This document shows positions 1 through 64,000 of a stretch of 64,000 bases of DNA, piece by piece. Within the stretch, counting starts at the first letter, position 1; every line of letters begins with the position of its first letter. Location of the stretch: sequence record MW812343.1; one strand, written 5' to 3'. A model generated the notes under the pieces. The model was not told the origin of the DNA and ran no database searches. It saw only the letters and a list, made by a program, of their open reading frames with translations. Both the position numbers and the translations under genes were made by a program.

Positions 1-1
1 T

Positions 2-298
2 ACCCGCCCGCAGATTAAGCTGTTCGTGATGTTGGAAGATTTGGAAGCGTCTTTACTCGAACTGGGTAACCGCGACTTCCGAGGCCCAATCACGATTCGA
101 CTGGCGACACCGTTCTACGGCAAAGAAACTTACGCTAACAGCCGCATGGACGGTGTGGTGTTTGATGTCGATCACCGTACTGTTTCTACGGCAATTATCA
201 CCGACAGCGTAGAACTGTTTACGTTCTCTCGCAGAACCTTCACCACGTATCTGCGCGAACTCATCAAAGAAATTAACAAGAGCAAGGATGAGAAATGA
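2..298 (+). CDS. hypothetical protein (probably 5'-truncated)
   Basis: Frame is open from the window edge; stop overlaps the next ATG (ATGA). Confidence 0.6.
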   Translation, partial: TRPQIKLFVMLEDLEASLLELGNRDFRGPITIRLATPFYGKETYANSRMDGVVFDVDHRTVSTAIITDSVELFTFSRRTFTTYLRELIKEINKSKDEK

Positions 299-816
299 TT
301 ACATCCGCCTTTGTAGGTGTTCGCACCGCGTACACGATGCTCTACCCAAGTTATAGCCTCGCCATGATAAACCGACACACCTCGGAGAGGGTGGAATTGG
401 GTGGGGGTGAATGGAAGCGTACGGACATGGCCGATACTGGAATATGTTTCGGTGTGGCTATGGTGGTGCAAGACTATCTCCGTCTGCGGTTTCAACAGGA
501 AAGCGAAATCGTTTATATCTACCGGCGTTACGACGCCGAAGAAGGTGACGGTTTCGAAGATGTGCTTGTCCATGCTGTGTTGTTTGCAGACGGTAGATTT
601 TACGACACCGATGATTTTAATGGGGTCGAGAAGTTTGAAGACTTGACCTACATCAAAACGTTTGATGGCTTAGGTGTGCGTGACCACTACCCCGTATATG
701 CTGAGCGGGCCGATACTGGTAGTCGCGATGAGATACACAACAAGATTTCAGACAAGCTCCATACCGCCATTGAAAACATATTCACCATTTCTATCCCAAG
801 AAGGAGTATCTTTTGA
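295..816 (+). CDS. hypothetical protein, possible Cys-His-Asp (transglutaminase/papain-like) fold
   Basis: Coupled to neighbours; GICFGVA...HAVL..DGRFYD pattern. Confidence 0.55.
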   Translation: MITSAFVGVRTAYTMLYPSYSLAMINRHTSERVELGGGEWKRTDMADTGICFGVAMVVQDYLRLRFQQESEIVYIYRRYDAEEGDGFEDVLVHAVLFADGRFYDTDDFNGVEKFEDLTYIKTFDGLGVRDHYPVYAERADTGSRDEIHNKISDKLHTAIENIFTISIPRRSIF

Positions 817-1337
817 AACTGTCCATGATTGTCGCGGTCGACCGCAATAACGCGATTGGCAAGAACAACGAGCTGCCTTGGCGTTTACCGGCTGACCTCA
901 AGAACTTCAAATCCATCACCATGGGTAAACCGATGATTCTCGGCCGCAAGACGTGGGACAGCTTTGGTCGTAAACCGTTACCGGGACGCGAGCATATCGT
1001 GGTCACCCGTTACGTAGACGACCTGACCGTGGAGGGTGGTGACCCGAAACTGGTTATCGGCGTGAAGAACATCAAAGCCGCCATTGACTTCTATCGTGAT
1101 ACCGGCATGAAAGAAGTTTTCATCATTGGCGGTGCGGAAATCTACCACCAGACCATCGGGTTGGTCGACCGTATCTATCTCAGTCGTGTTGACACGGCTG
1201 TTGAAGGGGCTGACGCGTTCTTCCCGGAGATTAACCGGGACGTCTTCCAACAGACGTTATCGTTACGCCACAGCAAAGACAGTGGTGACAACACGTACGA
1301 CTGGCATTTCCAAATCTGGGATAAAGGAGGGGTTTAA
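813..1337 (+). CDS. folA: dihydrofolate reductase
   Basis: IVAVDRNNAIGKNNELPW, DLKNFK, MILGRKTWDS, IIGGAEIY motifs; AAGGAG SD, TTG start. Confidence 0.97.
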   Translation: MKLSMIVAVDRNNAIGKNNELPWRLPADLKNFKSITMGKPMILGRKTWDSFGRKPLPGREHIVVTRYVDDLTVEGGDPKLVIGVKNIKAAIDFYRDTGMKEVFIIGGAEIYHQTIGLVDRIYLSRVDTAVEGADAFFPEINRDVFQQTLSLRHSKDSGDNTYDWHFQIWDKGGV

Positions 1338-1338
1338 G

Positions 1339-1668
1339 ATGGGTGGTTATGCTCTGACAGAAATGAATGAGTACGAAATGAATGAATCGCTGGAGCGGTT
1401 CTTTCGTGAGATTACGGGGAAAGAGGAAGTGCCTGTTAAGGTACTACTGACCCAGAAGAACAGCGACCCGTACGACACGCAGTTGCGTGGCATCGCGCTG
1501 TATGAAGGGATGACGTACAACTTCCTTCGCCTGACGCCACAGCAGGCGAGCAAGGTGATGGTGAAGTCTGACCTGTGCAGAAACACGGCAGTGATTCGTG
1601 AATCGTACAACATGACCGTTGTACGCAGCAAGACATTAATTGCTGGCGTGGTTTACGAGCCGTTCTAA
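1339..1668 (+). CDS. hypothetical protein
   Basis: ATG 1339 after AGGAGG; ends just before a terminator. Confidence 0.7.
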   Translation: MGGYALTEMNEYEMNESLERFFREITGKEEVPVKVLLTQKNSDPYDTQLRGIALYEGMTYNFLRLTPQQASKVMVKSDLCRNTAVIRESYNMTVVRSKTLIAGVVYEPF

Positions 1669-1673
1669 AAGTG

Positions 1674-1701
1674 GGGAGCTTCGGCTCCCTGTTTTTTTTT
1701 T
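1674..1701 (+). terminator. intrinsic terminator
   Basis: GGGAGC-TTCG-GCTCCC + T run. Confidence 0.9.
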
Positions 1702-1722
1702 GCATTTGCGTTCAGTGATATG
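1702..1722 (+). promoter_or_regulatory. RCR-N14-TRTG middle/late-type promoter candidate
   Basis: T-run, GCA, 14 nt, TATG upstream of the structural operon. Confidence 0.55.
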
Positions 1723-1769
1723 TATAAGCACAAGCAATGGCCACCATGTGGACGGCCTGAGGGGATGAA

Positions 1770-3296
1770 ATGCAACAGTATTTCGAAGTGCCGTCACTTG
1801 ATGTGACCATCCGCAAGGCGGTTATTGACGGCATCGTCTATCGTTTATTAAACGAATCGGGTATGGACAAGTCAGACGCGGTCTTTTTAGACTCGTTTAA
1901 CACTGCCCACCAACCGGGCTCGACCCTCGGTGATGAAACCGAAGTGGAGTACGCATCCACTGACCGTGTCTACGTCGAGATTGAAGAAGAACGTGACGAG
2001 ATGGCACGTATTAACCGGGGTGTCGGATTAGGCATTGAACTGCCGTTCTTCCACGACGAAACCAACGGGATTAAAGCGTGGCCAATTCGTACCAAGTACA
2101 AAGTGAACATCACCTTCCGTCGTAATGCCAAGTCTGAGGACGAGCTGCTGCGTTGGACGAACCGATTGAACTCGCTGCTGGACATGGGTCGCTATTCACT
2201 CGTGACGGAGTCCGAAGCCTACTTCGTTATTCCTAAGCCGCTGTTCAATCTACTGAACGCGTGTTGGGTTGCTTCGGAAACGCGTGTACCTGCCTACCCT
2301 ACTTTCAAAGAGTATTTGGCTGCAAACTTTGAAGAGTCTGTTGGCGTGGTGGCTAATGATAGTGGTGGACAGCAGACACTGATGGTGCGCTACTCACCGA
2401 CCCGTGTGGAGATGGTTTACGATGTGAACTCACCCGCATGGGACAAAGATGAGAACCACTACGAAGCGACCATGACCGCGAGCTTCGAATACGACCGCCC
2501 AGAAGAGGTTGGGTGCGTCTATCCGTACATCATCAACCAGACGCCACTGCCCGATGCCTACTTCCCACAAATCGACCCACCGTGGATGGAGAACGAAGAC
2601 GGGGTAGACCGCAGCGAAATCCAGACCTCGTTTGACGGGACGTGGTGGCAGAATGAACGCCGAGAACTCATCCGGTTACCGTATCTACTTTGTCCACCGG
2701 AGCAACTTCACCGTATTCACTCTCCATTGGAAACCAAACTGCTGCGGATGTTTGGTACCGATGTGTGTTTCGGCGAAGAGAACATGGAAAACCCTGTGGT
2801 GATGTCCACCTCGGATTTGCCATACGAGTGGAACCCGGTGCTGCTTCCGTATATTGAACATTGTCGGACGATTGACCCGACAGGGATGACCGGAGTGTTC
2901 CGCACCGAATTGTTTGAAAACGGGTTACGTATTGAGCCGCGCCTGTACCACTGGCAGGACGATGAGTTTTCTTTGAATCGCACCATGGATGTACACAAAG
3001 CTTACTTCCTGACCGAGTCAGTGATTTACGACTGGCGGGGATTAGATTTGTGGCCACTCCAGAAGTACCCGAAAGCGGCAGAGTTGCTCATCAAGTGGTT
3101 GTTCCCGAATCTGGACTTCCCGGATTGGTGGTGGGACTTACCGACACTCCCGCCGAGTGCGTGGGAGGAGATAGAGGACAAAACCACCAACGACGAAACG
3201 GGCGTTGGCACAAACCGCAAACATTTGCTGCTGACAGTCTTTAATACCACCATCATTGCAATACGAGGTGCTTCGAATGCTGCAAGCGAAGGGTAA
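1770..3296 (+). CDS. putative virion structural protein
   Basis: 508 aa ORF with SD; first of a tightly coupled block typical of phiKZ-like structural modules. Confidence 0.6.
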   Translation: MQQYFEVPSLDVTIRKAVIDGIVYRLLNESGMDKSDAVFLDSFNTAHQPGSTLGDETEVEYASTDRVYVEIEEERDEMARINRGVGLGIELPFFHDETNGIKAWPIRTKYKVNITFRRNAKSEDELLRWTNRLNSLLDMGRYSLVTESEAYFVIPKPLFNLLNACWVASETRVPAYPTFKEYLAANFEESVGVVANDSGGQQTLMVRYSPTRVEMVYDVNSPAWDKDENHYEATMTASFEYDRPEEVGCVYPYIINQTPLPDAYFPQIDPPWMENEDGVDRSEIQTSFDGTWWQNERRELIRLPYLLCPPEQLHRIHSPLETKLLRMFGTDVCFGEENMENPVVMSTSDLPYEWNPVLLPYIEHCRTIDPTGMTGVFRTELFENGLRIEPRLYHWQDDEFSLNRTMDVHKAYFLTESVIYDWRGLDLWPLQKYPKAAELLIKWLFPNLDFPDWWWDLPTLPPSAWEEIEDKTTNDETGVGTNRKHLLLTVFNTTIIAIRGASNAASEG

Positions 3297-4608
3297 GGGT
3301 AAAACCACATTCGAGCCGGTTAAGACGGAACCCGAATACCTAACACAGCCCCAAGACGGTGTGAAGGAAAAAACCAACATCGTCACAGAGCCCACCAGAA
3401 CCACGGTAGTCGATTTAGAGCGTGTGCCCGCAGTTAACCTGTTGCCGGTCGTTGAAGGCTCCTCATGGCCGCTGCTGGCGTATTATCGTCGGTTAATGGG
3501 CAAGAACGACCCGAAGATGTTGTTCGACCCTAAACAGGATACGCCGGTACAGCAATACGACTGTATCCATTACATGGAACTGCGGGTTAACAGCCCACTT
3601 AGCCGCGACCAAGATGGCAGTAACAAGACGTTCACCATGTCGGGCAGTGCGACGATGGCCACGACGGTGGCGCCGAACGAAAACGATATCTTCACAGCGT
3701 CCCTCAAAGACAACCGTGTCGGTATCTTTAACGTCACCAGTAGCACCCGTAACTCGAATAACAAGGTCGCCACCTACACCATCGAGTACACTCTGCTCTT
3801 TGAAATGACGCCTGCCCACAAAGCCATCCTGGACAAGTGTACGGCGCACGAGTATTACTACGTCAAAGAGCGGGCGTTCACTGGCGGTGATACGCTGCTG
3901 ACTCCGAACGAGTACAACATGTTCCTCGCCTTGGGCGAGCATGTGAAAGCGATTGAGGAAACCTACTTACGCCGCTTCTTCAATGAAGATGCCCAGACGA
4001 TTCTCTTCCCAGACGATCGCTACGGGTATGCGTATGACGTGTTCTTGGCGCAGTTCGTTCGGGATATCGGTTTGCGGATGGTAGGTAAAGATGTGCGCAT
4101 CTATCCACACCCCACCAAACCGATTCGGGATATCGAAACTCTGTTCTCGGTTATCATGGCGCAGCAGCCATTGTTCCTGCAAGATGTGAACCGCAAGAAC
4201 AAAGCGTTGTCAGTCCGCTCGTTCCGTACGATGCAAACGTACAACAACGTAGGCTGGTCGAAGATTGCAGTGACCCGTTATTTCTCCGACGATGCACCCC
4301 TGCGACAGATGCCTGCCGAATGGCCGAAGTTCGATGATCTTACCAGTGAAGAAGTTTTGCTGGAAGGTACCGACGAAGCGTTGCCGGGGTTCTTGCCGTT
4401 GACTTACACCCCTTACCTACTGAGTGACGCCTTCTATTCGGGCGGTTACACCTCAGGGCTTGAGTATGCGCTACAGGCGTACCTGAACAAACAACCGGTT
4501 GCCACGAAGCTGGTACTCGATTTGGCGAAGCAGGTGCACCGCTTACCGAAGAATGCGCAGCTCTATTACGTACCGTTAATGTACGTGTTGTTGAAATACG
4601 TGAGGTAA
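3277..4608 (+). CDS. putative virion structural protein
   Basis: ATG 3277 with GAGGTG SD; coupled operon. Confidence 0.6.
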   Translation: MLQAKGKGKTTFEPVKTEPEYLTQPQDGVKEKTNIVTEPTRTTVVDLERVPAVNLLPVVEGSSWPLLAYYRRLMGKNDPKMLFDPKQDTPVQQYDCIHYMELRVNSPLSRDQDGSNKTFTMSGSATMATTVAPNENDIFTASLKDNRVGIFNVTSSTRNSNNKVATYTIEYTLLFEMTPAHKAILDKCTAHEYYYVKERAFTGGDTLLTPNEYNMFLALGEHVKAIEETYLRRFFNEDAQTILFPDDRYGYAYDVFLAQFVRDIGLRMVGKDVRIYPHPTKPIRDIETLFSVIMAQQPLFLQDVNRKNKALSVRSFRTMQTYNNVGWSKIAVTRYFSDDAPLRQMPAEWPKFDDLTSEEVLLEGTDEALPGFLPLTYTPYLLSDAFYSGGYTSGLEYALQAYLNKQPVATKLVLDLAKQVHRLPKNAQLYYVPLMYVLLKYVR

Positions 4609-4611
4609 GAC

Positions 4612-5154
4612 ATGAGCACGCAGAAAAAGACTGCGGCCTTCCACCTGTTCCATTCGTGGGTCGGGTGGCGAGTGCCGGAGTATTCTACTCTGACGACGTA
4701 CGCGACGCAGGAGTATGGTCTGTTTCTCCCCGAGGACAAGCAGAAAGCCCGCGCTATTCTCATGAACAAAAAGTTCGTGATGTACCGACCCTTTGAGATT
4801 GCCCAGTATCTGGCAACCGGAGGTGCGCTCGACATCAACGATCCGACCGATGGGATTAAAGTGTATGGCTGGATTATGGAGCACTTGGCGAACTGGATTA
4901 AACATATCGAGACGCCACAGTTGATACCCAAACCTATCCCCATTGTGGGGCTGCGTGAATTCAACGTCCTGGCCAACAAACTCTTCCCTGTGGCAAACCG
5001 TTATGGCTACTTTAAGAAGCCAGAGGTCACCATGGCCGATGCGGTTGCGTCATTATTCGGGGAAGTCAAATTGGTGCAGCAGCAACACCGGTTTAACGAC
5101 ACGTTGATTAAACGTATCGAAGCCGGGTACCGTAAACGTGGAGGTAATCGGTAA
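4612..5154 (+). CDS. conserved phage protein, possibly virion-associated
   Basis: 180 aa ORF, GAGG SD, operon context. Confidence 0.55.
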   Translation: MSTQKKTAAFHLFHSWVGWRVPEYSTLTTYATQEYGLFLPEDKQKARAILMNKKFVMYRPFEIAQYLATGGALDINDPTDGIKVYGWIMEHLANWIKHIETPQLIPKPIPIVGLREFNVLANKLFPVANRYGYFKKPEVTMADAVASLFGEVKLVQQQHRFNDTLIKRIEAGYRKRGGNR

Positions 5155-6458
5155 TGGCCTATGGTCGCTTTCAACAGATTGTAAACTACCACATCGCGCA
5201 AGCGGCCGGATTACCTCCCGTCGAATACAACGCGGTGGTCACCGTGAAGGGTATTCCCCTGACGGTGATTCGTGTCCATTCCCTGATACACTCCGGGAAC
5301 TTCTTTGAAGACCTGACGACGCTAACACACCTGACGCTCGTTGTGCCGTTCTCCCAGATGCGTATCGCTACGGCGAATGCTGACGGGGACTTGAAAGTGC
5401 AGATTACGCTACGTACAGCAAATCGTCTGCTGGCGACGTATACGTACCGAGGGATTGTGGTGAACAACCGTGACCCGGATGCGGAATCCCTAACCATGTT
5501 CTCTGGCCAATCGGATGAGAAAGCAATCGCCCTCGTTACGTTTGAGCTGATGGATGAGTCGATGTGGTTCCTGCGTCTGCGTAACGTCAAGGTCAGACAC
5601 CAAGAAACTGATGCCCTCACGGTAGCGCGTGCAATACTGACGGACACGTTACCCGCGTCAACGAGCGAAGGTGAAGTCTTGTCATTGGCGTATGAGAAAG
5701 AGGAGCAACAGCTCTATCGTAACATCATCCTGCCTGACAGCACCACCTTCATGGAAGTGTTCGACAAGTTGCAGGAACGTTACGGCATTTACAGTAAAGG
5801 GCTTGGCGTCTATCAACACCTGCGACGTTGGTATCTCTACCAGCTTTGGGACGAGGAGAAGTTTAATACGGCAACCGAAAAGGTGGTTGTCTATAACCTG
5901 CCCCGCGAAAAGGCAGCACAGATAGACAAAACCATTCACATCACGCCAGGGGTGCTCTACCTCATTACCGGCGGTGACACCACGTCTGTTGTGAAGACCG
6001 ATGAGAATGCGTTGAACCACGGCACCGGATACCGGGTTGGGTCGATTCGTGCGCTGGATAATCGTGCATCTTCGTTTACACCAGGCGGCGTCAGTATGAC
6101 CACGCCAGATAAGTTCGTCTCCCAAGCCAACCCCGTAGATTACGCCGGGAAGGTCACGAATGCTCCAGTGGCAAAACAGGGGTTCACGGATAACGACAAA
6201 CCGCTGCGTGCTAAACTGGCACAGTCAACCGGTACGTTTGTGAAAGTGACGTGGAACCGTTCTGCCCATGGCCTGATTAAACCGGGGATGGCGGTGAAGT
6301 ACGTGTATGCGAACGAATACGGCATCTTCTCTCGTTATGGCACTGTTGTGGGGGAAGTCTTCCAAGCGGGACTGGACGGTGGGTCAATCGCCACCGCAAA
6401 CCACAATACCCAAACCGAGTTAACGCTCTGGTTAGGGAAACAAAAAAATACAGCATAG
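5154..6458 (+). CDS. putative baseplate hub-like virion protein
   Basis: 434 aa; layout reminiscent of hub proteins (YGIY..GLGVY, C-terminal beta region); by eye only. Confidence 0.45.
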   Translation: MAYGRFQQIVNYHIAQAAGLPPVEYNAVVTVKGIPLTVIRVHSLIHSGNFFEDLTTLTHLTLVVPFSQMRIATANADGDLKVQITLRTANRLLATYTYRGIVVNNRDPDAESLTMFSGQSDEKAIALVTFELMDESMWFLRLRNVKVRHQETDALTVARAILTDTLPASTSEGEVLSLAYEKEEQQLYRNIILPDSTTFMEVFDKLQERYGIYSKGLGVYQHLRRWYLYQLWDEEKFNTATEKVVVYNLPREKAAQIDKTIHITPGVLYLITGGDTTSVVKTDENALNHGTGYRVGSIRALDNRASSFTPGGVSMTTPDKFVSQANPVDYAGKVTNAPVAKQGFTDNDKPLRAKLAQSTGTFVKVTWNRSAHGLIKPGMAVKYVYANEYGIFSRYGTVVGEVFQAGLDGGSIATANHNTQTELTLWLGKQKNTA

Positions 6459-6470
6459 TTCCGTTCTATG
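6450..6470 (+). promoter_or_regulatory. RCR-N14-TRTG promoter candidate
   Basis: A-rich, ACA, 14 nt, TATG. Confidence 0.5.
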
Positions 6471-6495
6471 CTAACGTAACCACAAGGACTTTGTA

Positions 6496-7293
6496 ATGAA
6501 CTCAGTTTACGCCCTCCGCCTACCTGGTCAACTTATCCAGGAGATTGAAGCCCACGAACAGAAAAACTTTAGCCGCCCCTCTAATCTGTGGGATCGTATT
6601 GTTAAAGTTCTGCCGCGTGATGGCGAAATCGCACTGTTGTACGTCATGGCCTCAAGCCTTGATGCCAACGTGGCTATCATCTATTCCCAAGATGGTGTGG
6701 AGCAGTGCCGTCAGCTGCCTATCGTTGAAAAAGGTTCTCTGGGCCAGTTGCTGTTCCTGCATTGCATGACCACCCTGCCGGTCTGGTCTGCACTACGCGG
6801 GCAGTACGACTTCGAGTACATTTACTTCTACGGCCAGAAGCTGTCCAACGACATCGTCGTCGGTGACCAGTCAACGTATCCGCGCTATGTTGAGCGTATC
6901 ACCCCGCAAGACACCGTCGATGCCGGTGACTTCGAGTTTAACATGTTCCGTTTCCACATGGTTGGCGAATCCCGCGATCCGCAGAACACCGTGGCGATGC
7001 GCGCAGCGATCCGTTGTGTGGCCCGTTCCACCACGCGGGAACTATCAACGAACATTAACGAAATCTTCCCGGTGCTACAATACGGCCCGTTGATTACGTT
7101 TAACTCGTATGTGCCGTTCCCGTGCCAGATTCTGACGCCGTATGATAACGAGTGTACACTCGGTGCTGCGAAAGAATACGGCCTGCACGCGAAAGACGCG
7201 GTCACCGTAATCAGTGATGAACGTATCGTGATTAGCGCACTACAAGGTGTGCAAGTCATGGATGTTCCACCAATGACGGTGATGGGTCAATAA
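6496..7293 (+). CDS. hypothetical protein
   Basis: 265 aa ORF, AAGGA SD, followed by a terminator. Confidence 0.7.
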   Translation: MNSVYALRLPGQLIQEIEAHEQKNFSRPSNLWDRIVKVLPRDGEIALLYVMASSLDANVAIIYSQDGVEQCRQLPIVEKGSLGQLLFLHCMTTLPVWSALRGQYDFEYIYFYGQKLSNDIVVGDQSTYPRYVERITPQDTVDAGDFEFNMFRFHMVGESRDPQNTVAMRAAIRCVARSTTRELSTNINEIFPVLQYGPLITFNSYVPFPCQILTPYDNECTLGAAKEYGLHAKDAVTVISDERIVISALQGVQVMDVPPMTVMGQ

Positions 7294-7303
7294 AAAAAGA
7301 AAC

Positions 7304-7337
7304 ACCTGACTCCCTGCGGAGTCAGGTATTCTCTTTT
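7304..7337. terminator. terminator, possibly bidirectional
   Basis: ACCTGACTCC-CTGC-GGAGTCAGGT, A-run before, T-rich after. Confidence 0.8.
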
Positions 7338-7426
7338 AAACGCCCGTGACGAGGTTCTCTCGTTAACGCAGGCGATTTATCGTCTTATTAATTACAAGCG
7401 CTTAGAATGGCTCTGAGGATGTTTAA

Positions 7427-7840
7427 ATGGGGGTTATTACGATGAAAGCACGAAAGAAAGCCTCTCCCGTACCCACAACACACAATTCTTTACCCTTCAC
7501 CTTCGTTCCGAATGCTGATACAGACGCACGGATTGTCCAAGGGTTGGAGACGGATGTTCCTCGGATAAAAGAGTATATCCATCGTAAACGTCGCCAGATG
7601 ATTATCCATTCCATTATCTATTACCGCATGGATGATAACGTTATCTCGGATGACACATGGCAATGCTGGGCAAACGAATTAGCCGCTGTACAGAAGCTCT
7701 ACCCACTCCATTGTAACATCGGTTTCCATGATGAATTGTTTAAAGGGTGGGATGGGTCGACCGGAATGCATCTGGATTTGCAGGAATACTACGGTGTGGC
7801 GTTAGAAGTGATAAGAATCGCCAACTCGTACCAGAAATAA
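7427..7840 (+). CDS. stand-alone NAD-dependent DNA ligase subdomain Ia-like protein
   Basis: HSIIYYRMDDNVISDDTW resembles LigA Ia (Y.YY.LD...ISD..YD); no adenylation KxDG motif. Confidence 0.6.
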   Translation: MGVITMKARKKASPVPTTHNSLPFTFVPNADTDARIVQGLETDVPRIKEYIHRKRRQMIIHSIIYYRMDDNVISDDTWQCWANELAAVQKLYPLHCNIGFHDELFKGWDGSTGMHLDLQEYYGVALEVIRIANSYQK

Positions 7841-7865
7841 TTTCAGATATATATTACCTAGGTGA
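7840..7865 (+). promoter_or_regulatory. early (virion RNAP-type) promoter
   Basis: ATTTCAGATATATATTACCTAGGTGA; contains the phiKZ early core TATATTAC. Confidence 0.8.
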
Positions 7866-7905
7866 ACTTGTACATTAAACCTTTCTTGTCACCTAGGAGT
7901 TAACC

Positions 7906-8088
7906 ATGAACGAAGTCTTAGCCCGTATCGAAGCTGCCCGTCGCGCTCGCATTTCTGAAACCAACCCACATGGCCATCAGTCAGAACAGCTCCGTGCATC
8001 AACCGCGACCTTAGAGCAATCTCTGGAACGTGGTAAAACTGCCGACCGTAATCTGGCTGACGCCATGGCACGTCTGCGTAATTCTTAA
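7906..8088 (+). CDS. small early protein
   Basis: AGGAG SD; first ORF after the early promoter. Confidence 0.75.
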   Translation: MNEVLARIEAARRARISETNPHGHQSEQLRASTATLEQSLERGKTADRNLADAMARLRNS

Positions 8089-8127
8089 TCTGTACTTATC
8101 CCCATTCGACTATCAAGGAACACTATC

Positions 8128-8265
8128 ATGCGTAAATTCACTAAAGTTGCTGCTATCCTCGTTGCCGTTGTTGCTTTCGGCGTGCTGTACAATTCAGTTT
8201 CTAATGACTACGACACCTGCCGCGCTAACGGAAACTCCGTTAACATGTGCACCGGTCGTGGTTAA
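8128..8265 (+). CDS. 45-aa membrane/exported peptide (not in ORF track)
   Basis: MRKFTKVAAILVAVVAFGVLYNSVSNDYDTCRANGNSVNMCTGRG; AAGGA SD; terminator follows. Confidence 0.75.
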   Translation: MRKFTKVAAILVAVVAFGVLYNSVSNDYDTCRANGNSVNMCTGRG

Positions 8266-8271
8266 CCCAAT

Positions 8272-8300
8272 AGGTAGCCTTCGGGCTACCTTAATTTTTT
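8272..8300 (+). terminator. intrinsic terminator
   Basis: AGGTAGCC-TTCG-GGCTACCT + T tract. Confidence 0.9.
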
Positions 8301-8321
8301 GCCTATACAAGGACTATCAAC

Positions 8322-9044
8322 ATGACACTGTTACTGAACCGCTTTGACCTCTCACCACGATTTCCAACCCTCCGCCATGACCCTAAACTCATTTCAGAAG
8401 TGGAAGACCTCCGCCTGGCGGTGTCCGAAGACCCGAACGGTTCTGACAAAGTCTTTGTGGTGATTTACAAAGGTCAAGTTATCTCCGGGGTTTCCTTCTC
8501 CGAGCCAAACTACCCGCGCGAAGAAGACAACGCTCGCGACCGCCGTAACGCAGCCTACACGTCCCTGAGTTATGCGGCGTCATATCTGATGGCCGCTACT
8601 CCGGTGTTTGCAGACCGTGCGATACTGGTCGGGAAAATGGTGGCCCTGTATACCGTGACTAATATGCACGACGATTATAACGATGACCGCATTACACAAC
8701 GTCTGCAAGAAGACCCGCGCAAAGCCCACAACGCATCCGACTGCAAACTGGATGCACTGGCGTTGCTGTCAGAGCTGTACCACGTCTGTCCAACCTTCGA
8801 CAGCAAAGGTATCGTGTCGCAGTATGAAAATGTGAAACTGAACGTGCTGTCGTTGTGGGGAATTGAGAAGATTCGCTACACCCTCACCGCCAAAGGTGGC
8901 ACTTACACCCTCACCGCGCACGTCGATGTCGGCTTTGAAGAAGACGCGCGTGACGCGGTTGATAATTTTATGTCGCAGTTTGAATTCCCACTGCAATCCA
9001 TCCCGGTTGATTCCAACGAAGAGAAAGAAGGAGAAGACGCATAA
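8322..9044 (+). CDS. hypothetical protein
   Basis: 240 aa ORF, AAGGA SD. Confidence 0.75.
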   Translation: MTLLLNRFDLSPRFPTLRHDPKLISEVEDLRLAVSEDPNGSDKVFVVIYKGQVISGVSFSEPNYPREEDNARDRRNAAYTSLSYAASYLMAATPVFADRAILVGKMVALYTVTNMHDDYNDDRITQRLQEDPRKAHNASDCKLDALALLSELYHVCPTFDSKGIVSQYENVKLNVLSLWGIEKIRYTLTAKGGTYTLTAHVDVGFEEDARDAVDNFMSQFEFPLQSIPVDSNEEKEGEDA

Positions 9045-9436
9045 TGCGAAAGAGTCGTCTGTTACTGGCATTAAAGTTTTTATTTAAAGGTAACATTTTT
9101 AAGTGTCGTCACCGTATGGGGCGTGTTAAAGATTTCCTCTACGGCCCAAAGAAATACCACCTCACAGAGCCGCGTTGCCTGTGGGATGAGACACTCGACC
9201 ACAAGTTCCGTGTGGTACGCTACCGCAGGGTATACTGCTGGTACGGAAGACTCTACTCACCATTTCGTCGGACTCACCATAAAGGTCTGGAGTTGGAAAA
9301 CGGGGTTATCGTGCCCCACGAAACCATCGCCGAATACCTCGCTGCTTTGAAAAAGGCGGACGAAGTGTTTCCCCAGTTAGTTGCTAACCTGAGAAAGGCC
9401 ACCGACGAGCTGTGTGATTCACGAATGGAAGCCTAG
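9044..9436 (+). CDS. hypothetical protein
   Basis: Coupled TAATG; terminator follows. Confidence 0.7.
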   Translation: MRKSRLLLALKFLFKGNIFKCRHRMGRVKDFLYGPKKYHLTEPRCLWDETLDHKFRVVRYRRVYCWYGRLYSPFRRTHHKGLELENGVIVPHETIAEYLAALKKADEVFPQLVANLRKATDELCDSRMEA

Positions 9437-9442
9437 CTGTAC

Positions 9443-9481
9443 CCCCAATCTCTTCGGAGGTTGGGGTCTTATATTTATTTT
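9443..9481 (+). terminator. intrinsic terminator
   Basis: CCCCAATCTC-TTCG-GAGGTTGGGG + T-rich tail. Confidence 0.8.
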
Positions 9482-9484
9482 CGC

Positions 9485-9528
9485 AAAGAAAATAAAAGTC
9501 GGTTACTCCCCACGCACGGGGAGTAACC
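9485..9528 (-). terminator. minus-strand terminator candidate
   Basis: GGTTACTCCCC-ACGCAC-GGGGAGTAACC with an A-rich tract on its left. Confidence 0.65.
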
Positions 9529-9551
9529 TTAATCACATCGGAGCATCCAAC

Positions 9552-9695
9552 ATGAACAACTTCGTCAATCACCTGCTCGCCCAGAAGAAACAAAGCGAGC
9601 GATTCAACCAACGTGTGGCGGAACTTCAACGTCCCTCTGCACCACGCTCACGCGTCAAAGGGTTAGGAGGTGACATCATCTTCAACAAAAGATAG
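9552..9695 (+). CDS. small basic protein (47 aa)
   Basis: GGAG SD before ATG 9552; hairpin follows the stop. Confidence 0.55.
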   Translation: MNNFVNHLLAQKKQSERFNQRVAELQRPSAPRSRVKGLGGDIIFNKR

Positions 9696-9830
9696 TTGAT
9701 GAAATAATTAACCTAGTCGGTGCTCGAACACCGGCTAGTATTTCACCATAGTAAGGCGCTTATTTTTTTTTGCTTCGGCAGGACACATAACTGCCCATGC
9801 TGGAGACCGAAGTCTCCAGCTGAGTGAGGC

Positions 9831-11396
9831 TCAGAACAAGTCGTCGCCCATACCACCGGTGAAGTGGTTGATAGAGGATGCCGTTACGGTCATCTCTTTG
9901 TCGCAATCCCAAGGAAGGATGCCTACGTCTGCAAAAGGTATAACAGTGTAATGGTGTTTTTCATTGGTGTCGATAATGGTACGGTGTTTACCGCGTTGGA
10001 CTTCTAAGAAGCTGTGACCATTGACCACACGCTTGTTGAAGTAAACCTCACCATCGGCTTCGTTATCCAGACTCGTACAGTTATCGTACAAGCCACGACC
10101 TGGGAGGTTCTTACAGAAGCCTACCGGGTCTACCGCTTTCAGACGTTTCCCTTCTGGAGAAATCTGATGCGGCGCTAACAGGAAACCGTGGTTACGCACG
10201 ACCTGAATGTTTCGGGCCATGCGGTAAATCTCTTTGATGTCACTGCCTGCAATCCCGTTACCGTGACCTGCCTTGTTAATGGTACCAAGGTAATCGGCAC
10301 GAATACCCACAACGTGGAAGCCGTCGTTTTTGTAACCGGAAATAAGGTCGTTCAGGTAGTGCACTTTGAAATCGGTGTTCGTGTGTTTCTCGAATGAGTA
10401 TTCCCATCCGTTGGCGCGAATCTTGTCAATCAAGTAATCGGCCATCATCTGAACGTGAGCGGCGCGTTCTTCATCGGTGGCGTTCTCAGGTAGGGTCATC
10501 ACCGGTGCAACACCTTCGAAGTGACCGTAGATAGCCTGATAGGCGTAAGCGATGTTAACGTCCAGTTCGTTCTCAAGACTCAGGTCTAGAATCAACGGTG
10601 CCAAGTTACCCTTAACGTTGGCCATGACTTTTTCCGGTGTGTTAAACAACGGAATCGATATCGCCGTTAAGAGACTAAAGAGTGACTTACAGTTAAATGG
10701 CAGCGCAGGCATGAGCCACAATTCTTCGGTAATTCCTTTGTTACACCCCATCATTTGATTGATGGCTTTCCAACCGGTCTTCAAACCGTTACCGGCAACC
10801 TTGCGGTTAATGTCGCTGAACGTCTTCACAAACGGCGCACGATCCGTCGTGATAAGCTTGTTCACCTGTGAAGGAATCTTATTATGAGAACGTTCACCGA
10901 ACGTGGCCATAGATCCCGTCAGATCTTTCAGCGCTGTCTGGAGGTCAACACGGGTTTCTGTTCCGTTCAACACGCCGAGGGTGCGCCCGAGGTATTGCTT
11001 TAGCTGCACGCCTTGAATTGCCTGACGCAATTGGAAATAATATTGGGAAAGGATTTTGTTCAGATAGTCGAGACGTTTTTCGTCTTCTTCTGGCATATCC
11101 TCTGATTCCATGAATTTCACAATCACATCGTATAGAGGGCGTGTTTGCGTGGTTGCCAGTTTCAAGCGCTTCATGACATTGGTGTGGTTGTAATCCATAC
11201 CACCGTCGATGACTGATGTTATAATGTCTTTGATTTCAGCTAATGCCGAGCGCTCGTCACCTTCTTCGACGTAATCGGGAAGCTTGACCTCGTGGAGCAC
11301 TTTTCTTATGACGTCATGATCTTTATCGGGCTCAGCGAGAAGGCTCTCTGCGTATAAAGCGGCCAAGGCTGTTATCAACATCATTTTACTATTCAT
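9831..11396 (-). CDS. dnaB: DnaB-like replicative helicase (phiKZ gp118-like)
   Basis: Degenerate Walker A ALPFNCKS, IRADYLG, APHQIS, EADGEVY, VQRGKHR; synteny beside the MCP. Confidence 0.9.
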   Translation of the reverse strand: MNSKMMLITALAALYAESLLAEPDKDHDVIRKVLHEVKLPDYVEEGDERSALAEIKDIITSVIDGGMDYNHTNVMKRLKLATTQTRPLYDVIVKFMESEDMPEEDEKRLDYLNKILSQYYFQLRQAIQGVQLKQYLGRTLGVLNGTETRVDLQTALKDLTGSMATFGERSHNKIPSQVNKLITTDRAPFVKTFSDINRKVAGNGLKTGWKAINQMMGCNKGITEELWLMPALPFNCKSLFSLLTAISIPLFNTPEKVMANVKGNLAPLILDLSLENELDVNIAYAYQAIYGHFEGVAPVMTLPENATDEERAAHVQMMADYLIDKIRANGWEYSFEKHTNTDFKVHYLNDLISGYKNDGFHVVGIRADYLGTINKAGHGNGIAGSDIKEIYRMARNIQVVRNHGFLLAPHQISPEGKRLKAVDPVGFCKNLPGRGLYDNCTSLDNEADGEVYFNKRVVNGHSFLEVQRGKHRTIIDTNEKHHYTVIPFADVGILPWDCDKEMTVTASSINHFTGGMGDDLF

Positions 11397-11409
11397 GGAG
11401 CATCCTTCA

Positions 11410-11949
11410 ATGCGAATTCGTTTTAGCCCTGCATGGGAAGTTCAACCTAACATAGATAAAGTAGCCAGCGTTAAAAAGTTGGAATTGCTCCAACCGCTGT
11501 TCTTTAACTGGTTATATGACTGTGCTCCCATTGCATTCAGTTCAAAGATGTTGCCGGACTGCTCGCGTGAGACCATCTACAAATCGCTGATGGCACCACC
11601 GTTGCTTCCAGTTAAATATTATGACCAAGTGTTCGACTTGGTTAGACAGGGTGCGAAAGAGTCCCTTTCCGATTTATATGGGGAAGCTTTCACCGAAGAA
11701 CTACGCTGGTCGTTTGTCCAACGTAATGATGTTATAGTGGCGTCTCTAGTTGAAGCGAAAGCCGGACATCCGGGTTTCACCCTCAGCGACGAACGCGCTG
11801 CGAAAAAGACGTTCTGCGCAGAACTTTTTAAATATGTGCGTACCAAGACTCGCGTCGTGGATGATTCATTCAGCACGTCTACGCAGTTTGCTGCTCATGA
11901 AGTGCTGACGCAACTCTACGCATGTCATTTATCACACAAGGTAACTTGA
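11410..11949 (+). CDS. conserved protein upstream of MCP (phiKZ gp119 position)
   Basis: GGAG SD at 11397; synteny helicase/small gene/MCP. Confidence 0.7.
   Translation: MRIRFSPAWEVQPNIDKVASVKKLELLQPLFFNWLYDCAPIAFSSKMLPDCSRETIYKSLMAPPLLPVKYYDQVFDLVRQGAKESLSDLYGEAFTEELRWSFVQRNDVIVASLVEAKAGHPGFTLSDERAAKKTFCAELFKYVRTKTRVVDDSFSTSTQFAAHEVLTQLYACHLSHKVT
11451..11471 (-). promoter_or_regulatory. RCR-N14-TRTG promoter candidate for the helicase
   Basis: On -: TTTTTA-ACG-N14-TATG, 54 nt upstream of the helicase ATG, inside the opposite gene. Confidence 0.5.
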
Positions 11950-11950
11950 A

Positions 11951-14281
11951 ATGAAAGAAACTCGAATCTCCAATCTGGAGCGACTGATTGAGCAAGGCAA
12001 CACTCTGGTTGCTAACTCAGCAGTTGGCACCACCACTGCGGATCTGTGGAAAACTGTTGCAGCTGGCGAATCTGTTCGTGGTAACGCGCATGCATTCTCT
12101 ACCGCTGTAACCAACGCTGGTCAAGCGTACGCTGCCGTATACGGCGGTAAGCAGATGTCTCACGCGGCGCAGGTTGCGTCTGCAATGATTCTTTCTGCTC
12201 ACGGCAACGAAGAAGAGTTCCTGTCTAAGCCTGCTCGCGAATCTGCCGACAAGCGCTGGAACAACTACATGGAAGTTGCCATCCCTGGCCAAGCTTCCCT
12301 GAATGCTGACTATGGCAAAACGCCACTGGTTGCAACTGAGTATTACACCAACAAAGACCTGGACAAAAACCTCGGTCTGACCTGGACCCTGAACGTCCGC
12401 GCGCTGGAAACTCAGTCTGCCTTCGCTGAAAAGCTGTTCCCAACCATCACCGTTGACACCAACGACGTTGGTATCACTGTGCGTACCAAAATCACTACCG
12501 TTACTCGCGGTATTCTGAACGCACTGCTGGCGAAAGACAGCGTCATCGACGATCGTAAACCGCTGCACAACGCGCTGACCGACCACACCGTGCTGCAAGA
12601 CGATGCTATCCGCATCGTGCCGTACGTGATGGAAGATGGTGACAACGCCGAATTCTTCGTTTCTGATGACATCATCGAAAACGAAACCGTGCGTCTGGGC
12701 CGCGTGCCACCGTACCCGACTAACTATCTGGACATCAGCAAGCTGAAGGGTAACCTCTTCCGCCTGTCTGCACACCCAGGTATCGTGGCTGAAGGCTACG
12801 ACGAAACTGACGAAATCGCACCGGGTGCCGCTCTGGGCTCTCTGCTGGTTTCTGTCCGTAAGCCGGGCGACGATGTGAAGGCTGGTAAGAAAATCATCCT
12901 GAACACTCGCGACATGCAGTTCGCAAGCTTCCAGCGTCCTCCTGAAGGTGACGGCCGTGAGCTGGTTCTCCAGTTCCGTCGTACTCAGTTCGCGCTGAAT
13001 GGCGAGTCTGTCGACTATAAAGGCGACGACATCCCTGCGCTGTCTGCTCTGAAGCAGAGCAAGTACACCCTGCGTTACGTGATCAACATCACCATGAGCC
13101 TGTTCACCAACGGCCAGCGCTCCGGTCAGTACGAAATCAGCGGTGCCAACCTGTCTGTTGAAGATCTGGTTGATGCAACTGGTGCAGAAGTGTCGATGGA
13201 TTCCGGTATCGGTAAAACCATCATGGACAACCTGAAAATCGAACTGCTGGGCTGGCGCTTCGACGGTACTCGTACCAACGAGAACCGGAGAACTCAGGGC
13301 CTGCTGCTGGACCCGGTCTGGGAACAAGAGAACTACAAGCTGCAATACGGTTCTCCTATCATGACCAAACAGCCGGTTGGCGTTGAATACGACGACGCTG
13401 AACGTCTGGATGACCTGGTTTCTGCGGTTAACATCCGTAACGAAATGCTGGCCATCACGCAGACCCTGTCTTACACCGATGCGGTTAAGCAGGCGAAAGC
13501 GACTATGGTTACGCAGTGGGATAAAACTGCCATCCGCGGTCTGGGCCGTCACTGGGTTGCTCCATGGTTCGAAGAAGTTGACTTCAACGTTGACAAAATC
13601 GTCCAGTCTCTGGAAACCAAAGACGCGCTGATCAACGCCCGTCAGGCGCTGCTGCAACGTATCGCTGACCAGGTAACTCGCGCTATCCAGGATAGCCGTT
13701 ACATGCCTGCTCTGCGTCTGTTGACTGCAAACCCACAGGCTGTTCCGAAAGTTGTGATTGCAACTGACGAACCTACTGCTGCAATGCTGCTGCTGCAAGT
13801 TGGTGAAACTCGCCTGCTGGGCGACCGTTACGACTACGAAGTTGTGACCACCAACGATGACCGCTGGCGCATCAAGAACGAGGCTGACGGTTCTTGGACT
13901 CGTCGTCTGCAATGGGTTCTGAAAGTTGACGGTGTTGAAGAAGGTTCTTACTGTGTTCTGAACTGGGGTAACCACTTCTGGTCTCCGATCATGGTAACCA
14001 ACATCAACATCCAGCGTAACGGTTCTACCAGCAAAGAACTTGCTGTGCAGCCTCGTAACGCGCACATCTGCCACTGCCCAATCACTGGTCTGATCTGGGT
14101 TAAAGGTATCACCAAACTGGTTGAGCAGAAACTGGCTTACAACGTTGTTACTACTGAAAGTGGTGACGGCGCAACTACCGACGGCAACGCCGGTAACGTA
14201 GCTGGTGACGCGAATACCTCTGGCGGTACTTCCGGCTCACAGAGCGCTGGTTCTTCTAGCACTCCAAAAGCTGGTAGCTAA
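11951..14281 (+). CDS. major capsid protein precursor
   Basis: 776 aa, strong high-expression codon bias, AFAEKLFPTITV, A-T-E at residue 130 (prohead protease site), synteny. Confidence 0.93.
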   Translation: MKETRISNLERLIEQGNTLVANSAVGTTTADLWKTVAAGESVRGNAHAFSTAVTNAGQAYAAVYGGKQMSHAAQVASAMILSAHGNEEEFLSKPARESADKRWNNYMEVAIPGQASLNADYGKTPLVATEYYTNKDLDKNLGLTWTLNVRALETQSAFAEKLFPTITVDTNDVGITVRTKITTVTRGILNALLAKDSVIDDRKPLHNALTDHTVLQDDAIRIVPYVMEDGDNAEFFVSDDIIENETVRLGRVPPYPTNYLDISKLKGNLFRLSAHPGIVAEGYDETDEIAPGAALGSLLVSVRKPGDDVKAGKKIILNTRDMQFASFQRPPEGDGRELVLQFRRTQFALNGESVDYKGDDIPALSALKQSKYTLRYVINITMSLFTNGQRSGQYEISGANLSVEDLVDATGAEVSMDSGIGKTIMDNLKIELLGWRFDGTRTNENRRTQGLLLDPVWEQENYKLQYGSPIMTKQPVGVEYDDAERLDDLVSAVNIRNEMLAITQTLSYTDAVKQAKATMVTQWDKTAIRGLGRHWVAPWFEEVDFNVDKIVQSLETKDALINARQALLQRIADQVTRAIQDSRYMPALRLLTANPQAVPKVVIATDEPTAAMLLLQVGETRLLGDRYDYEVVTTNDDRWRIKNEADGSWTRRLQWVLKVDGVEEGSYCVLNWGNHFWSPIMVTNINIQRNGSTSKELAVQPRNAHICHCPITGLIWVKGITKLVEQKLAYNVVTTESGDGATTDGNAGNVAGDANTSGGTSGSQSAGSSSTPKAGS

Positions 14282-14301
14282 GCCTTAGGCTGATGCGGAT
14301 T

Positions 14302-14343
14302 CCCTACACCTCTTCGGAGGTGTAGGGTTTTCTTTTTTTTTGT
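14302..14343 (+). terminator. strong terminator after MCP
   Basis: CCCTACACCTC-TTCG-GAGGTGTAGGG + T run. Confidence 0.92.
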
Positions 14344-14355
14344 TCTAAAAAGTTT

Positions 14356-14376
14356 GAGATAGATATTATCTAAGGG
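14356..14376 (+). promoter_or_regulatory. early promoter
   Basis: GAGATAGATATTATCTAAGGG. Confidence 0.75.
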
Positions 14377-14411
14377 AAGCACTCATCTTTTCATTTATAA
14401 GGAGTATTATC

Positions 14412-15164
14412 GTGGATATTGATTCGTTGCCCGTTATTGAATTTACCAGCATCAGCAGTGTAGTACCTGTATTCAACGGTCGAGGTTATCTGGTCGAGTT
14501 CACCAATAAGCTCACCACCCGTCACTGGCTGGCCAGAAAGATGATACACACGCCGGTCTACATGAGCAAAGATGCGCACGCTGCATTGCTGGCATACATC
14601 GCCCAACAAAAGCAGGTGGTCGAGAAGAAGGACGGTTGGGGGTACAGTACCGAATACTTGGTGCTCGGCGGTGTTTGCTTTAGCTCCCCGTACTTTGAAC
14701 GTCATTCTTACCGCGCCGAAGAAGCCGTAGAACAACTCGGTGCAATGTATGTTGAGCTGGCTGCCGGAACGTCACTGAACACGCGATACAATTGGCAGCC
14801 CGTTCCGTGGGATCACAACCATGCTGTGATGTCAGTTACCCCTGATCCGGACATTTATCTGATTCTGAGTGCTGACAAAGGTATGGTTACTTATCTGCGG
14901 AGAGAGTTCACGGAGTCGCCACACGGCCATGAGCATCTGAGTCGACAATTCTTACAGCGCGATTATGCCAGCATGGACAGCCCCGTCGTCGAAACCGACA
15001 TTGAGCTGATTAACATGGCCGATCGTTTGTACGGTGTGGCGACCACCGGCACCTTCCCAACTGATGGTTATACACTGACCTTAGAATTGGGATTGGGTAA
15101 ATTGGATGTGGCAAAGATGAACAAGGCGCGATTGCTAAAACTCGCAGAAACCCTGATACCGTAA
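14412..15164 (+). CDS. hypothetical early protein
   Basis: GTG start with AAGGAG SD. Confidence 0.75.
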   Translation: MDIDSLPVIEFTSISSVVPVFNGRGYLVEFTNKLTTRHWLARKMIHTPVYMSKDAHAALLAYIAQQKQVVEKKDGWGYSTEYLVLGGVCFSSPYFERHSYRAEEAVEQLGAMYVELAAGTSLNTRYNWQPVPWDHNHAVMSVTPDPDIYLILSADKGMVTYLRREFTESPHGHEHLSRQFLQRDYASMDSPVVETDIELINMADRLYGVATTGTFPTDGYTLTLELGLGKLDVAKMNKARLLKLAETLIP

Positions 15165-15171
15165 CATTTTT

Positions 15172-15237
15172 ACACCAGAGGCATAGCCTATGTGCCTCTT
15201 TGAATCCACGCATTCTGAGATAGATATTATCTCTGTG
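15172..15237 (+). promoter_or_regulatory. tandem promoters: ACA-N14-TATG then early motif
   Basis: TTTTT-ACA-N14-TATG (15172-15192); GAGATAGATATTATCTCTGTG (15217-15237). Confidence 0.7.
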
Positions 15238-15271
15238 AATTGACGATTGGTTTTGAAGCTGGATGTAATTA

Positions 15272-16363
15272 ATGAAACGACATAATCTGGATATTGCTCC
15301 GGTCATCTCGAAGAAGCCTGTCCGACACACCGCTGTCAGAAAAACGTTTACTTACGAGAATAATACCGGCACGCCAGTCTACGTTACGGATTCAACTGGG
15401 TCGTACATTATCATTGAACCCAAGAGAAATGTTATCTCCCCAAATGCGATTGTCATCTACGTGACGTATCGTGTTCCGGCGGGGATGGCAAATCTCATTG
15501 GCATCGCGGACACCCTCCCTGCGGCTGTCTATCAGAATCTGTGTCGTGAATTGGATAAGTTTGGCGAATCCACATTGATGTATATCGTGGATGACCCCGT
15601 ACCCATTTTACGTGGAGAAGCTATTGTATTGGAGAACCTAGGGTTATCCTTCTCGGTTCGTCCATTAGAGTTGGATAAGACGCCTATCCGACGCAACAGT
15701 CAAACGACTGAGCTGACGTTGGGCATTGTTATAGTACAGCACCACGATGACACACGATCAATCAAGTGGGTGCGGTACTATAACACGTTAGTTCAAGTGG
15801 TTCCGATTAAGGCAAAGTTTTACGAGCCGGGAATGTATCTGGTCATGATGAGTGGTGAGATTGTGGAAGGGAGTCGATTGCTACATTTCGACTTCGAAGA
15901 CCCGATGTCGCCCATGCGTGCGTTCGAAACCGAAGAAGCCGCCCGACAGTTCCGTTGGGTTGCAGATGCGGTACCGGCGTTAGCTGATCTCAGAAACAAA
16001 CTCGAAACGCAAATCGCCGCCAATGACCTGTCTCATGCACAACACAAACAGAAGTTGGATGTTGAGCACAGACGTAAACTGAATGAGTTGTCACTCGAAC
16101 GGGAGCAAACAGCCTCACTCTTCAGGGAACTGGAGATGAGGATAAAACAACAAGCAGAAGAACGAAAAGACAGCTTTGATGAACGGTCTACAGTACGTAA
16201 GGACCATTACGATGAACGGTCAACCGTGAGGAAAGACCAATCGGAAGAACGTAAGGAACATTACGAAAACCGTTCACAGACCCGTAAAGACGCGTCTGAA
16301 ACATTGAAAGCGATCCCAGCACTCTTAGCAGCGGGGGTGGCTATCGTAGCGATGCTTATGTGA
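15272..16363 (+). CDS. coiled-coil protein with 11-aa repeats and C-terminal membrane anchor
   Basis: DERSTVRKD(H/Q) repeats; hydrophobic tail ALLAAGVAIVAMLM. Confidence 0.75.
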   Translation: MKRHNLDIAPVISKKPVRHTAVRKTFTYENNTGTPVYVTDSTGSYIIIEPKRNVISPNAIVIYVTYRVPAGMANLIGIADTLPAAVYQNLCRELDKFGESTLMYIVDDPVPILRGEAIVLENLGLSFSVRPLELDKTPIRRNSQTTELTLGIVIVQHHDDTRSIKWVRYYNTLVQVVPIKAKFYEPGMYLVMMSGEIVEGSRLLHFDFEDPMSPMRAFETEEAARQFRWVADAVPALADLRNKLETQIAANDLSHAQHKQKLDVEHRRKLNELSLEREQTASLFRELEMRIKQQAEERKDSFDERSTVRKDHYDERSTVRKDQSEERKEHYENRSQTRKDASETLKAIPALLAAGVAIVAMLM

Positions 16364-16376
16364 GAGGAGAGAATGT

Positions 16377-18146
16377 GTGTTTGCAGATGCGATAAAACAG
16401 TTGAAGGCGTCAGGTAAGATTGTCCCCTTTAACCGCGCAGTGGCAGAAGGCGTCGGCTATGCACAAGCAAAAGATGGTATCCATGAACGGGTGTACGGGA
16501 TTCTCAAACGCGAACTCACGTACGATGCAGAAACTAACCCACGATTACCTATCGGGTTAGCGGTGCAACAATATCGTTTCATGTCACCGTTTGAAGCCTT
16601 TATCTTTAAGGTGGCAAAGGCAGACAATCGTCAAGCGAGAGGGCGTGCCCCAGTCTCCATTGCCCGAACCGATCAGTATATGATCATGGCCAACATCCGT
16701 ATACCGGGAGAGAACCGACTGACCGCCCGTCCAATGTACTTACCGTTCATTCGTCGTGGTGGGTTGATGTACTCGTGGGGTACCTTATACCACGTTGCAC
16801 CGGTGATTCACCAGCCGGGTATTTGTCGCGAGCATGGCGGCATCTTTATTAACTTTGACTTCACCCGCAAAGTCTCACTGAAGTTCTGTAAGCACTCAGT
16901 GAAGATTCTGGTTAACGGGAAAAAGGAGGAAATCTTCCTGCCGGGTACATCGAATCTCTACGTCCCTAAAACGACGCAGGGCCAAGATACCGATGAGAAG
17001 CCTCTGTTGTATTGGTTGTTCGGTAAGTACGGCTTCAAGCAGGCTGTAGAGCGTTATACGGGCGCACGCGTTGCTATCTGGCCATCGTACAATCTCAAAT
17101 CGATTGATTTGGATAAATACGTGGTGGTGCAATCGGGTGAACCGCAGCTGGGTAAAAATATCCAGTATGCGATTGTCGTCCCTCGCGAAGATTTACCGAG
17201 CACTGAAAAGTCACGTTGGGATCAGAACGAACATATGCTGTTGGCAATGTGTGCAGCTTTCTACAAAGCGGCCCATTTCTACGCAGGGCGTCGTACCGGT
17301 CGTAGCCAACAACGTAATGCGTTGGCACCACTGTTCACCTCCATCAACGAGTTTGATGTCGATGGGGATATCGCTAACCTGAACTCCAAAGAAATCTGGA
17401 AGGAGATTCTGGGACGCAGTATACAGGGTACCAAACCTTCTGATGTGGACTTGCTGCGAAGCATGAACAGCCACTTCATGGAGTGTGAGCGTTATGTGAA
17501 TAACACCTTCCGTGCCGAACTCATGGCGGTGGACCCGGACATTGATCCTGAAATGGACATGTTCGACTTCCTGTATTACACCACCAAGATGATGGTACGT
17601 ACCCGTCTGACCAAACAGGATGACTATTCATCCATGTACGGTAAGCGGTTAACGGTGGTCGATTATCTGTTGTTAGCACCAAAAGGTTTCACCAGTACGA
17701 TCTCCAACATCCGTTGGCGGTTGAGTCAGCTGGAGAACCGGACAGCAGAAAGCTGCCACGAAACGATTCGTGATGAGCTGAACAAGAAGATAGTACCGAA
17801 CCTTGTCTGTCGTGGTATCACGTCTAACGGGGGCATCAACTTCTTCAACGCATCCACCGAGTCGATGGTACTGGCGGTCTCCACGCACGCAATCGGCCAA
17901 ACTGAAACAGACAGCAAACGCGGTAAGAAAGGGAAGACAGTTAACCTTAACGACCGTACCAAACATGCTTCGGCGTCACACCTTGAATGCGGCAACGTAC
18001 ACTTCATTCCGAAGTCTGCTCCGTTTAAGTCCAACATCCTCAATGCTTACATGGTCACCAACCGTCAGCTTGTGATGATGCGTAACCCGAAACTGAAGAA
18101 AGAAATTGAAGCGGCCGAGATTGACATCGCACAAATCGGTCGATAA
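16377..18146 (+). CDS. non-virion RNA polymerase beta subunit N-terminal part (phiKZ gp123-like)
   Basis: YLPFIRRGGLMYSWGTLYHVAPVIHQPG ~ RpoB IPLMT..GTFVING.ERV.VSQLHRSPG; YGKRLTVV ~ LGNRRIRSV; synteny after MCP. Confidence 0.85.
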   Translation: MFADAIKQLKASGKIVPFNRAVAEGVGYAQAKDGIHERVYGILKRELTYDAETNPRLPIGLAVQQYRFMSPFEAFIFKVAKADNRQARGRAPVSIARTDQYMIMANIRIPGENRLTARPMYLPFIRRGGLMYSWGTLYHVAPVIHQPGICREHGGIFINFDFTRKVSLKFCKHSVKILVNGKKEEIFLPGTSNLYVPKTTQGQDTDEKPLLYWLFGKYGFKQAVERYTGARVAIWPSYNLKSIDLDKYVVVQSGEPQLGKNIQYAIVVPREDLPSTEKSRWDQNEHMLLAMCAAFYKAAHFYAGRRTGRSQQRNALAPLFTSINEFDVDGDIANLNSKEIWKEILGRSIQGTKPSDVDLLRSMNSHFMECERYVNNTFRAELMAVDPDIDPEMDMFDFLYYTTKMMVRTRLTKQDDYSSMYGKRLTVVDYLLLAPKGFTSTISNIRWRLSQLENRTAESCHETIRDELNKKIVPNLVCRGITSNGGINFFNASTESMVLAVSTHAIGQTETDSKRGKKGKTVNLNDRTKHASASHLECGNVHFIPKSAPFKSNILNAYMVTNRQLVMMRNPKLKKEIEAAEIDIAQIGR

Positions 18147-18170
18147 GTACACTTTAAGGAGAATCATTTA

Positions 18171-19742
18171 ATGGCAATTTCATCCAGTGCAGTCGTGAAA
18201 ATCATTGAAAGCCGTTTAACCGCGGGCAATGACACGACGCTTACTGCCATCAATCAGGCTGTTATTGACCGAGGCATCAATGCGCAAGATGCTTTGGACA
18301 TTGCAATCCAGATTGGTGACATACTCCTGGCCAAGAACGTGCCTCAAGACAAGATTGTAGAGAACATCATTTCTGCATACAAGGCAGCTACTTATCAGCT
18401 GTTGCAGAAAGCCGGTATTGCCTTCCAAAGTGATCCGGGTCTGCATGAACGTCTGAACAAGTTCTTCCAAGAGGTTAGGGCGATGATTAAATCTGCCGCA
18501 CAGACGTCCACAGGGACTCTGGGTGGATTAGTCGGTACCGCCATTCCGGGTGTAAGTTTGTCCGTCGCGCCGAGTGCGCCTACCACCTCAGCACCAATCA
18601 GTGGATTGGATGGTATTCAAGTGGGTAACGGGATTCCCGTTGCTCCGACTACCACCAGTCCTGGTCTCAGTGCGGTGGGTGCAACCTCGCTCGACGCGTT
18701 CGTAGAAACTCCTGCTGCGGCACCAAAAGCTGCTGCGCCACAACAACCAGCTCCGAAGGTGAATGCCGTGTTAAATGCCCCAGTTAAACAGATTATCGAG
18801 GTACAGAATTTGGAAACGTACGCAGAACATGAACTGGAAACGCCACGCAGCCGCGTATCGATTCCTGCAAAAGAAGCCAACGACAAAGTCAATGAGTTCC
18901 TGACCACAGGCAACTGGGTTGAACCGTTGGGTGAACTTCTGAGCGGTAAAACGAACGCGGTGTACTACGCAGGCGCTGACATTCTGGTGCGTGCGAACCG
19001 TGTAACTCGTCGTTATCTGGTTAACCCGGCGAAAGATGCGGAATTCGAAACCCGTATCGCGGAGTTCACCTCTCAGCACGAATCGCTGCTGGCACGTCTG
19101 GACGATCTCTATGGGATGGAAGACCCAGAGAAAATCGTTAAGGCCGTCACCAGTGTGGTGCAGGATATGAAGAAGAACGTTGTCACTTTCTACAGCGACA
19201 TGCTGCGTGAAGGTGTAGCGTCTGAAATCGTCGCATCCGAAGTTGCCCGCTTCACCAACGTTATTCTGGCCACGATGTCTATCGCGGTACACAATGCGCT
19301 GAGCCTCGGTACTAACCGTTGCCAGAACATTCCAACCAATCCAAAGATTGAGCTGGAAAAGAACATGGATGATCTGGAGTTCTTCTCAGATTTCCTGTAC
19401 CAGAAAACTGTGGGTGATAACGGCTACACCACTGAGCCGGACTTCTTCCGTGACCTGTTCCTGATGGTGGGTTCTTCACTGCGTAAAGTGGTAGTGCGTT
19501 ACAGCGCAGGTGAACTGATTGTGCGTCATGAAACAGCGGAGATTGTGATTCCGGGTAACTATCCAACCCTGAAACGCAATAACGTGGTAGGTAAGCATTC
19601 TCTGGGTGCAACGCATGACCCAGTGACCACCATCTTCGAAGAGTTCGTGCGTAACAAACCAGAAGTGCACGTCATGCTGAAAGCGGATGATACTTATCTG
19701 CTGCTCAGCACCGGTGAGAACACTGCACCGATTTACTATTAA
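18171..19742 (+). CDS. conserved jumbo-phage protein
   Basis: 523 aa, AAGGAG SD, Ala/Pro/Thr linker. Confidence 0.75.
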   Translation: MAISSSAVVKIIESRLTAGNDTTLTAINQAVIDRGINAQDALDIAIQIGDILLAKNVPQDKIVENIISAYKAATYQLLQKAGIAFQSDPGLHERLNKFFQEVRAMIKSAAQTSTGTLGGLVGTAIPGVSLSVAPSAPTTSAPISGLDGIQVGNGIPVAPTTTSPGLSAVGATSLDAFVETPAAAPKAAAPQQPAPKVNAVLNAPVKQIIEVQNLETYAEHELETPRSRVSIPAKEANDKVNEFLTTGNWVEPLGELLSGKTNAVYYAGADILVRANRVTRRYLVNPAKDAEFETRIAEFTSQHESLLARLDDLYGMEDPEKIVKAVTSVVQDMKKNVVTFYSDMLREGVASEIVASEVARFTNVILATMSIAVHNALSLGTNRCQNIPTNPKIELEKNMDDLEFFSDFLYQKTVGDNGYTTEPDFFRDLFLMVGSSLRKVVVRYSAGELIVRHETAEIVIPGNYPTLKRNNVVGKHSLGATHDPVTTIFEEFVRNKPEVHVMLKADDTYLLLSTGENTAPIYY

Positions 19743-19749
19743 TCCAAAC

Positions 19750-19782
19750 AGGTGACCTTCGGGTCACCTTGTTTTATTTTTT
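19750..19782 (+). terminator. intrinsic terminator
   Basis: AGGTGACC-TTCG-GGTCACCT + T tract. Confidence 0.9.
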
Positions 19783-19796
19783 GTGGGGTGATTCCG

Positions 19797-19925
19797 ATGG
19801 ACCCGATCGCAAAGTGGTTTCTCGTTGGTTGGTTCGGTTTAGTGTTTCTCGTTTATCTGTTGTGGGTATGGCAGGAGTGTAAATGGTTTAAACGTATGGA
19901 CCGGTTCGTCAAAGGAGGCGAATAA
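19797..19925 (+). CDS. 42-aa Trp-rich single-TM peptide (not in ORF track)
   Basis: MDPIAKWFLVGWFGLVFLVYLLWVWQECKWFKRMDRFVKGGE; TAATG-coupled to the next gene. Confidence 0.65.
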   Translation: MDPIAKWFLVGWFGLVFLVYLLWVWQECKWFKRMDRFVKGGE

Positions 19926-20191
19926 TGTTAACGGTTGATATATTAGATTCGAAAGGAAAGAAGTTGTTTGACTTCGATCTGTCAGTTACCGGGGGTAAGG
20001 TAATGGAGTTCGCAAAAGCCTGCGATCGTCATACCACCCAAGTCATCAATAACAAGCGTAGCGTACGCTACTCCATGGTCAAACGTGAGCTGGATGCCTG
20101 CTTACGGGGTACATTAATTGCGCACCACCTCGCACGCCTCAACACTCTCGATCCACACTTCACCTTTATCACCCACGATTATTATAGATAA
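19925..20191 (+). CDS. hypothetical protein
   Basis: GGAGG SD; weak similarity to the next ORF. Confidence 0.7.
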   Translation: MLTVDILDSKGKKLFDFDLSVTGGKVMEFAKACDRHTTQVINNKRSVRYSMVKRELDACLRGTLIAHHLARLNTLDPHFTFITHDYYR

Positions 20192-20214
20192 CGTGGTACA
20201 CACCGAGGTGTAAG

Positions 20215-20520
20215 ATGGTCAAGTTGCTTGTAATCGAATTAAATCAGTACCGGGATGTGTTGCATCGGTTCGAGCTACCTGACAACGTAGTGACAACCGC
20301 ATTCTTAGAGCGGTTCCGGGGAACCAAAACGGCCATCTATGGCGGGCGTCGCTGGACTGTCTATTATAACGTCCGTAGCGCCCTCTCAGACGCGCTAACG
20401 GCTGGTAAGGTAAAGGAGACACTGGCCTTCCTAAAAGCCTACGAGAATGACCCGCTGGCGATTGGTATCATGTTAGCCGAGAAAGAACAAATCGGTAAAC
20501 CTGCTCAACCCAGCGAATAA
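20215..20520 (+). CDS. hypothetical protein
   Basis: GAGGTG SD; ends at a convergent terminator. Confidence 0.7.
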   Translation: MVKLLVIELNQYRDVLHRFELPDNVVTTAFLERFRGTKTAIYGGRRWTVYYNVRSALSDALTAGKVKETLAFLKAYENDPLAIGIMLAEKEQIGKPAQPSE

Positions 20521-20575
20521 AAAAAAGCAAACTCCTACCCGATGGGTAGGAGTTACGCTTCTTATTTTTTTTTGC
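20519..20575. terminator. bidirectional terminator
   Basis: A-run, AACTCCTACCC-GAT-GGGTAGGAGTT, T-run; between convergent genes. Confidence 0.88.
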
Positions 20576-20578
20576 TAT

Positions 20579-23302
20579 TTAGACCGTTTCATCTTCCGGA
20601 TTAATATCCAGAGGATCAGTGCCATTACCACCATCAGGATTATCCCCAGCGTTGTCTCCGCCGTCAGGGTTATCAGGGTCAAGTGGATTATCGTCTGGAT
20701 TGTCATCAGGGTTATCGTCCGGGTTTTCATCTAATGGATTGTCGTCGGGGTTGTCATCCAGAGGGTTGTCGTCCAATGGATTGTCGCCCGCCCCACCAAA
20801 ACCGCCGTCAGATGGCGCACCGTCACCCATGTCGCGCTGCTTAGCCAACGTCTCAATCTTACCAGACGTGGTTTTGCCGAGCTGCATAATGGTGTTGGAT
20901 GCTTCGCGGATTTCATCACTGATCATCTTCACGGTTTCTGCACGTTTCTCTTTATCGTAAATCAGGTCGAAGAATTCATTCTCGATACCTTGTTTACGCA
21001 GCCACGTACGCACGTAGAAGTTCTTCACCATAGTCTTAATGGTGTTGGCATCCAGAGAGATACCCGCATCCTGCATCATCTGCGTGATGTCATCTGTCAC
21101 CACCAAGTCGGCCAGTTTCTCAATGAACTCTGTGCGTTTATCGAACAGTTCCATTTGTGAAGAGGCCGCAGATGTATCCGGCGGTGGTAAGGTGACTTTG
21201 ATCCCGTTGATGAATTGACGCATGTACATAGACGCTTTCGCCACGTACTGGTCTTCAGGGGTATCCGGCTCTTTTTCTTTGATGTACTCCACACACGCTT
21301 TCAGCAGTTCAGCTTGCAGGCTCGGTGAAGACAACGTCGACGTTACGACATAACGGGTTAACGGCTTTTGCAGAATCTCCTGCTTCTTCATGATCTTCTG
21401 GGTAACCAGCAGGGACTTGGAGAAGATTTGAGACGCAAATTCAATGTTGTCCGGCGTCAGTACCAAATCCGGGTCAACGTCCGCGATGTGACAAGTACGA
21501 CGCAGTAACTGCTCATCGAGTTCTTTATCGGGCGCTTTGTAATCCGGCGTGGTGTCCGACACAGACACTTTGCTGCTTGGGTAGTAGTCGTTCCCCTCAA
21601 CGTTGAACGCTATCCCTGAGTTGGTTGCCATAGACCAGATGTCATCCATGTTCCCCCACATCGGCTGGCGACGGTTAAAGGAGTTCAGGATATCAGACTT
21701 CATGCGGGCAACAGTTTCTTCCCCGTTCATGGCGTCCGGTGACAACTGAATGTCGTACTGCATGTGACGTGCTGAGTTCAGGATAGAGGTGTTCATTGTG
21801 GCGAACAGCAGCGCCATACGCACAGACGAGATGATGAAGGAGCGTTCGGTGATAGACACACCAAAGCCATCTTCATCAAAGTCGGTTGCAAAGTAGCACA
21901 GGTTCTCAGCCGGGATATACACCACCTGCGTGTGACGTTTTGCCAAGTGACGCGTCAGCATGATACGGCCAAAGGTTTCTGACACGTTCATATCCAGCTC
22001 AGCACCACCCAATGCGTCACCTAACGCAACAGCCAGCTGGTTCTCAGCAATTTCACCGAAACGGCTAATCAGACGGTTAGCAATTTCAGGCGTGACTTTC
22101 GCGTTACCTTCACCCATCCCGATAGCAGAACGGTTAATGATGGAGTCCACCATACCGTCATTATTCAGGTAGTTCATGAAGTTCGCATCGCCATACAACG
22201 ACGAGCGCGCATTGATGAAGTTACCGAGTTCATCGACAATGGCCAGATAACCAATCGGGTTCATCACGTCATCGCCCAACACCAGTGGCATGGTTGATTC
22301 CGCAGGCAGAACACGTTCGGTGTATTCGACGTGGTTCACGTCATCCATCATCGGCTTTTGCATCTCGCCGTACATCATGGTCTGTGGCGTGGTGCGATAC
22401 GTCTCGTTCAAATCGGCGATGTTGATACCGTCGTATTTGCGATCCTGACTCTCTTTGAACCCATCCGCTTCAAAGGTACCGGCCCCTGTTGGCGTTTGAG
22501 GCTTTTCATATGCAGTCTGTTCCAACTGTCCGTAAAAGGACGCCGAGGCGTTTTCACGCGCAACACGACGGACAGTTTCTGGCATCAAGAATACGTTGGG
22601 GTTGTCAGTCAGCGTCAAACTGATCGTAGCCATGTCTTTGGCTTTTGTAGGATCAAACAACGCATCCAGTTTAATCTCGATGGTCTGCGGACCGTCTGGA
22701 CGCGTACGCCCATTCAGTATGCTTTCAATCCCGACTTTACGCTCATCCGGTTTAGAAATCTTACCCAAGATACCGCGTTGTTGATTAAAGAAATCAATGC
22801 GTTGGTTCTTGATGGATTCCTGTGCGACCTTTGTGTCCAACCCAAACAGTTTATCAAACCCGGAGTCGGAGAGCAGAAGTACCGGCGTTGCACCTTTGAA
22901 TTTAAGGGCATCGTAAATCCACTTGTACAGCTTAGTCGGCAGCTGACGTTTGTTGTCGTGGAACTCACGTTCGATGCGTACCATCTCTTGACGCAGGTCA
23001 AGGGGCATCTCGGCTACGCAATCGTAAATAAGACTGGTGTTAACCAAGTCTTTCGACGACAACAGAGAAGAGGTTGCGATAGTGACAATCGTTTCGAGTT
23101 CAGGCAATGCCTGATAGATACGCTGTGCGTTCTTCGCTGTACGAATACGCGAACTGGCGATACCTGTCAGTTCTGAGCGAGTTGGTGTGGTGCCTCCCTC
23201 CTCGCGCTTACCGCGCTCTTGCGAACCGCTTGGGCCGGTTGCCTTGCGCAGGATGGCGCTTACCGCTGGGTCGCGCGCCTGTAACTTACTAATATCGTCC
23301 AT
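20579..23302 (-). CDS. portal protein (phiKZ gp129-like)
   Basis: ~907 aa from ATG 23302 (GGAG SD), opposite strand beside the baseplate gene as in phiKZ-like phages; AQE site; acidic tail. Confidence 0.8.
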   Translation of the reverse strand: MDDISKLQARDPAVSAILRKATGPSGSQERGKREEGGTTPTRSELTGIASSRIRTAKNAQRIYQALPELETIVTIATSSLLSSKDLVNTSLIYDCVAEMPLDLRQEMVRIEREFHDNKRQLPTKLYKWIYDALKFKGATPVLLLSDSGFDKLFGLDTKVAQESIKNQRIDFFNQQRGILGKISKPDERKVGIESILNGRTRPDGPQTIEIKLDALFDPTKAKDMATISLTLTDNPNVFLMPETVRRVARENASASFYGQLEQTAYEKPQTPTGAGTFEADGFKESQDRKYDGINIADLNETYRTTPQTMMYGEMQKPMMDDVNHVEYTERVLPAESTMPLVLGDDVMNPIGYLAIVDELGNFINARSSLYGDANFMNYLNNDGMVDSIINRSAIGMGEGNAKVTPEIANRLISRFGEIAENQLAVALGDALGGAELDMNVSETFGRIMLTRHLAKRHTQVVYIPAENLCYFATDFDEDGFGVSITERSFIISSVRMALLFATMNTSILNSARHMQYDIQLSPDAMNGEETVARMKSDILNSFNRRQPMWGNMDDIWSMATNSGIAFNVEGNDYYPSSKVSVSDTTPDYKAPDKELDEQLLRRTCHIADVDPDLVLTPDNIEFASQIFSKSLLVTQKIMKKQEILQKPLTRYVVTSTLSSPSLQAELLKACVEYIKEKEPDTPEDQYVAKASMYMRQFINGIKVTLPPPDTSAASSQMELFDKRTEFIEKLADLVVTDDITQMMQDAGISLDANTIKTMVKNFYVRTWLRKQGIENEFFDLIYDKEKRAETVKMISDEIREASNTIMQLGKTTSGKIETLAKQRDMGDGAPSDGGFGGAGDNPLDDNPLDDNPDDNPLDENPDDNPDDNPDDNPLDPDNPDGGDNAGDNPDGGNGTDPLDINPEDETV
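20590..20790 (-). repeat. coding DNP(L)D acidic repeat tract in the portal C-terminus
   Basis: GDNPLDDNPLDDNPDDNPLDENPDDNPDDNPDDNPLDPDNPD. Confidence 0.9.
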
Positions 23303-23317
23303 TGGGGTCTCCGGAAA

Positions 23318-25501
23318 ATGCAGAGGTTCAATATCTTTAGAGACCAGTCCATCCAATTGGCGATGTCTTTGATTTTTAAATCAGAAGCCATTGCTGAGCA
23401 GATGAATCTGGCTATAACCGAGAGTGGCGGTTATGTGTCGAATGACCGCACAACGTGGCGGTACTACCTGCATCTGGCAGGTCGTCGACATGAAATCGAC
23501 AAACCGATTCTATTTAAATCGGTCGAAAACGGCGAGGAAATAGAGCTTACGGCAGCCAACCTGGCTATTCATAAGAAAACCTCGAACGTCTATCGCTCCA
23601 ACACCGAGTATATCGAAAACCTCATCGAGGCGTATCCCGACTACGCGGTCTATATAAAAGGTGTCTTTTGGCCTGTGAGTTTGGAGCGGTCCATTTCCCT
23701 AAATGATTGCGCAATCATGTACTACGACTCGAAGTATGTCGAAGCACAAGAGCAGTCATTGATTTACGAATTAGAAGCGAAAATTCGTGCCACACACGTC
23801 CGATATTTTGCTCAAGGATGGCGTGTACACAACGATGCGTTCGTGCTGGCGTTCTACGACATGCTCTACCCTATGCTGCCTGCCTTTATCATGCAGCTGC
23901 GACAGGAGAAGCAATTCACCGTCGAGACACACAGCTATTACGTCACCGAGTTCCTGGCCTCTCACCAAGAGCTGCACGAGTTTATCCCCTACCTTACTCA
24001 GAAACAGATGTTCACGTTGTACCGCAACATCCGTTATTGGGAGCGCAACTCCGGCAAGAAAGAAATCTTCGACTGGATGGTGGAAACCCTGCTTACCGGT
24101 TGGAGTATGCCTGCCGTCGCGTACAATGTTGGCCAGTTAATCCACGATCCCACCACGGGAGATGATGCGGATTTAACACCGAAGCCGACAGGGTATCAGC
24201 AAGCTCTGAACTATACAGAGCGGACGTCTGGCCGTGATTTGGATTTGGTGGCGACTGCCGAACTTATCCAAAAAGAGTTGTCGTTGGCTTCGGAGAACAG
24301 TCAGCACCAAGTTGAGTACCAGACAGACCTTGACACTCGACTGGGTCTGACACAATATCCAAACCTGTCCACCAAACTCGTCGAGATTACCGCAATCGAC
24401 CCCGAGGCAATTGAGCGTTGGGAGTACATGCACGGTATCTTTAACGAGTGGCTACACTTAACGGCCAGTGGCAAATACAGTATCTATCACGACATCCTTA
24501 ACCCAACGAACGGGGACACGTTGAAACTCTCCTCAAAAGAGTTACTGGCGCTGTACCTGTATGCTGGGTTCAAAGGGTTCTCCAATATTGAGTTACCTGC
24601 CTTCCCTGCCTTCCCTGCGATGGACGTCCAGATTAAACGTTGGGTGACCCCGGAGGAGATGCATAACGCTATCTTCCCAGAGAGTTGGGCGGGGCGTTAC
24701 GATGGCATGGTGAACTATTTCGCTGACACACAGTACGAGGTCATCGGGACGCTGACCAGTAACGACGAGTTGTACGATGCTGTCGCTACTATGGTGGATA
24801 ATAAACGTAAGCGTTACAGCTATGTGTATAACCGCCGTAAAATTCCCGATCGTTCAGCGGGCTTGCAATTGTTTACGTACATGTATCGCAGCTACCGTTG
24901 CGACTTGGCACTACCTTACACGGGCTATGAAGAATTCTTCAGAACGTACGGCATCGACTACAAGTTGATTTCGAACGAAACGTGGCAGGACATTGCAACC
25001 GACGCGTTTAATATTGCAACTAACATGGAGAACCGGGCGGTTCTGTCCCAAGGTGAAATCCAGCGTGCGATGGTCAGACTGATGAGTAAACTCTCATCCT
25101 ACACCATTCATTTCGCCGCGCGCATGGCATCTGACTCCTACGACATTACCGATCCTATCACACCGATTCTTGGGGATATACCGGCGTCTGCACATGCGTC
25201 GATGTCGGTTGACCATTCCCATACCGGTGTGCAGGATGTGGCTGTGAAGTCGAAGATGTCCACCTCAACACCGCTTGCGGTGATGCCTGATATCGTCGCC
25301 TTAAAAGCACCCCGTCGTTTGCGGTACCAAATGGATATCGCAATGGGTATACAGGTAACGATGCATCAGCATCAGGTGGTCAACATTTCTGAGCCGTTAG
25401 TGGGCGTGGACGTTACTGAAAACGTAAAAGACAAAGCCTACTTGAGCGATAAGATTGGAAAGACAGCACTCGATGGCTTTATCAAAGGTGAATATTTCTA
25501 A
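23318..25501 (+). CDS. virion structural protein, probable baseplate (phiKZ gp128 position)
   Basis: 727 aa; WRYYLHLAG, FNEWL patterns; start could be 23363. Confidence 0.7.
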   Translation: MQRFNIFRDQSIQLAMSLIFKSEAIAEQMNLAITESGGYVSNDRTTWRYYLHLAGRRHEIDKPILFKSVENGEEIELTAANLAIHKKTSNVYRSNTEYIENLIEAYPDYAVYIKGVFWPVSLERSISLNDCAIMYYDSKYVEAQEQSLIYELEAKIRATHVRYFAQGWRVHNDAFVLAFYDMLYPMLPAFIMQLRQEKQFTVETHSYYVTEFLASHQELHEFIPYLTQKQMFTLYRNIRYWERNSGKKEIFDWMVETLLTGWSMPAVAYNVGQLIHDPTTGDDADLTPKPTGYQQALNYTERTSGRDLDLVATAELIQKELSLASENSQHQVEYQTDLDTRLGLTQYPNLSTKLVEITAIDPEAIERWEYMHGIFNEWLHLTASGKYSIYHDILNPTNGDTLKLSSKELLALYLYAGFKGFSNIELPAFPAFPAMDVQIKRWVTPEEMHNAIFPESWAGRYDGMVNYFADTQYEVIGTLTSNDELYDAVATMVDNKRKRYSYVYNRRKIPDRSAGLQLFTYMYRSYRCDLALPYTGYEEFFRTYGIDYKLISNETWQDIATDAFNIATNMENRAVLSQGEIQRAMVRLMSKLSSYTIHFAARMASDSYDITDPITPILGDIPASAHASMSVDHSHTGVQDVAVKSKMSTSTPLAVMPDIVALKAPRRLRYQMDIAMGIQVTMHQHQVVNISEPLVGVDVTENVKDKAYLSDKIGKTALDGFIKGEYF

Positions 25502-25525
25502 TCTATTGACATAAGCGAGAATTGT

Positions 25526-26050
25526 ATGCCGTATCGTATCGACCTATCGAAACCACCCCACGAAATATTGGTGAACCGTATCAACTACGTCTGGGGCACT
25601 TCTTATAGACCAGACCAAGTTGAGTTCAACTCTCGTGGTGCATGGCCGCTGACGAAAGAAGAACGACGCGCGCGTGGCGTCGAGTCTAAAATCGCGGCAC
25701 GATTCAAAAACGGGGTGATGGGCTTTCAGGAGTTCCATCTGACCCGTGCCAACCTGACCGAACTGCTGGAAGGGGTTGTGGTAGAAGTTCCGATGGGTAT
25801 TACGTGGAGCCACTACCTCGTCCCTTACATCATTGACGAGTTGGGATTACAGCTGGGTCCGTACGACTTGGTGATTGAACCACTGGAAGGGGAGTTCACC
25901 ACTTATGTCGCCCGAATCGAACCTCATCACCCCGCGTTCAAGGGGACGATTGATATCAAGTTCGTTGACCCGACCCCGCGTAAATTAACCGACCTCGTCA
26001 AGAAATACAAACTTGACGGCTTCCGCGTAGGAGAATATTTCGATGGCTAA
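25526..26050 (+). CDS. virion structural protein related to the terminal paralog array
   Basis: L..RIN....; I..ELGL.L...DL; F.G; L..YKLDGF mirror the array domain. Confidence 0.6.
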   Translation: MPYRIDLSKPPHEILVNRINYVWGTSYRPDQVEFNSRGAWPLTKEERRARGVESKIAARFKNGVMGFQEFHLTRANLTELLEGVVVEVPMGITWSHYLVPYIIDELGLQLGPYDLVIEPLEGEFTTYVARIEPHHPAFKGTIDIKFVDPTPRKLTDLVKKYKLDGFRVGEYFDG

Positions 26051-26927
26051 TACCAAGGTGTATGACGGTAAGTTGTCCACAGCGACGCTTAGCGCCATGC
26101 GTTTAGCAAGTGCCTTGATTTGTGGGGCAGACATTAAGTACCCACAGAACTCGACACTGAATGAGTTTTTCAAACTGATGACGGGCAAGCTGCCTGACCC
26201 TACCGTACGTCCAAGTTTGAAGTATATGTCCATCGGTTTCGCGGGTCACAAATCCGTTAAAGTGAAAACGATTGACAGCTTCGTACCGGTGGCGAAAAGC
26301 CCCACCACGTCTGGGATGTTCAGTCACGTACCGTTCGTGCTACGCACCCTCGACAACGACCTGAGTGACGAACAGCGTAAAGACTACGCGTTCCGCACGC
26401 AGGTTAACATCGATGGCCGCAACTACTGGGCGTACTACCTGAAACGTCTGGACATGCGTTCGGTGCAAACCACCGACCTTGAAACCATTCGTGAAAACGG
26501 TGTGCCGAAGACTGAGGACTTTGTCTATAAAGACAGTGACCTTAACCCGGTGCCAAAAGACCTGCCGGACTACGACTACGACGATGACAGCACCGTTGAA
26601 ATCCCAGACGGCCGTTACGTCCAGTCAGGCTGCGATATCGTTATTAACTGGTCAGAGTTCGACATTCAGGAATACCTGAACGTTGCCGCCATCCTGTTGG
26701 GCGATGCCGGTTCTGCTATCGTGTCTGAAATCGCACTCTGTTCTGGCGTTGATTTCACCACCAGTGGCGAATCAGCAACCGGTTCTCCGTTCGCGTACGA
26801 AGAAGCGATTGGTGTACAGGTGCTGTATCACATCAGTCTGTTCACTAACCTTGCACAAACCAACGACCAGCTGGGTCTGACGATTCGTGTGGGTCAGCCT
26901 GCGCCGTTCTATCTGGGACAAGCGTAA
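26043..26927 (+). CDS. virion structural protein
   Basis: 294 aa, coupled; PFVLR...NDL, YWAYYLKRL. Confidence 0.65.
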   Translation: MANTKVYDGKLSTATLSAMRLASALICGADIKYPQNSTLNEFFKLMTGKLPDPTVRPSLKYMSIGFAGHKSVKVKTIDSFVPVAKSPTTSGMFSHVPFVLRTLDNDLSDEQRKDYAFRTQVNIDGRNYWAYYLKRLDMRSVQTTDLETIRENGVPKTEDFVYKDSDLNPVPKDLPDYDYDDDSTVEIPDGRYVQSGCDIVINWSEFDIQEYLNVAAILLGDAGSAIVSEIALCSGVDFTTSGESATGSPFAYEEAIGVQVLYHISLFTNLAQTNDQLGLTIRVGQPAPFYLGQA

Positions 26928-27577
26928 TGTTGATACCTGAACCGCGTCACCCGGATAACATGGTGCGGATTGTGGGTGTCGACCCCGGCACTGCACACCT
27001 AGGGTTAGCGGTTCTGGATTGGGAATACGGTACGGATCAAGCCGTGGTGGTGTGGGCAGATACCTTACACGTCAAAGACCCGACACACGATTCCTCGTTT
27101 GGGGAAACGGTCGGTCGTCGTGATGCTCGCATGATACAACTCGAAGCGTTATTCGAGGAGTTCCTTCGGTTAGCCCGTCCGACGTTCCTTGCAACAGAAA
27201 CCCCGTTCATGAAACGGGGTAAGCTTTCCGCCTATGAATCCGGTGTTGAACTGCAATTGATGTTGCGTCGTTCCCTCTGGCGCGTCTTTCCGACGAAAGT
27301 CATTCATGGTTATCACCCCATTATTGTGAAATCTTATGTTGGTGTTGAAGCCCGAGGTACTGACAAGGAAGATATGAAGCGTGCTGTCCAAAAGCTGTAT
27401 GCGAACCACACCCATATCGACCTGTCTACCTTGGACGAGCACAGTAACGATGCCGTTGCCGTGTGTAACATCTTCGTGAGGCTTTCACTGCTCAACTTAA
27501 ACAGTCTCCTGCCGCCTAAAGAGAAGAAACCGAAAGGCGCATTTTCCAAAAGTCGGCGTAAACGGAAAAGGGGTTAA
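26927..27577 (+). CDS. ruvC: RuvC-like Holliday junction resolvase
   Basis: IVGVDPG, ATETPF, DEHSNDAVAV acidic catalytic motifs. Confidence 0.9.
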   Translation: MLIPEPRHPDNMVRIVGVDPGTAHLGLAVLDWEYGTDQAVVVWADTLHVKDPTHDSSFGETVGRRDARMIQLEALFEEFLRLARPTFLATETPFMKRGKLSAYESGVELQLMLRRSLWRVFPTKVIHGYHPIIVKSYVGVEARGTDKEDMKRAVQKLYANHTHIDLSTLDEHSNDAVAVCNIFVRLSLLNLNSLLPPKEKKPKGAFSKSRRKRKRG

Positions 27578-27579
27578 CC

Positions 27580-28134
27580 ATGTCACTGTCTCAACAGGAT
27601 GCTACCGCGCAAGCGCTAGATGTCCTTATTCAAGCGGGCACCAACAAGCTCAGCATTGATGAGGCCAGTAAAGTGAAAGACGCAGCTGCGGTCTTAGGAC
27701 AGGCAGATCTCGTTGATGTCACCAAACCTGCCAGTGTGATTTTGTCCACACTGCGCCCCATGTTGGTCGCGCAGATTGGTCAGCTGGCAGATAACCTCGA
27801 ACAGCGTGCTGTCAATGCTGTAGAGGGGCTGGATGCGAAATACGGCAAAGAAACCATGATGACACTCTGGCCGAATTTCGGTCGTGGAGTGAAGTTCATT
27901 GTGATTCTGTTAGCGTTAGCCACGGTTGCCGTTGCGGGCTATCTCGCCTACTACACCATGCACAACCCAGGAATGGATGCGATGGATGTGGCCATCGTGG
28001 GACTGACGCCGTTGTTCGGTTTGGCGGTGTTCTGCACTTGGCCAATCAAAACACTGGCGTACAGTTCGATGACTATCGCTGCAAAAGTCGTTGAGGCGAA
28101 GCTCCAGAAAAAGACGGTCACCACGAAGTCGTAA
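27580..28134 (+). CDS. two-TM membrane protein
   Basis: FIVILLALATVAVAGYLAYY and VAIVGLTPLFGLAVFC segments; basic C-terminus. Confidence 0.7.
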   Translation: MSLSQQDATAQALDVLIQAGTNKLSIDEASKVKDAAAVLGQADLVDVTKPASVILSTLRPMLVAQIGQLADNLEQRAVNAVEGLDAKYGKETMMTLWPNFGRGVKFIVILLALATVAVAGYLAYYTMHNPGMDAMDVAIVGLTPLFGLAVFCTWPIKTLAYSSMTIAAKVVEAKLQKKTVTTKS

Positions 28135-28138
28135 GTCT

Positions 28139-28175
28139 CTCGCCCTTCGGGGCGAGGTCTTTTTCTTTTTTTTTT
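28139..28175 (+). terminator. intrinsic terminator
   Basis: CTCGCCC-TTCG-GGGCGAG + T run. Confidence 0.9.
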
Positions 28176-28204
28176 GCTCAAATACACGAGTTGTAATTTA
28201 TGTG
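28176..28204 (+). promoter_or_regulatory. ACA-N14-TGTG promoter candidate, 23/29 identical to 35340-35368
   Basis: GCTCAAATACACGAGTTGTAATTTATGTG. Confidence 0.65.
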
Positions 28205-28225
28205 ATAACAATTAAGGGGAACATC

Positions 28226-28849
28226 ATGAAGCTTTTACAAACGCGCGTTCGCACCGTGTTAATCCCGGCTTCTGGTTTGTTAAACGCCATACCTAAGCTG
28301 CCGAATATGGTGTTGAACGAAGAGAACCGTAAACTGCTTATCAACAGTATGCTTGAGGAGCGGACGTGGATAACTTACCGCACGATGCCTGCTGGCTACA
28401 CACCACAGAATCCTCCGTATGTGGGACAGACGTTACACCTGCTTAAATCGATGTACCGCTATGTGAACCAGAGCGATGCACTGTACGCCATTCAAGCGCT
28501 GGGGAATGCGGTGCACAAACTGCTGAACGCATCCTACGGTCGTACTCCAATCGACTATCCTGAGACCGGCTCTGATACCGGATTTCCGGGCGGGGGGCAT
28601 ATCTTTGACCACGGGGTCGCGTATCGCTGGTACAAGGGGTACGTTCACGCTAAGTGGCCCCGGCCTGTGGTTAACATGCAGGAAATGGCGGTAGCGTCGT
28701 TCTGGTTGTTTATCCGTGATGCGGTTGGGGATAAGAAGATATTGGATCGGCCCATTTCCGAACTGATGGAGACAGTTGACATTAACGACCTCCTCAGCGA
28801 CACCAATTATGATTTCTTGGAGAGATGTTTATGCTCTACATCGAAGTGA
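28226..28849 (+). CDS. hypothetical protein
   Basis: ATG 28226 with AGGGGA SD. Confidence 0.7.
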   Translation: MKLLQTRVRTVLIPASGLLNAIPKLPNMVLNEENRKLLINSMLEERTWITYRTMPAGYTPQNPPYVGQTLHLLKSMYRYVNQSDALYAIQALGNAVHKLLNASYGRTPIDYPETGSDTGFPGGGHIFDHGVAYRWYKGYVHAKWPRPVVNMQEMAVASFWLFIRDAVGDKKILDRPISELMETVDINDLLSDTNYDFLERCLCSTSK

Positions 28850-29307
28850 GTCCTGATAAGGTCTCAGCAGAAACGTTCCCTGGTCTACGCGAATGGATTG
28901 ACGACCAGAACGCACACCGTAGCCAACCGATACGGATTCTCATGGCCGTTGAAGACGATATCCCGGTCGGTATCATGGCGTTCGCTGACGGGCAAATCCT
29001 CTATATCTACGTTCCTGAAGAGTCCCGCTTTGGTGGCGTTGGAACTGCTTTGTTAAAGCGGGGAGTGTTGGAAAGTAAAACGGCATTGGTGACGGCAAAA
29101 GTACATCCCTCCAATGTCGGGGGTATCTGTTTCCTTCACAAATGCGGCTTCGTTATTGAAGGTAGCGTGGTTGGGCTGGATGATGTACGTTATCATCGTA
29201 TGACGAATAACATCGTCGTTGTTCATACACCGCCGGAGGAGAAGCACTTAAAAACGTTTGTGACGAATGTGCCGATATTTTTATCGATGGCGGAGGGTAA
29301 TTTCTAG
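28825..29307 (+). CDS. GNAT N-acetyltransferase
   Basis: YVPEESRFGGVGTALL (motif A), N.GG..F..KCGF. Confidence 0.85.
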   Translation: MFMLYIEVSPDKVSAETFPGLREWIDDQNAHRSQPIRILMAVEDDIPVGIMAFADGQILYIYVPEESRFGGVGTALLKRGVLESKTALVTAKVHPSNVGGICFLHKCGFVIEGSVVGLDDVRYHRMTNNIVVVHTPPEEKHLKTFVTNVPIFLSMAEGNF

Positions 29308-29323
29308 CCGCGAGATTATAACA

Positions 29324-29809
29324 ATGTTACGTGTTATCTACGAAACACGGAGGTTGGACGACGTCCAGTCAAAGCCTGTTCGTCATGCTGAGATTGTGCC
29401 TGCCTCAGCCGTAAATAGAGTAGCGTCGACTTTACGGGGTGTGCCGGTGAACTTTATGCTGTGTGACGATCATCGCGAGAACAAACCTTATAAGACTATA
29501 CCGGCAATGCGGTCCAGTAAACGTAGAAGTTATGCCGACTTAAAGTTTCGACTTTATCGGCATTACCGTCGGAGTGCTTGGAAACAGTTAGTGCAATTAG
29601 TCATTGACGATTTCATCAAGAACCTCGAATGGGAAGAAGTGCTTAAAGAGGCGGGATACCGTACTCATTCTTTTTCGTACCACTGGCATCAATTCAAAAA
29701 ACAGTACGACCACGAACTTCGATGGTCACCTGGCACGCGCAAGATGATGTTACGTCTTGAGCAACAGGACTGGCTCCTACCGTATATGGAAGAGGACAAA
29801 AAAACATGA
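29324..29809 (+). CDS. hypothetical basic protein
   Basis: ATG 29324, coupled. Confidence 0.65.
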   Translation: MLRVIYETRRLDDVQSKPVRHAEIVPASAVNRVASTLRGVPVNFMLCDDHRENKPYKTIPAMRSSKRRSYADLKFRLYRHYRRSAWKQLVQLVIDDFIKNLEWEEVLKEAGYRTHSFSYHWHQFKKQYDHELRWSPGTRKMMLRLEQQDWLLPYMEEDKKT

Positions 29810-30198
29810 TGCGCATTGTAGCAGCTTTTATTTTAACGGTTATTTCGTTTACAGTTTCTGCAAACTTTAATCCCTACGTAATGGAAGGGTTCAAACCTTC
29901 TAATCCGGGGGATGTCCGTGTGAAGTTTACTGAGTTGGATAAACCAACCACAGTGGCCGAACACGGTGGGTTTGCTGTCGTGAATACTGGCCGGTCAGAG
30001 AAATGCCCCGCAGGGGGTTTTTATCTGGTGAACCTAACCCGCAAGACGTATCAGTTTGTCGATGCGGGGACATGCCAAAAGGACATACGGGTGGTGCTGT
30101 CTGGGCCATTCGTAGACAAACTCTCAGTCGTGACGGAACTCTTGACGTTTTCTTTTAACGACAATATCACCGCACGATACCCACTCTACAGCTATTGA
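29806..30198 (+). CDS. exported protein with signal peptide
   Basis: MMRIVAAFILTVISFTVSA signal; two Cys. Confidence 0.75.
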   Translation: MMRIVAAFILTVISFTVSANFNPYVMEGFKPSNPGDVRVKFTELDKPTTVAEHGGFAVVNTGRSEKCPAGGFYLVNLTRKTYQFVDAGTCQKDIRVVLSGPFVDKLSVVTELLTFSFNDNITARYPLYSY

Positions 30199-30204
30199 GT
30201 GGTC

Positions 30205-30239
30205 TTCTCTCCCTTCGGGGAGAGAACATTTTATTTTTT
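30205..30239 (+). terminator. intrinsic terminator
   Basis: TTCTCTCCC-TTCG-GGGAGAGAA + T tract. Confidence 0.9.
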
Positions 30240-30273
30240 AAGTCACCGGTGAATGCTATAGGAGGTGTCAATC

Positions 30274-30876
30274 ATGACCAAAATCTATCGTATTGCCGTT
30301 ATCGGCTCCCGTGAAACCGAAGAAGCGACCATGGCTGAAATGTACATGGCGTTACTTCGCGGGTTCAATATGCTGCACCATAAAGGCTACAAGATTGTTT
30401 ACACCAGTGGCGGGTGCTGGAAAGGGCCTGACCAACTCCAGTTTAAATTCGCTCAACAATGGGCAAACACCTACGACCAAGATACCGGTAAGAAAGTTGA
30501 ATGGGATGATGAATTCATTTGTTATCTTGCCGATGATAAAAAGATGGGTTGGCTCCCCCGTCTGCATCCGAATGTAGAGTTCCGTGTAATCGCACAGGAC
30601 GAACGCTACCGCGATATCGTACGAAAGCTACATCCTTACCCTGATAAGTTAAAAGAATTCGCCTGGGGGCTTCACGGGCGCAATTTGAACATCATTATGG
30701 GGGATGAACTGGATACGCCAGTGGATGCGGTCTATTATTCGGCCCCATTGGACAAACATGGCAATCCAACGGGCGGTACGAAGATGGGCGTGGCGTATGC
30801 CAAGGAGTGCGGAATCCCTTGTTACAACCACGGTTTTGACGCGCGTACGTGGCTTGAGTCCGTTCGTTTATTATGA
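30274..30876 (+). CDS. SLOG superfamily (DprA/Smf-like) protein
   Basis: IAVIGSRET, TSGGCWKGPD, RN..I.G, GGT..GV.YA...GIPCYN; GGAGG SD. Confidence 0.8.
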   Translation: MTKIYRIAVIGSRETEEATMAEMYMALLRGFNMLHHKGYKIVYTSGGCWKGPDQLQFKFAQQWANTYDQDTGKKVEWDDEFICYLADDKKMGWLPRLHPNVEFRVIAQDERYRDIVRKLHPYPDKLKEFAWGLHGRNLNIIMGDELDTPVDAVYYSAPLDKHGNPTGGTKMGVAYAKECGIPCYNHGFDARTWLESVRLL

Positions 30877-30903
30877 CCTGGCCGCATACCTGAGGATGCC
30901 ACT

Positions 30904-31176
30904 ATGAAACCCTATCCATTCTGGACACGTTTACTGTACGCTTTCTTCCCAGAGAAAGAACATAACCGCAAAAAATCAATTCTTGTTTTCGATAAAGGTG
31001 AGGACGAGTTTTGGACGATGTTGAACGCGGAGTATCCCGGATGGACGGCTATCTTTCCGTTTATGGAACGGAGTGAACCGCGCGTGATTCATTATCACGA
31101 TGTGCAGGGCGACTTAGTGGCTATCTGTGTACGCTGGCCAAACCGTAACTACTACTACACCGTCGAGGTGTGTTAA
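30904..31176 (+). CDS. hypothetical protein
   Basis: GAGG SD. Confidence 0.65.
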   Translation: MKPYPFWTRLLYAFFPEKEHNRKKSILVFDKGEDEFWTMLNAEYPGWTAIFPFMERSEPRVIHYHDVQGDLVAICVRWPNRNYYYTVEVC

Positions 31177-31192
31177 GAAAAGGGGTGTGGCC

Positions 31193-32359
31193 ATGTCGTC
31201 ACCAGATTTAGATTTTATCACCCTGTGTGAGGACTTCGACACTGTCGTGGCGTTGGAGTCTATCGGTGCAGGGATGAACAACCCAATGATGCGCTCTATC
31301 GCAAAACGTTGGGAAGTGCTGGACGAAGCAGAAGCCGAATGGCAAGAAACGGTAGCCCGCGAATCCAATGCCATGATGGAGCGCGCGCAGGTTGTCGCGG
31401 ATGGCGCTGCCCAAGGCAGTATCGCCAAGAAGGTTGCCAAAGACGCCGGTAAAGCGGCTGTGGGTGCAGGGTTGGGCGCAGCTCGCCTGGCAGGTAAAGG
31501 GGCGGCTAAAGGCGCGAAAGCGGCTGGTAAGGGTGCAGCGAACCTTTCCTCGAAACTGCTGGACAAATTCAAAGAGTGGGCGGAACACTACGGCCCAATC
31601 TTTAAGCAAAAGATTGCTGACATGACGTCGAAGTCCACCACCATGGAAAACCGCCGTCAGAAGCTGGAGTCTAAACTGCACACTGCGGAGATTCATCCGC
31701 AAGACATTCGTGTCCTGACATGGGCAAGCTGCGTTTGTTACGAAGACAAGCCGGACTTTGCGAAGTGTATCGAACTTTCTAATCACAGTGAAGCCATGGC
31801 GGCCACCGTGAAGGAATACACCGTAAAGGTTGACCAGACCAAATTGGTTGTTGATCGGCGTAAGAAGAACGACGACGGCACGCTGGACAAGATTGGCTAC
31901 CCATCGAATGCTGCGATTCACCGTGCGTCTGGGTTACTGGGTCGATTCACTGAGAACGATGTGAAAGCCCGTCCATTAGCCGGTAACGTCATTGTGGTGA
32001 CTCGTGGTTTCGGTGCCAAAGAGAAAGTCGATTTTGCGGTGGCGCGTGAAGCGAAAATCGGTGGCAAATTCGAAACACTCTCCAAGTCTGACTGCGAGAA
32101 GGCGCTAGAGGCTGTGAAACGCATTGCCAAGGCGTTAGAAGATCGCAGTGTGCGTCGAGGTGCCTTTAGCTACACCGGCATCTACGATGAGATGGAGAAG
32201 CTGCGTGAGCACATGAAGGATTTGGATGGCAACGAGCTGCGCTCTGTCACCCAACGTTTCAAGAACGCCATGGCCATTGAAGATGCGTTTACAACAGCGC
32301 TCGTTCGTGTGGGTGATGGTCTGCTCAATTGGGTGCAGGCGTCCATTAAGGCGGGTTAA
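31193..32359 (+). CDS. putative internal head protein with A-L-E propeptide site
   Basis: ATG 31193; VVALES near the N-terminus; Ala/Gly/Lys-rich segment. Confidence 0.6.
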   Translation: MSSPDLDFITLCEDFDTVVALESIGAGMNNPMMRSIAKRWEVLDEAEAEWQETVARESNAMMERAQVVADGAAQGSIAKKVAKDAGKAAVGAGLGAARLAGKGAAKGAKAAGKGAANLSSKLLDKFKEWAEHYGPIFKQKIADMTSKSTTMENRRQKLESKLHTAEIHPQDIRVLTWASCVCYEDKPDFAKCIELSNHSEAMAATVKEYTVKVDQTKLVVDRRKKNDDGTLDKIGYPSNAAIHRASGLLGRFTENDVKARPLAGNVIVVTRGFGAKEKVDFAVAREAKIGGKFETLSKSDCEKALEAVKRIAKALEDRSVRRGAFSYTGIYDEMEKLREHMKDLDGNELRSVTQRFKNAMAIEDAFTTALVRVGDGLLNWVQASIKAG

Positions 32360-32361
32360 GC

Positions 32362-32838
32362 ATGAAAGTCGTTTTAGTTTCTAAGTTGACTTCCCGGTTA
32401 GGTCAAAAGTACCACGCCGAGTTAACGGATTTGCACAACAGTCTCTATAACGACCAACAGGCCCGTCTTAAAGACCTGAACGGTCGTAATGGGTTTAACG
32501 AGATTGATGATGTCAGTGAAGTCTGGAGTGATGGGCAGCAAGCAGCAATAGCAGTTGACGATGAAGGTCGCGCTGTGGGCTTCTTGTCCTTCTCCATTCA
32601 AACTGGCCGGTCGAATATTGGCAGCAAGTGGTTGTGGATTTACAACTTCTACGTCAATAACGACCAACGGGGTAAGGGTGTCGGTCTTCTGCTGATGAAC
32701 GCGGTGCGAGACCATGGTAAAGCCAAAGGCTGTGGCTTCATGCAGCTCTACGTGCTGGACAATAACCAGCAAGCGATTGCGATGTACCAGAAGTTTGGTT
32801 TTCGCACCGAGTATCGGGATATGGTGAAGGAGATTTAG
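32362..32838 (+). CDS. GNAT N-acetyltransferase
   Basis: FYVNNDQRGKGVGLLLM, N..AIAMYQKFGF. Confidence 0.93.
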   Translation: MKVVLVSKLTSRLGQKYHAELTDLHNSLYNDQQARLKDLNGRNGFNEIDDVSEVWSDGQQAAIAVDDEGRAVGFLSFSIQTGRSNIGSKWLWIYNFYVNNDQRGKGVGLLLMNAVRDHGKAKGCGFMQLYVLDNNQQAIAMYQKFGFRTEYRDMVKEI

Positions 32839-33444
32839 ATGGCTGCTATTCGCAATGTGCCCCATCAGGAGGGTCGTCATTATACGTTCGGTGTGAAACG
32901 TCACTTCTTGGGTTTCCGTCCGGGATGGAAAGTGGTTCGCATTGCGGGCAGCTTCTGGCATCTTCCCCCTAACGTGTTGAAGCATTATTCGGTGGAACAG
33001 ATCCAACACTTCTTGTCGTTGGCGGATTGGAAACAAAAAGATTCGTTTAACAGCATCAAGTGTAATGAGATTGGTAAGTCACGGAACGCCACCGAGCGGG
33101 GTGTTTACTGGACGGGGCAGAACGCGTTCCAAACCGGCGGGTTTGTTGGCCCTACGGAAGTGCGCGAAGTTGAAGGGATGTTAGACGGTAAGAAATATAT
33201 CGGCTTGCACATTCACTGCCCTGATTCCCCTCAGTATGACTACCTGCTTGTTACCGATAAAGATGTAACCTTCGCGACGTTCTATAAGTACCTCTTGTTT
33301 TACAGTCGCAACATCTACTTCCACCCGTTCAATCGTGACCGGCCGTGGGATATCGGTTTTCCTTACTTACGCCTACGGAGTAAAGAGGCATGTTCTATCG
33401 AGAACTTCAACAGTATACCGACGCTTTGCAAAGAAGCGAGCTAA
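32839..33444 (+). CDS. hypothetical protein
   Basis: Coupled, AAGGAG SD. Confidence 0.7.
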   Translation: MAAIRNVPHQEGRHYTFGVKRHFLGFRPGWKVVRIAGSFWHLPPNVLKHYSVEQIQHFLSLADWKQKDSFNSIKCNEIGKSRNATERGVYWTGQNAFQTGGFVGPTEVREVEGMLDGKKYIGLHIHCPDSPQYDYLLVTDKDVTFATFYKYLLFYSRNIYFHPFNRDRPWDIGFPYLRLRSKEACSIENFNSIPTLCKEAS

Positions 33445-33758
33445 AGCACGACAGTAACTTTGATGATGTCACGGACGCACTTTCTCAATTTAAAGACCTC
33501 GTGGTAACCGTCAAAACCGACCCTATCGGTGAGCAGTCTCGCGGGTTAGAACTCGTGATTGCAAACGAACACGGGCGGTTTCATTTGCGTTTCCGATACA
33601 GCAGGGACTTTTTGCTCACCTTATTGTGTCACGTCGAAACGAATGGCCAGCGCCACAAGGTGCGTTGGTGGGACGATTATTCTAAGTTCGAGTACGCAGA
33701 AGCAGAACACCGCCAAACCGTATACGACTTTATGCGAGCCGTAATTAACGGATTTTGA
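33390..33758 (+). CDS. hypothetical protein
   Basis: GAGG SD; overlaps previous ORF by 55 nt. Confidence 0.6.
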   Translation: MFYRELQQYTDALQRSELKHDSNFDDVTDALSQFKDLVVTVKTDPIGEQSRGLELVIANEHGRFHLRFRYSRDFLLTLLCHVETNGQRHKVRWWDDYSKFEYAEAEHRQTVYDFMRAVINGF

Positions 33759-33768
33759 GAGAGCGAAA

Positions 33769-34368
33769 ATGCCTGAGATGATCTTAGACTCGCTTTTCCT
33801 TATCACCAATGCGTACATTGATAAGAATGGTAAACTGCCGGTGCGTATCTGCGTCCGGCGCAGCGGCGTAAGCCGTCTGTATCACATTACCAAAGTCTTA
33901 GACATTGCGTGTAAGGTGACGGGGATGAAGCGCCCTAAAACCCTGAACAACTTTAAACACATTCAGGGTATTTTACACAAAGCCATGTGTGACATGCACC
34001 GTAAGCGTCGTCACTCGCCGTACCATGCACTGACGCGGACCACAGGAGATGAAGTAGTGTATCGTGAGAACATTGTTAACCTGCGTCCGGGTTATTGCAA
34101 CGTCGCCGGGTTAGGCGCACAACGGCTGCGTAACATCATTCAGGGGAACAAGGTTGAACCCACCGCGCAGGAAGCGGAGCACGCAATGTCACTGCTGCGC
34201 AGCGCGGAACTGGTGGTGGTAGAAACCGAAGAGGAAGCCTACCGTATGCAGTTCTTCCTGACCGACCGAGGCTTAACAGCGTTGGTGGTTTACGGAGAAG
34301 CGGCCGATAAGCTGAACCTGCCAAGCACAGATGGCGTCTGGTCTAAACCCACGGTTGAACACCAGTAA
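33769..34368 (+). CDS. hypothetical protein, possible HhH motif
   Basis: NVAGLGAQRLRNII; terminator follows. Confidence 0.65.
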   Translation: MPEMILDSLFLITNAYIDKNGKLPVRICVRRSGVSRLYHITKVLDIACKVTGMKRPKTLNNFKHIQGILHKAMCDMHRKRRHSPYHALTRTTGDEVVYRENIVNLRPGYCNVAGLGAQRLRNIIQGNKVEPTAQEAEHAMSLLRSAELVVVETEEEAYRMQFFLTDRGLTALVVYGEAADKLNLPSTDGVWSKPTVEHQ

Positions 34369-34373
34369 GTGAT

Positions 34374-34410
34374 ACCCACCCTTCGGGGTGGGTTTACTCT
34401 ATCTTTTTTT
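34374..34410 (+). terminator. intrinsic terminator
   Basis: ACCCACCC-TTCG-GGGTGGGT + T tract. Confidence 0.88.
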
Positions 34411-34474
34411 GGACAGATATTATCCAAGTGAGATAACAATAGTTATCTTTTTTACAAGAGATACGTTAAGTATG
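34411..34474 (+). promoter_or_regulatory. early promoter variant followed by ACA-N14-TATG
   Basis: GGACAGATATTATCCAAGTG; TTTTTT-ACA(34454)-N14-TATG(34471). Confidence 0.65.
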
Positions 34475-34523
34475 CCGTAGTGCGTCGGTTAAAACGCATC
34501 AACTAACCTAAGAGAGAAATACC

Positions 34524-35300
34524 ATGACTTTATTAAAAGATCCAACTGTCAAAGAAATCTATTCACTGCCAACCGTGGATGGGAAATATCGCTATGTGTT
34601 CCAGTACAATCTCGGTGATTTAACCCAGAACAACATTCCGCGTGGTATCACCCACAAACTCGTGAATAGCGAGACGGGTGCGACTCTGGTGAGTGGACGG
34701 TTGTTCTTCTGTGCACCCAGTTGGAAGCATGAAGATATGGTGAAGAAAATGCTCGAAGAGATGAAGCTGGTCTCCGCGAGAATGTTCTTCAAGACGGTTG
34801 CACGTAAACCTGATTTGTTGGAGGCGTGGAAACATCACGACCTTCCGGCCCTGAAGGGTGCTTGCGAACGTTACGTCTATGTCGAAGAAGCCATCAATCG
34901 TTTCTTCGCTGACGTAATGAAAACAGAACGTCTACAGAGAAGTCCTAAGGATGGCCAAAACTATCTCATTCGTCAGAAATCAGAAGAACGAATTCGTGGC
35001 AAGTTTGGCAATTACGAACTATCTGTGGTGCGTCGTTTAGAACTGTTTGGCCAAGCATTCGCAGCCAATGACGTTCGTGTAACGTATGAATTATCACCGT
35101 CATTACGTGTTACCACTTCGGAAAGCGTCTCGCCCGGTACACTGTCGTTTACGCTCCGATATCCACTGCACGAGTGGCCGATGTTGAAAGCGTTCTTCCT
35201 TGACCATCGTGTTAATCCCGTCGTCACCGCATGGATTGAAAACAGTTGGACTGAGGAACTCCGTAAACTGGCTATGAACAAAGACAATATCGACTTCTAA
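34524..35300 (+). CDS. hypothetical protein
   Basis: 258 aa monocistronic unit. Confidence 0.75.
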   Translation: MTLLKDPTVKEIYSLPTVDGKYRYVFQYNLGDLTQNNIPRGITHKLVNSETGATLVSGRLFFCAPSWKHEDMVKKMLEEMKLVSARMFFKTVARKPDLLEAWKHHDLPALKGACERYVYVEEAINRFFADVMKTERLQRSPKDGQNYLIRQKSEERIRGKFGNYELSVVRRLELFGQAFAANDVRVTYELSPSLRVTTSESVSPGTLSFTLRYPLHEWPMLKAFFLDHRVNPVVTAWIENSWTEELRKLAMNKDNIDF

Positions 35301-35306
35301 TAACTC

Positions 35307-35339
35307 AGGCATCCTTCGGGGTGCCTGCTTTATTTTTTT
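35307..35339 (+). terminator. intrinsic terminator
   Basis: CAGGCATCC-TTCG-GGGTGCCTG + T tract. Confidence 0.9.
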
Positions 35340-35368
35340 GTTCAATTACATCAGTTGTACATTATGTG
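35340..35368 (+). promoter_or_regulatory. ACA-N14-TGTG promoter candidate
   Basis: GTTCAATTACATCAGTTGTACATTATGTG. Confidence 0.65.
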
Positions 35369-35404
35369 TACAGAACACTTAAATGCTTTGATGGGGAAAA
35401 CGTA

Positions 35405-36046
35405 ATGACAGCCATTACCGCGGCCTTTGATGGTCACGATTATGCTGGGAAGTCTACGATGGTGCAAAAGGTTCGCGCCGTTTTAGAAGGTCTGGGTCTG
35501 CGAGTGAAGGTGGTTAACCACCCGTGTGCAGATACAGAAACAGGGCAGTTCGCTCGCCGTCAATTGGTGACGGGTGTGGGTGCTGCTCAGGTTGCGCGGG
35601 CAATGTGTCAGGATTTCGAATACACACTGCAATACGTCGTGCCCCAATACGACGTGGTTTTGCTTGACCGTTGGGCACCCGTGACAATCGCCAACCAAGG
35701 CGATGAAGGCCGACAGGAGGTCTTCCGCTCTGGTGTGTGTAACCAACCCGGTTCACCAGAAATTTATATCTCGATGGAGGTCGGTTTTGAAACCGCCAAA
35801 CTCCGTCGCGCTAAACGACTGGCTGAGAAAGGGCTGGACTGGGATGATGCCGTCAGCGGTAAGATGTTCGAGTCGGAAGAAGCGTGGGATGCGTACTGCG
35901 ACCGTTATCGTTATGCGTTCCAGATTCTGACCGAAGGTGGTGATAAGTTCCAGTGGCTGAAGTTTGACGAACAGTCTGACCCCGTTACAACACCACTCAC
36001 CATCGCGTCGGCTATCGCAGTGGCATACGTGAACAAACTAAAATAA
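35405..36046 (+). CDS. tmk: thymidylate (dNMP) kinase
   Basis: FDGHDYAGKST P-loop, NHP, VLLDRW, IYISM, F...K.R. Confidence 0.85.
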   Translation: MTAITAAFDGHDYAGKSTMVQKVRAVLEGLGLRVKVVNHPCADTETGQFARRQLVTGVGAAQVARAMCQDFEYTLQYVVPQYDVVLLDRWAPVTIANQGDEGRQEVFRSGVCNQPGSPEIYISMEVGFETAKLRRAKRLAEKGLDWDDAVSGKMFESEEAWDAYCDRYRYAFQILTEGGDKFQWLKFDEQSDPVTTPLTIASAIAVAYVNKLK

Positions 36047-36054
36047 GAAATACC

Positions 36055-36090
36055 CCCTCTTACCTTCGGGTAAGAGGGTTTTATTTTTTT
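36055..36090 (+). terminator. intrinsic terminator
   Basis: CCCTCTTACC-TTCG-GGTAAGAGGG + T tract. Confidence 0.9.
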
Positions 36091-36150
36091 ACACCACCGG
36101 CTAGTCCTATGCTTTATTCCACAAAATCTCAGATAGATATCATCTAGGTG
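36091..36150 (+). promoter_or_regulatory. tandem promoters: ACA-N14-TATG then early motif
   Basis: ACA(36091)-N14-TATG(36108); CAGATAGATATCATCTAGGTG (36130-36150). Confidence 0.7.
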
Positions 36151-36196
36151 GACATTGAAATCGATGTCTTATTGTACCCACAAGGAGAATCAAAGA

Positions 36197-36547
36197 ATGC
36201 GCTATATCCACGATGCTACTCGCAATGCCAAAAACAAGTTCGTCAATCACCTGAGCTTCATCATTGAAAAGATTGTCGAAGACGGTGTGACCCAACGTGA
36301 ACTCGCTTCTGTTGCAAAAGTCTCACCGGGCGTCATTAGCAACATCAAATTCGGTCGTGTCGACCGTGTTTCATTTGACGTCGTTAAACGTGTCGCCGAT
36401 GCCCTACGTCTGGAGTATACCATTTCCGTCACGTCCCGCTTTGGTAAGGCTACCGAAACGGTGACTGTACAAACCGGTTATGAATATATGAGGCTCAACG
36501 CCGTATGGCAGAACCATCAGACCAAGTCCGATCGTATCGCACATTAA
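36197..36547 (+). CDS. XRE/Cro-type HTH DNA-binding protein
   Basis: GVTQRELASVAKVSPGVISNIKFG...SFD.V.RVADAL; AAGGAG SD. Confidence 0.85.
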   Translation: MRYIHDATRNAKNKFVNHLSFIIEKIVEDGVTQRELASVAKVSPGVISNIKFGRVDRVSFDVVKRVADALRLEYTISVTSRFGKATETVTVQTGYEYMRLNAVWQNHQTKSDRIAH

Positions 36548-36558
36548 TCGAGGTTATC

Positions 36559-37023
36559 ATGAAAGCAATTTATGCCGCGGGCAAAACCCAACACATTGTT
36601 GCCCCACACGACGAGTGCTGTCCACATTTAAATCTGTGGAAAATTGCGCCGTACTACACGGCCCAAATCGTTGGTCCTATACGTACGGTGTTTTACACCT
36701 GTAAAGCGTGCCACGAAGCGTTGCAGAACGAAATAGCGCAGAACTTTATCCTGTGCAACGACTGCCGTAAACCGATGGCTCCGGAAGAAGTGATTTGCTG
36801 GTCACCGTACGACCAGAATCCTGCGGCTCCGACCATTTACCTGTGTAAAGATTGTGAGTGCGGTACAAAGCACTTCGATCGTGTCGAATACGACCGTGCA
36901 AACTTCGTTGAGAGCTTCCCTGTGAAACAACGCAATCTCCGTCTACTCGCTTCTAGCGATGCCGGTATGAAAATACGTTATATCCCAGAGCCGATACGTC
37001 GTCCGTACGACACACACATCTAA
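36559..37023 (+). CDS. Cys-rich putative zinc-binding protein
   Basis: CCPH, CKAC, CNDC, CKDC; GAGG SD. Confidence 0.7.
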   Translation: MKAIYAAGKTQHIVAPHDECCPHLNLWKIAPYYTAQIVGPIRTVFYTCKACHEALQNEIAQNFILCNDCRKPMAPEEVICWSPYDQNPAAPTIYLCKDCECGTKHFDRVEYDRANFVESFPVKQRNLRLLASSDAGMKIRYIPEPIRRPYDTHI

Positions 37024-37032
37024 CTGTAAAGT

Positions 37033-37063
37033 AAAAGGGGGTCTTTCCCCCTTCTTATTTTTT
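37033..37063 (+). terminator. intrinsic terminator
   Basis: AAGGGGG-TCTTT-CCCCCTT + TTATTTTTT. Confidence 0.75.
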
Positions 37064-37071
37064 GCCTTTTT

Positions 37072-37092
37072 ACGCAACTTCCCTTTTCTGTG
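37072..37092 (+). promoter_or_regulatory. ACG-N14-TGTG promoter candidate
   Basis: TTTTT-ACG-N14-TGTG upstream of the GNAT/Dam operon. Confidence 0.5.
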
Positions 37093-37122
37093 AATAACAA
37101 GAATTTGTTGCGGGGGAAATCG

Positions 37123-38130
37123 ATGCAATCGATAGCGCAATCAACCATCATTAAACCGTCGGTCGAACCGACAGAACAGCAAATCAATATCACCATTGAA
37201 CGCCTTACTTGGGGTAGCGAAAAAGCGCGGCAATATTATCATGCATTTGGGTCACGGACACTCGCCATCAAGCGACTGAACGTTATTCTTAAAAATCCAC
37301 AGTATCAGGTCTTTGGTTTACGTAATGACCATCATACTCCACTCGGGTACGTGTCCGTCATCACCACCATGGGCGATGAGACTCTCATCATTCACCATGC
37401 TGAGGAGATTGTTTCAAACTCCTTGAACAAAGTGGCGATTATGATGTTGCTGGATCATATCGGGTGTCGTTATGCCATGACGGTCGAGGGGACTTCCGAT
37501 AACTTTGACTTCCGTAAACGGATGGGTTTCAAGCTGATTGAAAACAATTGGATGATCGCCTGTAAGCCGTACGAGAAACTCCCTGTCGATAAACGGATAG
37601 TGGATGTCTCTGGTTTAGAGTCGCTCAATGAACATCAGCTGGAGCAATTGACTAATTTGGTCAGGTACACCATCTGGCGGGAAGGGCAGACCGATCCATT
37701 CGAGCGGGAAATCTTCCGTGAGGTTTTACCGGAGTCTGTGATTGAACGGGGTCGTACCAGTCAATACAAAACGTTGGTCTGGATGGACGCCGGGGATATC
37801 TTGGGTGTGGCACAACTGCAATACGCACAATGGGGTGAGGTTATCCTGAGCGGTGTTGGGGTGGATGGTTCACATACCGGGAAACGTATTGGTCGTAACC
37901 TGATTGCGGCCGCCACACAAAAGGCCGGACTATCCCACGAACACCTAATGGCCACCACGTTCGCCAACAACACACCCATGAATCACCTCTTTGGTGAATT
38001 ACTGCGGTGGGAGAAACTGCCGGGGTCAATCGGGGTTGAGTTGGTTGAGAACGCGGTCAGTTGGAAAAAGTCGAAGAAGTATCTGGGCATTACAGCCGGA
38101 CACGGTGCGCCGGTGTACAAAGGGGATTAA
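37123..38130 (+). CDS. tandem GNAT-fold acetyltransferase
   Basis: C-domain VGVDGSHTGKRIGRNLI...NTPM..LF; N-domain DFRKRMGF. Confidence 0.75.
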   Translation: MQSIAQSTIIKPSVEPTEQQINITIERLTWGSEKARQYYHAFGSRTLAIKRLNVILKNPQYQVFGLRNDHHTPLGYVSVITTMGDETLIIHHAEEIVSNSLNKVAIMMLLDHIGCRYAMTVEGTSDNFDFRKRMGFKLIENNWMIACKPYEKLPVDKRIVDVSGLESLNEHQLEQLTNLVRYTIWREGQTDPFEREIFREVLPESVIERGRTSQYKTLVWMDAGDILGVAQLQYAQWGEVILSGVGVDGSHTGKRIGRNLIAAATQKAGLSHEHLMATTFANNTPMNHLFGELLRWEKLPGSIGVELVENAVSWKKSKKYLGITAGHGAPVYKGD

Positions 38131-38131
38131 C

Positions 38132-38953
38132 ATGCGTTCAATTTTAAAATGGGTCGGCGGAAAGAAGCGCATCATCACGCCCCTGAAAAAGGTGTTCGGT
38201 GAAGTGGACTGTTTCGTTGAACCATTCGTGGGCGCAGGCTCGGTGTTCATGAACACCAACTTCCCGAAATACATTCTGTCAGATTACAATCCGGACTTGG
38301 TGGCGGTACTTCGGTCTGCGATGGAAGCCCCGGACGATTTGGTAGAAGCCTGTCAGGAACTGTGGGCTAACGGGTGTGACCCGGAGGTCTATGCGCAACG
38401 TCGGGAGATTCTCAATAACCGTGAGAACGTTACCGTCGAAGACACCATTGACCGGGCGGCTATCTTCATCTATTTGAACCGTCATGGGTATAACGGGTTG
38501 TGTCGCTACAACCAATCGGGGGGTTATAACGTCCCGTACGGCGACCACAAAACCAAACCGTATTTACCAAAAGACGAAATCCATGCTTTCTGGAAACGTT
38601 GCACCGAAACAGAAGTCACACTTCACTGCTGTGGATTTGAGGAGACGATAACCAATGCACCGAAAGGGTCATTGATTTACGCGGACCCTCCGTACATTCC
38701 CAGCTCGAAGACTTCATCGTTTGCACAATACCACAAAGCCTCCTTTAACCAACAACACCAACGCCAACTGGCTAAACTCCTAAAAGAAGCACACCTTCGT
38801 GGTTGTCGTGTAGTCTTGTCGAACTCTGATACGCTGCTCACCAAAGACATCTACTATGGCTTCCGATGGGAGACAGTAGAGGTGGGTCGCTATCTAGGGT
38901 CGAAAGCCGAAACCCGCGGACGTGTGAATGAGTTGATTGGTGTTCTGGAGTAA
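38132..38953 (+). CDS. dam: DNA adenine methyltransferase
   Basis: LKWVGGK, FVEPFVGAGSVF, LNRHGYNGLCRYN, YADPPY, LSNSD. Confidence 0.96.
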   Translation: MRSILKWVGGKKRIITPLKKVFGEVDCFVEPFVGAGSVFMNTNFPKYILSDYNPDLVAVLRSAMEAPDDLVEACQELWANGCDPEVYAQRREILNNRENVTVEDTIDRAAIFIYLNRHGYNGLCRYNQSGGYNVPYGDHKTKPYLPKDEIHAFWKRCTETEVTLHCCGFEETITNAPKGSLIYADPPYIPSSKTSSFAQYHKASFNQQHQRQLAKLLKEAHLRGCRVVLSNSDTLLTKDIYYGFRWETVEVGRYLGSKAETRGRVNELIGVLE

Positions 38954-38955
38954 CC

Positions 38956-39750
38956 ATGCACCTGTTATCTTATCCGCCTGTGTACGAACGCCCTGTCATC
39001 CTGAACGGTAAGCAGGTTGAGGTCGAGCGTATCTGGCAAGGTATCAAACAAACCCATTCGTTAGCGATGGATGAGGAGCACTATCTGGTGGTATCCAATA
39101 CCCGCCAAACACTCCTCGTATTGAGCGGCGAACGTCACGGTGATGTGTTCCATATCCTGAATTTGGTACCGATGACGGACAAACCGTTTTACCAATGGAA
39201 GTCCCTCATGCGCCAACTCGAAGTGGTTCATTTCGATGTGGTGTTGAGTCCCGGCGAAGCCATCGAAGGTGAGATATGCCGTGCGATGGGGCTTGAGTTC
39301 GTGACCAAGCGTGTGAAGTTCACCCCGTTTGATGTTTCTCGTTTCAATACCCGCGCACCGATGATTCATCGTCAGGAGAACTGTTCTCTGGAAGAGATGG
39401 AGAAGGTGTGTGAGATAACGAAAAAATCACTGGTGGGTTACAAGCACGCCTTAAAAGAAGTGGCTTTCGGTTTCATGGAAGTGTTGGTGCGTAAACAGAA
39501 CGGCAAGATTACCGCTGCCCTGTTTGTAAGCCAGCAACCCAATGCACTGACGGTTGCCAATTACGTTTCTGTGTTCCACCCACAAGACCGACAGTACGCG
39601 CAGGACTTTAGCGAGTTCTTCCGCTTTCTGTTGAAACTGTGCGGGACAGAGAAGAAGTCGTTGTACATCTCGCTGGACGCCAATGCGGAGGTACCGACTT
39701 ACGATGGGATTACCCACGAAGTGGTGACTCATCATTACACGATTACTTAG
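38956..39750 (+). CDS. putative degenerate tandem GNAT-fold protein
   Basis: Two-domain pattern; ICRAMGLEF; VLVRKQNGKITAALFV. Confidence 0.45.
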   Translation: MHLLSYPPVYERPVILNGKQVEVERIWQGIKQTHSLAMDEEHYLVVSNTRQTLLVLSGERHGDVFHILNLVPMTDKPFYQWKSLMRQLEVVHFDVVLSPGEAIEGEICRAMGLEFVTKRVKFTPFDVSRFNTRAPMIHRQENCSLEEMEKVCEITKKSLVGYKHALKEVAFGFMEVLVRKQNGKITAALFVSQQPNALTVANYVSVFHPQDRQYAQDFSEFFRFLLKLCGTEKKSLYISLDANAEVPTYDGITHEVVTHHYTIT

Positions 39751-39757
39751 GAGGGGT

Positions 39758-40516
39758 ATGAGAGAGATAACGCAAGAGGTACTCGACGGGTCGTATGACA
39801 AACCGTTAGGTCGGGGTGTGCTGGACTGGCGCATTTTAGAACTGTCGCCGATGGAAACGAAACACATCGTGGAAGTGGGTCGGTGGCGTGTGTACCTGAA
39901 ACGTCACCGTATCCAAGAGACCGCGTTGCTGGTTTCGATTGACCGATTCGGTGATGTCGACGAACCGCTGCTACTCTTACCGGACGTGCTGGACGTTAAT
40001 GCGGTCTTTGCGTACTCAAAGACCACGAACGATGAAGAACTGAAAAAGATAGGTTTCGAACTTCATGCTGTGAAGTATATTGTTCCTCCTCGGGACGGTG
40101 TGCGGCCACCACCGAAGATGGTTGAAAATTGCCTATTGACCGACGAGGAAAGCAAATCCTTTAAGGAAGCGGCCAGTAACATTGAAAGTATGCGCAAAGC
40201 AGCGGAAGCCTACGGTATGGGGACGGCAGCGTTCCACCGTGTTGATTTCGGTGACGGTCGTACCGCCGTGGCACTCATTGATGTGGTTGATGGCCATGCG
40301 GAGCTGCTGACTCATTGGGCCAGTGATTTCCAATCGCAAATGGTTATCGCCGATATGTTTGATTACATCGCATCTGGTCAGAAAGACGGGGGTAGTTATG
40401 CGGTTAACCGCGCAACGTTTGATGACCCAACCCCACTTGTACAAACGCTCGAAACCCTGAACACCCAAACCCGTGGTGTCTATATCATCCTAAAAGGAGT
40501 ATCAAATGCAAACTAG
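39758..40516 (+). CDS. putative degenerate tandem GNAT-fold protein
   Basis: ELKKIGFE; beta-rich GRTAVALIDVVDGHAELL. Confidence 0.45.
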   Translation: MREITQEVLDGSYDKPLGRGVLDWRILELSPMETKHIVEVGRWRVYLKRHRIQETALLVSIDRFGDVDEPLLLLPDVLDVNAVFAYSKTTNDEELKKIGFELHAVKYIVPPRDGVRPPPKMVENCLLTDEESKSFKEAASNIESMRKAAEAYGMGTAAFHRVDFGDGRTAVALIDVVDGHAELLTHWASDFQSQMVIADMFDYIASGQKDGGSYAVNRATFDDPTPLVQTLETLNTQTRGVYIILKGVSNAN

Positions 40517-40802
40517 CATCAATCGTTCTGTGGCCCGTTCTAAAGAAGTGGTTTATGATGTGGTGTCTGGTGACGAGACATTGTTCCGTGCAGTCATCAT
40601 GCCGACCAACGAACTGCTTGTTGTCCATCCCGGTACTGAACTTTCTAAAGCGGAGAAGTCCGCACTGGATAAGTTGATTGCCAAAGCGAAACATCGTGAC
40701 GGTATTGCGGACCACCGTGTTGTCTTCGAGCGCGTGCTTGTGGAGAACGGTAAAGACTTAGAAGTCCGTCTGAACACCCCGCAAGTAGATGCCTTTGTAT
40801 GA
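40506..40802 (+). CDS. hypothetical protein
   Basis: AAGGAG SD. Confidence 0.75.
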   Translation: MQTSINRSVARSKEVVYDVVSGDETLFRAVIMPTNELLVVHPGTELSKAEKSALDKLIAKAKHRDGIADHRVVFERVLVENGKDLEVRLNTPQVDAFV

Positions 40803-40829
40803 CACCACACATGTTATAGAGGAATCGCA

Positions 40830-41330
40830 ATGGATGTTATCGATTTCGAACAGCTACCCCAGCACGACTTCGACCTCGGCGTCCGTGACATGGATGGCAG
40901 CTTCGAAGAAAATGCGCGCGCGCTGTTCCAGAAATACGGTGAACTGATTATGGGCTCTGACCAGCCTGAAATTACCTTGGGTGATTTCGAGAAGCTACTG
41001 GTCGGCCTTATCACATCCCGTACCGAAGGCAGAGCATTGCTGAATGAGCTGAACTTCACCACAGTCTGTCCCGCAGATGCCGCTGGTATCCTGTCCCAAT
41101 CCATCGTTCCAACCGATGAGATTCTCGACAGTGTGGCTAAGCTGCGTGGGCCGTTCGACACGGCTGTGGAAGACTACGCCCAACAGTTAGCGGAGTCGGA
41201 ATACGCAATGGTTGCCCCTGAGGGTGAGCAGTTGCCTTCTGATGAAGAAACTGAAACGGCACGGTTGCGCCTTGCGCGTTACGTCATTACCAGCGTACTG
41301 GTTGACGATCGCGAAGAGTGCCAGCTCTAA
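40830..41330 (+). CDS. highly acidic protein
   Basis: About 35 D/E vs 12 K/R in 166 aa (hand count). Confidence 0.75.
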   Translation: MDVIDFEQLPQHDFDLGVRDMDGSFEENARALFQKYGELIMGSDQPEITLGDFEKLLVGLITSRTEGRALLNELNFTTVCPADAAGILSQSIVPTDEILDSVAKLRGPFDTAVEDYAQQLAESEYAMVAPEGEQLPSDEETETARLRLARYVITSVLVDDREECQL

Positions 41331-41337
41331 TCAAATG

Positions 41338-41369
41338 ACCTCACCTTCGGGTGAGGTTTATTTTTTTTT
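41338..41369 (+). terminator. intrinsic terminator
   Basis: ACCTCACC-TTCG-GGTGAGGT + T run. Confidence 0.9.
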
Positions 41370-41377
41370 GTCTTTTT

Positions 41378-41398
41378 ACAGAATAGCACCTATCTATG
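41378..41398 (+). promoter_or_regulatory. ACA-N14-TATG promoter candidate
   Basis: TTTTT-ACA-N14-TATG. Confidence 0.6.
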
Positions 41399-41429
41399 TC
41401 AAACCAAACAACCCTGAGGATTAGAAGCA

Positions 41430-41765
41430 ATGTGGCTTAGCGCAATTCACCGTGACTTACCAAAAATCGTCGATTTCGGTACCAGCGTAACCGGCGACCC
41501 GAATGTCGAGCCGGTACAAATCGATGTCGGTCTGGCGAAATTCGACCGCATGGAAGAAGGCCAGTTCGTGGTTCTCGATGCGGAAGAAAACGAATACATG
41601 CTGTTCCACCCGGAAGTCGACGCATCAAGTATTGTCGACGGTGTGTGGTTAGCATCGTGGCATGACAAGTCCACGGATAAGTGGATGTGGGCGCTGGCAA
41701 AACAGGTCGGCGAGAACTCTTTCGTACTGGATACCAACCACCATGTCGAGCCCATCCCTCATTGA
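41430..41765 (+). CDS. hypothetical acidic protein
   Basis: GAGGA SD. Confidence 0.7.
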   Translation: MWLSAIHRDLPKIVDFGTSVTGDPNVEPVQIDVGLAKFDRMEEGQFVVLDAEENEYMLFHPEVDASSIVDGVWLASWHDKSTDKWMWALAKQVGENSFVLDTNHHVEPIPH

Positions 41766-42069
41766 TGTCCGTGATGAACTGTCTTCGCATGATTACCTCA
41801 TTCGAATGCAGTCTGCGTTTCAAAAACCATTAGGTGGCCCAACCGAAGCACGTCAGGTGTACGCGCAGGTGATTGGAGTGGATAACAAAGAGGTTCACTT
41901 CACGAACCTTGAAACCAAACTCGACTTCACCATGCCGTTAAACGTGTTCCTGTTCGTCCCTGCCATCGGGTTGTCAGTTGAGATTAGTCGCGTACATCAC
42001 CGTATTTTCTGTTGGCCTGACGCCCACAGAGAAAACAGCGATCCAATCCAGCTGCAAATCCGCTTATAA
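41743..42069 (+). CDS. hypothetical protein
   Basis: ATG 41743; overlaps previous ORF by 23 nt. Confidence 0.6.
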   Translation: MSSPSLIDVRDELSSHDYLIRMQSAFQKPLGGPTEARQVYAQVIGVDNKEVHFTNLETKLDFTMPLNVFLFVPAIGLSVEISRVHHRIFCWPDAHRENSDPIQLQIRL

Positions 42070-42078
42070 CGTATTTCT

Positions 42079-42102
42079 TTTCAGATAGATATTATCTAGG
42101 GG
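42079..42102 (+). promoter_or_regulatory. early promoter
   Basis: TTTCAGATAGATATTATCTAGGGG. Confidence 0.78.
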
Positions 42103-42148
42103 AGAAGAAGTTTTTCTCCCTCACAATTTTATCTACAAGGAGTATCAC

Positions 42149-42757
42149 ATGGCTAAGGCACCAAAGAATAAAGTCTATAAAATCACCGGCCGTTCCGGCT
42201 CTGTAATCAGCTTTGTGGCGTACAACCCGATTACGGGTAATGAAGGCGCGACCATCGAACGTCTGGATCTGAAAGGGTTCGGTTACAATATGCTCCGTAA
42301 AGGCGTGAACATTATTTTCGAGGGTAAAGTTGCCCCTGAGAATCTGGTTTACGATTACGTGGTTAATCCAACCAAGCTCGTTGCTAACGGCGAACCGAAA
42401 ACCGTAGCTACACCGAAAGAAAGCAAGTCCGCCTCTAAGGCCATGCCGATCTTCGAAGTGTTGAAGCGTGTTGGTTCGACCATTCACTATCGAATTCTTG
42501 GCAGTGAGCACGGCATTGATCTGTCACTCGACCTTACAGGTTTCGGCTACAAAAAGCTGAAGAAGGGCGAGATGTTCCAGTTCGAAGGTGGGGTTGTCTC
42601 TGCTGAGAATCTGCGCATTGTTACACGCGGTAGCTCAGAAAAGACACCGCTGGTGAAAGTTGAGTATGCGGGTAAAGCGCGTAGTGGCGTGAAGACGGCG
42701 GTGAAGTCCAAGCGTGGCGCAACACCGAACGTGTCTATTCTGCGTAAGCACTTCTAA
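42149..42757 (+). CDS. basic protein with an internally duplicated domain
   Basis: LDLKGFGYNMLRKG..IIFEG.VAPENL / LDLTGFGYKKLKKG..FQFEG.VVSAENL. Confidence 0.8.
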   Translation: MAKAPKNKVYKITGRSGSVISFVAYNPITGNEGATIERLDLKGFGYNMLRKGVNIIFEGKVAPENLVYDYVVNPTKLVANGEPKTVATPKESKSASKAMPIFEVLKRVGSTIHYRILGSEHGIDLSLDLTGFGYKKLKKGEMFQFEGGVVSAENLRIVTRGSSEKTPLVKVEYAGKARSGVKTAVKSKRGATPNVSILRKHF

Positions 42758-42764
42758 TTCGTAC

Positions 42765-42801
42765 GTCCTACTCCTTCGGGGGTAGGACTGTTTTATTTTT
42801 T
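42765..42801 (+). terminator. intrinsic terminator
   Basis: GTCCTACTCC-TTCG-GGGGTAGGAC + T tract. Confidence 0.88.
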
Positions 42802-42812
42802 AAGGACTGTCG

Positions 42813-43340
42813 ATGACTACTTTTATTGCAACCAAAGATTACCTCGCAGCAGATAGAGCCGTGTTGAAAAATCGGATGGTTTACGACGATGCCAAAGTCC
42901 GGGTTATCAAAGGCCGCATTGGATACTTCTTTGGCTCCGACCACCCGACCCCAGTGGAACGTAAGGCGTTGGAGAAACACATTTACGATTACGTCTTTGC
43001 AAAGGAACCGAAGAGACAAGCTGCTGAGGATTGGATACGGGATTTCATCGAAAGCAACACCATGGTTATCATGACCCGAAAGAAGACGTTAATCGTTGAC
43101 GGTATTTCACGGCTGGCAGCGTGGTCACCGGAGATTGGTGGGCCATCACGCCACACAGGACTGACGGTAAAAGAAGACCTGTTAGAAACTCCCATCGCGT
43201 TTGGTTCTGGCGCAGAGTTAGCCCGTGCTGGTTGGGCGTGTGGGTTGACCCCTGAGAACATCATTCTGATGGTACAGAAAATTGACCCGATGTCGGGCCA
43301 CGACTTTGACGTAATTTACAGAGAGGACTTGCGTAAATGA
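42813..43340 (+). CDS. HslV/proteasome beta-like Ntn (threonine) peptidase
   Basis: N-terminal (M)TT, LAAD, DAK, AFGSGA, D..SG. Confidence 0.75.
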   Translation: MTTFIATKDYLAADRAVLKNRMVYDDAKVRVIKGRIGYFFGSDHPTPVERKALEKHIYDYVFAKEPKRQAAEDWIRDFIESNTMVIMTRKKTLIVDGISRLAAWSPEIGGPSRHTGLTVKEDLLETPIAFGSGAELARAGWACGLTPENIILMVQKIDPMSGHDFDVIYREDLRK

Positions 43341-43903
43341 GCACCGTTTCTATTGCTGGTTTTATCGTTAATGGCATGGTCTACGTGAACACCGCCGTTC
43401 AGGGTATGTCCTTACTGGCGTCTTACAACCCGGAAGCTGGGTTCGATAAGTTAGGGTGGTGGTTCCCGAACGACTCACAAGGTAAGATTTCTGATATCTT
43501 GGCGAGTGGCAACGATAACGAACGTCACGAGGATATTTCGTATTCCGGTTCTGTGCTGCGTCCCGATGGTCAGTTCTACGACATTAAGCTGGCAGGACCT
43601 GCATATCGCCTGACGTTCACGCACCAACCTGCTAACGTGATGGTGTTCCCCTCAGACACCGAATCTGCGTTTGTGGCGACATTCATTGAACATCTGTCCA
43701 TGAATCCCGACTTGGATAGCGAAAAGGGTGTGTGGTCTGCTGAGCGCATTAAGCGCATCTTAGGCTGCTTCCCCGGATGCCACAACTTCGTGGAGTTCAT
43801 GCCTATCGACGAATTGAAAGCGAAAGTACAAGCACTACCAGCGTGTGAGTTAGCACCATTCCCACGCACCCCACCACGTAAATACGAACGTGTAGATTTA
43901 TAA
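43337..43903 (+). CDS. hypothetical protein
   Basis: ATGA-coupled. Confidence 0.7.
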   Translation: MSTVSIAGFIVNGMVYVNTAVQGMSLLASYNPEAGFDKLGWWFPNDSQGKISDILASGNDNERHEDISYSGSVLRPDGQFYDIKLAGPAYRLTFTHQPANVMVFPSDTESAFVATFIEHLSMNPDLDSEKGVWSAERIKRILGCFPGCHNFVEFMPIDELKAKVQALPACELAPFPRTPPRKYERVDL

Positions 43904-43946
43904 CAGCATCACCCATTTTAATGACTATCACAAAGAGAATCAGAAC

Positions 43947-44609
43947 ATGGCTAAGCAGAAGAAACCCCGCAACAAAAAATATAACCCGCAGCAAGCCCAC
44001 GCAGAAACGGCCCGTCAGGTCGTTCAAAATGCGTTGGCGCGTATCTCTTTTATTGGCGCATCTAACCGCCGTATTCAACCGTACGGCGGTCGTGGGTTCC
44101 AATACACTGTTTCTCGCCCTGTACGTGTAACCGTATCGGCTGCACTGGCAGAAACGTTGTTTGAGGATACCCGACCGTGGACAGTGTGGATGGCACACTA
44201 CGCGGTCAATGCCGAAGGTGGTCTTGAGGTGGAATCCGGTGTACTGACGCTCGATGAGTATACACTCACGGACTTCACGGAAAACATCGACAAGTTAGTG
44301 GACCACATGAAGCCAGACTACATGGTCAACAATCCTGACTACGTGGGGTACGCATTCTTCGCGTCACCGAACGAACGTTACGATTTCACCCATGACACTA
44401 CTGATGAACGTTTAATCGAAAACTTCATCGCGTCCGGCGTGCTGGAAAAAGAGAATCATCTTCCCCAGCATGTTTTAAACGTCACCAAAGAAGAACTGAT
44501 CATCATGCTGATGGCAGACCACACGAAGTTTGACGTCAACATCGGTTATCACCAGCGAGGCGAAGGCGATGATTATCGCGTCGCCGACAAACAAGTTATC
44601 GGAGAGTAA
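43947..44609 (+). CDS. hypothetical protein with basic N-terminus
   Basis: MAKQKKPRNKKYNP. Confidence 0.75.
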   Translation: MAKQKKPRNKKYNPQQAHAETARQVVQNALARISFIGASNRRIQPYGGRGFQYTVSRPVRVTVSAALAETLFEDTRPWTVWMAHYAVNAEGGLEVESGVLTLDEYTLTDFTENIDKLVDHMKPDYMVNNPDYVGYAFFASPNERYDFTHDTTDERLIENFIASGVLEKENHLPQHVLNVTKEELIIMLMADHTKFDVNIGYHQRGEGDDYRVADKQVIGE

Positions 44610-44612
44610 TAA

Positions 44613-45176
44613 ATGAAATTCTGGGAGCGTTTTTGCCGCCTGTTTAAGAAAGCCCCTGAGCCGGTGTCAGACGGTGATCGTTATACCCAAATCGTCCGTG
44701 ATTATTTTAACGCAGGTAATCACAACGTGGTGGAGTTGTGTGATGCGATTGGCATGACACCCCGCCAGTTATATTTCGCAGTGAATGACGATAACGTGCG
44801 AGCGAATATTCTTCCGAGGTTGCCTGAGAAGGCGCGTACTGAACTTCGTGATGAACTCACCGCTCGCGCTTTTAGTCGCCAGCCCGTTTCTTTATTCCGC
44901 CCCACTACCGAACGCCATTCGTTCATCAACCTGAATGAACTTATGGAACATGTCCATTTGTTACACCGTGATTACCAATTAAGTAACGCGGGAAAGGATA
45001 GCGTTATCAAGGCATATATTCACTCGCTGACGCCGCGTACAGTGAGGATTGCTTTTAGTACGCCGAATCATGAATTCAACGTGGGTATTATCGAAGATAT
45101 CAACGTTGTTCAACAAAACCTGCTTATGGTGAATTATGGAAAACTTAACCCCCGTGGAAATCGTCAAAGTTTTTGA
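44613..45176 (+). CDS. hypothetical protein, possible HTH
   Basis: VVELCDAIGMTPRQLYFAV. Confidence 0.6.
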   Translation: MKFWERFCRLFKKAPEPVSDGDRYTQIVRDYFNAGNHNVVELCDAIGMTPRQLYFAVNDDNVRANILPRLPEKARTELRDELTARAFSRQPVSLFRPTTERHSFINLNELMEHVHLLHRDYQLSNAGKDSVIKAYIHSLTPRTVRIAFSTPNHEFNVGIIEDINVVQQNLLMVNYGKLNPRGNRQSF

Positions 45177-46881
45177 CCGATTTGTTCATGGTCAAACATT
45201 GGCGAAGAAGATGTTGGCGATAGCGTTACGTAACCGCGTACGGGTAGCGATGCTTCCCCTCGGTGAACGCAACAGTGTTCGCAAACAGAATCTTCTGTTA
45301 CTGGGGCCTACGGGCTCCGGTAAGACGGCTTTAATGCGTGTGCTGAAAACCCAATTCGGTTTGCCGGTATTAGAGCTGGACATGACCGGGTTTTCTGAAA
45401 CAGGCTACGTGGGCCGTAACCTCAACACTGTGGGGACGGATTTACAAACCTTGACCCGTAGTGTCAGTTTGCCGGATTGGTACGTGGAGATGCGTACGGG
45501 AATGACGCTGGAGAAAGATGAACAGCGTTATACGCGCGACGAACTTGAGGCACTGAAAGCCAAAGAGTACGAAGCGGAAAGTGCGGCTAAGCAGGCAGTG
45601 TGGAAAGCAGGCCGTGAAGCGAAAGAGAACCACGAAGCGCTGTTGAAGAACATGGGCGTATTCCCAGACGATAATACCTACAACCATTATCGCATGGTCT
45701 ACTACATGCGTGCGTTTTTGGTCGGATATCACGCCATGAAGAATCTCCCATACGACGTCATCGACTTTGCTGATATTGAAATGCTTCCGGGTCAGAGGCT
45801 CATCGATGTCGCTAAGAAAGTTGTCGAGTTGTTTGAGAAGATGATCGGTAAACCGGTTACCAGTATCGACGATTTGAAAGACGACAACGTCGAAGATGGC
45901 GTTGAGGAGATGATGGAGAACAACCCTGCGTTATTGGGTGAGTTCATGAGTCTGATGGCTTACAAAGAGATTCTTGAAATCACTCTGCAACAGGGCATCG
46001 ACATGCTCAGCAGCAATCCGCCTGCCGCTTGCGTTTCCTCAAGCGATTGGTACGACGTCGCACATAGCTTTGAAGAAGCCGATGAAGAGAAGATACCGCC
46101 GGGCATCGCGTGGCGTAATCTGGACTTCTCTGAGTTCGCACTCTATATCTGCATCATGTTGGTACGCGACCCTGAAGGGTTGGAGGAGGTCTTCGAAGAT
46201 TGTGAAGACTTCACCCGTTTCGCTGACGAGAAGCTCTGGGCTTACACCGTACCTACTGTAGAACCTGTAGTGCCTAAGGGCAAACGTAATGTCCTCGCGA
46301 AGAAAGACCTTGATAAAGTTGCCAACTGTAATGGGCGGGACTTTGTTGAGAACTTCGGAGTGGTGTTCATGGATGAGATTGACAAGCTCATTGAAACGGA
46401 CACCACGGGACGTACGCATGTTTCTCGCAGTGGCGTGCAGCGTAGTTTGCTGAAGATGGTCGAGGGTGGGTTGTACTCAGGGATTGATACCACGAATATC
46501 TTGTTCGTCGGTGCCGGTTCCTTTGCCGAAGCCCCGGTCACTAAACTGATGCCGGAACTGCAAGGTCGCTTTACACTCCGAGCAGAACTGGAACCGCTGG
46601 ATAAGGAAGCGTTGGTATCCATCTGTCGAATGGACAGCAGTGAGTTCCATGCAATGGTGCGTCTCTTGCGAATCGAAAAGGTTGACGTCAAATACGACAT
46701 TGACACATTCGAGTACATCGCAGAGAAAACCCTCGAAGCGAACGCTGTCGATAACCTCGGCGCACGCCGCTTGGCTGCCATTGTTGAGGCGCTGTTCCAG
46801 GATGCGCTGTATGAACCTAACAAATATACAACGTCGGGGTATGATCTGACCGGCCAAACCTTGAGGAAAAAGGATGCTTGA
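45136..46881 (+). CDS. hslU: HslU (ClpY) AAA+ unfoldase
   Basis: HGQ..AK...AIALRNR, LGPTGSGKT, ETGYVG, VFMDEIDK, SR.GVQR.LL, MPELQGRF, NLGARRL. Confidence 0.93.
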   Translation: MENLTPVEIVKVFDRFVHGQTLAKKMLAIALRNRVRVAMLPLGERNSVRKQNLLLLGPTGSGKTALMRVLKTQFGLPVLELDMTGFSETGYVGRNLNTVGTDLQTLTRSVSLPDWYVEMRTGMTLEKDEQRYTRDELEALKAKEYEAESAAKQAVWKAGREAKENHEALLKNMGVFPDDNTYNHYRMVYYMRAFLVGYHAMKNLPYDVIDFADIEMLPGQRLIDVAKKVVELFEKMIGKPVTSIDDLKDDNVEDGVEEMMENNPALLGEFMSLMAYKEILEITLQQGIDMLSSNPPAACVSSSDWYDVAHSFEEADEEKIPPGIAWRNLDFSEFALYICIMLVRDPEGLEEVFEDCEDFTRFADEKLWAYTVPTVEPVVPKGKRNVLAKKDLDKVANCNGRDFVENFGVVFMDEIDKLIETDTTGRTHVSRSGVQRSLLKMVEGGLYSGIDTTNILFVGAGSFAEAPVTKLMPELQGRFTLRAELEPLDKEALVSICRMDSSEFHAMVRLLRIEKVDVKYDIDTFEYIAEKTLEANAVDNLGARRLAAIVEALFQDALYEPNKYTTSGYDLTGQTLRKKDA

Positions 46882-47071
46882 TTTTATCGTCTCCATCATT
46901 GTCATCGTGATGGCTCTTAGCATGTTAGGTAGTTGGATTGGGCGTATGTCAGTACGGCGTAATTGGTCATTCCCCCTCATGTTAGTTGTGGCACTCGTAC
47001 TCGGTGGGTTTATCGGTAATGTCTATTTCAGCGCGGTGGTCATCCCGCTGTATAACAACATCGGAGGATAA
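46874..47071 (+). CDS. small two-TM membrane protein
   Basis: Two hydrophobic segments; AGGA SD. Confidence 0.7.
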   Translation: MLDFIVSIIVIVMALSMLGSWIGRMSVRRNWSFPLMLVVALVLGGFIGNVYFSAVVIPLYNNIGG

Positions 47072-47074
47072 CGC

Positions 47075-47803
47075 GTGGAAACCGACAAGTACAAGATGCG
47101 TGTAGAGAAAGTCCGCAAATCCTACACGCAAGCTGGGAAGACCGTGAATGAGGGTAGCATTCACGCATCAGGGCAGGTGTTGTGCCTGCCGAAAACGGCG
47201 TTTGTGGACGGTGCAGATTGGCAGCAGATATTTCGTCGTTGGCTAAACTGCACTGCCCGTTGTGAAACATCGCCGGTACGCCACGCTAATCACCAATATC
47301 CCGAATCTATCTTCCGTACCTCGAAGATTCAGGAGGAGCGTGTTTGTGCGACGTTGTTAGGTGGCAGTATGGATGTGAATGGCGACTACGTCACGCTTAC
47401 CACCAACGTGGTGCCCTATGGCCCTTACGGCGATAAGTTAGCGACGTACATGCGTGAGCAACAAGAGCTGATCATCGTTCCGCGCTTCATTCTGGACAAA
47501 GACGGTAAAATCACCGGCGTACCTGCATGGGATCTGGATTTGCCGTCAGGCTGGGACATCGTCCCGTACGAGTACAATGACGTACAGGATGAAGTCTTCG
47601 TCGGCGAGCTTGCTTATCTCATCGAAAAGTGCAAAGCTCACAGCCTCAATTGGGCGATGCACTATTCCGATACGGACGACCTCTGGCGTTTCACGCTGTC
47701 GACTTACCACGCGGTGGTTTGCTTCGATGGTGACTGGAAAAAGTTATGCGATGCGGTGGAAGATGCCACTGCGTATTTTGACGGCTTAGATAATCATGGA
47801 TAA
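47075..47803 (+). CDS. prohead-protease-like (T4 gp21/phiKZ gp175 fold) paralog, catalytic motifs degenerate
   Basis: RCETSP, I.EERVCATL, V.PYGPYG..L, VPR, AWDL. Confidence 0.5.
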   Translation: METDKYKMRVEKVRKSYTQAGKTVNEGSIHASGQVLCLPKTAFVDGADWQQIFRRWLNCTARCETSPVRHANHQYPESIFRTSKIQEERVCATLLGGSMDVNGDYVTLTTNVVPYGPYGDKLATYMREQQELIIVPRFILDKDGKITGVPAWDLDLPSGWDIVPYEYNDVQDEVFVGELAYLIEKCKAHSLNWAMHYSDTDDLWRFTLSTYHAVVCFDGDWKKLCDAVEDATAYFDGLDNHG

Positions 47804-48278
47804 GAACATGGACAAGAAAGAACGTAATCTGATCGAAATCACAGGTAAAGGCGAAGACAGCAACGGCAAGTTTTACTCGGTGGTGCTGTTAGACCAAACT
47901 AAGATGAATGCAGGTGGACGTCAATACACCGGCGACATCGCACATCTGGTTCGTGGTATCAAACGTATGCCACGTCTGTTCTGTGAAGTCGACCCGTACC
48001 ATGACTACCGTTTTCAGTTCCCGGTAACGGATGACCGCAGTGTGTCTGGGCCATGCACGGTAGAAATGAAAAACGTGTGTGCTTCTATCGAGAACATTCG
48101 TCACGATAAGATGAACCAGCGTGTGTCAGCGGAACTGCGTCCGTGGGGCCCACAAGCTGCAATGGTGCGTAATCTGCTGGATGGTGCAAACCAAAACGTG
48201 ACCTTCGGGATGCGCGCGCTGGCAACCCCTGACGGTAAAATCGACAAAGTCATCACATGGGACCTGTTACCAGAATGA
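47796..48278 (+). CDS. prohead-protease-like paralog, catalytic motifs degenerate
   Basis: NAGGRQY, FCEVDP, V.MKNVCASI, LRPWGPQA...LL, FGMRAL, VITWDL. Confidence 0.55.
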   Translation: MDKNMDKKERNLIEITGKGEDSNGKFYSVVLLDQTKMNAGGRQYTGDIAHLVRGIKRMPRLFCEVDPYHDYRFQFPVTDDRSVSGPCTVEMKNVCASIENIRHDKMNQRVSAELRPWGPQAAMVRNLLDGANQNVTFGMRALATPDGKIDKVITWDLLPE

Positions 48279-48475
48279 ATGTACCCGACCTGTTTTACTG
48301 GTGTGTCATGGTGTTAAGTGGTTTCTTCCTTATCCAGTGTGTCATTGGCACGGTTAAGGATTTAATGAAAGGCGAATTGATAGGCGCGTTCGTCGAGTTA
48401 GTGTTTGCTGTCCTCGCATGGAACATTCACCGTTGGGCGTTTGTTCATTTGGTACCATTGCAAACACTGTTCTAA
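48275..48475 (+). CDS. small two-TM membrane protein
   Basis: ATGA-coupled, hydrophobic. Confidence 0.65.
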   Translation: MNVPDLFYWCVMVLSGFFLIQCVIGTVKDLMKGELIGAFVELVFAVLAWNIHRWAFVHLVPLQTLF

Positions 48476-48486
48476 TGAAAAAAAGC

Positions 48487-48509
48487 TCAGATAGATATTA
48501 TCTTGGTGA
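48487..48509 (+). promoter_or_regulatory. early promoter
   Basis: TCAGATAGATATTATCTTGGTGA. Confidence 0.78.
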
Positions 48510-48581
48510 GCTTTCCATTATTAGTGCCAAGGAAGGCGTGTTTTACAATTACAATAAATTAAAATAATTAAGGAGTCCATC

Positions 48582-48758
48582 ATGGATAAAATTTATATCG
48601 TTACAGCAGTTCTCTTCACCGTCGCTTGCTTACTGAGCTGGCGCGTATCTTCTAACATGAAACGTCGTAAGTGCCCACCGGGTGCCATTGCGTTTGGTGT
48701 TCAAGCCTGTGTTTACGGTTTCGTTGCCGTGTTCACCGGTGCGAAGTATTTCTTCTAG
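48582..48758 (+). CDS. 58-aa two-TM protein (not in ORF track)
   Basis: MDKIYIVTAVLFTVACLLSWRVSSNMKRRKCPPGAIAFGVQACVYGFVAVFTGAKYFF; AAGGAG SD; own promoter and terminator. Confidence 0.8.
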   Translation: MDKIYIVTAVLFTVACLLSWRVSSNMKRRKCPPGAIAFGVQACVYGFVAVFTGAKYFF

Positions 48759-48762
48759 CAGT

Positions 48763-48797
48763 AAAAAGGGGCACGAAAGTGTCCTTTTTCTTTTTTC
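48763..48797 (+). terminator. intrinsic terminator
   Basis: AAAAAGGGGCAC-GAAA-GTGTCCTTTTT + T run. Confidence 0.85.
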
Positions 48798-48816
48798 GTA
48801 AAATAAGGAGTATCAA

Positions 48817-49884
48817 ATGGCACGTCTGTTAGCATTTACTGGCGGGTTGGATTCTACGTGGGTGTTGAATAAGTTAATCAGCCAACCTGCGTCAGATGGT
48901 GGTGAGGTTATCCATCCTGTTTACATGGATTTTTATCAAGGTTCTCCAGCGGCGTTGGTCGAATTTATTCTCGGTAGTGAAATCGCCCTACGTCTGCTCA
49001 AACACAACAAAGACCACTACAGAGAACCCCTGCTGTGGTTGTCACCACCACATGGTCTGTTTACCTCGGCCATTATCGGGCGTTCGGGTGCTGGCGAGTC
49101 GCGTCTCATCCAGCAGGGAAACACGGTCTTAGGGTTGGCGCACATGATGAACCCGATTCAGGCTCGTCACCCCGGCTCAACGGCATTGACTGGTTGGAAC
49201 AAGGCAGACTTCATTGAAAACAGCGCCTTACAAGGCGAGTGGTCGGAAGAAGATTATCTGCGCCTGAAGAAAGTCTATAGTGAGTTGATGTTCTTCCAAG
49301 ACCATCACTACCGTTGCTCTCCGTTACTCACACCTGCGTGGGATATGGAGAAGAAGGACATGTGGGATCAGCTTCCCGCTGATGTGCAGGAATTGATTAC
49401 GGTCTGCTCGACGTATATGTTCAAGTTCTTCCACATCAAATCTGAAAATGCGATTTATATCGCGTGCAACCCGGAACACTTCGGTAAATCGCTGCGTTAT
49501 CTCAAACGGGGTATTAACTTGTCTGCTGGTTGGCGGATTGCAATTGATGAAGAGTTCAAACGTCGTGTCTTCACAGAAAACTTACCCGGTAACTATTTCG
49601 CCGGGTCTTTCCCGGACGGTATACTGCCTACCGGCGACGAGAAGAAGAATCTCCCCAGCTTGCGAATGACCTCAGACGCAGCCAATCTGCAAATTGAAGC
49701 TTACAGCGTCGAGGAGTGGAAGGTTAAGTTGGAACACGTAGAACAGATGCTAAAGGTGGAACGTGAACGAGAACAAGCCGAGTACCGCGCCCAGCGAGAA
49801 AAAGAAAAGGCTGATAATCCGGACGCTGCAAATAGCGAAGTGGCGAAAGGCGAAGTCGCCGTATCCGGCAGTACCGCTGGTTGA
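48817..49884 (+). CDS. QueC-like PP-loop ATPase
   Basis: AFTGGLDST, IHPVYMDFYQ, TGWNKADF, LTPAWDMEK..MW, ITVCS match QueC order; Zn cluster incomplete. Confidence 0.7.
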   Translation: MARLLAFTGGLDSTWVLNKLISQPASDGGEVIHPVYMDFYQGSPAALVEFILGSEIALRLLKHNKDHYREPLLWLSPPHGLFTSAIIGRSGAGESRLIQQGNTVLGLAHMMNPIQARHPGSTALTGWNKADFIENSALQGEWSEEDYLRLKKVYSELMFFQDHHYRCSPLLTPAWDMEKKDMWDQLPADVQELITVCSTYMFKFFHIKSENAIYIACNPEHFGKSLRYLKRGINLSAGWRIAIDEEFKRRVFTENLPGNYFAGSFPDGILPTGDEKKNLPSLRMTSDAANLQIEAYSVEEWKVKLEHVEQMLKVEREREQAEYRAQREKEKADNPDAANSEVAKGEVAVSGSTAG

Positions 49885-50188
49885 TGTTACTGTTAAATCA
49901 GGTATCAAGGCGTTAGCGCCAACATGGGACTTTTTGATGGAGTACAAAAACTCCGATAAAGGTCCCGAGGCAGAAGACGCTTATACCAAAAAATATAAAA
50001 GCAGAATCCAACAACTCAAACAGGATGACCCTGATGTGATGTTGGAGCTGCTGTATCAGGAAGAGATTATCCTGATGTGCTATTGCCCAGCCGGGAAGTT
50101 TTGTCACCGGCTTTTATTAGTTGATGAGTTCTTCGCATTGGGTGAAGACCACGGTATCGAAGTAATCTACGAAGGAGAAATAGCGTGA
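49763..50188 (+). CDS. DUF488-like protein
   Basis: D.TVKSG, LAPTWD, ILMCYC...FCHR; start uncertain, inside the previous gene. Confidence 0.7.
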   Translation: MNENKPSTAPSEKKKRLIIRTLQIAKWRKAKSPYPAVPLVDVTVKSGIKALAPTWDFLMEYKNSDKGPEAEDAYTKKYKSRIQQLKQDDPDVMLELLYQEEIILMCYCPAGKFCHRLLLVDEFFALGEDHGIEVIYEGEIA

Positions 50189-50256
50189 AGAAAATTCAGA
50201 ACAGTGGAATCTGTGGAACCATCAACCGTAACCAAATTATCAACGAGGATAATAAC

Positions 50257-50652
50257 ATGAGTTTTGATATCAAAAATGACACCCTGCGCATTATCGTTCC
50301 GGTTGGCACCATCCCCGGTCGTGAAATCCCGCTGTTTGAAAACGCGACAGCATTAGCAAAAGAATCTTTCGAAGCAGCAGGCTTTGAGAAAGTGGAACTG
50401 GTTGAGAAACCGGCCGCGTTCTTCACCCGCGCGTACAGCGACAGCGGTTGTGGTTGGGCGGCACTGTACAATTACGGTCTGGTGCTCCGTTCGTCGTTCA
50501 CTCCGTATGTTACGCTGGAAGAACTGCAAAAGCACGCGGCTATTATTAACGTGTGGCACGACATCTTCAGTCACAAAATCCCGACTGACACGTTGATTAA
50601 ATTCTCACCGACCTTGACCATGGCCGCGGTCAATGCATTAGCCAACAAATAA
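50257..50652 (+). CDS. hypothetical protein
   Basis: GAGGA SD before ATG 50257. Confidence 0.7.
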   Translation: MSFDIKNDTLRIIVPVGTIPGREIPLFENATALAKESFEAAGFEKVELVEKPAAFFTRAYSDSGCGWAALYNYGLVLRSSFTPYVTLEELQKHAAIINVWHDIFSHKIPTDTLIKFSPTLTMAAVNALANK

Positions 50653-50676
50653 TTACCACCCACAAGGAGTATCAAC

Positions 50677-51576
50677 ATGCAAAACCAATTTATCCGCGTA
50701 CCGTTGTTTTCAAGATTTACTGTTTCTGATACTTTCATGATTCAGAATCTAATCGAAACCACGAATAAGCTCTACGCGCTGGCGAAAGAAAAGTTTCCAC
50801 AGATCGAAGGGTACAGCGTTCCTGAAGAAACCCGCACGTATGTCCTCATGGAAAAGTACGTCCGTCCGGCATATCGCGCCTTGACGAAACTCGACGCGGA
50901 TTCGGAAGAAGCGTTGAAAATCATTGCGCTGCTCCACGACGTCTATTGTGGTATCGTTGCGGATGATTGCGTGCATGTAGAACCCACACCTGCGATGTTG
51001 TTGGGCATCACGAACCAAAACCTCGAATCACAAATGTACATGAAAGAACTGCTCGAAAATAAACCGGGCATGTTCCGCAGTAACAACGCGAGAACCCCAC
51101 GCGTTAACGGTATAACCAAAAAAGATATTACCCTCATCGGTACTACAGATATGCCTGACGATATGTGCCGCGCTATTCTTGAAACGATGTCTCGTTTTAA
51201 CATGGGTAGAAATACTCTATTGGCGGGTAACAAACGCAATGTCATCACTGCCCCGACCAGCTTCAACCTGAATTACTTGGGTGATGCTAAATGGGAAGTG
51301 GATATTCACGTTGTGGGACAATCTGTACCTGATCTGGTCTGGGATTTGATTATCGAGCGCCTGAAAGCCGGTAGCGAATCCACCGAAGATAAATATACTG
51401 TCGATGGCGACAAGATGATTATCGAGCTGGCGCAGATGGTACCAAGACATAACCTGAGTGACACGGTTATTCATCTGGTGACCAATGGCATGAAAAACAC
51501 CATTGTGCACACGCTCTTGGATATCAGCAAAGATCGTTACCACAACGAAATCGTCCTTCGTCCCCTGAATAAATGA
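50677..51576 (+). CDS. hypothetical protein
   Basis: AAGGAG SD. Confidence 0.75.
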   Translation: MQNQFIRVPLFSRFTVSDTFMIQNLIETTNKLYALAKEKFPQIEGYSVPEETRTYVLMEKYVRPAYRALTKLDADSEEALKIIALLHDVYCGIVADDCVHVEPTPAMLLGITNQNLESQMYMKELLENKPGMFRSNNARTPRVNGITKKDITLIGTTDMPDDMCRAILETMSRFNMGRNTLLAGNKRNVITAPTSFNLNYLGDAKWEVDIHVVGQSVPDLVWDLIIERLKAGSESTEDKYTVDGDKMIIELAQMVPRHNLSDTVIHLVTNGMKNTIVHTLLDISKDRYHNEIVLRPLNK

Positions 51577-51599
51577 GCTGTCCCCACAAGGAGTATAAA

Positions 51600-52118
51600 A
51601 TGGAAATGAACTTTTACACCAAGCGTGAGATGTCACATCTCGCGATGTTAAAGCAGCCGGGTATGGCAATTGACCCTGCGATTAAGATTGACCCACTCAA
51701 AGAAGAGATTGCTCTGAATTACCCGGAAGCAGAATGGAACGACTGGTACTGCAAAGTAAAAGTGGTCTCTTACGCGCTGCTTGAGCTTGCCCGCTACAAT
51801 ACCTGTAAGCGTTTGCAGGGCTGGGTCTGGTACGTGCCCCGTACACCGTCACAGTTAGCCTTTGAGACGAATCCAGAAGAGAAGGTAGGCATCCGCCCGG
51901 TTATTCATCCAGAACGCTTAGACGTGCATCTGGAAGCGATTTGGAACCGCCCCCGTACAGAGCTGGCGGAAATCATTCGTATCATCCAGCGGGTAGAGAT
52001 TCCGGGCCTGACGTGGGTAACGTGGGATTCGGTTGACGTCAACAAAAACTTCTGGGTATTGAGTTGGGTCGGTGGTCCGTTCCACAACCACAACCACATC
52101 TATCTGAACCGGAGATAA
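51600..52118 (+). CDS. hypothetical protein
   Basis: AAGGAG SD before ATG 51600. Confidence 0.7.
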   Translation: MEMNFYTKREMSHLAMLKQPGMAIDPAIKIDPLKEEIALNYPEAEWNDWYCKVKVVSYALLELARYNTCKRLQGWVWYVPRTPSQLAFETNPEEKVGIRPVIHPERLDVHLEAIWNRPRTELAEIIRIIQRVEIPGLTWVTWDSVDVNKNFWVLSWVGGPFHNHNHIYLNRR

Positions 52119-52121
52119 GCG

Positions 52122-52445
52122 ATGCTTGAAAAGTTGTTCTGTTTCTTGTTTCCCCCTTACGCCGTCCTCGTGAGACGTATCCGTGTATTAGAACGTGAAA
52201 ATAAGTTTTTGGTTGATACCGCACTCAGTGCGCTGGTGACCGCAGAAAAATGTAGCGGTCGTGCCATGCGCAGCACCGCGCTTTCTCAGGTCACTTCGCG
52301 TTGGCCTGGGTCACGAAAATTGATGTATTCGCATTTGGGCCAACTGGCAGGGGCGTTGAAAAAACACCGGCAGAAATGTCGCAATATGATCAAAGCTTTC
52401 TGTCACAAATACGATAAACCTGTACCGGAGTTTCGGGATGATTGA
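52122..52445 (+). CDS. hypothetical protein
   Basis: GGAG SD. Confidence 0.65.
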   Translation: MLEKLFCFLFPPYAVLVRRIRVLERENKFLVDTALSALVTAEKCSGRAMRSTALSQVTSRWPGSRKLMYSHLGQLAGALKKHRQKCRNMIKAFCHKYDKPVPEFRDD

Positions 52446-52713
52446 CCGGATTGTTAGTTTCATCAACAAACGCCAGCGTGAACTCTTCCAACGCAACCTT
52501 CGGTTGGAAGAACAGAAGCTGGAAGCGGAAAAGCGTATCCGTACGCTGGAAAAGATGGCGCTGGAAATCGCCCACGCAGCAGAAGCACACTGTGTGGTGA
52601 TTAAAAGCGGTGTTGAACGCAGTGACGGTCCTTCCATTCGCCTGTCGGCAGACACCCTTCAACAACGGATGGTGGATTACCGTACTAAAGTTAAAGAGCT
52701 GGACTATTTCTAA
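52438..52713 (+). CDS. hypothetical coiled-coil protein
   Basis: Coupled. Confidence 0.65.
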   Translation: MIDRIVSFINKRQRELFQRNLRLEEQKLEAEKRIRTLEKMALEIAHAAEAHCVVIKSGVERSDGPSIRLSADTLQQRMVDYRTKVKELDYF

Positions 52714-53039
52714 TGAAAGACGTTACTTCTTACGATGCGAAATCGTTAGCGGGAATGTCGCCAGAACAAACTCTCACCTACCTCGCGGCGGGTGGGAAGA
52801 TTCTGGATGACACCGAGTCTGCTGACCGACTGCTCACCATGATGGTGCCCCTGCGTGACAACTACTACGAGATTGTGCCGTTGGCAACCGAGTATGTGGT
52901 GCGTACGCCGGGGCGTGAATACGAAGCATTGAGAGCGCCTCGCACTGTCGGTGGGGTGATTCTATTGATGCGTAACTTTAACGACGCTGTAGAGCGCTGT
53001 GGGCTGTTTATCGCCACAGGTGGAACGGGACACTACTGA
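52713..53039 (+). CDS. hypothetical protein
   Basis: TAATG-coupled. Confidence 0.65.
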   Translation: MKDVTSYDAKSLAGMSPEQTLTYLAAGGKILDDTESADRLLTMMVPLRDNYYEIVPLATEYVVRTPGREYEALRAPRTVGGVILLMRNFNDAVERCGLFIATGGTGHY

Positions 53040-53464
53040 TGTTTGGATGGTTACGAACTAAAAAAGCATTACTGCGTGAGATTGCCGAACTGAAAGCGTT
53101 CATCCACTTACAACCCACCACCATCGAGGGGGTGTATACCGAAGATGAATGTAATCTGAAGCTGGCAAAGACGATGGCCTCGATGCATCACCACATGCAA
53201 GCAGGTGATGAGTGGTCTTTTGTTTATGGTCTGCATCTGAGCAAGCTTTCGCCTGATGTGGCAAGTTATGCCCAGAAGTTTACCGAAGAAAATAAAGTGA
53301 GCTATGGAACACGCCACGTTAACTACGACATGAATCCGGTTTTCGACTTCCCATTGAAACCGGGTGAAGTATACGTGCGTCCTCGTGACTGGTTTCGTCC
53401 ACATATCCGCGGGGTAATCACAGTTAAAGACCTCTCCGCTTATATCCCGCCAAAGAAGGATTAG
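53039..53464 (+). CDS. hypothetical protein
   Basis: TGATG-coupled. Confidence 0.65.
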   Translation: MFGWLRTKKALLREIAELKAFIHLQPTTIEGVYTEDECNLKLAKTMASMHHHMQAGDEWSFVYGLHLSKLSPDVASYAQKFTEENKVSYGTRHVNYDMNPVFDFPLKPGEVYVRPRDWFRPHIRGVITVKDLSAYIPPKKD

Positions 53465-53467
53465 TTA

Positions 53468-53887
53468 ATGTATCAACTGACGTTGTCAAATGGGTTAACG
53501 GTTAGTTTAGTTCAACCGACAGTCGAAGATGTGCGTAAGTTCACGCAGAACCATCGTGATGCGCGTACCTCGCAGTCGATGTGGATTCTTAGCGAGAACG
53601 GTGAGTTCATCTTACCGAAATTCGTTAAGTCTGCGCGCGGTGAGCACATCGCCATTAACCGCTTCCTTGACCGGATGCAAAAGGTCGGCACCGAGTACGG
53701 TTTAGCAGTCTGTACTGCGGAACTGCCTGATGATTTGGTGTTGATGTCGGATGAACTGTTGCACATGTCAGTGGAGTATCTGGCGCTTATCGACACGTAT
53801 TGTAAGTACCCGAACGCGCGGACGTTTATCCAGATGTCGAACATGGCATCGCACTTCTGGAATGTTCACTACAGCAAGAAACACTAA
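53468..53887 (+). CDS. hypothetical protein
   Basis: AAGGA SD. Confidence 0.65.
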   Translation: MYQLTLSNGLTVSLVQPTVEDVRKFTQNHRDARTSQSMWILSENGEFILPKFVKSARGEHIAINRFLDRMQKVGTEYGLAVCTAELPDDLVLMSDELLHMSVEYLALIDTYCKYPNARTFIQMSNMASHFWNVHYSKKH

Positions 53888-53911
53888 GAGTAACCTAAAA
53901 GGAGTATTAAA

Positions 53912-55258
53912 ATGTTAAAACCTCGTAAAGCAAAAACCAGTCTGGCAATCGTTACCCGTTATTCAAGCGGACTGAAAGGATTCCCAGAAGGGTTTGCGGT
54001 ATATCTGGGCAAGAAGCGTGTTCGATATATCGATGGTGTGGAAGTGGGTGAGATCGTTGGGCCATTAGGTGCCCCGGCCTTACCCGTTTTCAACTTACCG
54101 AAAATAACCCGTGTGATGTACCGCCAGTTGCAGGACATGTTCTGTCGCGCGACCATCGGCATGGGCAGTAAGTATTACGGTCTGCGCAAGTTAAAGCCGG
54201 TACCGAAAACTAAAAACACGTACATGGAAGAGTTGCAGGAGTCGTTGTTCGGCAAGCCGGACTACAATCATATCGGGATTAACGCTAACCGTGATGCGGG
54301 TATGCAGACCTCGATGGATGTGTTGTTTAAGGGCGGGATTCACAACGGTGCTGATAGACTGAAGCGCAAGATTGAAAACAACCCCGGTGTCTCTGGTGCG
54401 TTTGACCGCCGTCTCGGCAGACCTCTCGACAACACTGTCAATGAGTTGTATTCACATCCGGGTATGTCACTGACCGGCGAATTGCGTATCCGCGATGTGG
54501 CATTGGCAATGGCTGATTTCAATGTCAACGTCGCGCTGCGTAAAATGAACTTTTCCGAAGTGAAAGTGATGTACACCTCAGACGTGTTGAAAGATGTCGA
54601 AAATGAGTTGCGTACCTGCCAAGACGACCGCAACCACATCAACCGCATGCTGGAACTTCGCAAGACGTTACCTCAGTCGGCTGGAACATATACGATTGTC
54701 GATAAGCTGATCAAACTCCCGTTGCTGTCTCAGCTGACAGACGCTATCTGTGCTGCTGGTAAACGAGCAATGGCAGAACTACCGCCAGAGGACTTCTGTA
54801 AACTCGACGACCCTACGCCAGAAACGCTGGTAGACTGGCTGATTCTGTTTGGTTCACTTAACCCGCCGAAAACACTGGACTACTTGGGTACATTGTCACC
54901 GACTGCTACCGACACGGCTACCAAGGCGTTATACGATCGTGTGCGGGCGGCCGCAGGGATTAACGAAGGTGATGAAGCGGTAGCCAGAACGGTAGCGCTG
55001 GCACGGACGATTAGTCCGCACCTTCACGACCCGTATGCGTTCTCTCGTGCGCTGCGTAATGGTGAGCCGGTTCTGTACATGGACACGGAGATGCCGATGG
55101 ACATGTCTGGATTGGAAAAACTCTGTGTACCCGGCCTAGACCCGCAAGAAGTCTTTGCCCGATATGTCAAACAACGTCAGAAAGGCGATGGGCAAGAATT
55201 CACCATCGATTCACTGTCTCAAGCAAACAGCCTACTGAAGGACAACGACGATGCTTAA
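53912..55258 (+). CDS. hypothetical protein
   Basis: 448 aa, AAGGAG SD. Confidence 0.75.
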   Translation: MLKPRKAKTSLAIVTRYSSGLKGFPEGFAVYLGKKRVRYIDGVEVGEIVGPLGAPALPVFNLPKITRVMYRQLQDMFCRATIGMGSKYYGLRKLKPVPKTKNTYMEELQESLFGKPDYNHIGINANRDAGMQTSMDVLFKGGIHNGADRLKRKIENNPGVSGAFDRRLGRPLDNTVNELYSHPGMSLTGELRIRDVALAMADFNVNVALRKMNFSEVKVMYTSDVLKDVENELRTCQDDRNHINRMLELRKTLPQSAGTYTIVDKLIKLPLLSQLTDAICAAGKRAMAELPPEDFCKLDDPTPETLVDWLILFGSLNPPKTLDYLGTLSPTATDTATKALYDRVRAAAGINEGDEAVARTVALARTISPHLHDPYAFSRALRNGEPVLYMDTEMPMDMSGLEKLCVPGLDPQEVFARYVKQRQKGDGQEFTIDSLSQANSLLKDNDDA

Positions 55259-55832
55259 ACCTAAGAAGCGCAAAGACCGTGTTTATCTCGTGCGCTCGAT
55301 GAAAGACGGTTATGTTATTCGCAGCAATGCGAAGCGCGTGGTATTGACCAAGGAAGCCACCGATGGAATTCTGTTGGTGTACGACCCGAACTACGATTAT
55401 CCGTGTGCGAATCGTGTGGTGCGTTTGGTTCTCGATATGGTTTATCGGAGCAGACAAAAACTCTCGATGCTAAATGAATTCTCGTGGGAGACATTCACGC
55501 CAAGTATGGAAAAGTGCCGTATCCCTACTGATGGTGTGATGGGTCGTGAGCTGAACTGGAGTGAACTTGCGGCGGGTTGGGTGGAGCCTAAGATTTCTGA
55601 TGAAGCCAAAGCATCTATCGCTGGGTTAGAAATCAAAGGTGTCGAGTTAAAACAATCGAAAATCTCAAAGGCGAATATCGAAGAGTTGGTAGCAGAGTTT
55701 GGCAATGTTGCTGAACAACAACTCATCGAACGTTTTGTTAAAGACCCGACTCCTTCAGCCGAAGCGGTCGAGCAGGCACAACGTATCGGTAGTTTGATGG
55801 TACATCGCTGGCTAGAAAAACAGAACTGTTAA
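55251..55832 (+). CDS. hypothetical protein
   Basis: Coupled; terminator follows. Confidence 0.7.
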   Translation: MLKPKKRKDRVYLVRSMKDGYVIRSNAKRVVLTKEATDGILLVYDPNYDYPCANRVVRLVLDMVYRSRQKLSMLNEFSWETFTPSMEKCRIPTDGVMGRELNWSELAAGWVEPKISDEAKASIAGLEIKGVELKQSKISKANIEELVAEFGNVAEQQLIERFVKDPTPSAEAVEQAQRIGSLMVHRWLEKQNC

Positions 55833-55840
55833 AAGACAGT

Positions 55841-55879
55841 ACCCTACTCCTTCGGGAGTAGGGTTTCTTCTTTTTTTTT
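55841..55879 (+). terminator. intrinsic terminator
   Basis: ACCCTACTCC-TTCG-GGAGTAGGGT + T run. Confidence 0.92.
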
Positions 55880-55899
55880 GTTTACTCGCAGTGAAAAAG

Positions 55900-55925
55900 A
55901 TTTCAGATATATATTACCTAGGTGA
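55900..55925 (+). promoter_or_regulatory. early promoter identical to 7840-7865
   Basis: ATTTCAGATATATATTACCTAGGTGA. Confidence 0.8.
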
Positions 55926-55983
55926 GAGTTGAGTAATAATCTTCTCTTATTCATCCCATTAATAGACTATCAAGGAATACATC

Positions 55984-56409
55984 ATGACCGTAATCAAACT
56001 GAACGAAACCATTCGTAACGCAGCACGCACTAGCCCAACGTACCTGCTGACCATCATTGGCATGTATGCCGCAACAGGAAAGGTTAATAACCTCGACCTT
56101 AACGAAGTCGATGCTGCGGTAAAACGTGCCAATCAAATGGCTTCCAACACTCACGCTATCCCGGTGCGTGAAGATTTCGAAAGTGATGAAGCGTACAACG
56201 ACCAAGTAAATCAACTGGCCGTTATCTTGGAACTGGCAACCACACTGAACTACGAGTTCGAGGCGGAAACAGTTCCAGAAATGATTGACGAGCTTTATGC
56301 TCGCATCGAAGCCAATCACATTGCAAGCGAAGCGTATCACGCTATCAGCCCTTCTGTCCGTCGGATGGAAGAAGCTTTCATGGATAAAGCAAAAAAAGAA
56401 CTGTTCTAA
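55984..56409 (+). CDS. acidic early protein
   Basis: AAGGA SD; hairpin 56417-56440 follows. Confidence 0.75.
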   Translation: MTVIKLNETIRNAARTSPTYLLTIIGMYAATGKVNNLDLNEVDAAVKRANQMASNTHAIPVREDFESDEAYNDQVNQLAVILELATTLNYEFEAETVPEMIDELYARIEANHIASEAYHAISPSVRRMEEAFMDKAKKELF

Positions 56410-56481
56410 ATACTACACCCCTACCCAAACGGGTAGGGGTTAATTACTCTTATCTTAAAATTTAAATACTGGAGAATCACC

Positions 56482-56703
56482 ATGCGCAACTTATTCACTA
56501 CTAACAAAGCTATCGTTGAAACCACCAAGCCAGCTGGCAAGAAAGAAGATATGCTCGACCTGCTGCTGAAATTGAAAGGCGATGAGCTGTCCGCGGTTAT
56601 GGCTGAGATGAAAAAAGGTGACCCTATGGTCAACAAAATCGACGCAGTCTACGACCGTAAGTCTGATGGCAAAATGAAAAGCACCATGCTCTTCATGTGC
56701 TAA
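56482..56703 (+). CDS. small early protein
   Basis: GGAG SD. Confidence 0.7.
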   Translation: MRNLFTTNKAIVETTKPAGKKEDMLDLLLKLKGDELSAVMAEMKKGDPMVNKIDAVYDRKSDGKMKSTMLFMC

Positions 56704-56717
56704 GGATAAATGATGCG

Positions 56718-56786
56718 ACAACCAATACGCTGACTCTCGGGAAACCGAGAGTCAGCTGTGGGAAACGTGTCATTTATTTTTTTTTG
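56718..56786 (+). terminator. nested stem-loop terminator / structured RNA
   Basis: GCTGACTCTCGG-GAAA-CCGAGAGTCAGC inside AAATGATGCG/CGTGTCATTT, then T run. Confidence 0.7.
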
Positions 56787-56835
56787 ATCGGAGGGGGCGG
56801 TATCACTGATTGGCATCTTTCGATTGAGTGACCCA

Positions 56836-56856
56836 ACAAACCGCACCTTTATTATG
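56836..56856 (+). promoter_or_regulatory. ACA-N14-TATG promoter candidate for the paralog array
   Basis: ACA-AACCGCACCTTTAT-TATG. Confidence 0.55.
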
Positions 56857-56922
56857 CTGGCAGGGGGTCTACGTTATTGCGGTAACGCGGGCCTTTGTAA
56901 ACCTTACAACCGAGTTAACGCG

Positions 56923-57717
56923 ATGTCTTTTAAATCCAAACAGAATCTGCTAAAACTCATCAACAAAGAGAACAAAATCTCTCCGGAGCTGACGTTCGAC
57001 GATGTTGATATCTCTCTGCCGGAGGTGGTTTCAGTCGACGGTCGTGACTCGAGGGTAATTCTGACCTCGAAGTTATCGGGCGACAAGGGTGAGCAGATGG
57101 AGGTGTTTTATCACCGCCGTGACTTACCTGACTACATACTGGGCGATGTGACGTTCGATAGAGAAGATGTGTATACCACACATGACTTTATTCCTGCGCT
57201 CAATCAACGCTACGGCTTGAATCTGCTTCCGGACGACTTGGAAGATTTGCCCGTGTCAGGGAGTGCGCATACTGTTATTGCAGAAGCGCTTTCCCACGAA
57301 TGGCGTGGACAGGTCACCCTTAAAATCGTCGTTGGGGTGCCGTTAGCCGATGTGATACCAAATACGCAGTTGGATGGTTTGCTTTACCCTGACCACCAAG
57401 ACGTGAGTGTGGGTCAAGCCTCACTCTACTCGTATGACGTTGATGCATCTTCGCTTAAATCGTGGATACCTGCTTTACAGGCTGGCAACGCCGACATGGC
57501 CGCTTTTGCGAAAGCGTTCTCTCAGTGTGTGCCTGAATTGTGGGTAGGGACAAACGATAAGGTGCCTTACAACCTTCAACAGGCGGCTTACTTGTATTAT
57601 AAAGAAACCGCCAAAGTGGCAGGGGCTAACCCGGCGTTTGATTACGTCTTAGGGTTGGAACTGAGCCCACTGTGTACCAACTTCCAAGGTACGCTGAACC
57701 TGTACTTTAACAACTAG
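56923..57717 (+). CDS. virion structural paralog 1 (tail/baseplate-associated family)
   Basis: L..IN..N, Y.R..L, LN..YGL, W.G, LDGL.YP, GQA..YSY.D. Confidence 0.75.
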   Translation: MSFKSKQNLLKLINKENKISPELTFDDVDISLPEVVSVDGRDSRVILTSKLSGDKGEQMEVFYHRRDLPDYILGDVTFDREDVYTTHDFIPALNQRYGLNLLPDDLEDLPVSGSAHTVIAEALSHEWRGQVTLKIVVGVPLADVIPNTQLDGLLYPDHQDVSVGQASLYSYDVDASSLKSWIPALQAGNADMAAFAKAFSQCVPELWVGTNDKVPYNLQQAAYLYYKETAKVAGANPAFDYVLGLELSPLCTNFQGTLNLYFNN

Positions 57718-57726
57718 GGGGTATAA

Positions 57727-58572
57727 GTGTCTATCTACGATAAACCCTCACGGGAAATGTTGTTAGAGGCGATTAATTGCGATAACGGATTATTGGGGGC
57801 GAAAGCCCTGACGTGGAACCAGATAGCTTCTGGCTTCCCAGAACCGATACAATCGGAAGGGGCGCTACGGAATACACGCGTCCTGCTCTATGGATTGAAT
57901 GGACAAGGGTATAAAGGTAACGTTACAATCGAATACGACCGTATCGATATGCCGACCTTGTTCCGAGGTGTGGTACCAGTCGTTATCACTGACCCGGTAG
58001 GGAAACTCTCCGAGCTGCTCCCGTTCTTAAACGAGCGTTATGGCCTTTCACTGATTGCAGACGATATCGTTGACCAGAGCGTCAAAGATTTGGGCGACAG
58101 CTGGGTACTGGACGTGGAAGTGAAGTCCGGCTGCTTGGCATGGCAGGGTGGGTTCACGCTTCGTTTTGCGAAGTACATTCCGAACCTGAAAGATGTGGTA
58201 ACCGACGTTGACCTGAGCGTGATTATCGCCCCGTTCACCCTCGGGGCGAAACCACAGGCCGAATACGTTGCGTACGGATACGACTGGACAGAGATTAGTG
58301 AAACGTTAACCAAGACGTGGGCGTATAATCGTCAGCTGACCGCAGCGGATGTAGATACCCTCAACGAAGTGGTGCCGTTAAACTTTGTCTTTGCACCGGG
58401 TGCCAGTGTGAAGCCGGGTCAAATCGGGCTGTTTGGTGCTGTGTATAAAGGGTTGGTGACGCCCACTGGAAAAGACATGTACGACAACGCCTACGCGAGA
58501 GTCGGCATTATCCAGCTGGACACCGACAGCAACTATACCGGCAAACTCATCCTTCACTTCCAACCGGTATAA
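57727..58572 (+). CDS. virion structural paralog 2
   Basis: Same motifs; GTG start. Confidence 0.75.
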   Translation: MSIYDKPSREMLLEAINCDNGLLGAKALTWNQIASGFPEPIQSEGALRNTRVLLYGLNGQGYKGNVTIEYDRIDMPTLFRGVVPVVITDPVGKLSELLPFLNERYGLSLIADDIVDQSVKDLGDSWVLDVEVKSGCLAWQGGFTLRFAKYIPNLKDVVTDVDLSVIIAPFTLGAKPQAEYVAYGYDWTEISETLTKTWAYNRQLTAADVDTLNEVVPLNFVFAPGASVKPGQIGLFGAVYKGLVTPTGKDMYDNAYARVGIIQLDTDSNYTGKLILHFQPV

Positions 58573-58581
58573 GGATGCCAC

Positions 58582-59436
58582 ATGCCTATTTTAGCCACTG
58601 CTGAAAAGCTCATTCTGGCTGAGCTTAACGTCGAGAACAAACTCGACCTGAAAGAAACCGACGTCACCTTTGGGGTGCCCCAGATTCCAACGGAACCCGA
58701 AGATGTGACGTTAGCCAACGGACACAACGCGATGGTGCGCGTTACCGCGACGCCTCTTGCGAATGCGTTGGGTTACACCACGGTGTTTTACGACCGCCTA
58801 GCATTCGATGAGATGTTTACGGATGTGGACGGTGTGCAGCCGCTGGTTGTCCCTGCCCGTTTGGACTCCGTCTTTACTTCCCACGATATCGTCCCGCTGA
58901 TTAACCAGTTTTACGGGTTACAGCTGCGGGTAACGGATGTGGTGAGTACCGATATCAATCGCAGTACATGGATTGTTAGATTGGTTGCCCATCCTGATTC
59001 GTTAGGATGGATTGGGGAACTGAATGTGAAGTTAGTGCCGGGTGATGCACTCATTCCCAGTAACTTCGACCCCGATACACTGAACCCGTATGCTTACCCG
59101 TATTTCAACACCAAAGTCGGACAAGCCTCGGTGTACAGTTATCCATGGCGATTTGATGACTATGCCGCGGAGTTACGCAGCTTCGGTATTAACACGACTG
59201 ATGCGTTCCTTACCCGCATGGGCCAAATCATGAAGACCGTCACCGGCGATGGATGGATGGTCTACCGTAACCCGTTAGACTATAACCTGAAGGAAGCAAC
59301 GATTGTCTATAATGGCAAGAACAATGCTGCCTATCCAACCAATCCGTCGTACGACAATGTGTTGGTCATCGAAGTCTCGTTGTACTGTCTCAATCTCGGT
59401 GGGCGTCTGTACATTCACTACAACGACCCTGAATAA
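58582..59436 (+). CDS. virion structural paralog 3
   Basis: Same motifs. Confidence 0.75.
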   Translation: MPILATAEKLILAELNVENKLDLKETDVTFGVPQIPTEPEDVTLANGHNAMVRVTATPLANALGYTTVFYDRLAFDEMFTDVDGVQPLVVPARLDSVFTSHDIVPLINQFYGLQLRVTDVVSTDINRSTWIVRLVAHPDSLGWIGELNVKLVPGDALIPSNFDPDTLNPYAYPYFNTKVGQASVYSYPWRFDDYAAELRSFGINTTDAFLTRMGQIMKTVTGDGWMVYRNPLDYNLKEATIVYNGKNNAAYPTNPSYDNVLVIEVSLYCLNLGGRLYIHYNDPE

Positions 59437-59456
59437 TCCCGCTAAAGGAAGTTAGA

Positions 59457-60371
59457 ATGATACCTTTAAACAAAACCTCCGACGTGCTGGTTCTGGACCT
59501 CATCAACGAGAAGAACACTGGCGCTAATCTGGAACTGACGAAAGTTATTCTGGATACCCCATCCGTCAACGAAGGTGCAGACAAAGACGATCGTAACACC
59601 CGCATGACTGTGAAAGCCCGTAAAAACTCTGGCTACATCGGTACGCAGGATGTGACTTACGACCGCCTGATTGGTGAGAAGCTGTTCCTGAACGTGACTG
59701 CGTATCTGGACGTGAAAACACCGAAAACCACCACTGACCTGCTGAGCAAGCTGAACGAACAGTACGGTCTGAAAATCACCGAAGATGACATCATCGCGGC
59801 GTCTATCCCGGACGGTACTAACCCACCACTGACCGACCCAGACGATCCAGATCCAATCCCGGTCGACCATATCGTCCAGTTCAAAGACGAGTGCTACGCA
59901 TTCCTCGGCAGCATCCCGGTAAAAATCGGTGCGAAACCACAAGTCGGTGAACGCCTGAGTCTGGTCATTACCCAAACTCAGCTGGATGGCCTGAAGTACC
60001 CAGACACCCCGCAGGATGGCAAAGGTCAGGCGTACATCTACTCCTACGGCGTAGACTGCTCACCAATCGCCAAGTTCCTGAACGCGCAGGCGTCGGGTGT
60101 GCTGGCAAACGACACCGCGTTTGCAGTTGAGCTGAACAAAGTCGTTCCAGAGCTGTGGATTTCAGAAGATGCGCTGAAAGACTACAACCTGAAAGGCGGC
60201 GACGTGAAATACGTTGGCCCAACTGACGACGACGGTACCGCGACTGGTAGCGATCCAAAAGTACCGGTTGCTGGCGCGAACCAGAACTACAGCCACGTCA
60301 TGCTGTTGGAACTGGATGACACCAAATGCTCTAACTTCACGGGCACCATGTACCTGCACTTCAACGCCTAA
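59457..60371 (+). CDS. virion structural paralog 4
   Basis: Same motifs; MCP-like codon bias; Pro/Asp insert. Confidence 0.78.
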   Translation: MIPLNKTSDVLVLDLINEKNTGANLELTKVILDTPSVNEGADKDDRNTRMTVKARKNSGYIGTQDVTYDRLIGEKLFLNVTAYLDVKTPKTTTDLLSKLNEQYGLKITEDDIIAASIPDGTNPPLTDPDDPDPIPVDHIVQFKDECYAFLGSIPVKIGAKPQVGERLSLVITQTQLDGLKYPDTPQDGKGQAYIYSYGVDCSPIAKFLNAQASGVLANDTAFAVELNKVVPELWISEDALKDYNLKGGDVKYVGPTDDDGTATGSDPKVPVAGANQNYSHVMLLELDDTKCSNFTGTMYLHFNA

Positions 60372-60377
60372 CGGCAC

Positions 60378-60421
60378 GCTGGGAGGAGGCTATTCCTCCT
60401 CCTGGCTCCGTTTTCTTTTTT
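60378..60421 (+). terminator. terminator inside the array
   Basis: GCTGGGAGGAGG-CTATT-CCTCCTCCTGGC + T tract. Confidence 0.75.
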
Positions 60422-60440
60422 ATCTGCCGAGGAGTCTGAT

Positions 60441-61280
60441 ATGGCGATTTATGGTCAGCCTCAGCGACAATATCTGTACGATGCGATTAACGCGGAGAAC
60501 CCTGGTGCTATCAGCCCAGCGAGTTTTGCGAACTCTTTGATTGGAGTCCCGCGAGCCATTACACCGTCAGTGAAAGGTGGAGCCAATACCGAGGTGACCC
60601 TGAGGGGTCGTCAAGGTCGTGGTTATGTTGGCGGGCAAACCTACCGCTACACGCGCCTGTCGTTGAACGACTTGTTCAAAAATATCGTACCGAAGGTCAC
60701 GTCCCCTAACGCATACGGGTATTTAAACACGGATGCGAAGAAGTTGGCGTTTGTTCAAAACGTTAACGCACGCTACGGGTTAAACCTCGAGCCGGACGAC
60801 ATTCCTGATGTGTACGTATGGTTGAACCAAAAGAACACCGTGAATGTAGTGGCGGGCTGCATCCAATATACCGGCGGCATCACGTTTGAATCCGTTAAAG
60901 GTAAGAACAGTCTGGAAGAAGGTATTCTGGATGATGTTCTCGATGAGATGAATCACCCTATCCCTGCCAAAGACGGTAAGCTGTGTGCGACCTTACTGAG
61001 CTATGGGTTTGACTTTACAGACGAGCCACAGGTCATGCAGGCGTTTGTGAATGGGCGTATGGATGTGGGGGCGAACTTCACCAGTGGGGCATCGGATAAC
61101 CTGATTACGTTGCTGGCCAGTCGTGGACTCCCGTCATTCGATTATACGAAAGCCACGATTAAACGTCTAAAAACAACGGCCGAAAGCCGTGCGAATACAG
61201 CTTACGATAACGTGCTCGTTATCACTGGCTACACCGACGGTTCTGTGGGTGGCGATTGGCTGCTACACTACAACAACTAG
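60441..61280 (+). CDS. virion structural paralog 5
   Basis: Same motifs. Confidence 0.75.
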   Translation: MAIYGQPQRQYLYDAINAENPGAISPASFANSLIGVPRAITPSVKGGANTEVTLRGRQGRGYVGGQTYRYTRLSLNDLFKNIVPKVTSPNAYGYLNTDAKKLAFVQNVNARYGLNLEPDDIPDVYVWLNQKNTVNVVAGCIQYTGGITFESVKGKNSLEEGILDDVLDEMNHPIPAKDGKLCATLLSYGFDFTDEPQVMQAFVNGRMDVGANFTSGASDNLITLLASRGLPSFDYTKATIKRLKTTAESRANTAYDNVLVITGYTDGSVGGDWLLHYNN

Positions 61281-61289
61281 GAATAAATC

Positions 61290-62177
61290 ATGGCAATCTA
61301 TCAACCCTCTAAGGATCTTCTGCTGGCGGCTATCAACGCGCAGAACTCCATTAAGGTGAAAGCCACTGACATTGTGTACAGTGCGCCAAAAGACATCAGT
61401 GGGACCGACAAAGGTATCACCACCAAGCGTAATACGCAGGTCAAAGTGACTGCGGATGGTGTGGTGGGTTCAACTTGGTCGGGTAAGAAGAACGTGTATT
61501 ACAACCGTCGCAATCTGGCGGACCTGTTAGTGCTGCTGGGCGATTCCATCTATATCGGTCCGTCTAACAAAACGCTGTTTGCGGCAATCGCTGCACTGAA
61601 CCTGCGTTACGGCTTCGTGTTCGAAGAAGCGGACTTCGTGGATGCTCCGATTGAGTGGAACGACGCCGTGACCGAAGGTACGGTACGGATTCGTGCAAAC
61701 GCGAACTCCTACGGCTGGTACGGTCAGGTAGATTTCAAAGTGCTGAAAGGCGATGAATCTCTGCCGTCGAAAGTCTCCACCAACGTGCTGTCCGGTCTGA
61801 AATACCCGAACGGTCAAATGGGTTCCGAAACGGTATCCGCAACCATGGCGGAAGTGTACTCGTATCCGTTCGACTTCACCCAGTCGCACGATGCGCTTAT
61901 CGCGCTGCCAATTGGTGTGGCCACCGGCGATACTCTGTCTTCGCTCGTGAACATCATGAACGCGGTAACGGGCGGTTCGTGGGATACCACCAACGCCGCG
62001 ACGTGGGGTCTGTCTGGTGCCGAGATTCTGTCTATCGGCGCGAACGATGCGACCACCATGCCGACCAACGGCAAGTACCAGAAAGTGTTGAGGCTGAAAA
62101 TGCCTGCTACCAACACAGCGGTCGTAGGTACCATGTATCTGCAATTCAATAAACCTGATGACCCGAACGAGGTGTAA
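61290..62177 (+). CDS. virion structural paralog 6
   Basis: Same motifs. Confidence 0.75.
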   Translation: MAIYQPSKDLLLAAINAQNSIKVKATDIVYSAPKDISGTDKGITTKRNTQVKVTADGVVGSTWSGKKNVYYNRRNLADLLVLLGDSIYIGPSNKTLFAAIAALNLRYGFVFEEADFVDAPIEWNDAVTEGTVRIRANANSYGWYGQVDFKVLKGDESLPSKVSTNVLSGLKYPNGQMGSETVSATMAEVYSYPFDFTQSHDALIALPIGVATGDTLSSLVNIMNAVTGGSWDTTNAATWGLSGAEILSIGANDATTMPTNGKYQKVLRLKMPATNTAVVGTMYLQFNKPDDPNEV

Positions 62178-62180
62178 TCC

Positions 62181-63023
62181 ATGTCACTGAACTATGGTAA
62201 AATCTCTGACCTTCTGGTTTTTGATTTGATTAACCGCGACAACCCGAATCTGCCGTACCCTATCGATGCGAGCAACGTTATCATCGAGAAGATTACGCAG
62301 GTGACGCCGAACGCGGCAAACAACAACCGTAACACCTCTGCCCGTTTACGCGGGCAGCAGCAAGCCGGTTTCCGCGATACCATTACCCTGTATTACGACC
62401 GTATCAACATCGATCGTATTCTGCCGTGGTGGAAACTTGGTAGTACCACGCGTGTTGCGACCGCTATCACCAACTTCACTGCGGCGTCTATACACGAGTT
62501 GCTGCCTTCGTTCCTGGATAAATACGGGATTAACCTCCAGCCGAAGGACATCCAGAACGGCAGCTTGCCGTACGTGAGCCAACCGAATCAGGCGTATGGC
62601 TACAACATCAACATCCTTGCGACTTCGCCAGCCTACATGGGGACGTCGACAGGATACCTGAAACGTGGATTGCCTGTACTGGATACGTCGATTGTGGTTG
62701 ATACCTTATCGGAGCTGAATCACCCGATTGCGGTCACCAATCAGAAGTGTGTGGATTTACACACCTTCGGTATCGACTTTACGGCGTACAAAAACCTGTT
62801 GAACGTCACCTCGGCTGGACTGCCGAACTGGGATGGTCTGCGTGCAGTATTGGACTCGTTAGGTGTTCCGACGTATTCTGCGCCGCTGAACAGCAACTAT
62901 GTGTCTGATGTGGCAACCAGCTCAGCGCAGTTTGCGAATAAGGACTTTGACCGCGTGGTGATACAAACCGGTATCGATGAAACCGGTGCGAAGGGTGTCG
63001 CTTACTACCACTATAACAGCTAA
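62181..63023 (+). CDS. virion structural paralog 7
   Basis: Same motifs. Confidence 0.75.
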   Translation: MSLNYGKISDLLVFDLINRDNPNLPYPIDASNVIIEKITQVTPNAANNNRNTSARLRGQQQAGFRDTITLYYDRINIDRILPWWKLGSTTRVATAITNFTAASIHELLPSFLDKYGINLQPKDIQNGSLPYVSQPNQAYGYNINILATSPAYMGTSTGYLKRGLPVLDTSIVVDTLSELNHPIAVTNQKCVDLHTFGIDFTAYKNLLNVTSAGLPNWDGLRAVLDSLGVPTYSAPLNSNYVSDVATSSAQFANKDFDRVVIQTGIDETGAKGVAYYHYNS

Positions 63024-63028
63024 AACGG

Positions 63029-63055
63029 AAGGGCCGCTTGGCCCTTCTTTTTTTG
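63029..63055 (+). terminator. intrinsic terminator
   Basis: AAGGGCC-GCTT-GGCCCTT + T run. Confidence 0.85.
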
Positions 63056-63080
63056 TTCGCGGTGGTCTTTAGGAGTCCTT

Positions 63081-64000
63081 ATGCAATTTTATTCCGAAGC
63101 GGCACTACAGCTTATTTATCGGCAGGTGAACCGCGACAATCCAACGTTACCCGTTCCAGTCAGTAAAGATACCGTGGCGTTATTCGGTACGGTGAAAGCG
63201 GCTAACAGCCAAGGGCGTAATAGCACGGTAACGGTCGTGGGGATTCCGGGAAAGGGGTACTACGGGAAATCGGTGCTGTACTTCGATCGTGTCCAATTAC
63301 CGTACATGTTCTTCTCGACCCTTCGTCCGTTGATTTATTTGCCAAAAACCGTTACCAAGGTGAGTGATGCGTTACCGTACATCAACGAGGCGTTAGGATT
63401 AACCCTGACGGTAGAAGACCTCGCTAGTCCGAACGTTGCTATCACCCCCACCGCCACAAAGACGGATGTCTCCATCGGGATTGCGAGCACCTCAGCCGGT
63501 TTTCTCGGCCCTCTTCATTTCAGTTACCAACTTGAACGGGGTACGTATTACGGATGGTCTGGACCAGGGCCAAAATATTTACTCTTAGGTGATGAGAACT
63601 TTGGATATTTCGGCAAAGTCGACGCCACGGAGATGTACACGAACCTCGAGTTGTGGAACCTGACGTTTGCAGGAAAAGGAACCACGGCAACCCGTCAACT
63701 GTTCTTAGAAGGCTGGTTTAAGTTCTTCTACAAGGGCAGCGTGATATTCATGCCACAGGGTCCGGTAGCAAGCAGTATGAGTTGGAACGACCTGTACAAT
63801 CTCGGGTTCATGTACGGGATTGATGGTGTGGGTAAGTACCCGACGGCTACCCCCGTCAGTCAGTACAAACAGCTTACGTTGAAGAAAGCCGGGAAAACAA
63901 CCTATTTCAAAATCAGGACACCTCGGGCGTCATTGACAGAACCGGATGCGTACTTTGTTGGCAGACCGGGACAGGGTAACTACGCGGGGTCTGAACTTGA
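63081..64000 (+). CDS. virion structural paralog 8, different C-terminal domain (3'-truncated; not in ORF track)
   Basis: AGGAG SD; MQFYSEAALQLIYRQVNRDN...RNS...GYYG...YFDR; SWNDLYNLGFMYG; open to the window end. Confidence 0.75.
   Translation, partial: MQFYSEAALQLIYRQVNRDNPTLPVPVSKDTVALFGTVKAANSQGRNSTVTVVGIPGKGYYGKSVLYFDRVQLPYMFFSTLRPLIYLPKTVTKVSDALPYINEALGLTLTVEDLASPNVAITPTATKTDVSIGIASTSAGFLGPLHFSYQLERGTYYGWSGPGPKYLLLGDENFGYFGKVDATEMYTNLELWNLTFAGKGTTATRQLFLEGWFKFFYKGSVIFMPQGPVASSMSWNDLYNLGFMYGIDGVGKYPTATPVSQYKQLTLKKAGKTTYFKIRTPRASLTEPDAYFVGRPGQGNYAGSEL

Follow-up and report, generated by a model that had tools for sequence, protein, structure and literature searches.

Several described systems resemble parts of the locus considered here. 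The tandem GNATs, such as MshD (1OZP), VipF (6WQB), ORF14/CBG (2WPW), GlmA (5KF1) and WecD (2FS5), have two lobes and an inter-lobe cleft in each chain, and in those that have been characterised the C-terminal lobe alone is catalytic (PMC10936415). Among phage proteins, Rac of the phiKMV-like phages acetylates the alpha subunit of RNA polymerase, jumbo-phage GNATs have been predicted to modify host proteins, and Mom of phage Mu is a member of the GNAT superfamily whose target is adenine N6 (PMC7824862).

The DNA analysed (hereafter the window, 64,000 nucleotides of record MW812343.1) belongs to the Erwinia jumbo phage pEa_SNUABM_6 (Machinavirus, SPN3US-like), a fire-blight phage. Three of its genes, A, C and D, lie around and behind a Dam gene (Table 1). 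As predicted, their products share with the tandem GNATs the two lobes and the cleft, and A has its CoA motif in the C-terminal lobe only, like the characterised members (PMC10936415), whereas neither lobe of C or D has the CoA loop, and the two proteins are 6-13% identical to these enzymes, are shorter than most of them (252-264 aa) and appear to belong to a paralogue array within a phage operon. Like Rac, A is a phage-encoded GNAT that lies outside the structural gene modules; compared by description only, Rac differs in that PMC7824862 does not describe it as two-lobed and in having no counterpart of the degenerate paralogues. Mom with the host Dam likewise links the GNAT superfamily to chemistry at adenine N6 in a phage, but C and D match only their own PHROGs of unknown function, and in relatives the array exists without Dam, and Dam without a CoA-competent GNAT. 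On balance, though by a modest margin of belief, we favour the reading that this is an accessory array of diverged paralogues of one two-lobed GNAT ancestor, consisting of one predicted active acyltransferase and of non-catalytic or non-canonical copies, with Dam independent of it.

Table 1. Genes and boundaries of the A-to-F block, in window positions
Feature	Position	Strand	Basis or remark
Upstream boundary: hairpin 37035-37053, T-run, conserved motif TTTTTTGCCTTTTTAC at 37058-37073	37035..37073	+	Candidate phage-RNAP promoter element
Gene A, predicted tandem-GNAT acyltransferase, 335 aa	37123..38130	+	Pfam, motif, models of relatives
Dam, D12-class N6-adenine DNA methyltransferase, 273 aa	38132..38953	+	PF02086, TIGR00571
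Gene C, tandem-GNAT-fold protein (modelled), 264 aa, phrog_9941	38956..39750	+	AlphaFold model, structure searches
Gene D (D1 type), tandem-GNAT-fold protein (modelled), 252 aa, phrog_15621, acidic (pI 5.0)	39758..40516	+	AlphaFold model, structure searches
Gene E, 98 aa, phrog_7896	40506..40802	+	Kept in every phage with Dam-C-D
Gene F (166 aa, phrog_8221), which ends the unit	40830..41330	+	Very acidic (pI 4.05, net charge -23)
Downstream boundary: hairpin 41337-41358, motif TTTTTTGTCTTTTTAC at 41364-41379	41337..41379	+	Next unit starts here

The tight cluster of four ORFs, A, Dam, C and D, that had been proposed is present as such, all on the + strand and at coordinates that agree with the GenBank CDS of MW812343, with intergenic gaps of 1, 2 and 7 nt; the ATG of Dam starts one base past the TAA of A. 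The cluster turns out to be longer than first described: gene E, which overlaps D by 11 nt, and gene F come next, so that six co-directional genes are bracketed at either end by a terminator-like hairpin and a common T-rich motif. The two hairpins are the only terminator-like ones that bracket the block on the + strand, and one 16-mer, TTTTTTG(C/T)CTTTTTAC, stands after both of them; it has two exact copies in the 64 kb and four matches at up to 2 mismatches, against 0.66 expected. Six related phages, among them Huxley, SPN3US, ChrisDB, Caitlin and Wellington, keep the hairpin and TTTTTAC in front of their A orthologue. A search upstream of A found no sigma-70-like promoter, and the T-rich motif there may be a promoter element for the phage RNA polymerase. 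A-Dam-C-D-E-F is most likely a single transcription unit of the SPN3US-like jumbo phage, and all six genes have dN/dS values of 0.05-0.13. Among sequencing runs, no genuine RNA run containing the stretch was found; the matches were wastewater 'RNA-Seq' contigs, which may be DNA, and DNA data. E and F gave no useful match in Pfam, NCBIfam or PDB sequence searches, and in Derbicusvirus F is located apart from the GNAT array. The neighbourhood as a whole is rich in genes of nucleotide metabolism, such as that for thymidylate kinase.

The original prediction had taken A for a two-domain GNAT with a 'G.RIG..L' motif, and the Pfam match, the motif itself and the models of orthologues all agree with it. 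The C-lobe is canonical (Acetyltransf_1 at residues 191-290, E 2e-8), with motif A reading GKRIGRNL (residues 253-260, positions 37879-37902) and a motif-B-like N..HLF at 37966-37998; seven orthologues have G257, R258 and L260 of motif A invariant, together with A263, N283 and H288. The N-lobe spans about residues 24-150 and is degenerate; RKRMGFKL (37513-37536), with an invariant F136, closes it. This lobe gave nothing useful in Pfam, NCBIfam or PDB sequence searches, including those with half-proteins alone at up to E 10, and the PDB profile matches of A to GNATs are confined to the C-lobe. The two-lobed fold of A is drawn from the BFVD models of its orthologues and from profile alignments, in which A is colinear with C over 216-225 columns. 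As far as can be read from these, A has two GNAT lobes, of which the C-lobe alone has a canonical CoA motif. With this acyl-CoA site retained, A probably works as an N-acyltransferase on the plan of MshD or VipF: the N-lobe would be structural, the C-lobe catalytic and the acceptor held in the cleft between them.

The GNAT fold runs in the order beta1-alpha1-alpha2-beta2-beta3-beta4-alpha3-beta5-alpha4-beta6(-beta7), and the secondary-structure order of C and D fits it. The suggestion that these two ORFs of about 260 codons would prove GNAT-like when their structures were predicted held up: the AF2 models reach a pLDDT of 90.2 for C and 91.8 for D, and all five models agree (88.6-91.8). Their best tandem-GNAT matches are VipF, MshD, WecD and the clavulanate protein ORF14. 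With C, Foldseek returned only tandem GNATs at the top, VipF first (E 2.7e-11); in VIA the whole protein aligned with VipF at Z 11.3 over 230 residues and with MshD at Z 10.1-10.3, and its C-lobe (residues 133-264) with RibT, RimI and AAC(6') at Z 10-11 and an rmsd of about 3 A. With D, VipF was again the best Foldseek match (E 1.2e-7), and when VIA was run exhaustively over 48,161 chains, WecD (Z 9.9), VipF (9.2) and MshD (9.0, over 234 residues) led the list; the 50 matches listed are all GNAT-superfamily folds, FemX and FemA among them, and the C-lobe (residues 119-247) aligns with single-domain GNATs at Z 7-8.3. C and D are thus modelled as two-lobed, tandem GNAT folds. The (K/R)xxG(F/L) motifs noticed earlier are present and conserved in A (RKRMGFKL), in C (CRAMGLEF, with G112 nearly invariant) and in D (LKKIGFEL, with G99 invariant).

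Sequence searches had a much shorter reach. Neither C nor D, nor their isolated halves at up to E 10, had a match in Pfam, NCBIfam or PDB sequence searches. In the ESM Atlas, C has neighbours named as GNATs (0.94-0.95); D has no useful one (0.76). A word-indexed protein search with C returned just 8 clusters. An exhaustive search of 1.84 billion proteins with a D1 profile found 8 representatives only; none of them was a D2 protein, and D1 and D2 are therefore unlinked at the HMMER level.

The kinship of A, C and D is suggested by both structure and profiles. When BFVD was searched with the model of C, the nearest proteins after its own orthologues were of the A family, that of Kwan first (E 1.3e-14, TM 0.63) and then those of Derbicus and CR5, which align full length with C over about 275-306 columns; D2-type proteins such as J7KKF1 of phiEaH2 ranked after them. 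In 50 profile-profile comparisons, with 11 unrelated families of the same loci as the reference, the best four scores all fell within A, C, D1 and D2, each pair being colinear over 187-235 columns, an outcome whose chance we calculate at about 6e-5; taken one by one, the hhalign P-values are weak (0.002-0.03). The CR5 protein CR5_100 bridges A (probability 98.7%) and C (44.5%, with 211 columns colinear). No genes of the neighbourhood have diverged more than A, C and D, at 27-44% identity as against 54-65% for Dam; D occurs as D1, as D2 or as both, and one metagenomic lineage has a truncated C. The family would then be a fast-evolving one, turning over by duplication, replacement and truncation, a pattern that would suit accessory genes for host takeover or counter-defence with targets in the host. 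Two further candidates for membership were considered. An ORF of 448-482 aa upstream of F in CR5 and EarlPhillipIV, tried as a fusion of C and D, was rejected: it is a P-loop ATPase (GPPGTGKS) and does not resemble the GNAT profiles. The ORF of 258 aa at 34524-35300 is unlikely to be another paralogue (hhalign at best 21.2 to C over 126 columns, nothing to A or the CR5 proteins).

In GNATs the beta4-alpha3 loop (motif A), which binds pyrophosphate, reads Q/R-x-x-G-x-G/A. This loop was sought in both lobes of C and D and is absent, the conserved glycine being missing from either beta4-alpha3 loop: those of C read MTDKPFYQ in the N-lobe and FHPQDRQYAQDF in the C-lobe (39574-39609), those of D RFGDVDEP and, in the C-lobe, WASDFQSQ (40316-40339). 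Among A, C and D, GKRIGRNL with its invariant G-R occurs in the C-lobe of A only. Nearby, the only conserved residues are Y214 and F218 in C and F201 and Y203 in D. As the contacts of the CoA loop come from the backbone, loss of the consensus is no proof that CoA binding is lost, and conserved small-residue motifs in the C-lobes, A170/G172 in C and G153/G155 in D, might belong to a functioning ligand site. The dN/dS values of C and D, about 0.07-0.13 (0.075-0.127 for C), indicate purifying selection. Because the CoA motif is missing, a non-catalytic state is plausible for both proteins. The fold would have been kept under purifying selection while the pyrophosphate loop went from both lobes, and C and D most likely no longer transfer acyl groups from CoA; they may act as pseudoenzymes that bind a protein or small molecule recognised by the family.

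Dam itself is what it had been taken for, with scores far above the cut-offs (PF02086, E 1e-52 and 179.5 bits vs 22; TIGR00571, 245.5 bits vs 114.85), a SAM-binding FVGAGS within 38219-38248 and a catalytic DPPY at 38684-38695. It is similar over its full length to the E. coli Dam/DpnII-type D12 methyltransferases, sharing their DPPY and FxGxG (211 bits with the E. coli Dam structures, 45 bits with T4 Dam), and by this closeness it appears to be an ordinary E. coli-type GATC methylase. It differs in sitting in a genome that is 3- to 4-fold depleted of GATC (O/E 0.27).

The original prediction had joined the GNATs and Dam in one acylation/methylation module and had called for a synteny survey of their linkage. 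The linkage is real within a colinear clade formed by Machinavirus, Seoulvirus, Erskinevirus and Wellingtonvirus, where Dam-C-D-E-F is unbroken in about 20 inspected loci, including diverged metagenomic contigs and Wellingtonvirus, whose upstream context differs; within this clade a functional tie to Dam is therefore possible. It is not general. Derbicusvirus (CR5, EarlPhillipIV) has three tandem-GNAT genes in a row in the same place, after thymidylate kinase, and a search for a PF02086 (D12) methylase in these two genomes, of about 224 kb each, gave no match, control genomes being positive; Erskinevirus keeps Dam-C-D without A. The GNAT-fold genes and the methylase thus do not always occur together, and the proposed module finds no support in these genomes. 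Because related phages keep the array without a methylase, Dam and the GNATs are probably not a joint DNA-modification machine; Dam would be co-expressed with the array and chemically independent, working alone.

Of the other explanations, the one that survives best, unlikely as we hold it to be, makes C and D the non-catalytic subunits of a hetero-complex with A, in which they would target or regulate its acyltransferase activity. The tight coupling of the genes in one unit and a fold common to all three, with the CoA motif in A only, speak for such a complex; against it, phiEaH2, Asesino, Stratton and L012 (Erskinevirus) retain Dam-C-D2-E-F without A, so that there C and D must work without A unless another GNAT substitutes for it, and the characterised tandem GNATs already carry a 'partner' lobe within the same chain. 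The earlier idea of the degenerate copies as non-catalytic partners is therefore plausible in its first half and weakened in its second.

C and D might instead transfer groups from some donor that is not acyl-CoA, such as aminoacyl-tRNA, and so be active enzymes, a reading we judge somewhat less probable still. FemX, MprF and Sba18/Sbb17 are two-lobed GNAT-fold enzymes that use aminoacyl-tRNA and have no CoA loop. MprF, A-PGS/L-PGS, Sba18/Sbb17 and FemX/FemA do occur among the structural matches, but below the CoA-dependent tandem GNATs (Z 7.5-8.6 vs 9-11). The strong purifying selection on C and D and the glycine motifs conserved near the C-lobe acceptor region would also fit an active enzyme; yet invariant polar residues are few, one in C (R119, with K234 and H260 nearly invariant) and one in D (T5, with K35, E131 and Y203 nearly invariant), and the nearest relatives in sequence and structure are the CoA-type A family.

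It is very improbable that the GNAT-fold proteins and Dam together make a Mom-like acylated or hypermodified base, on adenine N6 or on nucleotides, that protects the phage DNA. The adjacency of Dam-C-D-E-F in every inspected Dam-bearing phage, the abundance nearby of nucleotide-metabolism genes such as thymidylate kinase, and Mom itself, a GNAT-superfamily protein that acts on adenine N6 (PMC7824862), make the idea attractive. It has to contend with the Derbicusvirus array in genomes without a D12 methylase, with the loss from Erskinevirus of the sole CoA-competent member, with a Dam that is a plain E. coli-type enzyme and with a genome already poor in GATC; moreover C and D fall in no annotated DNA-modification family of Pfam, PHROGs or NCBIfam, libraries in which a model of Mom is not a given. 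A Dam-coupled DNA acylation system is thus tempting, but unsupported, and we set it aside. We give equally little credence to the view that C, D1, D2 and the CR5 protein CR5_101 are live enzymes acting with a non-CoA donor on DNA or nucleotides, perhaps on or beside N6-methyladenine where Dam is present; if true, it would mean an undescribed base modification in SPN3US-like jumbo phages. Least credible of all is a prediction artefact, in which shallow alignments would have made the modelled C and D look like GNATs: these alignments do hold only 13-14 sequences, the best Z of D (9.9) is just moderately over the tool's quoted background of 7-8, and Pfam and PDB sequence matches are lacking, but the five AF2 models are concordant, the top 50 matches of D in the exhaustive search are all of the GNAT superfamily, and independent sequence support comes from the colinear profile alignments to A and from the ESM feature search, which places C beside GNAT clusters.

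Returning to the favoured reading, that of an accessory paralogue array with an independent Dam, SPN3US-like phages would maintain an evolving, acetyltransferase-derived array, most of whose members would have lost the cofactor site. Pseudoenzyme arrays of this kind make plausible candidates for factors of host takeover or counter-defence and are open to SPN3US genetics (PMC12571901). A literature search found no mention of SPN3US gp104-gp107 and no discussion of the array. The fold and origin proposed here are new annotation for phrog_9941 and phrog_15621, both previously of unknown function, which are present in at least 53 and at least 17 sequenced jumbo phages, respectively (the 17 being a blast count of D1 only), with hosts in Erwinia, Salmonella, Escherichia and Proteus.

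The products of genes C and D, which lie directly 3' of the Dam methylase gene, have no sequence match in Pfam, NCBIfam or the PDB and belong to two PHROGs families of unknown function (phrog_9941 and phrog_15621, respectively). These families are represented by 8 clusters among 5.8 billion proteins for C and by 8 representatives among 1.84 billion for D, and all the members found come from SPN3US-like jumbo phages. AlphaFold2 models were obtained with a pLDDT of 90.2 and a pTM of 0.81 for C (alignment of 14 sequences), and of 91.8 and 0.83 for D (13 sequences). The best Foldseek matches of the C model in the PDB are VipF (E 2.7e-11), MAB_4324, clavulanate ORF14, MshD and WecD, all two-lobed acetyltransferases of the GNAT superfamily. 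Over the whole chain, C aligns with VipF with a VIA-align Z of 11.3, and its C-lobe alone (residues 133-264) aligns with RibT, RimI and AAC(6') with Z of 10-11 and an rmsd of about 3 A. The D model also retrieves VipF (Foldseek E 1.2e-7), and WecD (Z 9.9), VipF (9.2) and MshD (9.0) head its exhaustive alignment against 48,161 chains. Structure prediction and structural searches thus bear out the GNAT fold that the original prediction had proposed for both ORFs.

Features of the gene unit and of the related array of Derbicusvirus phage CR5
Feature	Position	Strand	Length	Remark
Upstream terminator-like hairpin	37035-37053	+		then shared T-rich motif at 37058-37073
A	37123-38130	+	335 aa	tandem GNAT
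Dam	38132-38953	+	273 aa	methylase
C	38956-39750	+	264 aa
D	39758-40516	+	252 aa
E	40506-40802	+	98 aa
F	40830-41330	+	166 aa
Downstream terminator-like hairpin	41337-41358	+		then shared T-rich motif at 41364-41379
CR5_099	after thymidylate kinase		285 aa	first of three consecutive genes
CR5_100	after CR5_099		285 aa
CR5_101	after CR5_100		295 aa

In a viral structure library, the C model finds its own orthologues first and then the A-family of Kwan, Derbicus and CR5 (E 1.3e-14 and TM 0.63 over 275 columns with the Kwan protein). This is structural evidence, from a model, that A would be two-lobed and the nearest relative of C. The matches that follow are proteins fitting, by length and host, the two subfamilies of D, D2 and D1 (e.g. 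phiEaH2 J7KKF1, 256 aa). Profile-profile comparisons point weakly but consistently to the same paralogy, with 216-225 colinear columns between A and C (P 0.002-0.005) and 186-194 between C and D (P 0.003-0.03). When A, C, D1 and D2 were scored, as a control, against 11 unrelated families assembled from proteins of the same eight loci, the top four of 50 scores all fell within the A/C/D1/D2 set and were full-length and colinear, the best background match covering 65 columns; by our calculation, the chance of such a ranking is about 6e-5. A ~214-aa family (Huxley A0A1B2IDM8, Kwan A0A1B2IE03) that matches the C model in BFVD (E 1e-6 to 1e-8, TM 0.32-0.43) may be another GNAT-like family. No place for it was found in the window, nor was any homologue there of SPN3US gp103 and ChrisDB gp119, which have the right size and adjoin A.

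D1 comprises the D proteins of the window, Huxley, ChrisDB (gp124) and Kwan (gp134), and D2 includes SPN3US gp107, phiEaH2 gp030 and ChrisDB gp123; ChrisDB and Caitlin carry both. Between these two phages (ChrisDB D1 at L008:7613-8368, D2 at L008:6813-7610), identity is 49% for D1, whereas Dam reaches 86%, D2 83% and C 73%. Where the two coexist, D1 thus diverges much faster, as though this extra copy were under relaxed or diversifying selection. In a Wellington-like metagenomic lineage, C is called as only 163 aa, after a 350-nt gap behind Dam (L019:5651-6492, a JGI contig; L020; L021). The short form recurs on three contigs, taken from different samples, and may reflect loss of the N-lobe or a frameshift.

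In A, residues 191-290 match Pfam Acetyltransf_1 (E 2e-8), and the PDB GNAT matches to a profile of seven orthologues fall only in the C-terminal half. From its sequence, the stretch GKRIGRNL (residues 253-260; G257, R258, L260 and A263 invariant), with an N283...H288-L289 element, is a canonical CoA-binding region. The N-terminal half matched nothing in sequence searches; its final stretch, the conserved RKRMGFKL, is similar to the "...GF" with which GNAT lobes end. A would therefore fit the pattern of characterised tandem GNATs, in which catalysis is confined to the C-terminal lobe (PMC10936415). In C and D, the beta4-alpha3 (CoA) loops were located from the modelled secondary structure. The Q/RxxGxG/A motif with its glycine is absent from both lobes of both proteins, and the loop residues vary among orthologues. 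At the same position D1 reads GEGIP in the Wellington type, QGSQD in ChrisDB and SDFQS in the window, a variation that would fit the decay of an ancestral motif. dN/dS is 0.07-0.13 for C and D in four independent close pairs (0.05-0.08 for Dam). This purifying selection rules out decaying pseudogenes and indicates maintained proteins. As copies, C and D seem to have lost catalysis, or at least canonical catalysis, in both lobes, and they are probably non-catalytic.

The order Dam-C-D-E-F is kept in every locus inspected, from Machinavirus, Seoulvirus (SPN3US), Erskinevirus and Wellingtonvirus to diverged metagenomic contigs; since these genomes are broadly colinear, such conservation argues for function only weakly. 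Phage records with C number 53, against 48 with A; the gap is accounted for by Erskinevirus (phiEaH2, Stratton, Asesino), from which A is missing. Anchoring on F, which is well conserved, led to Derbicusvirus (CR5, EarlPhillipIV, Derbicus, Phobos, pEa_SNUABM_38). There, the A profile matches two adjacent genes directly after thymidylate kinase, which in CR5 are full-length A homologues (CR5_099 and CR5_100; hhalign probabilities 98.8 and 98.7) with canonical motifs (QRKGIG, RLQGIG). CR5_100 also provides the closest link to C (probability 44.5%, 211 colinear columns); CR5_101, which has no CoA motif, is colinear with C (P 0.009) and with CR5_099 (P 0.002). No PF02086 methylase was found in the whole genomes of CR5 and EarlPhillipIV, the control genomes being positive, and F lies about 10 kb from the GNAT array, behind a P-loop ATPase. 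The array can thus exist without Dam, and Dam-C-D without A, while F is separable. The linkage of C and D to Dam is unbroken at the inspected loci of Machinavirus, Seoulvirus, Erskinevirus and Wellingtonvirus, but does not extend to Derbicusvirus. The ATPase (GPPGTGKS; 448-482 aa, with an N-terminal hydrophobic segment; CR5_117, L023:5389-6735; L024:5287-6735) sits directly 5' of F, where the Dam and GNAT genes stand in the window's clade.

Dam itself is an ordinary E. coli-type enzyme (PF02086 E 1e-52; TIGR00571 245 bits, cut-off 115; DPPY and FVGAGS motifs), scoring 211 bits against E. coli Dam structures and 45 against T4 Dam, and its specificity is therefore presumed to be GATC. Of the 4-bp palindromes in the window, GATC shows the strongest depletion (88 observed, 324 expected from trinucleotides; O/E 0.27). 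The whole family shares this deficit (O/E 0.05-0.37 in L006-L013, L023, L024 and L029), which is equally strong in the Dam-less CR5 and EarlPhillipIV, so that GATC avoidance and Dam carriage are independent traits here.

We propose an accessory paralogue array in which A would acylate a protein or a small amine, C and D would be binding-only derivatives, and Dam would methylate GATC independently, merely sharing the transcription unit. As a package this falls just on the probable side; its fold, paralogy and Dam-independence parts can be held with good confidence. A host-directed or counter-defence role is suggested tentatively, because A, C and D diverge fast at long range (27-44% identity where Dam keeps 54-65% and F 48-64%), because genes turn over, and because jumbo-phage GNATs have been predicted to modify host proteins (PMC7824862). 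C and D might instead be subunits of A, as their kinship with it would allow; the persistence of Dam-C-D in the A-less Erskinevirus sits poorly with this, and we think it unlikely. Somewhat less likely again, they would be non-CoA transferases of the Fem/MprF type: they lack the CoA motif, and FemX/FemA figure among the 50 rows listed in the exhaustive alignment of D, all 50 being GNAT-superfamily folds headed by WecD and VipF. A joint DNA modification by Dam and the GNATs, as their shared unit might suggest, is very improbable given the Derbicusvirus array. That the fold is a modelling artefact of such shallow alignments is scarcely credible, since the exhaustive alignment, which does not depend on Foldseek, lists GNAT-superfamily folds throughout. 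Relatives already carry annotations for A and Dam. That C and D are tandem-GNAT paralogues, as by extension D2 and CR5_101 would be, had not been recognised in GenBank, PHROGs or the searched literature; the finding adds to a known fold family rather than defining a new kind of system.

Positions 36900-40800 show 100% identity to Erwinia phage pEa_SNUABM_6 (MW812343, 240 kb, Machinavirus) and 82% to Huxley, Machina, Parshik and pSal-SNUABM-04; window coordinates equal those of the record minus 62000. All CDS of the region are labelled "hypothetical protein" there, and in relatives names are given only to A, as a GCN5-related acetyltransferase, and to Dam. The genes are tightly packed and co-directional, as expected of the operon originally predicted, which had been given four genes; with E and F the unit has six. 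F, its last gene, conserved even in Derbicusvirus, is without a PDB sequence match and is very acidic (pI 4.05, net charge -23; 35 invariant positions across 9 orthologues), a charge which suggests a DNA-mimic type protein. The two hairpins bounding the unit are followed by TTTTTTG(C/T)CTTTTTAC, whose only exact copies in the 64 kb are these two (4 matches with up to 2 mismatches, 0.66 expected); between them, no other + strand hairpin has this motif behind it. A hairpin with TTTTTAC recurs 5' of A and 3' of F orthologues in Huxley, SPN3US, ChrisDB, Caitlin and Wellington, and Erskinevirus loci share the downstream copy. The T-run and TTTTTAC motif may be the kind of promoter that the phage's own polymerase recognises. 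As an element specific to the phage, the single promoter postulated 5' of A is thus plausible; a sigma-70-type site was not found there, nor would one be expected, since phages of this kind are described as encoding their own multisubunit RNA polymerases (PMC7598289). A T(G/A)TG(T/A)-like element lies about 20-25 nt beyond the motif, in the window and in loci L006-L013. Upstream, between an HTH regulator and the GNAT array, the ORF at 36505-37023 (phrog_8344), kept in SPN3US, ChrisDB and phiEaH2, encodes a small conserved protein whose four Cys pairs (CC..H, C..C, C..C, C..C.C) make it probably a zinc-ribbon protein.

Follow-up and report, generated by a model that had tools for sequence, protein, structure and literature searches.

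On its own, bacterial HslV shows almost no activity and depends on an activator. Anbu and BPH are stand-alone HslV/β-type Ntn proteins without a dedicated HslU and provide a precedent for an ATPase-free HslV-like particle, while connectase, another relative of the proteasome β subunit, shows that the fold supports other reactions. Anbu has been described as homologous to HslV (PMC6376114). [quoted passage not shown] Related genes are found in phages. The HslU-like gp116 of Erwinia phage RAY was reported inside the phage nucleus. According to the paper on pSal-SNUABM-04, phages of its group carry HslV genes and lack HslU; the statement arose because the ATPase had been mis-annotated as DnaA. 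In the sister phage pEa_SNUABM_43 (GenBank MW384823.1) the orthologues of the two genes studied here are already annotated as HslV-like and HslU-like ATP-dependent protease, and the naming of both genes is thus not new as annotation. The papers that we found define no role by experiment for any phage HslV-like or HslU-like protein.

The DNA analysed here, a window of 64,000 nucleotides, matches Erwinia phage pEa_SNUABM_6 (MW812343.1) at 100% identity, a jumbo phage of the genus Machinavirus, family Chimalliviridae. A sequence-only reading had proposed that the phage brings its own two-component HslUV-type protease, encoded by a 175-amino-acid ORF with an MTT start and LAAD, K and GSG motifs and, downstream with no intervening terminator, an HslU with Walker A/B, GYVG, arginine-finger and sensor-2 motifs. 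All of these motifs were found, in the peptidase at 42813–43340 and the ATPase at 45136–46881, both on the + strand. A terminator scan gave three strong hairpins, all in intergenic gaps (41337–58, 42765–88 and 48764–89). The hairpin at 42765–42788 (+ strand; 10-bp stem, 6 GC, T-run) closes the upstream gene and forms the 5′ boundary of the unit; the one at 48764–48789 (+ strand; 11-bp stem and T-run) is its likely 3′ end. Between peptidase and ATPase the same scan returned no credible terminator, only two weak, chance-level hairpins within coding sequence (44029 and 45691), which bears out the earlier claim. The phage-encoded HslV-like peptidase and HslU-type ATPase thus share one transcription unit bracketed by the terminators at 42765 and 48764. 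The peptidase-upstream order and the single transcription unit are shared with bacterial HslVU, whereas the spacing is not: 9 bp separate the Salmonella pair, but the phage ORFs lie 1,796 bp apart with three genes in the gap.

The peptidase (HslV-A) begins with MTTFIATKDYLAAD and carries LAAD at positions 11–14; its residues of note are D14, K28, GSG131–133, D158 and D166. In a family alignment of 17 members, drawn from 1.84 billion representatives, T2, T3, D14, G131 and G133 are invariant and K28 is conserved. The protein matches PHROG 1040, 'peptidase HslV family' (E 1e-12), as do 16 of the 17 family members. The best PDB match of the family profile is HslV of T. brucei (4hnz, E 7.6e-4), and in that alignment the phage D, K and GSG fall on the D, K and GSGG positions of HslV. 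The AF2 model (pLDDT 89, pTM 0.82) agrees with this: its best 14 Foldseek matches in the PDB are all HslV (E 2e-7 to 7e-6, TM 0.54–0.59; probability 1.00 for the first, at E 2e-7), followed by 20S β subunits, and the proteasome-β fold anticipated for this ORF was thereby recovered. Neither sequence nor fold pointed specifically to Anbu or BPH; HslV proper gave the best matches. Features shared with bacterial HslV are therefore the fold, the length of about 175 residues, the Asp/Lys/GSG set and a Thr directly after the initiator Met, without a propeptide. Removal of this Met, which we infer, would expose the Thr as the nucleophile. Unlike its bacterial counterpart, the phage protein escapes curated models, none of the 17 members matching a Pfam model (Proteasome, PF00227, included) and the peptidase itself matching no NCBIfam model, hslV included, so that PHROG 1040 is the only family that matches; identity to bacterial HslV in structural alignments is 13–17%. 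As judged from alignment and model, it is a genuine, if very divergent, HslV-type Ntn peptidase with an intact predicted active site.

By alignment to Salmonella HslU, the ATPase (581 residues) carries Walker A GPTGSGKT (57–64), the pore loop GYVG (90–93), Walker B DEIDK (413–417), PELQGRF (473–479, Arg finger) and GARR (542–545, sensor-2). Searched against solved PDB structures it matched HslU at E 5.7e-47 and ClpX at 1e-24, which agrees with the HslU identity first proposed for this ORF. The family matches of both proteins, to HslV and to HslU, are far beyond chance. The best NCBIfam model was TIGR00390, at 199 bits against a cut-off of 362, so that the protein is a divergent member of the HslU family and not an equivalog. 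Its I-domain is inserted at the same point as that of Salmonella HslU, after the pore loop in the large AAA+ subdomain, but with about 288 residues (approximately 107–394) it is roughly twice the bacterial size, and it is acidic (pI 4.5). Its sequence thus marks it as a genuine HslU-type AAA+ unfoldase, predicted to be hexameric, with an oversized acidic I-domain.

Another difference from bacterial HslU lies at the C-terminus. The phage protein stops at ...LRKKDA, where Salmonella HslU goes on with ALVADEDLSRFIL; the ATPase lacks the HslV-activating tail (...EDLSRFIL, with the conserved Phe), as does each of the six related phage homologues in the alignment. In the alignment with Salmonella HslU, the ATPases of pEa_SNUABM_6, Caitlin, SPAsTU, Wellington, CR5 and one further lineage (L014) end 11–13 residues before ...EDLSRFIL. 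RAY gp116 is likewise an accessory HslU-type AAA+ protein of a chimallivirus in which this tail is missing, but it is distant from the ATPase in the window (phmmer E 2e-27; AAA+ parts about 32% identical) and has a C-terminal extension of its own. No HslV-like gene was found within 9 kb of gp116, nor in the RAY genome by tblastn. Since gp116 may not be orthologous, its nuclear localization cannot simply be transferred to the ATPase described here.

The gene that follows the peptidase encodes a 188-residue protein (o188; 43337–43903, + strand; AF2 pLDDT 86), whose start overlaps the peptidase stop (ATGA). HMM and jackhmmer searches place an o188 homologue immediately 3′ of the peptidase gene in some 11 lineages (the window, L001, L011, L012, L013, L014/15, L016, L017/18, CR5, L022/23 and L025, with L020 carrying the pair twice). 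The two genes relocate and duplicate as a unit, and both are missing from Caitlin, SPAsTU and Wellington. No such obligate neighbour is known from bacteria. o188 has no conserved N-terminal Thr, and profile comparison revealed no similarity to the peptidase; significant structural relatives of its model were found only in other jumbo phages. Its resemblance to 20S β subunits is non-significant, and connectase is among its weak fold matches. The remaining ORFs of the gap are of different kinds. The 220-residue ORF (43947–44609, + strand; PHROG 6965) is kept in relatives with or without peptidase or ATPase, and the 187-residue basic ORF (44613–45176, + strand; pI 9.2, PHROG 11712) ends 41 nt inside the ATPase ORF and also directly precedes the ATPase in Caitlin, Wellington and L014. 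The earlier proposal of adaptors between the two genes thus holds in part: o188 accompanies the peptidase as its dedicated partner, while the 220-residue ORF is a backbone gene, present regardless of either enzyme.

The ATPase is distributed quite differently. A full-length copy was found in 28 phage records, with nine further CR5-group records giving two-piece matches, whereas the peptidase was found in 19 isolate records, those of Machinavirus and the CR5/Derbicus group. All 19 also have the ATPase, located 1.8–2.3 kb 3′ of the peptidase on the same strand, and the same arrangement recurs in the metagenomic lineages L014/15 and L022. The pairing does not extend to Caitlin, SPAsTU, Wellington and RAY, which have the ATPase without the operon peptidase, or to three metagenomic lineages (L012, L017/18 and L024) in which the peptidase has no ATPase in the 10 kb downstream; these genomes are incomplete and the ATPase could therefore lie elsewhere. 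Within this chimallivirus clade the ATPase is widespread, also among phages in which no HslV homologue is detectable. The peptidase is therefore strictly coupled to o188 and only loosely to the ATPase, which is a tail-less HslU encoded by an accessory gene that several groups of such jumbo Enterobacterales phages carry.

Because bacterial HslV needs an activator, its phage counterpart next to an HslU homologue readily suggests a simple two-component reading, in which the phage ATPase would unfold substrates and pass them on to the chamber of the peptidase, docking without a tail through its giant I-domain or bridged by o188. The shared operon without an internal terminator, the recurrence of the peptidase 5′ of the ATPase in Machinavirus, the CR5 group, L014/15 and L022, the presence of the ATPase in 19 of 19 peptidase-bearing isolate records and the intact catalytic residues of both proteins are all consistent with such a protease. 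However, the activating tail is missing from every phage homologue examined, the ATPase is often present where the peptidase is not, and the cassette of the peptidase also occurs with no ATPase nearby. Moreover, ATPases from phages with and without the peptidase (pEa_SNUABM_6, 581 residues; Caitlin, 579 residues; 59% identity) have the same length and architecture, so that no peptidase-specific docking element is visible. We regard a true two-component protease as possible but doubtful. Of the original proposal, both gene identities and the single transcription unit stand; a working pair, or a protease of the classical HslUV kind, is not established, given the absent tail, the loose co-occurrence and the coupling of the peptidase to o188. 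We suggest instead, at about even chance, that the locus holds two modules and not one canonical machine, an accessory peptidase cassette beside a stand-alone unfoldase. The first module would be the two-gene cassette of the peptidase and translationally coupled o188, present in some relatives only and most likely a self-compartmentalized peptidase that relies on o188 for assembly, gating or specificity. The second would be the tail-less ATPase, preceded by the overlapping basic 187-residue ORF; its main activity is most likely to unfold or remodel phage or host proteins, driven by ATP and on its own. Cooperation between the modules, if any, would have to use a different interface, possibly through o188. 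In an unlikely extension, peptidase and o188 would build a new phage proteasome-like particle, with an active Thr1 subunit and a catalytically silent partner of possibly degenerate β-type fold, served through a non-canonical interface by the tail-less HslU-like unfoldase with its giant I-domain. If true, this would be a previously undescribed ATP-dependent protease architecture in nucleus-forming jumbo phages.

Other partners for either enzyme have to be weighed against the two-module arrangement. Host HslU bears the tail that the phage ATPase lacks (the enterobacterial protein aligned here, from Salmonella, ends in ...EDLSRFIL) and might activate the phage peptidase and o188, so that host ATP-dependent proteolysis is redirected while the phage HslU-like protein is unrelated to this process. 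The wide spread of HslV-like genes in phages without HslU (for example SPN3US-type phages and 48-kb Klebsiella phages, with the second paralogue described below) fits this proposal. The peptidase has diverged so far from bacterial HslV (see above) that conservation of the tail-binding pocket is unproven, and we consider activation by the host quite improbable. The ATPase could conversely serve a second HslV-like paralogue, of 157 residues (MTTIAYDGK...), which is encoded at the start of the pEa_SNUABM_6 record, outside the window and about 105 kb from the operon genes. Its homology to the operon peptidase is detectable (HMM E ~1e-9), and it is also present in most of the ATPase-bearing relatives without the operon peptidase (Caitlin, ChrisDB, SPAsTU, pEa_4/8/9/29, SPLA3 and 1252). 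Paralogues of this SPN3US type share the PHROG 1040 family, the MTT N-terminus and a GSGG motif with the operon peptidase but differ in their length of 157 residues and in a much wider range, which includes small phages without any HslU. Indeed, the paralogue is common where there is no ATPase (SPN3US and about 20 relatives, small Klebsiella and Proteus phages), and no listing shows it for the CR5 or Wellington/Kwan groups, where the ATPase is present. With the distance between the genes, and a missing tail that counts equally here, we think this pairing very unlikely. The ORF that follows the paralogue in pSal-SNUABM-04 and pEa_SNUABM_6 (about 113 residues) gave no match to o188. Finally, the HslV-like protein might be no protease at all. 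It could be an Ntn-fold enzyme with other chemistry, for instance an amidase or a connectase-like ligase, or have a structural role. The strong sequence divergence, a TM score of only about 0.56 to HslV, the connectase precedent and the appearance of connectase among the weak fold matches of o188 would agree with this. Against it stand the family-wide conservation of all proteasome-type catalytic residues (Thr1, Asp, Lys and GSG) and best structural matches that are HslV peptidases and not connectase, which leave a non-proteolytic role highly improbable.

A tail-less HslU, its accessory spread and a peptidase with a dedicated 188-residue partner turn a vague annotation into testable questions: whether these phages run regulated proteolysis of their own, in which compartment, and against which substrates, be they host defence proteins or intermediates of phage assembly. 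Should the two enzymes cooperate, they would represent a second way to couple an HslU motor to an HslV chamber.

The same transcription unit continues beyond the ATPase with three further ORFs on the + strand. A 65-residue hydrophobic, membrane-type ORF (46874–47071) overlaps the ATPase stop and has homologues in two other lineages (L001 and L011). It is followed by a 242-residue S80-family paralogue of the phiKZ-type prohead protease (47075–47803; PHROG 7478, E 2e-17), an orthologue of which is annotated 'prohead core protein protease', and by a 160-residue S80-family prohead-protease paralogue (47796–48278; Pfam Peptidase_S80, 30 bits against a cut-off of 23.4; PHROG 7478, E 2e-53).

Window bases 42000–48000 match Erwinia phage pEa_SNUABM_6 at 100% identity (MW812343.1; subtracting 62000 from the MW812343.1 coordinate gives that of the window), whose genus, Machinavirus, is placed in Chimalliviridae (NCBI taxonomy). 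The phage's own record labels all genes across this segment 'hypothetical protein'. In its sister phage pEa_SNUABM_43 the orthologues of the peptidase (77% identity) and the ATPase (82% identity) are annotated as 'putative HslV-like ATP-dependent protease' and 'putative HslU-like ATP-dependent protease' respectively; the idea raised by the sequence-only reading, a phage-encoded two-component HslUV-type protease, was therefore already in the database. A literature search found no experimental work on a phage HslV-like/HslU-like pair. The description of pSal-SNUABM-04 lists ORF 1 and ORF 116 as HslV genes and says that the phage encodes no HslU (PMC7823757). However, an ATPase orthologue is located at 106144–107874 of its record (MT710307.1), labelled 'putative DnaA protein', apparently through an annotation error.

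Both ORFs, with their motifs and coordinates, were found as first described: the operon peptidase (175 aa) at 42813–43340 and the ATPase (581 aa) at 45136–46881, both on the plus strand and separated by three ORFs of 188 aa (43337–43903), 220 aa (43947–44609) and 187 aa (44613–45176). Gene packing across this stretch is tight. The peptidase stop overlaps the start of the 188-aa ORF (ATGA), the 187-aa ORF overlaps the ATPase by 41 nt, and a 65-aa hydrophobic ORF overlaps its other end by 8 nt. A terminator scan placed strong hairpins at 41337, 42765 and 48764, all in intergenic gaps; between peptidase and ATPase there are just two hairpins, both weak, at chance level and within coding regions, in keeping with the claim that no terminator separates the two. 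From the hairpin positions we therefore delimit an apparent transcription unit from ∼ 42790 to ∼ 48790 that holds the peptidase through two S80-type protease paralogues. The hairpin at 41337–41358 (GACCTCACC-TTCG-GGTGAGGTT, with a T-run on each side) has a terminator score on either strand and lies 3' of ORF 40830–41330.

The operon peptidase starts MTTFIATKDYLAAD and carries K28 and GSG131–133. Plain searches (Pfam, NCBIfam, phmmer against the PDB) gave no match, a six-sequence profile failed against the PDB, and a comparison with one Salmonella HslV by hhalign did not reach significance; the protein did match PHROG 1040 ('peptidase HslV family', E 1e-12). A locus search with a narrow alignment returned only phage Huxley, and tblastn with the distant family members P0016 and P0012 gave no further isolate lineages. 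When 1.84 billion representative proteins were searched exhaustively with a profile, only 14 relatives emerged; the family is therefore small and very divergent. Seven positions do not vary in the 17-sequence alignment (Thr2, Thr3, Asp14, Gly131, Gly133, Asp158, Asp166); Met1 is almost invariant, and Lys28 is conserved as well. The top PDB match of this profile is Trypanosoma brucei HslV (E 7.6e-4), with the Asp, Lys and GSGG positions lined up, followed by 20S β subunits. The AlphaFold2 model, which is confident (pLDDT 89, pTM 0.82), likewise has HslV as its top 14 Foldseek matches in the PDB (E 2e-7 to 7e-6, TM 0.54–0.59), and then 20S β subunits. Recognition of HslV at the PDB level came only through the 17-sequence profile and through comparison of structures, the latter confirming the proposed Ntn peptidase fold. 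On alignment and model we conclude that this Ntn protein is genuinely of HslV type, although highly diverged, and that its catalytic set is intact; it would probably be an active protease.

Identification of the ATPase as an HslU also holds, as a divergent family member. It contains the motifs GPTGSGKT, GYVG, DEIDK, PELQGRF and GARR, and among solved structures it matches HslU (E 5.7e-47) ahead of ClpX (∼ 1e-24). Its top NCBIfam model is TIGR00390 (hslU), although the score of 199 bits is below the equivalog cut-off of 362. Alignment with Salmonella HslU places an acidic I-domain insertion of ∼ 288 aa at the HslU-specific position. The same alignment shows that the phage protein ends at LRKKDA, where Salmonella HslU goes on with ALVADEDLSRFIL. 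HslU activates HslV through this C-terminal tail, which carries a strictly conserved Phe and is inserted between the HslV subunits (PMC4106860, PMC6429459); at the sequence level, its absence therefore excludes canonical docking. The homologues of Caitlin, SPAsTU, Wellington, CR5 and one metagenomic relative are truncated in the same way, and that of RAY has an unrelated C-terminal extension instead.

The expected co-occurrence of the two genes was found only in part. In the phage collection, the ATPase homologue is full-length in 28 records and longer in nine more (the CR5 group), whereas the operon peptidase was detected by tblastn in 19 records only, from Machinavirus proper and the CR5/Derbicus group. 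Each of these 19 carries the ATPase as well, on the same strand and 1.8–2.3 kb downstream, and this gene order recurs in the metagenomic loci L014/15 and L022. Against this, in Caitlin, SPAsTU, Wellington and RAY the sequence up to 9 kb from the ATPase contains no match to the peptidase-family HMM. Among the metagenomic relatives, no ATPase was found within 10 kb of the peptidase in L012, in the 10 kb downstream of it in L017/18 (where the 220-aa ORF is present), or nearby in L024; the remaining contigs are too short to judge. The link between peptidase and ATPase is suggestive without being tight, and is partly explained by shared ancestry.

The constant companion of the peptidase is instead the 188-aa ORF. 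By phmmer, HMM or jackhmmer, its homologues lie immediately 3' of the peptidase in the window, pEa_SNUABM_43, Huxley, CR5 and the loci L012, L013, L014/15, L016, L017/18, L022/23 and L025. In L020 (Logan ERR1301552 contig) the pair is duplicated in tandem at 1843–4357, and each peptidase copy is followed by a partner homologue: peptidase-like 1843–2460, partner-like 2457–2993, peptidase-like 3398–4123 and a partner-like fragment to the contig end. One of these peptidase copies has 241 aa, with an acidic C-terminal extension. Caitlin, SPAsTU and Wellington lack both genes. L012, the closest non-Machinavirus relative (52% identity), has a different neighbourhood (Logan ERR11042387 contig, 110 kb); the pair has moved there jointly and occupies 10001–11488, beside an RNA polymerase β-type gene, 3' of this and of a helicase-like gene and followed by a Macro-domain protein.

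The AlphaFold2 model of the 188-aa partner is confident (pLDDT 86). Its significant structural relatives are all uncharacterized jumbo-phage proteins (Huxley, Derbicus, PhiEaH1, Bosolaphorus, RP12). Non-significant Foldseek matches in the PDB are mostly 20S β subunits (E ≥ 0.09, TM ∼ 0.3), and there is a weak match to a phage 'proteasome subunit beta' (E 0.16). The partner profile had no PDB matches, hhalign against the peptidase family gave nothing even with 11 sequences, and the partner has no conserved N-terminal Thr. That it is a hidden Ntn paralogue is an unproven hint; it may act as a silent subunit, a cap, a regulator or a substrate. Of the suggestion that the intervening ORFs are adaptors or substrates, the coupling of the 188-aa ORF to the peptidase survives. 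The 220-aa ORF was rejected as a dedicated adaptor: it is a backbone gene, also present in loci without the peptidase and in loci without the ATPase. In several lineages the basic 187-aa ORF lies directly 5' of the ATPase, with which it may be associated.

The two-component protease as proposed stands in its gene identities and single apparent unit but is weakened by the missing tail and the loose co-occurrence. We give an even chance to an accessory peptidase cassette, the HslV-like protein with its 188-aa partner, beside a tail-less HslU-type ATPase that would act as a stand-alone unfoldase. RAY encodes the HslU-like gp116, reported inside the phage nucleus, and is absent from all HslV-like tblastn match lists, which shows that an HslU-like protein of a chimallivirus can have a function in the absence of a phage HslV. 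The nuclear localization of gp116 was not transferred to the window ATPase, as the two are only distantly related. Direct cooperation of peptidase and ATPase is a live rival: the conserved order in the 19 records speaks for it, yet contact would have to be non-canonical, and we hold it to be less likely than the cassette reading.

Activation of the phage peptidase by host HslU is a minor alternative; Salmonella HslU does have the tail, and the peptidase itself is very divergent. Also minor is the idea that the ATPase works with a second HslV-like paralogue (MTTIAYDGK..., 157 aa, the ORF 1 type), distantly homologous to the operon peptidase and located outside the window at ∼ 1–474 of MW812343.1 (L006:1–474; in pSal-SNUABM-04, L005:1–474). 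The pEa_SNUABM_6 copy is annotated from position 67 only, apparently because its start codon spans the origin of the circular record. This paralogue offers a second candidate within the same genome, but its 62 phage records include many SPN3US-type and 48-kb Klebsiella phages without an HslU-like gene. Non-proteolytic chemistry of the HslV-like protein, set against its intact catalytic residues, is likewise a minor possibility.

Directly downstream of the ATPase, the same unit encodes two phiKZ-type S80 prohead protease paralogues of 242 aa (47075–47803) and, overlapping it, 160 aa (47796–48278); the SPAsTU homologue of the latter is labelled a virion structural protein. Three strongly hydrophobic ORFs of 65 aa (46874–47071), 72 aa (48257–48475) and 58 aa (48582–48758), also within this unit, probably encode membrane proteins. 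Just upstream of the terminator at 42765, a 202-aa ORF (42149–42757) matches PHROG 12339 in two stretches and contains an internal tandem duplication, the pattern L(D/S)L(K/T)GFGY..L(R/K)KG....FEG.V..ENL occurring twice; its counterparts in several relatives are shorter, the size of a single copy.

Follow-up and report, generated by a model that had tools for sequence, protein, structure and literature searches.

The closest described relatives of the two genes analyzed here come from the phage SPN3US, in which gp117 was identified as a 'diverged homolog to the prohead protease' and presented as an unprecedented prohead-protease paralog, with homologs listed for Erwinia phages, 201phi2-1 and PhiPA3, and with Machina, Caitlin and ChrisDB noted to have two each (Ali et al. 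2017, Front Microbiol 8:2251, PMC5694885). Both the gene family and its double copy have therefore been known since 2017 (Ali et al.), and in the literature after that year we found no function for gp117-type paralogs. The real SPN3US protease is gp245, whose H77, S153 and D178 align with the T4 gp21 triad, and whose C-terminal propeptide is auto-cleaved and was inferred to direct gp245 to the prohead (PMC5694885). The S153A substitution abolishes auto-cleavage of gp245 (PMC7411985), and the serine is therefore essential in the S80 protease family.

Here we analyze two adjacent genes, ORF1 and ORF2, of the Erwinia jumbo phage pEa_SNUABM_6 (Machinavirus; MW812343.1, 240,164 bp). The window, which is the whole stretch of 64,000 nucleotides that was analyzed, is numbered such that a window coordinate is the MW812343.1 coordinate minus 62,000. 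Like gp117, both ORFs are short, have no C-terminal propeptide, are extra to a real protease encoded elsewhere in the genome, and are located 5′ of QueC-like and DUF488 genes within the same syntenic block. For ORF1, gp117 is the reciprocal-type relative (blastp 1.4e-8), and the two share one clade (96/93). Unlike ORF1 and ORF2, gp117 keeps the catalytic serine (Ser126); it keeps Asp144 too, as both ORFs keep theirs, and has an alanine at the His column (as PMC5694885 reports); it also lacks the extra C-terminal domain of ORF1, and the SPN3US paralog has no HslU-like neighbor, unlike its counterparts in pEa_SNUABM_6. The loss of the serine relative to gp117 is a difference within the family and no ground for excluding either ORF from the gp117-type paralogs.

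Measured against the real S80 enzymes (phiKZ gp175, SPN3US gp245 and the phage's own S80 copy), the fold and family are common, and the E..P, NV(C)A and P.GP motifs, the S-x-R arginine and (F/W)D are shared, but those enzymes combine a His-Ser-Asp triad with a C-terminal propeptide of ∼60 residues that is cut off at A-x-E, whereas ORF1 and ORF2 have neither. Sequence identity to T4 gp21 (5JBL) and herpesvirus assemblin, the best structural match, is 10–12% in VIA alignments, and the catalytic Ser and His of those enzymes are absent from both ORFs. What this locus adds to the earlier description is modest: the Ser and His are both lost under strong selection, the pair has a two-lineage structure, and ORF1 has an extra domain. 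It is unusual for a virus to carry pseudoenzyme copies of its own maturation protease, and one of the two lineages has gained a dsRBD-like domain that resembles the protein-interaction type.

Results

The gene pair sits in a block of genes on one strand, of which the following features are needed here:

42813..43340, + strand: HslV-like protein, 175 aa, beginning MTTF; matches PHROG 1040 (E=1.1e-12) and heads the same-strand block
45136..46881, + strand: HslU-like AAA+ unfoldase, 581 aa, assigned by HslU sequence matches; upstream of ORF1
46874..47071, + strand: predicted two-pass membrane protein, 65 aa, between the HslU-like gene and ORF1
47075..47803, + strand: ORF1, 242 aa, type-1 prohead-protease paralog of the SPN3US gp117 lineage
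47075..47554, + strand: protease-fold domain of ORF1 (residues 1–160), from the VIA match to gp21 and the column table
47582..47800, + strand: C-terminal domain of ORF1 (residues ∼170–242), dsRBD-like alpha-beta-beta-beta-alpha fold in the AlphaFold2 model
47808..48278, + strand: ORF2, 156 aa, type-2 prohead-protease paralog
48275..48475, + strand: hydrophobic small protein, 66 aa, overlapping the ORF2 stop

ORF1 and ORF2 correspond to the GenBank CDSs pEaSNUABM6_00135 and pEaSNUABM6_00136, and lie on the + strand at the coordinates that the original prediction had given for them; the motifs that it quoted (CETSP/CEVDP, NVCA, P.GP, IVPR/FGMR and AWD/TWD) are all found as written. ORF1 starts with a GTG located 6–7 nt 3′ of a GGAGGA ribosome-binding site, which the stop of the 65-aa membrane protein gene overlaps. 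The most likely start of ORF2 is at 47808, with a possible alternative ATG at 47796 that would extend the protein to 160 aa and that overlaps the ORF1 stop in the arrangement ATGGATAA.

The names given to these genes differ between records. MW812343.1 names both 'hypothetical protein', while pEa_SNUABM_43, a close relative, has them as 'putative prohead core protein protease'. RefSeq (NC_031127, NC_042056, NC_027402, NC_031126 and others) and PHROG 7478 call the short paralogs 'head maturation protease'. Since the real S80 protease is a separate gene in each genome, this label is probably an over-annotation, and one that will probably spread. In pEa_SNUABM_6 the S80 protease encoded outside the window is full-length (268 aa, 283.6 bits), and its triad H78/S154/D179 corresponds to H77/S153/D178 of SPN3US gp245:

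record positions 219832–220521 of MW812343.1: real S80 protease, ∼110 kb from ORF1 and ORF2

Sequence profiles and structure comparison both connect the pair to this enzyme family. ORF2 matches the Pfam family PF20034 (Peptidase_S80) with E=3.8e-7 and 30 bits, above the gathering cut-off of 23.4, over profile positions 88–175 of 229 only. ORF1 gives no Pfam match over the whole protein, C-terminal domain included, and is tied to the S80 family by PHROG 7478 (E=2.4e-17, with E=1.9e-53 for ORF2) and by a profile built from the paralogs, which recovers phiKZ gp175 at 1.6e-10 and 201phi2-1 gp268 at 5.7e-10. NCBIfam and PADLOC gave no match for either ORF. Relatives were few in a word-based protein search (12 with ORF2 as query, 2 with ORF1), and a scan of IMG/VR with ORF1 found none.

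The AlphaFold2 models of ORF1 and ORF2 have mean pLDDT values of 78 and 83, and the best match of both, by Foldseek and then by VIA-align, is T4 gp21 (5JBL). Residues 1–158 of the ORF1 model align to 5jbl_C with a VIA-align Z of 10.8 (133 residues, rmsd 3.3), and the ORF2 model aligns to 5JBL with a VIA-align Z of 10.7 (133 residues, rmsd 3.1). The next matches are herpesvirus proteases at Z 3.6–5.4, a range in which unrelated folds also appear, near Z 5. Neither ORF, nor the paralog profile, found anything meaningful in searches of PDB sequences, such that gp21 is seen by structure comparison only. Among nucleus-forming jumbo phages, short protease-fold proteins match the ORF2 model in Foldseek with E values of 1e-4 to 1e-7 at very low sequence identity; these are 201phi2-1 gp206 and a 125-aa ORF, and proteins of Phabio, Miami, RAY, Psa21 and Eowyn. 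ORF1 and ORF2 are homologous to prohead proteases, far beyond chance. The homology that had been claimed from sequence motifs is borne out by PF20034 for ORF2, by PHROG 7478, by the paralog profile and by the gp21 match, and the fold comparison with gp21, named beforehand as the check that could overturn the claim, came out in its favor at Z 10.7–10.8.

To read the catalytic positions, we used a column alignment of 16 proteins, consisting of 3 real proteases (the pEa_SNUABM_6 S80 protease, phiKZ gp175 and 201phi2-1 gp268) and 13 paralogs. At the His column, ORF1 (CETS-P) and ORF2 (CEVD-P) both have a one-residue deletion, while the Ser column is occupied by Val135 in ORF1 (47477–47479) and by Gly138 in ORF2 (48207–48209; 160-aa numbering). 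The arginine of S-x-R is retained (Arg137 in ORF1, Arg140 in ORF2), as is the triad Asp (Asp153 at 47531–47533 in ORF1, Asp156 at 48261–48263 in ORF2), and these two columns are invariant in 16/16 aligned proteins. The ORF2 family has 32 invariant columns, and its FGMRA motif, which places Gly at the Ser column, is invariant in 13/13 ORF2-type proteins. The alignment thus agrees for both ORFs with the predicted absence of the canonical His and Ser, and it makes the view that neither is catalytic by the canonical route well supported. Near the deleted column, the paralogs have a conserved Cys63 where the real enzymes have Gly or Met, and a histidine follows 2–3 residues past the His column (His69 in ORF2, His70 and His73 in ORF1), of which His69 is invariant within the close ORF2 family.

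Other members of the family have different residues at these columns. Asesino and phiEaH2-type copies have Glu at the His column and Ala at the Ser column, and in 201phi2-1 gp206 these two positions are Glu and Lys, with the Arg and Asp kept. The upstream copy of SPAsTU (L006:2034–2519, 161 aa), a type-1 protein encoded 5′ of the HslU-like gene, has the full triad H56/S124/D142, and with all three triad residues in place this copy may act as a second protease. Judged by these residues, the family ranges from intact through partly to fully degenerate members, in a graded loss from the full triad (SPAsTU) through Ser and Asp (SPN3US gp117) to Asp only (pEa_SNUABM_6).

The C-terminal ends of the two proteins also set them apart from the real enzymes. 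ORF2 terminates four residues past the Asp, the C-terminal propeptide is absent from both ORFs, and the A-x-E sites in ORF1 amount to one AVE at residue 227, inside the unrelated C-terminal domain. The model of this domain matches DCL4, TARBP2 D3 and Loqs D3 with Z values of 7.7–8.8, which are near background for small folds, and a comparison with the ESM Atlas gave no informative match. The ChrisDB, Caitlin and L010 homologs of the domain do not conserve the KK ahead of helix 2 that corresponds to the dsRNA-contact lysines. In appearance the domain resembles dsRBDs of the protein-interaction type (TARBP2 D3, Loqs D3 and Staufen D5) and also T7 Gp1.2. In the metagenomic relative L010 it forms a free-standing 91-aa ORF (3739–4014) directly 5′ of an ORF2 homolog.

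Despite their lost catalytic residues, both genes are kept. In comparisons with pEa_SNUABM_43 and Huxley, dN/dS is 0.03 for ORF2 and 0.08 for ORF1, with dS above 1, and it is 0.075 for the adjoining HslU-like gene. The reading frames are intact in all relatives. ORF1 and ORF2 are under purifying selection and are functional genes.

A maximum-likelihood tree places ORF1, gp117, the SPAsTU upstream copy and 201phi2-1 gp206 in a type-1 clade (96/93), and ORF2, the SPAsTU downstream copy, Asesino and phiEaH2 in a type-2 clade (96/94), with both lineages older than the split between Seoulvirus and Machinavirus. Because the tree splits them into two clades, ORF1 and ORF2 are best read as two old lineages that now lie side by side, not as a recent tandem duplication. 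The description of the pair as tandem paralogs downstream of HslU accordingly stands in that the paralogs adjoin and the HslU-like gene is upstream, and fails in so far as it implies a recent tandem duplication.

The two lineages vary in their presence among relatives. ORF1 is absent from Huxley, Parshik and pSal-SNUABM-04, and Huxley has HslU and ORF2 with ORF1 missing. Between Machina (L005) and pEa_SNUABM_6, ORF1 is 44% and ORF2 56% identical, while the flanking genes are 80–94% identical; the low identity of the ORF1–ORF2 cassette suggests either cassette exchange or fast evolution. Farther afield, 201phi2-1 (EU197055) has two short paralogs (138192–138596 and 140168–140311), while searches of phiKZ (NC_004629) with Pfam S80 and with the paralog profile detected gp175 only and no paralog. 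The paralogs are therefore not universal in nucleus-forming jumbo phages, and transposon-mutagenesis data from phiKZ are for the same reason uninformative about them.

The HslU-like gene upstream of the pair matches solved HslU with E=5.7e-47 and TIGR00390 with E=1.1e-58, at 199 bits, which is under the equivalog cut-off of 362. The encoded ATPase aligns with solved HslU or ClpX over residues ∼5–100 and ∼395–575 only, and between these regions is an insertion of ∼300 residues without a match. The C-terminus of the ATPase (…TLRKKDA) does not resemble that of solved HslU and is shorter. The HslV-like protein gave no NCBIfam match and no PDB sequence match, and its assignment comes from one PHROG match. 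The 'proteostasis island' with HslUV that had been proposed is thus only loosely supported, as the HslU-like component is clear and the HslV-like component is that single match. A 187-aa gene upstream of HslU was considered as a third paralog and rejected, as the paralog HMM gives no match to it.

In SPAsTU, HslU is flanked by its two paralogs. In the SPN3US and phiEaH2 genomes, a paralog is present and an HslU-like gene is absent genome-wide, and the link between paralog and HslU is not obligate. On the 3′ side of the pair (48817–50188) are genes for a 355-aa QueC-like protein and a DUF488-N3a protein, and the same QueC-like and DUF488 genes follow gp117 and gp118 in SPN3US. By gene order, the block is syntenic across the clade.

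Discussion

We consider ORF1 and ORF2 to be non-catalytic S80 paralogs that are probably cytoplasmic binders, as opposed to cutters or parts of the virion. The pseudoprotease reading of the original prediction holds as the best reading, in that the fold is kept, the canonical His and Ser are gone, and the genes are kept by selection. With the Ser nucleophile replaced (by Val or Gly) and the general-base His deleted, the proteins would not be expected to cut, and lacking a propeptide they would not be expected to be packaged. As they have neither the residues for cleavage nor the propeptide for targeting, they are most likely cytoplasmic binders. We infer that binding in place of cleavage, and exclusion from the virion, are each the most likely state of these proteins. 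Binding could proceed through the preserved cleft or through an oligomer surface, and the dsRBD-like domain of ORF1 would be of the protein-interaction type. Candidate partners include peptides resembling protease substrates and the real protease, and a partner with no connection to heads is a further candidate. The binding of A-x-E propeptides that the original prediction proposed would be a putative role.

Data on virions bear on this explanation from both sides. [quoted passage not shown] Against the explanation, some records name ORF2-type homologs (Machina gp131 and SPAsTU) 'virion structural protein', and the conserved Cys63 with its nearby His leaves room for an unconventional active site. 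A complex prediction for ORF1 with ORF2 returned a score of 0.00, which counts neither for nor against it.

Among the alternatives, one, already put forward in the original prediction, would keep the paralogs in head assembly as an inhibitor or timer: a dead paralog would pair with the S80 protease or mask A-x-E sites before prohead entry, and would thereby time head maturation. Herpesvirus members of the enzyme family with this fold are active as dimers. The paralogs have the fold of that family with its dimeric herpesvirus members, they keep an Arg and an Asp in the active-site region, and the targeting propeptide is missing from them, all of which would suit such pairing; a link to protease evolution was also raised in the 2017 paper (PMC5694885). 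However, the genes lie in a non-structural block, with the protease and head genes ∼110 kb away, Huxley-type relatives manage without ORF1, and the phiKZ protease works without a detectable paralog, and we regard this alternative as possible but rather unlikely. With similarly tentative standing, one can picture the dead paralogs as a head-maturation control layer in nucleus-forming jumbo phages, in which a cytoplasmic 'substrate-trap' would hold A-x-E head or ejection proteins, or the protease, until the prohead assembles, and the dsRBD-like module of ORF1 would recruit a further partner.

The variable presence of ORF1 among close relatives raises the question of whether the paralogs act outside head assembly, for example as a binder or decoy in host interaction or counter-defense that is built on a recycled protease fold. 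The Machina cassette, with its 44% and 56% identity beside flanks at 80–94%, fits such a role, as do the non-structural surroundings, which comprise HslU/HslV-like, QueC-like, DUF488 and small membrane proteins. We know of no immune sensor of prohead proteases. Since neither ORF matches a known defense or anti-defense family, and since the invariant Arg and Asp suggest that the ancestral peptide-binding site still matters, we give a role outside head assembly a somewhat smaller chance than one in timing.

It is improbable that the paralogs serve HslU, either as adaptors that deliver proteins to the HslU-like unfoldase or as substrates that it handles. What speaks for this is position: the pair directly adjoins the HslU-like gene in Machinavirus, the SPAsTU paralogs flank HslU, and the genes are tightly packed on the same strand. 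However, the whole block is syntenic in the clade, so adjacency carries little weight, and SPN3US and phiEaH2 have a paralog with no HslU-like gene anywhere in the genome. The adaptor role that had been suggested for the pair is weakened by these two genomes, and also by Huxley, which has HslU and ORF2 without ORF1.

A marginally poorer prospect is that the proteins are still active peptidases with an alternative nucleophile and base, such as Cys63/His69/Asp156. Cys63 is nearly universal in the paralogs, the Asp and, in the close ORF2 family, His69 are invariant, and some relatives keep either the full triad (the SPAsTU upstream copy) or Ser and Asp (SPN3US gp117). But the His is absent in the Asesino/phiEaH2-type homologs of ORF2 and in the ChrisDB and Caitlin homologs of ORF1, ChrisDB ORF1 is also without Cys63, and the position of Cys63, on the strand of the His column and four residues ahead of it, is not that of the nucleophile. 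That both genes are decaying, functionless relics of a protease gene duplication, as their shortened length and lost catalytic residues might suggest, is hardly credible and effectively refuted by purifying selection, with frames intact in all relatives, dN/dS of 0.03–0.08 at dS above 1, 32 invariant columns in the ORF2 family, and lineages that predate the split between Seoulvirus and Machinavirus.

Apart from the paralogs, the locus is marked by small hydrophobic ORFs. Three of them (58–66 aa; 46874–47071, 48275–48475 and 48582–48758) flank ORF1 and ORF2, each with two likely membrane helices, and a similar small ORF is found before gp117 in SPN3US, while in SPAsTU one separates HslU from the downstream paralog.

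Follow-up and report, generated by a model that had tools for sequence, protein, structure and literature searches.

pEaSNUABM6_00140, a gene of Erwinia phage pEa_SNUABM_6 (genus Machinavirus, Chimalliviridae; 240-kb genome), probably encodes an active PP-loop enzyme of QueC descent that, judging from its sequence, would adenylate a substrate other than CDG, possibly a nucleotide-like one, for attack by an amine. The parts of this proposal differ in strength. The product is very likely a real PP-loop adenylating enzyme, and its motifs argue with good confidence against a preQ0 synthase; an amine appears the likelier nucleophile than sulfur, and a nucleotide or nucleobase-like small molecule is our tentative choice of substrate.

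The stretch that we analyzed (the window) comprises 64,000 nt of the phage genome, and the features discussed here are listed in Table 1. A scan of 2.8 kb returned eight terminator-like sites against 3.0 expected, and the hairpin beginning at 48764 has the longest stem among them; its place upstream of the PP-loop gene suggests that this gene starts a new transcription unit. Comparison with Huxley and pEa_SNUABM_43 gave a dN/dS of about 0.07, that is, strong purifying selection. A search of public sequencing runs for an infection transcriptome of the phage returned only metagenomes and unrelated RNA runs.

Table 1. Positions in the window of the PP-loop gene, its signals, its motifs and the overlapping gene
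Feature	Position	Strand	Remarks
Terminator-like hairpin, 11-bp stem, then T tract	48764..48798	+	Hairpin proper 48764-48789
Shine-Dalgarno AAGGAG	48805..48810	+	6 nt 5′ of the ATG; read directly
pEaSNUABM6_00140, gene of the predicted QueC-lineage PP-loop ATPase (355 aa; PHROG 8825)	48817..49884	+	ORF without internal stop
PP-loop T-G-G-L-D-S (residues 8-13)	48838..48855	+	Gly10 and Ser13 invariant among 42 members
Y-M-D-F-Y-Q...E49, counterpart of QueC YxQxHxxE	48922..48963	+	MDFYQ, residues 37-41
Q99-Q100-G-N102, at QueC VPxRN site	49111..49122	+	Alignment and family conservation
G126-W127-N-K-A-D131-F-I-E134, at QueC GVxxxDxSGYPDC site	49192..49218	+	TGWNKADF, residues 125-132
T-P173-A-W175-D-M-E-K179-K-D-M-W, P-x5-K motif	49330..49365	+	TPAWDMEKK, residues 172-180; common to QueC and Cap9
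K224-S-L-R-Y228-L-K-R-G232-I	49486..49515	+	Aligns with end of QueC zinc ribbon, CxxCNLRANGL
Lineage-specific C-terminal extension (residues 241-355)	49536..49884	+	Long helix 298-333; acidic, poorly ordered tail
DUF488-N3a gene, 141 aa, GTG start at 49763	49763..50188	+	Pfam PF22751, E 1.2e-11; PHROG 2450 from residue 12

Searched as a single sequence, the window protein gave no match in Pfam (even at E ≤ 10), NCBIfam or PADLOC, did not reach the gathering threshold of PF06508, and returned noise only from the PDB; a PHROGs scan placed it in a family of unknown function, with a QueC-like match at E 0.86 only. The family profile was more informative. Its best structural match is Cap9 (E 2.7e-5), followed by TilS, LarE and QueC; Pfam QueC is matched weakly by 14 of 35 family members (best 2e-4), and hhalign of the family against E. 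coli QueC gave 90% probability across the N-terminal 54 columns. By these profile comparisons the resemblance of the family to QueC is well beyond chance. In an AlphaFold model built with 42 sequences, the Rossmann-like alpha/beta core of the window protein superposes on solved PP-loop members. The structure comparison with QueC and QatC that the initial annotation had called for was run on this model; ThiI, a tRNA enzyme, and the protein ligases Cap9 and QatC scored as well as QueC, so that the fold by itself gives a small-molecule substrate no preference. The earlier description as a QueC-like PP-loop enzyme thus stands by profile and fold comparison, since no family model matches the protein itself. 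Its closest relatives are the QueC lineage: Cap9, QueC, QatC and YcfA.

The correspondence of motifs with E. coli QueC was taken from a global profile alignment, and conservation was counted among 42 family members with mutual identities of 15-30%. As the initial annotation had proposed, the order of the QueC motifs is retained, with TGGLDS, MDFYQ, TGWNKADF and TPAWDMEKK each paired with its QueC counterpart. Seven residues (G10, S13, Q99, G126, P173, K179 and K224) are invariant in all 42 sequences. The N-terminal strand and loop read L-L-A-F-T-G-G-L-D-S-T (residues 4-14), FSGGQDST of QueC pairing with FTGGLDST; across the family, residue 8 can be Ser or Thr and residue 12 Asp or Glu, with Glu in 15 of 42 members, a choice uncommon among PP-loop enzymes. 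DYGQ..E of QueC pairs with DFYQ..E49, with a two-residue insertion between F39-Y-Q41 and E49; in this region Glu49 is near-invariant, Gln41 is kept in 20 of 42 members and the His of YxQxHxxE is absent. Further along, GVCETDFSGYPDC of QueC pairs with GWNKADFIENSAL, in which the Asp is retained and YPDC is missing, and TPLMWIDKAETW pairs with TPAWDMEKKDMW. The predicted ATP-side elements, [S/T]GGx[D/E]S, Glu49, Asn102, Asp131 and P-x5-Lys179, are kept.

The predicted substrate side has been rebuilt. The initial annotation had described the RN, YPDC and CxxCxxC elements as altered, and the alignment bears this out: the Arg, the whole of YPDC and all four zinc cysteines are lost. VPGRN of QueC pairs with IQQGN, so that the Asn is kept and the Arg is gone, its position being Gly in the window protein and variable across the family; YPDC aligns to N-S-A-L, immediately after I-E134; and the counterpart of the zinc-ribbon C(x)8CxxCxxC is a Cys-free hairpin carrying the invariant Lys224. 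Where QueC has the RN arginine, the YPDC tyrosine and aspartate and the zinc ribbon, the alignment gives clade-specific Gln99, Gln100 (37/42), Trp127 (40/42), Glu134 (34/42), Trp175 and Lys224, beside Asn102 in 26 and Asp131 in 41 of the 42. In QueC, mutagenesis defined Y35, R99 and Y131 as the deazaguanine contacts, with R99 and Y131 essential (PMC13329287). In Cap9 the deazaguanine contacts are Y115, D117 and R86, the Arg stacking on the deazaguanine (10.1101/2025.04.06.647259); the aligned positions of the window protein are not Tyr, Asp and Arg. The window protein has only three cysteines, none of them conserved in the family. Its 115-residue C-terminal extension shows no family-wide conservation and might dock the protein onto a macromolecule.

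The gene is not the lone oddity that it first seemed. It belongs to PHROG 8825, a conserved jumbo-phage family with 72 phage records and 33 representatives among 1.84 billion proteins, found in jumbo phages only; besides Erwinia phages these include phages of Salmonella, Pseudomonas and Klebsiella. All family records inspected are annotated as hypothetical. The zinc-less clade of the window protein is limited to SPN3US/Machina/EL-type jumbo phages (Chimalliviridae), a related clade with a zinc ribbon occurs in Noxifer and RSF1, and a family-profile search of phiKZ found no homologue.

The initial annotation had noted that folE, queD and dpdA are missing from the window. This absence extends to the whole 240-kb genome, in which profile searches for PF06508, PF01702, PF01227 and PF01242 (QueC, TGT/DpdA, FolE and QueD) found no match to these or to tgt or a canonical queC, while control genomes matched. 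Searches of SPN3US, an EL-like phage, Noxifer and RSF1 likewise found no TGT. pEa_SNUABM_6 has only two radical-SAM genes, encoding 303 and 455 aa and located 26 kb from the PP-loop gene. A carboxymethylcytosine pathway was ruled out, the genome containing no CmoA and no AsnB-like ligase, as was a link to NAD salvage, neither NAPRTase nor NadV being found.

For deazaguanine genes the gene is indeed an orphan, as had been proposed, but it has close neighbors of other kinds. A DUF488-N3a gene, read in the +1 frame, overlaps its final 122 nt. The public record starts this gene at 49937 only; however, synonymous divergence is 0.11-0.18 inside the overlap versus 0.7-0.8 elsewhere. A frameshift fusion of the two products was rejected because the +1 frame, open from 49754, begins just 9 nt before the GTG, which is preceded by its own AGGTGG. 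In the Machina lineage the two genes are probably co-transcribed; the SPN3US and L029 lineages, like Machina, have a DUF488-N3a gene that adjoins or overlaps the PP-loop gene. DUF488 has reportedly been placed in the rhodanese-phosphatase superfamily by Burroughs and Aravind in 2023; our literature search found no paper on the PHROG 8825 family, on the SPN3US homologue gp119 (SPN3US_0119) or on DUF488-N3. In two other lineages, an EL-like phage and a metagenomic phage whose homologues are 29% identical, a thymidylate-kinase gene lies directly 3′ of the homologue, and in two more phages thyA lies 2-3 kb downstream. In pEa_SNUABM_6 the thymidylate-kinase gene is 13 kb from the PP-loop gene, the immediate neighbors of which are phage hypothetical genes. 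All-against-all BLAST of 10 diverse loci found no neighbor common to the whole family, and the genes downstream at five distant family loci are not DUF488. An obligate partnership with DUF488 was ruled out, since each gene occurs without the other, DUF488 alone in phiKZ and the PP-loop gene alone in the EL-like phage.

Based on these results we propose the following reaction. By analogy with the chemistry of the family, the protein would bind ATP-Mg and move AMP onto a substrate oxygen, either of a carboxylate or of a lactam carbonyl, with release of PPi; a nucleophile, most plausibly ammonia or an amino group, would then displace AMP to leave an amide or amidine. The lack of a conserved cysteine in the family would leave no means of forming a persulfide or an Fe-S cluster, which points to an amine. 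Because the residues that hold 7-deazaguanine and the zinc ribbon are replaced, the substrate would not be 7-carboxy-7-deazaguanine, nor the product preQ0. With the zinc site and substrate residues lost and the pathway absent from the genome, the protein probably catalyzes a reaction related to but different from that of QueC, and standard preQ0 synthesis is very unlikely, in agreement with the initial annotation. Our best guess at the substrate is a small aromatic compound that resembles a nucleobase or nucleotide. The proximity of tmk or thyA, the adjacency of DUF488-N3a, an acidic to neutral pI and the lack of an RNA-binding domain hint at a nucleotide; the neighborhoods behind this guess differ between lineages and in part reflect inherited synteny. 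A fuller scheme, which we hold to be rather unlikely, would make the enzyme the committed step of a phage nucleotide-conversion route: the carbonyl of a (deoxy)NMP or free base would be adenylated and aminated, and the non-canonical nucleotide would pass to the DUF488-N3a protein (Machina/SPN3US) or to the thymidylate-kinase-like neighbor (EL). If true, the phage would alter its own DNA or nucleotide pool, or evade a nucleotide-sensing defense.

One alternative is a protein ligase of the Cap9/QatC type, which would activate a carboxylated small molecule and attach it to a phage or host protein at its N-terminal amine, perhaps as a way of disarming or mimicking a defense pathway. We consider this unlikely. 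The link to Qat or type IV CBASS raised in the initial annotation was not found: no PADLOC model matches the protein, no CD-NTase, TGT/Cap10 or QatA/B/D-like neighbor was seen, no partner gene is conserved across the 10 family loci, and the protein lacks the residues by which Cap9 contacts deazaguanine. Another alternative is a modifier of tRNA or other RNA bases, which like ThiI, TilS or MnmA would adenylate a base carbonyl and then replace it. Several observations make this, too, a doubtful reading: domain searches of the protein detected neither THUMP nor TilS-C nor any other RNA-binding domain, the pI of the family is 5-7, a conserved Cys for sulfur transfer is absent, the 64-kb window contains no tRNA gene, and tRNA-related neighbors occur at none of the examined loci.

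A role in tailoring modified bases of the phage's own DNA, for instance by post-replicative amidation of a carboxylated base, appears improbable. QueC-type and AsnB-type PP-loop enzymes with such chemistry belong to the DNA-modification kits of other phages, which by analogy would favor this role, and some 9 kb upstream are genes for a Dam methylase and for GNAT proteins, whose order is identical in L029. However, the genome has neither TGT/DpdA nor CmoA nor an AsnB-like ligase, its only thymidylate-synthase-fold match, thyA, is 84 kb away, and the gene has no conserved neighbor that would install a base. To our knowledge, modified DNA has not been reported in phages of this kind.

The passive counter-defense decoy suggested in the initial annotation fares worse. 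A protein that retained the fold only, as a non-catalytic binder of ATP or another nucleotide (sponge, decoy or structural component), would fit the loss of the QueC substrate-side motifs, the Asp12-to-Glu change in one third of members and the acidic, disordered tail. Yet Gly10, Ser13, Asp/Glu12, Asp131 and Lys179 are invariant or conservatively kept at 15-30% identity, the new invariant polar and aromatic residues at the pocket equivalent look retargeted rather than decayed, and the dN/dS is low; we regard such a binder as highly improbable. A preQ0 synthase that, though divergent, still works on host-made CDG is hardly credible: the QueC lineage is the closest, the enterobacterial hosts make CDG in their queuosine pathway, and the Noxifer and RSF1 relatives are annotated as QueC, but the protein has no counterparts of R99, Y131 and the zinc-ribbon Y189, carries Phe39 in place of Y35 and is not matched by Pfam QueC, and the phage has no enzyme able to use preQ0, since TGT/DpdA is absent.

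An adenylating enzyme of QueC descent with a new substrate thus remains our preferred reading. Strong selection maintains the zinc-less clade, with its rebuilt pocket, in many nucleus-forming jumbo phages without a deazaguanine pathway, and the substrate of the family could reveal new nucleotide or base chemistry, a protein or RNA modification in infection, or a counter-defense enzyme. The '7-cyano-7-deazaguanine synthase' labels on Noxifer, RSF1 and other phage relatives stand on proteins that lack the needed residues, in phages that lack TGT/DpdA.

The window protein differs from each known system. The PP-loop sulfurtransferases ThiI, MnmA, TtuA/NcsA and LarE have conserved catalytic or Fe-S cysteines, whereas its family has none, and ThiI carries THUMP and rhodanese modules that it lacks. 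YcfA of Erwinia amylovora (PDB 9kq6, 9kq7, 9kq9), which acts in 6-thioguanine synthesis, is only 12-16% identical to it. QueC itself (PF06508; PDB 3bl5, 2pg3) has the Pfam match, the Arg of RN, the YPDC and the zinc cysteines that are missing here, and the pEa_SNUABM_6 genome lacks its pathway partners FolE, QueD and TGT. Cap9 of type IV CBASS (PDB 9nto_B) is about 185 aa long, against 355 aa, and has the RN, YxDC and CxxCxxC zinc site, all three of which the window protein lacks; it adjoins a CD-NTase and the TGT-like Cap10, whereas the phage genome has no TGT and the protein no PADLOC match. QatC of the QatABCD defense (PDB 9y02_B) retains the zinc motif in variant form and shows a set of motifs of its own (PMC13329287); it requires QatA, QatB and QatD, none of which neighbors the PP-loop gene, and here again PADLOC gave no match. 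Closest in setting are Noxifer gp027 and RSF1 ORF153, also jumbo-phage (chimallivirus) proteins; they are 280-330 aa long, carry an acidic tail and match both the profile of the window family (E 2e-11) and Pfam QueC. Like the window protein they lack RN and YPDC and occur in TGT-less genomes, but they have the four-cysteine zinc ribbon and not the QQ, GW and P-x-W signatures. Papers of 2025-2026 show that bacteria have repurposed the QueC scaffold twice for anti-phage defense, in Cap9 and in QatC; the family described here would be a third repurposing, now on the side of the phage.

The protein encoded by pEaSNUABM6_00140, the PP-loop gene of Erwinia phage pEa_SNUABM_6 (MW812343.1, 240,164 bp; genus Machinavirus, assigned to Chimalliviridae in the NCBI taxonomy), gave no match as a single sequence in Pfam, NCBIfam and PADLOC scans; its only match was PHROG 8825, of unknown function (E 9e-144), and its homologues are likewise hypothetical proteins in all records examined. 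A word search for homologues returned 6 clusters, a full profile search of 1.84 billion proteins (E <= 1e-3) 33 representatives, and tblastn 72 phage records, every genome 197-294 kb, from phages of Erwinia, Salmonella, Pseudomonas, Klebsiella, Aeromonas, Proteus and Escherichia. The protein belongs to a conserved jumbo-phage family. Comparison with Huxley and pEa_SNUABM_43 (80% amino-acid identity) gave a dN/dS of ~0.07, with synonymous sites near saturation, which marks the gene as functional and protein-coding. A strong terminator-like hairpin with a T tract lies on its 5′ side, separating it from the end of a membrane-like ORF; the PP-loop gene and the overlapping DUF488-N3a gene may therefore begin their own transcription unit. 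Separately, 80% of sampled words from window positions 48600-50200 were present in two metagenome runs on food fermentation, both from a single study, so close relatives of this Erwinia phage occur beyond orchards and stream water.

Coordinates of the features discussed (window coordinates are those of record MW812343.1, with which the region is 100% identical, minus 62,000).
Feature	Location	Coordinates	Strand	Remark
Thymidylate-kinase-like match, weak	window	35426-35821 (record 97426-97821)		E 1.6e-9; positions 1-139 of 185; 259-aa ORF
Membrane-like ORF	window	48582-48758		58 aa
Terminator-like hairpin with T tract	window	48764-48798 (hairpin 48764-48789)	+	5′ of PP-loop gene
Shine-Dalgarno AAGGAG	window	48805-48810	+	from sequence
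PP-loop gene pEaSNUABM6_00140	window	48817-49884	+	record label 'hypothetical protein'
DUF488-N3a gene	window	49763-50188	+	PF22751, E 1.2e-11; 141 aa from GTG 49763
PP-loop homologue with thymidylate-kinase gene directly 3′	EL-like phage phiRU (L014)	209999-211820		
PP-loop homologue with thymidylate-kinase gene directly 3′	metagenomic phage contig L031	6001-7959		
Tad2-like gene	metagenomic phage contig L030	2182-2463		PF11195
thyA with intein and LAGLIDADG endonuclease	metagenomic phage contig L008	8442-10909		
DUF488 homologue	Wellington, Kwan	115766-116134, 116943-117311		under CDS 'putative GIY-YIG catalytic domain protein'
gp027	Noxifer (L025)	22298-23278		QueC-like
ORF153	RSF1 (L026)	142388-143230		QueC-like

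When a 35-member family profile was compared with solved structures, Cap9, the QueC-like ligase of type IV CBASS, scored best (E 2.7e-5), followed by the nitrile synthetase ArtA, TilS, LarE and QueC, the preQ0 synthase; Pfam QueC was matched weakly by 14 family members. An AlphaFold model from 42 sequences (pLDDT 89.2, pTM 0.88) had Cap9 and YcfA of Erwinia amylovora as its top Foldseek matches in the PDB. The match spans model residues 1-234; a lineage-specific extension, residues 241-355, contains a long helix and ends in an acidic tail. The predicted fold is therefore not nearer to a PP-loop family outside the relatives of QueC, though ThiI was statistically tied with QueC in this comparison. 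We consider a protein ligase in the style of Cap9 or QatC unlikely; an RNA enzyme in the style of ThiI or TilS seems to us equally improbable.

Searches of the whole 240-kb genome for Pfam QueC, TGT/DpdA, GTP cyclohydrolase I and PTPS/QueD found none, and control genomes were matched by the same searches, so that the orphan status first proposed from the absence of folE, queD and dpdA holds genome-wide for these genes. CmoA, an AsnB-like ligase and NAPRTase were also absent from this genome, which carries no radical-SAM genes other than two ORFs 26 kb from the PP-loop gene, and TGT was found in none of the SPN3US, EL-like phage, Noxifer and RSF1 genomes. Set beside these searches, a DNA-base tailoring enzyme is a decidedly improbable reading. 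Global profile alignment to E. coli QueC, with column counts over 42 sequences, recovered all the QueC motifs quoted in the initial annotation, in the same order. In the PP-loop, Gly10 and Ser13 are invariant and position 12 is Asp or Glu; Glu49, Asn102 (26/42), Asp131 (41/42), an invariant Pro173-x5-Lys179 and, on the helix after the QueC zinc ribbon, Lys224, Tyr228 and Gly232 are also retained. The RN, YPDC and CxxCxxC elements had been described as altered; the alignment bears this out, the Arg of VPxRN, the entire YPDC motif and all zinc cysteines being lost. New as family invariants are Gln99, Gln100 (37/42), Trp127 (40/42), Glu134 (34/42), Trp175 (36/42) and Lys224. Y115 and D117 (YxDC), together with R86 (RN), hold the deazaguanine in the crystal structure of Cap9-CdnD (10.1101/2025.04.06.647259), and the E. 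coli QueC mutants Y35A, R99A, Y131A and Y189A are dead (PMC13329287). The ATP half of the active site thus appears preserved and the substrate half replaced, in a pocket geometry derived from alignment only. An inactive binder, set against this preserved ATP half, is very improbable, and a true preQ0 synthase is practically excluded.

At its 3′ end the PP-loop gene shares 122 nt with the DUF488-N3a gene. The DUF488-N3a frame opens at 49754, its GTG is preceded by AGGTGG, and the PHROG match starts at residue 12 of the ORF. Synonymous divergence falls to 0.11-0.18 across the final 40 codons of the PP-loop gene, versus 0.7-0.8 elsewhere (4- to 7-fold suppressed), the signature of dual coding. 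MW812343 annotates the gene from 49937 (83 aa), ~58 codons after the conserved start; given the open frame, PHROG match and dual-coding signature, this public annotation is too short. The PP-loop-then-DUF488 order is also true of Machinavirus, SPN3US-like phages, Asesino, phiEaH2, Caitlin and ChrisDB, and of the metagenomic phage contig L029, whose PP-loop protein is only 33% identical. A longer gene order of the window (tmk, GNAT, dam, ..., PP-loop, DUF488) is preserved on this contig as well, which makes the adjacency an inherited one, not an independent one. The pair is non-obligate: in Wellington, Kwan and pEa_SNUABM_11 the genes lie ~3 kb apart, the EL-like phage has the PP-loop gene without DUF488, and phiKZ has DUF488 without the PP-loop gene. 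In the Machinavirus lineage the two are probably coupled. DUF488 presumably belongs to the rhodanese-phosphatase superfamily, for which activities towards sugar phosphates, nucleotides and the ends of nucleic acids have been predicted; these would fit a nucleotide-like substrate of the PP-loop enzyme, as a lead rather than as evidence. The Wellington and Kwan CDS covering a DUF488 homologue may be a fusion with a nuclease domain.

When 10 loci were compared all against all, no neighbour proved common to the whole family. A thymidylate-kinase gene directly follows the PP-loop gene in the distantly related phiRU and L031 (PP-loop proteins 29% identical, kinases 34%), and thyA lies 2-3 kb downstream in two further phages. 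We also observed a weakly thymidylate-kinase-like ORF upstream of the GNAT/Dam block, in the same gene order in L029; a second, short thyA fragment after the intein-bearing thyA of L008, a 235-kb food-metagenome contig; and, directly upstream of the family member in L030, a gene of the Tad2-like anti-Thoeris sponge family.

Model and alignment show a kept fold and ATP-side residues and lost deazaguanine and zinc features, and the genome searches show the absence of the pathway. By analogy with common PP-loop chemistry, the enzyme would adenylate a carboxylate or carbonyl oxygen with ATP, releasing PPi, and AMP would then be displaced; as no cysteine is conserved, the incoming group would be an amine rather than sulfur. 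The substrate might be a small nucleobase- or nucleotide-like molecule, because the residues gained as invariants comprise two Trp, two Gln, one Glu and one Lys, because the PP-loop proteins are acidic (pI 5-7) without an RNA-binding module, and because the recurrent neighbours are nucleotide-metabolism genes. The reading in the initial annotation, a new adenylating activity or a counter-defence decoy, finds partial support: this is probably a retargeted adenylating enzyme rather than a preQ0 synthase, it belongs to a family instead of being a lone oddity, and a decoy role is unlikely.

A sister clade extends the comparison with QueC. Noxifer gp027 and RSF1 ORF153 match both the family profile (E 2e-11) and, above threshold, Pfam QueC. 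BFVD names both '7-cyano-7-deazaguanine synthase', and the RSF1 record describes ORF153 as 'QueC-like queuosine biosynthesis'; these labels are probably wrong. Both proteins keep the four zinc-ribbon cysteines but, as in the PP-loop family, have lost RN and YPDC, and TGT/DpdA was found in neither genome; orphan enzymes derived from QueC therefore look like a recurrent trait of chimalliviruses.
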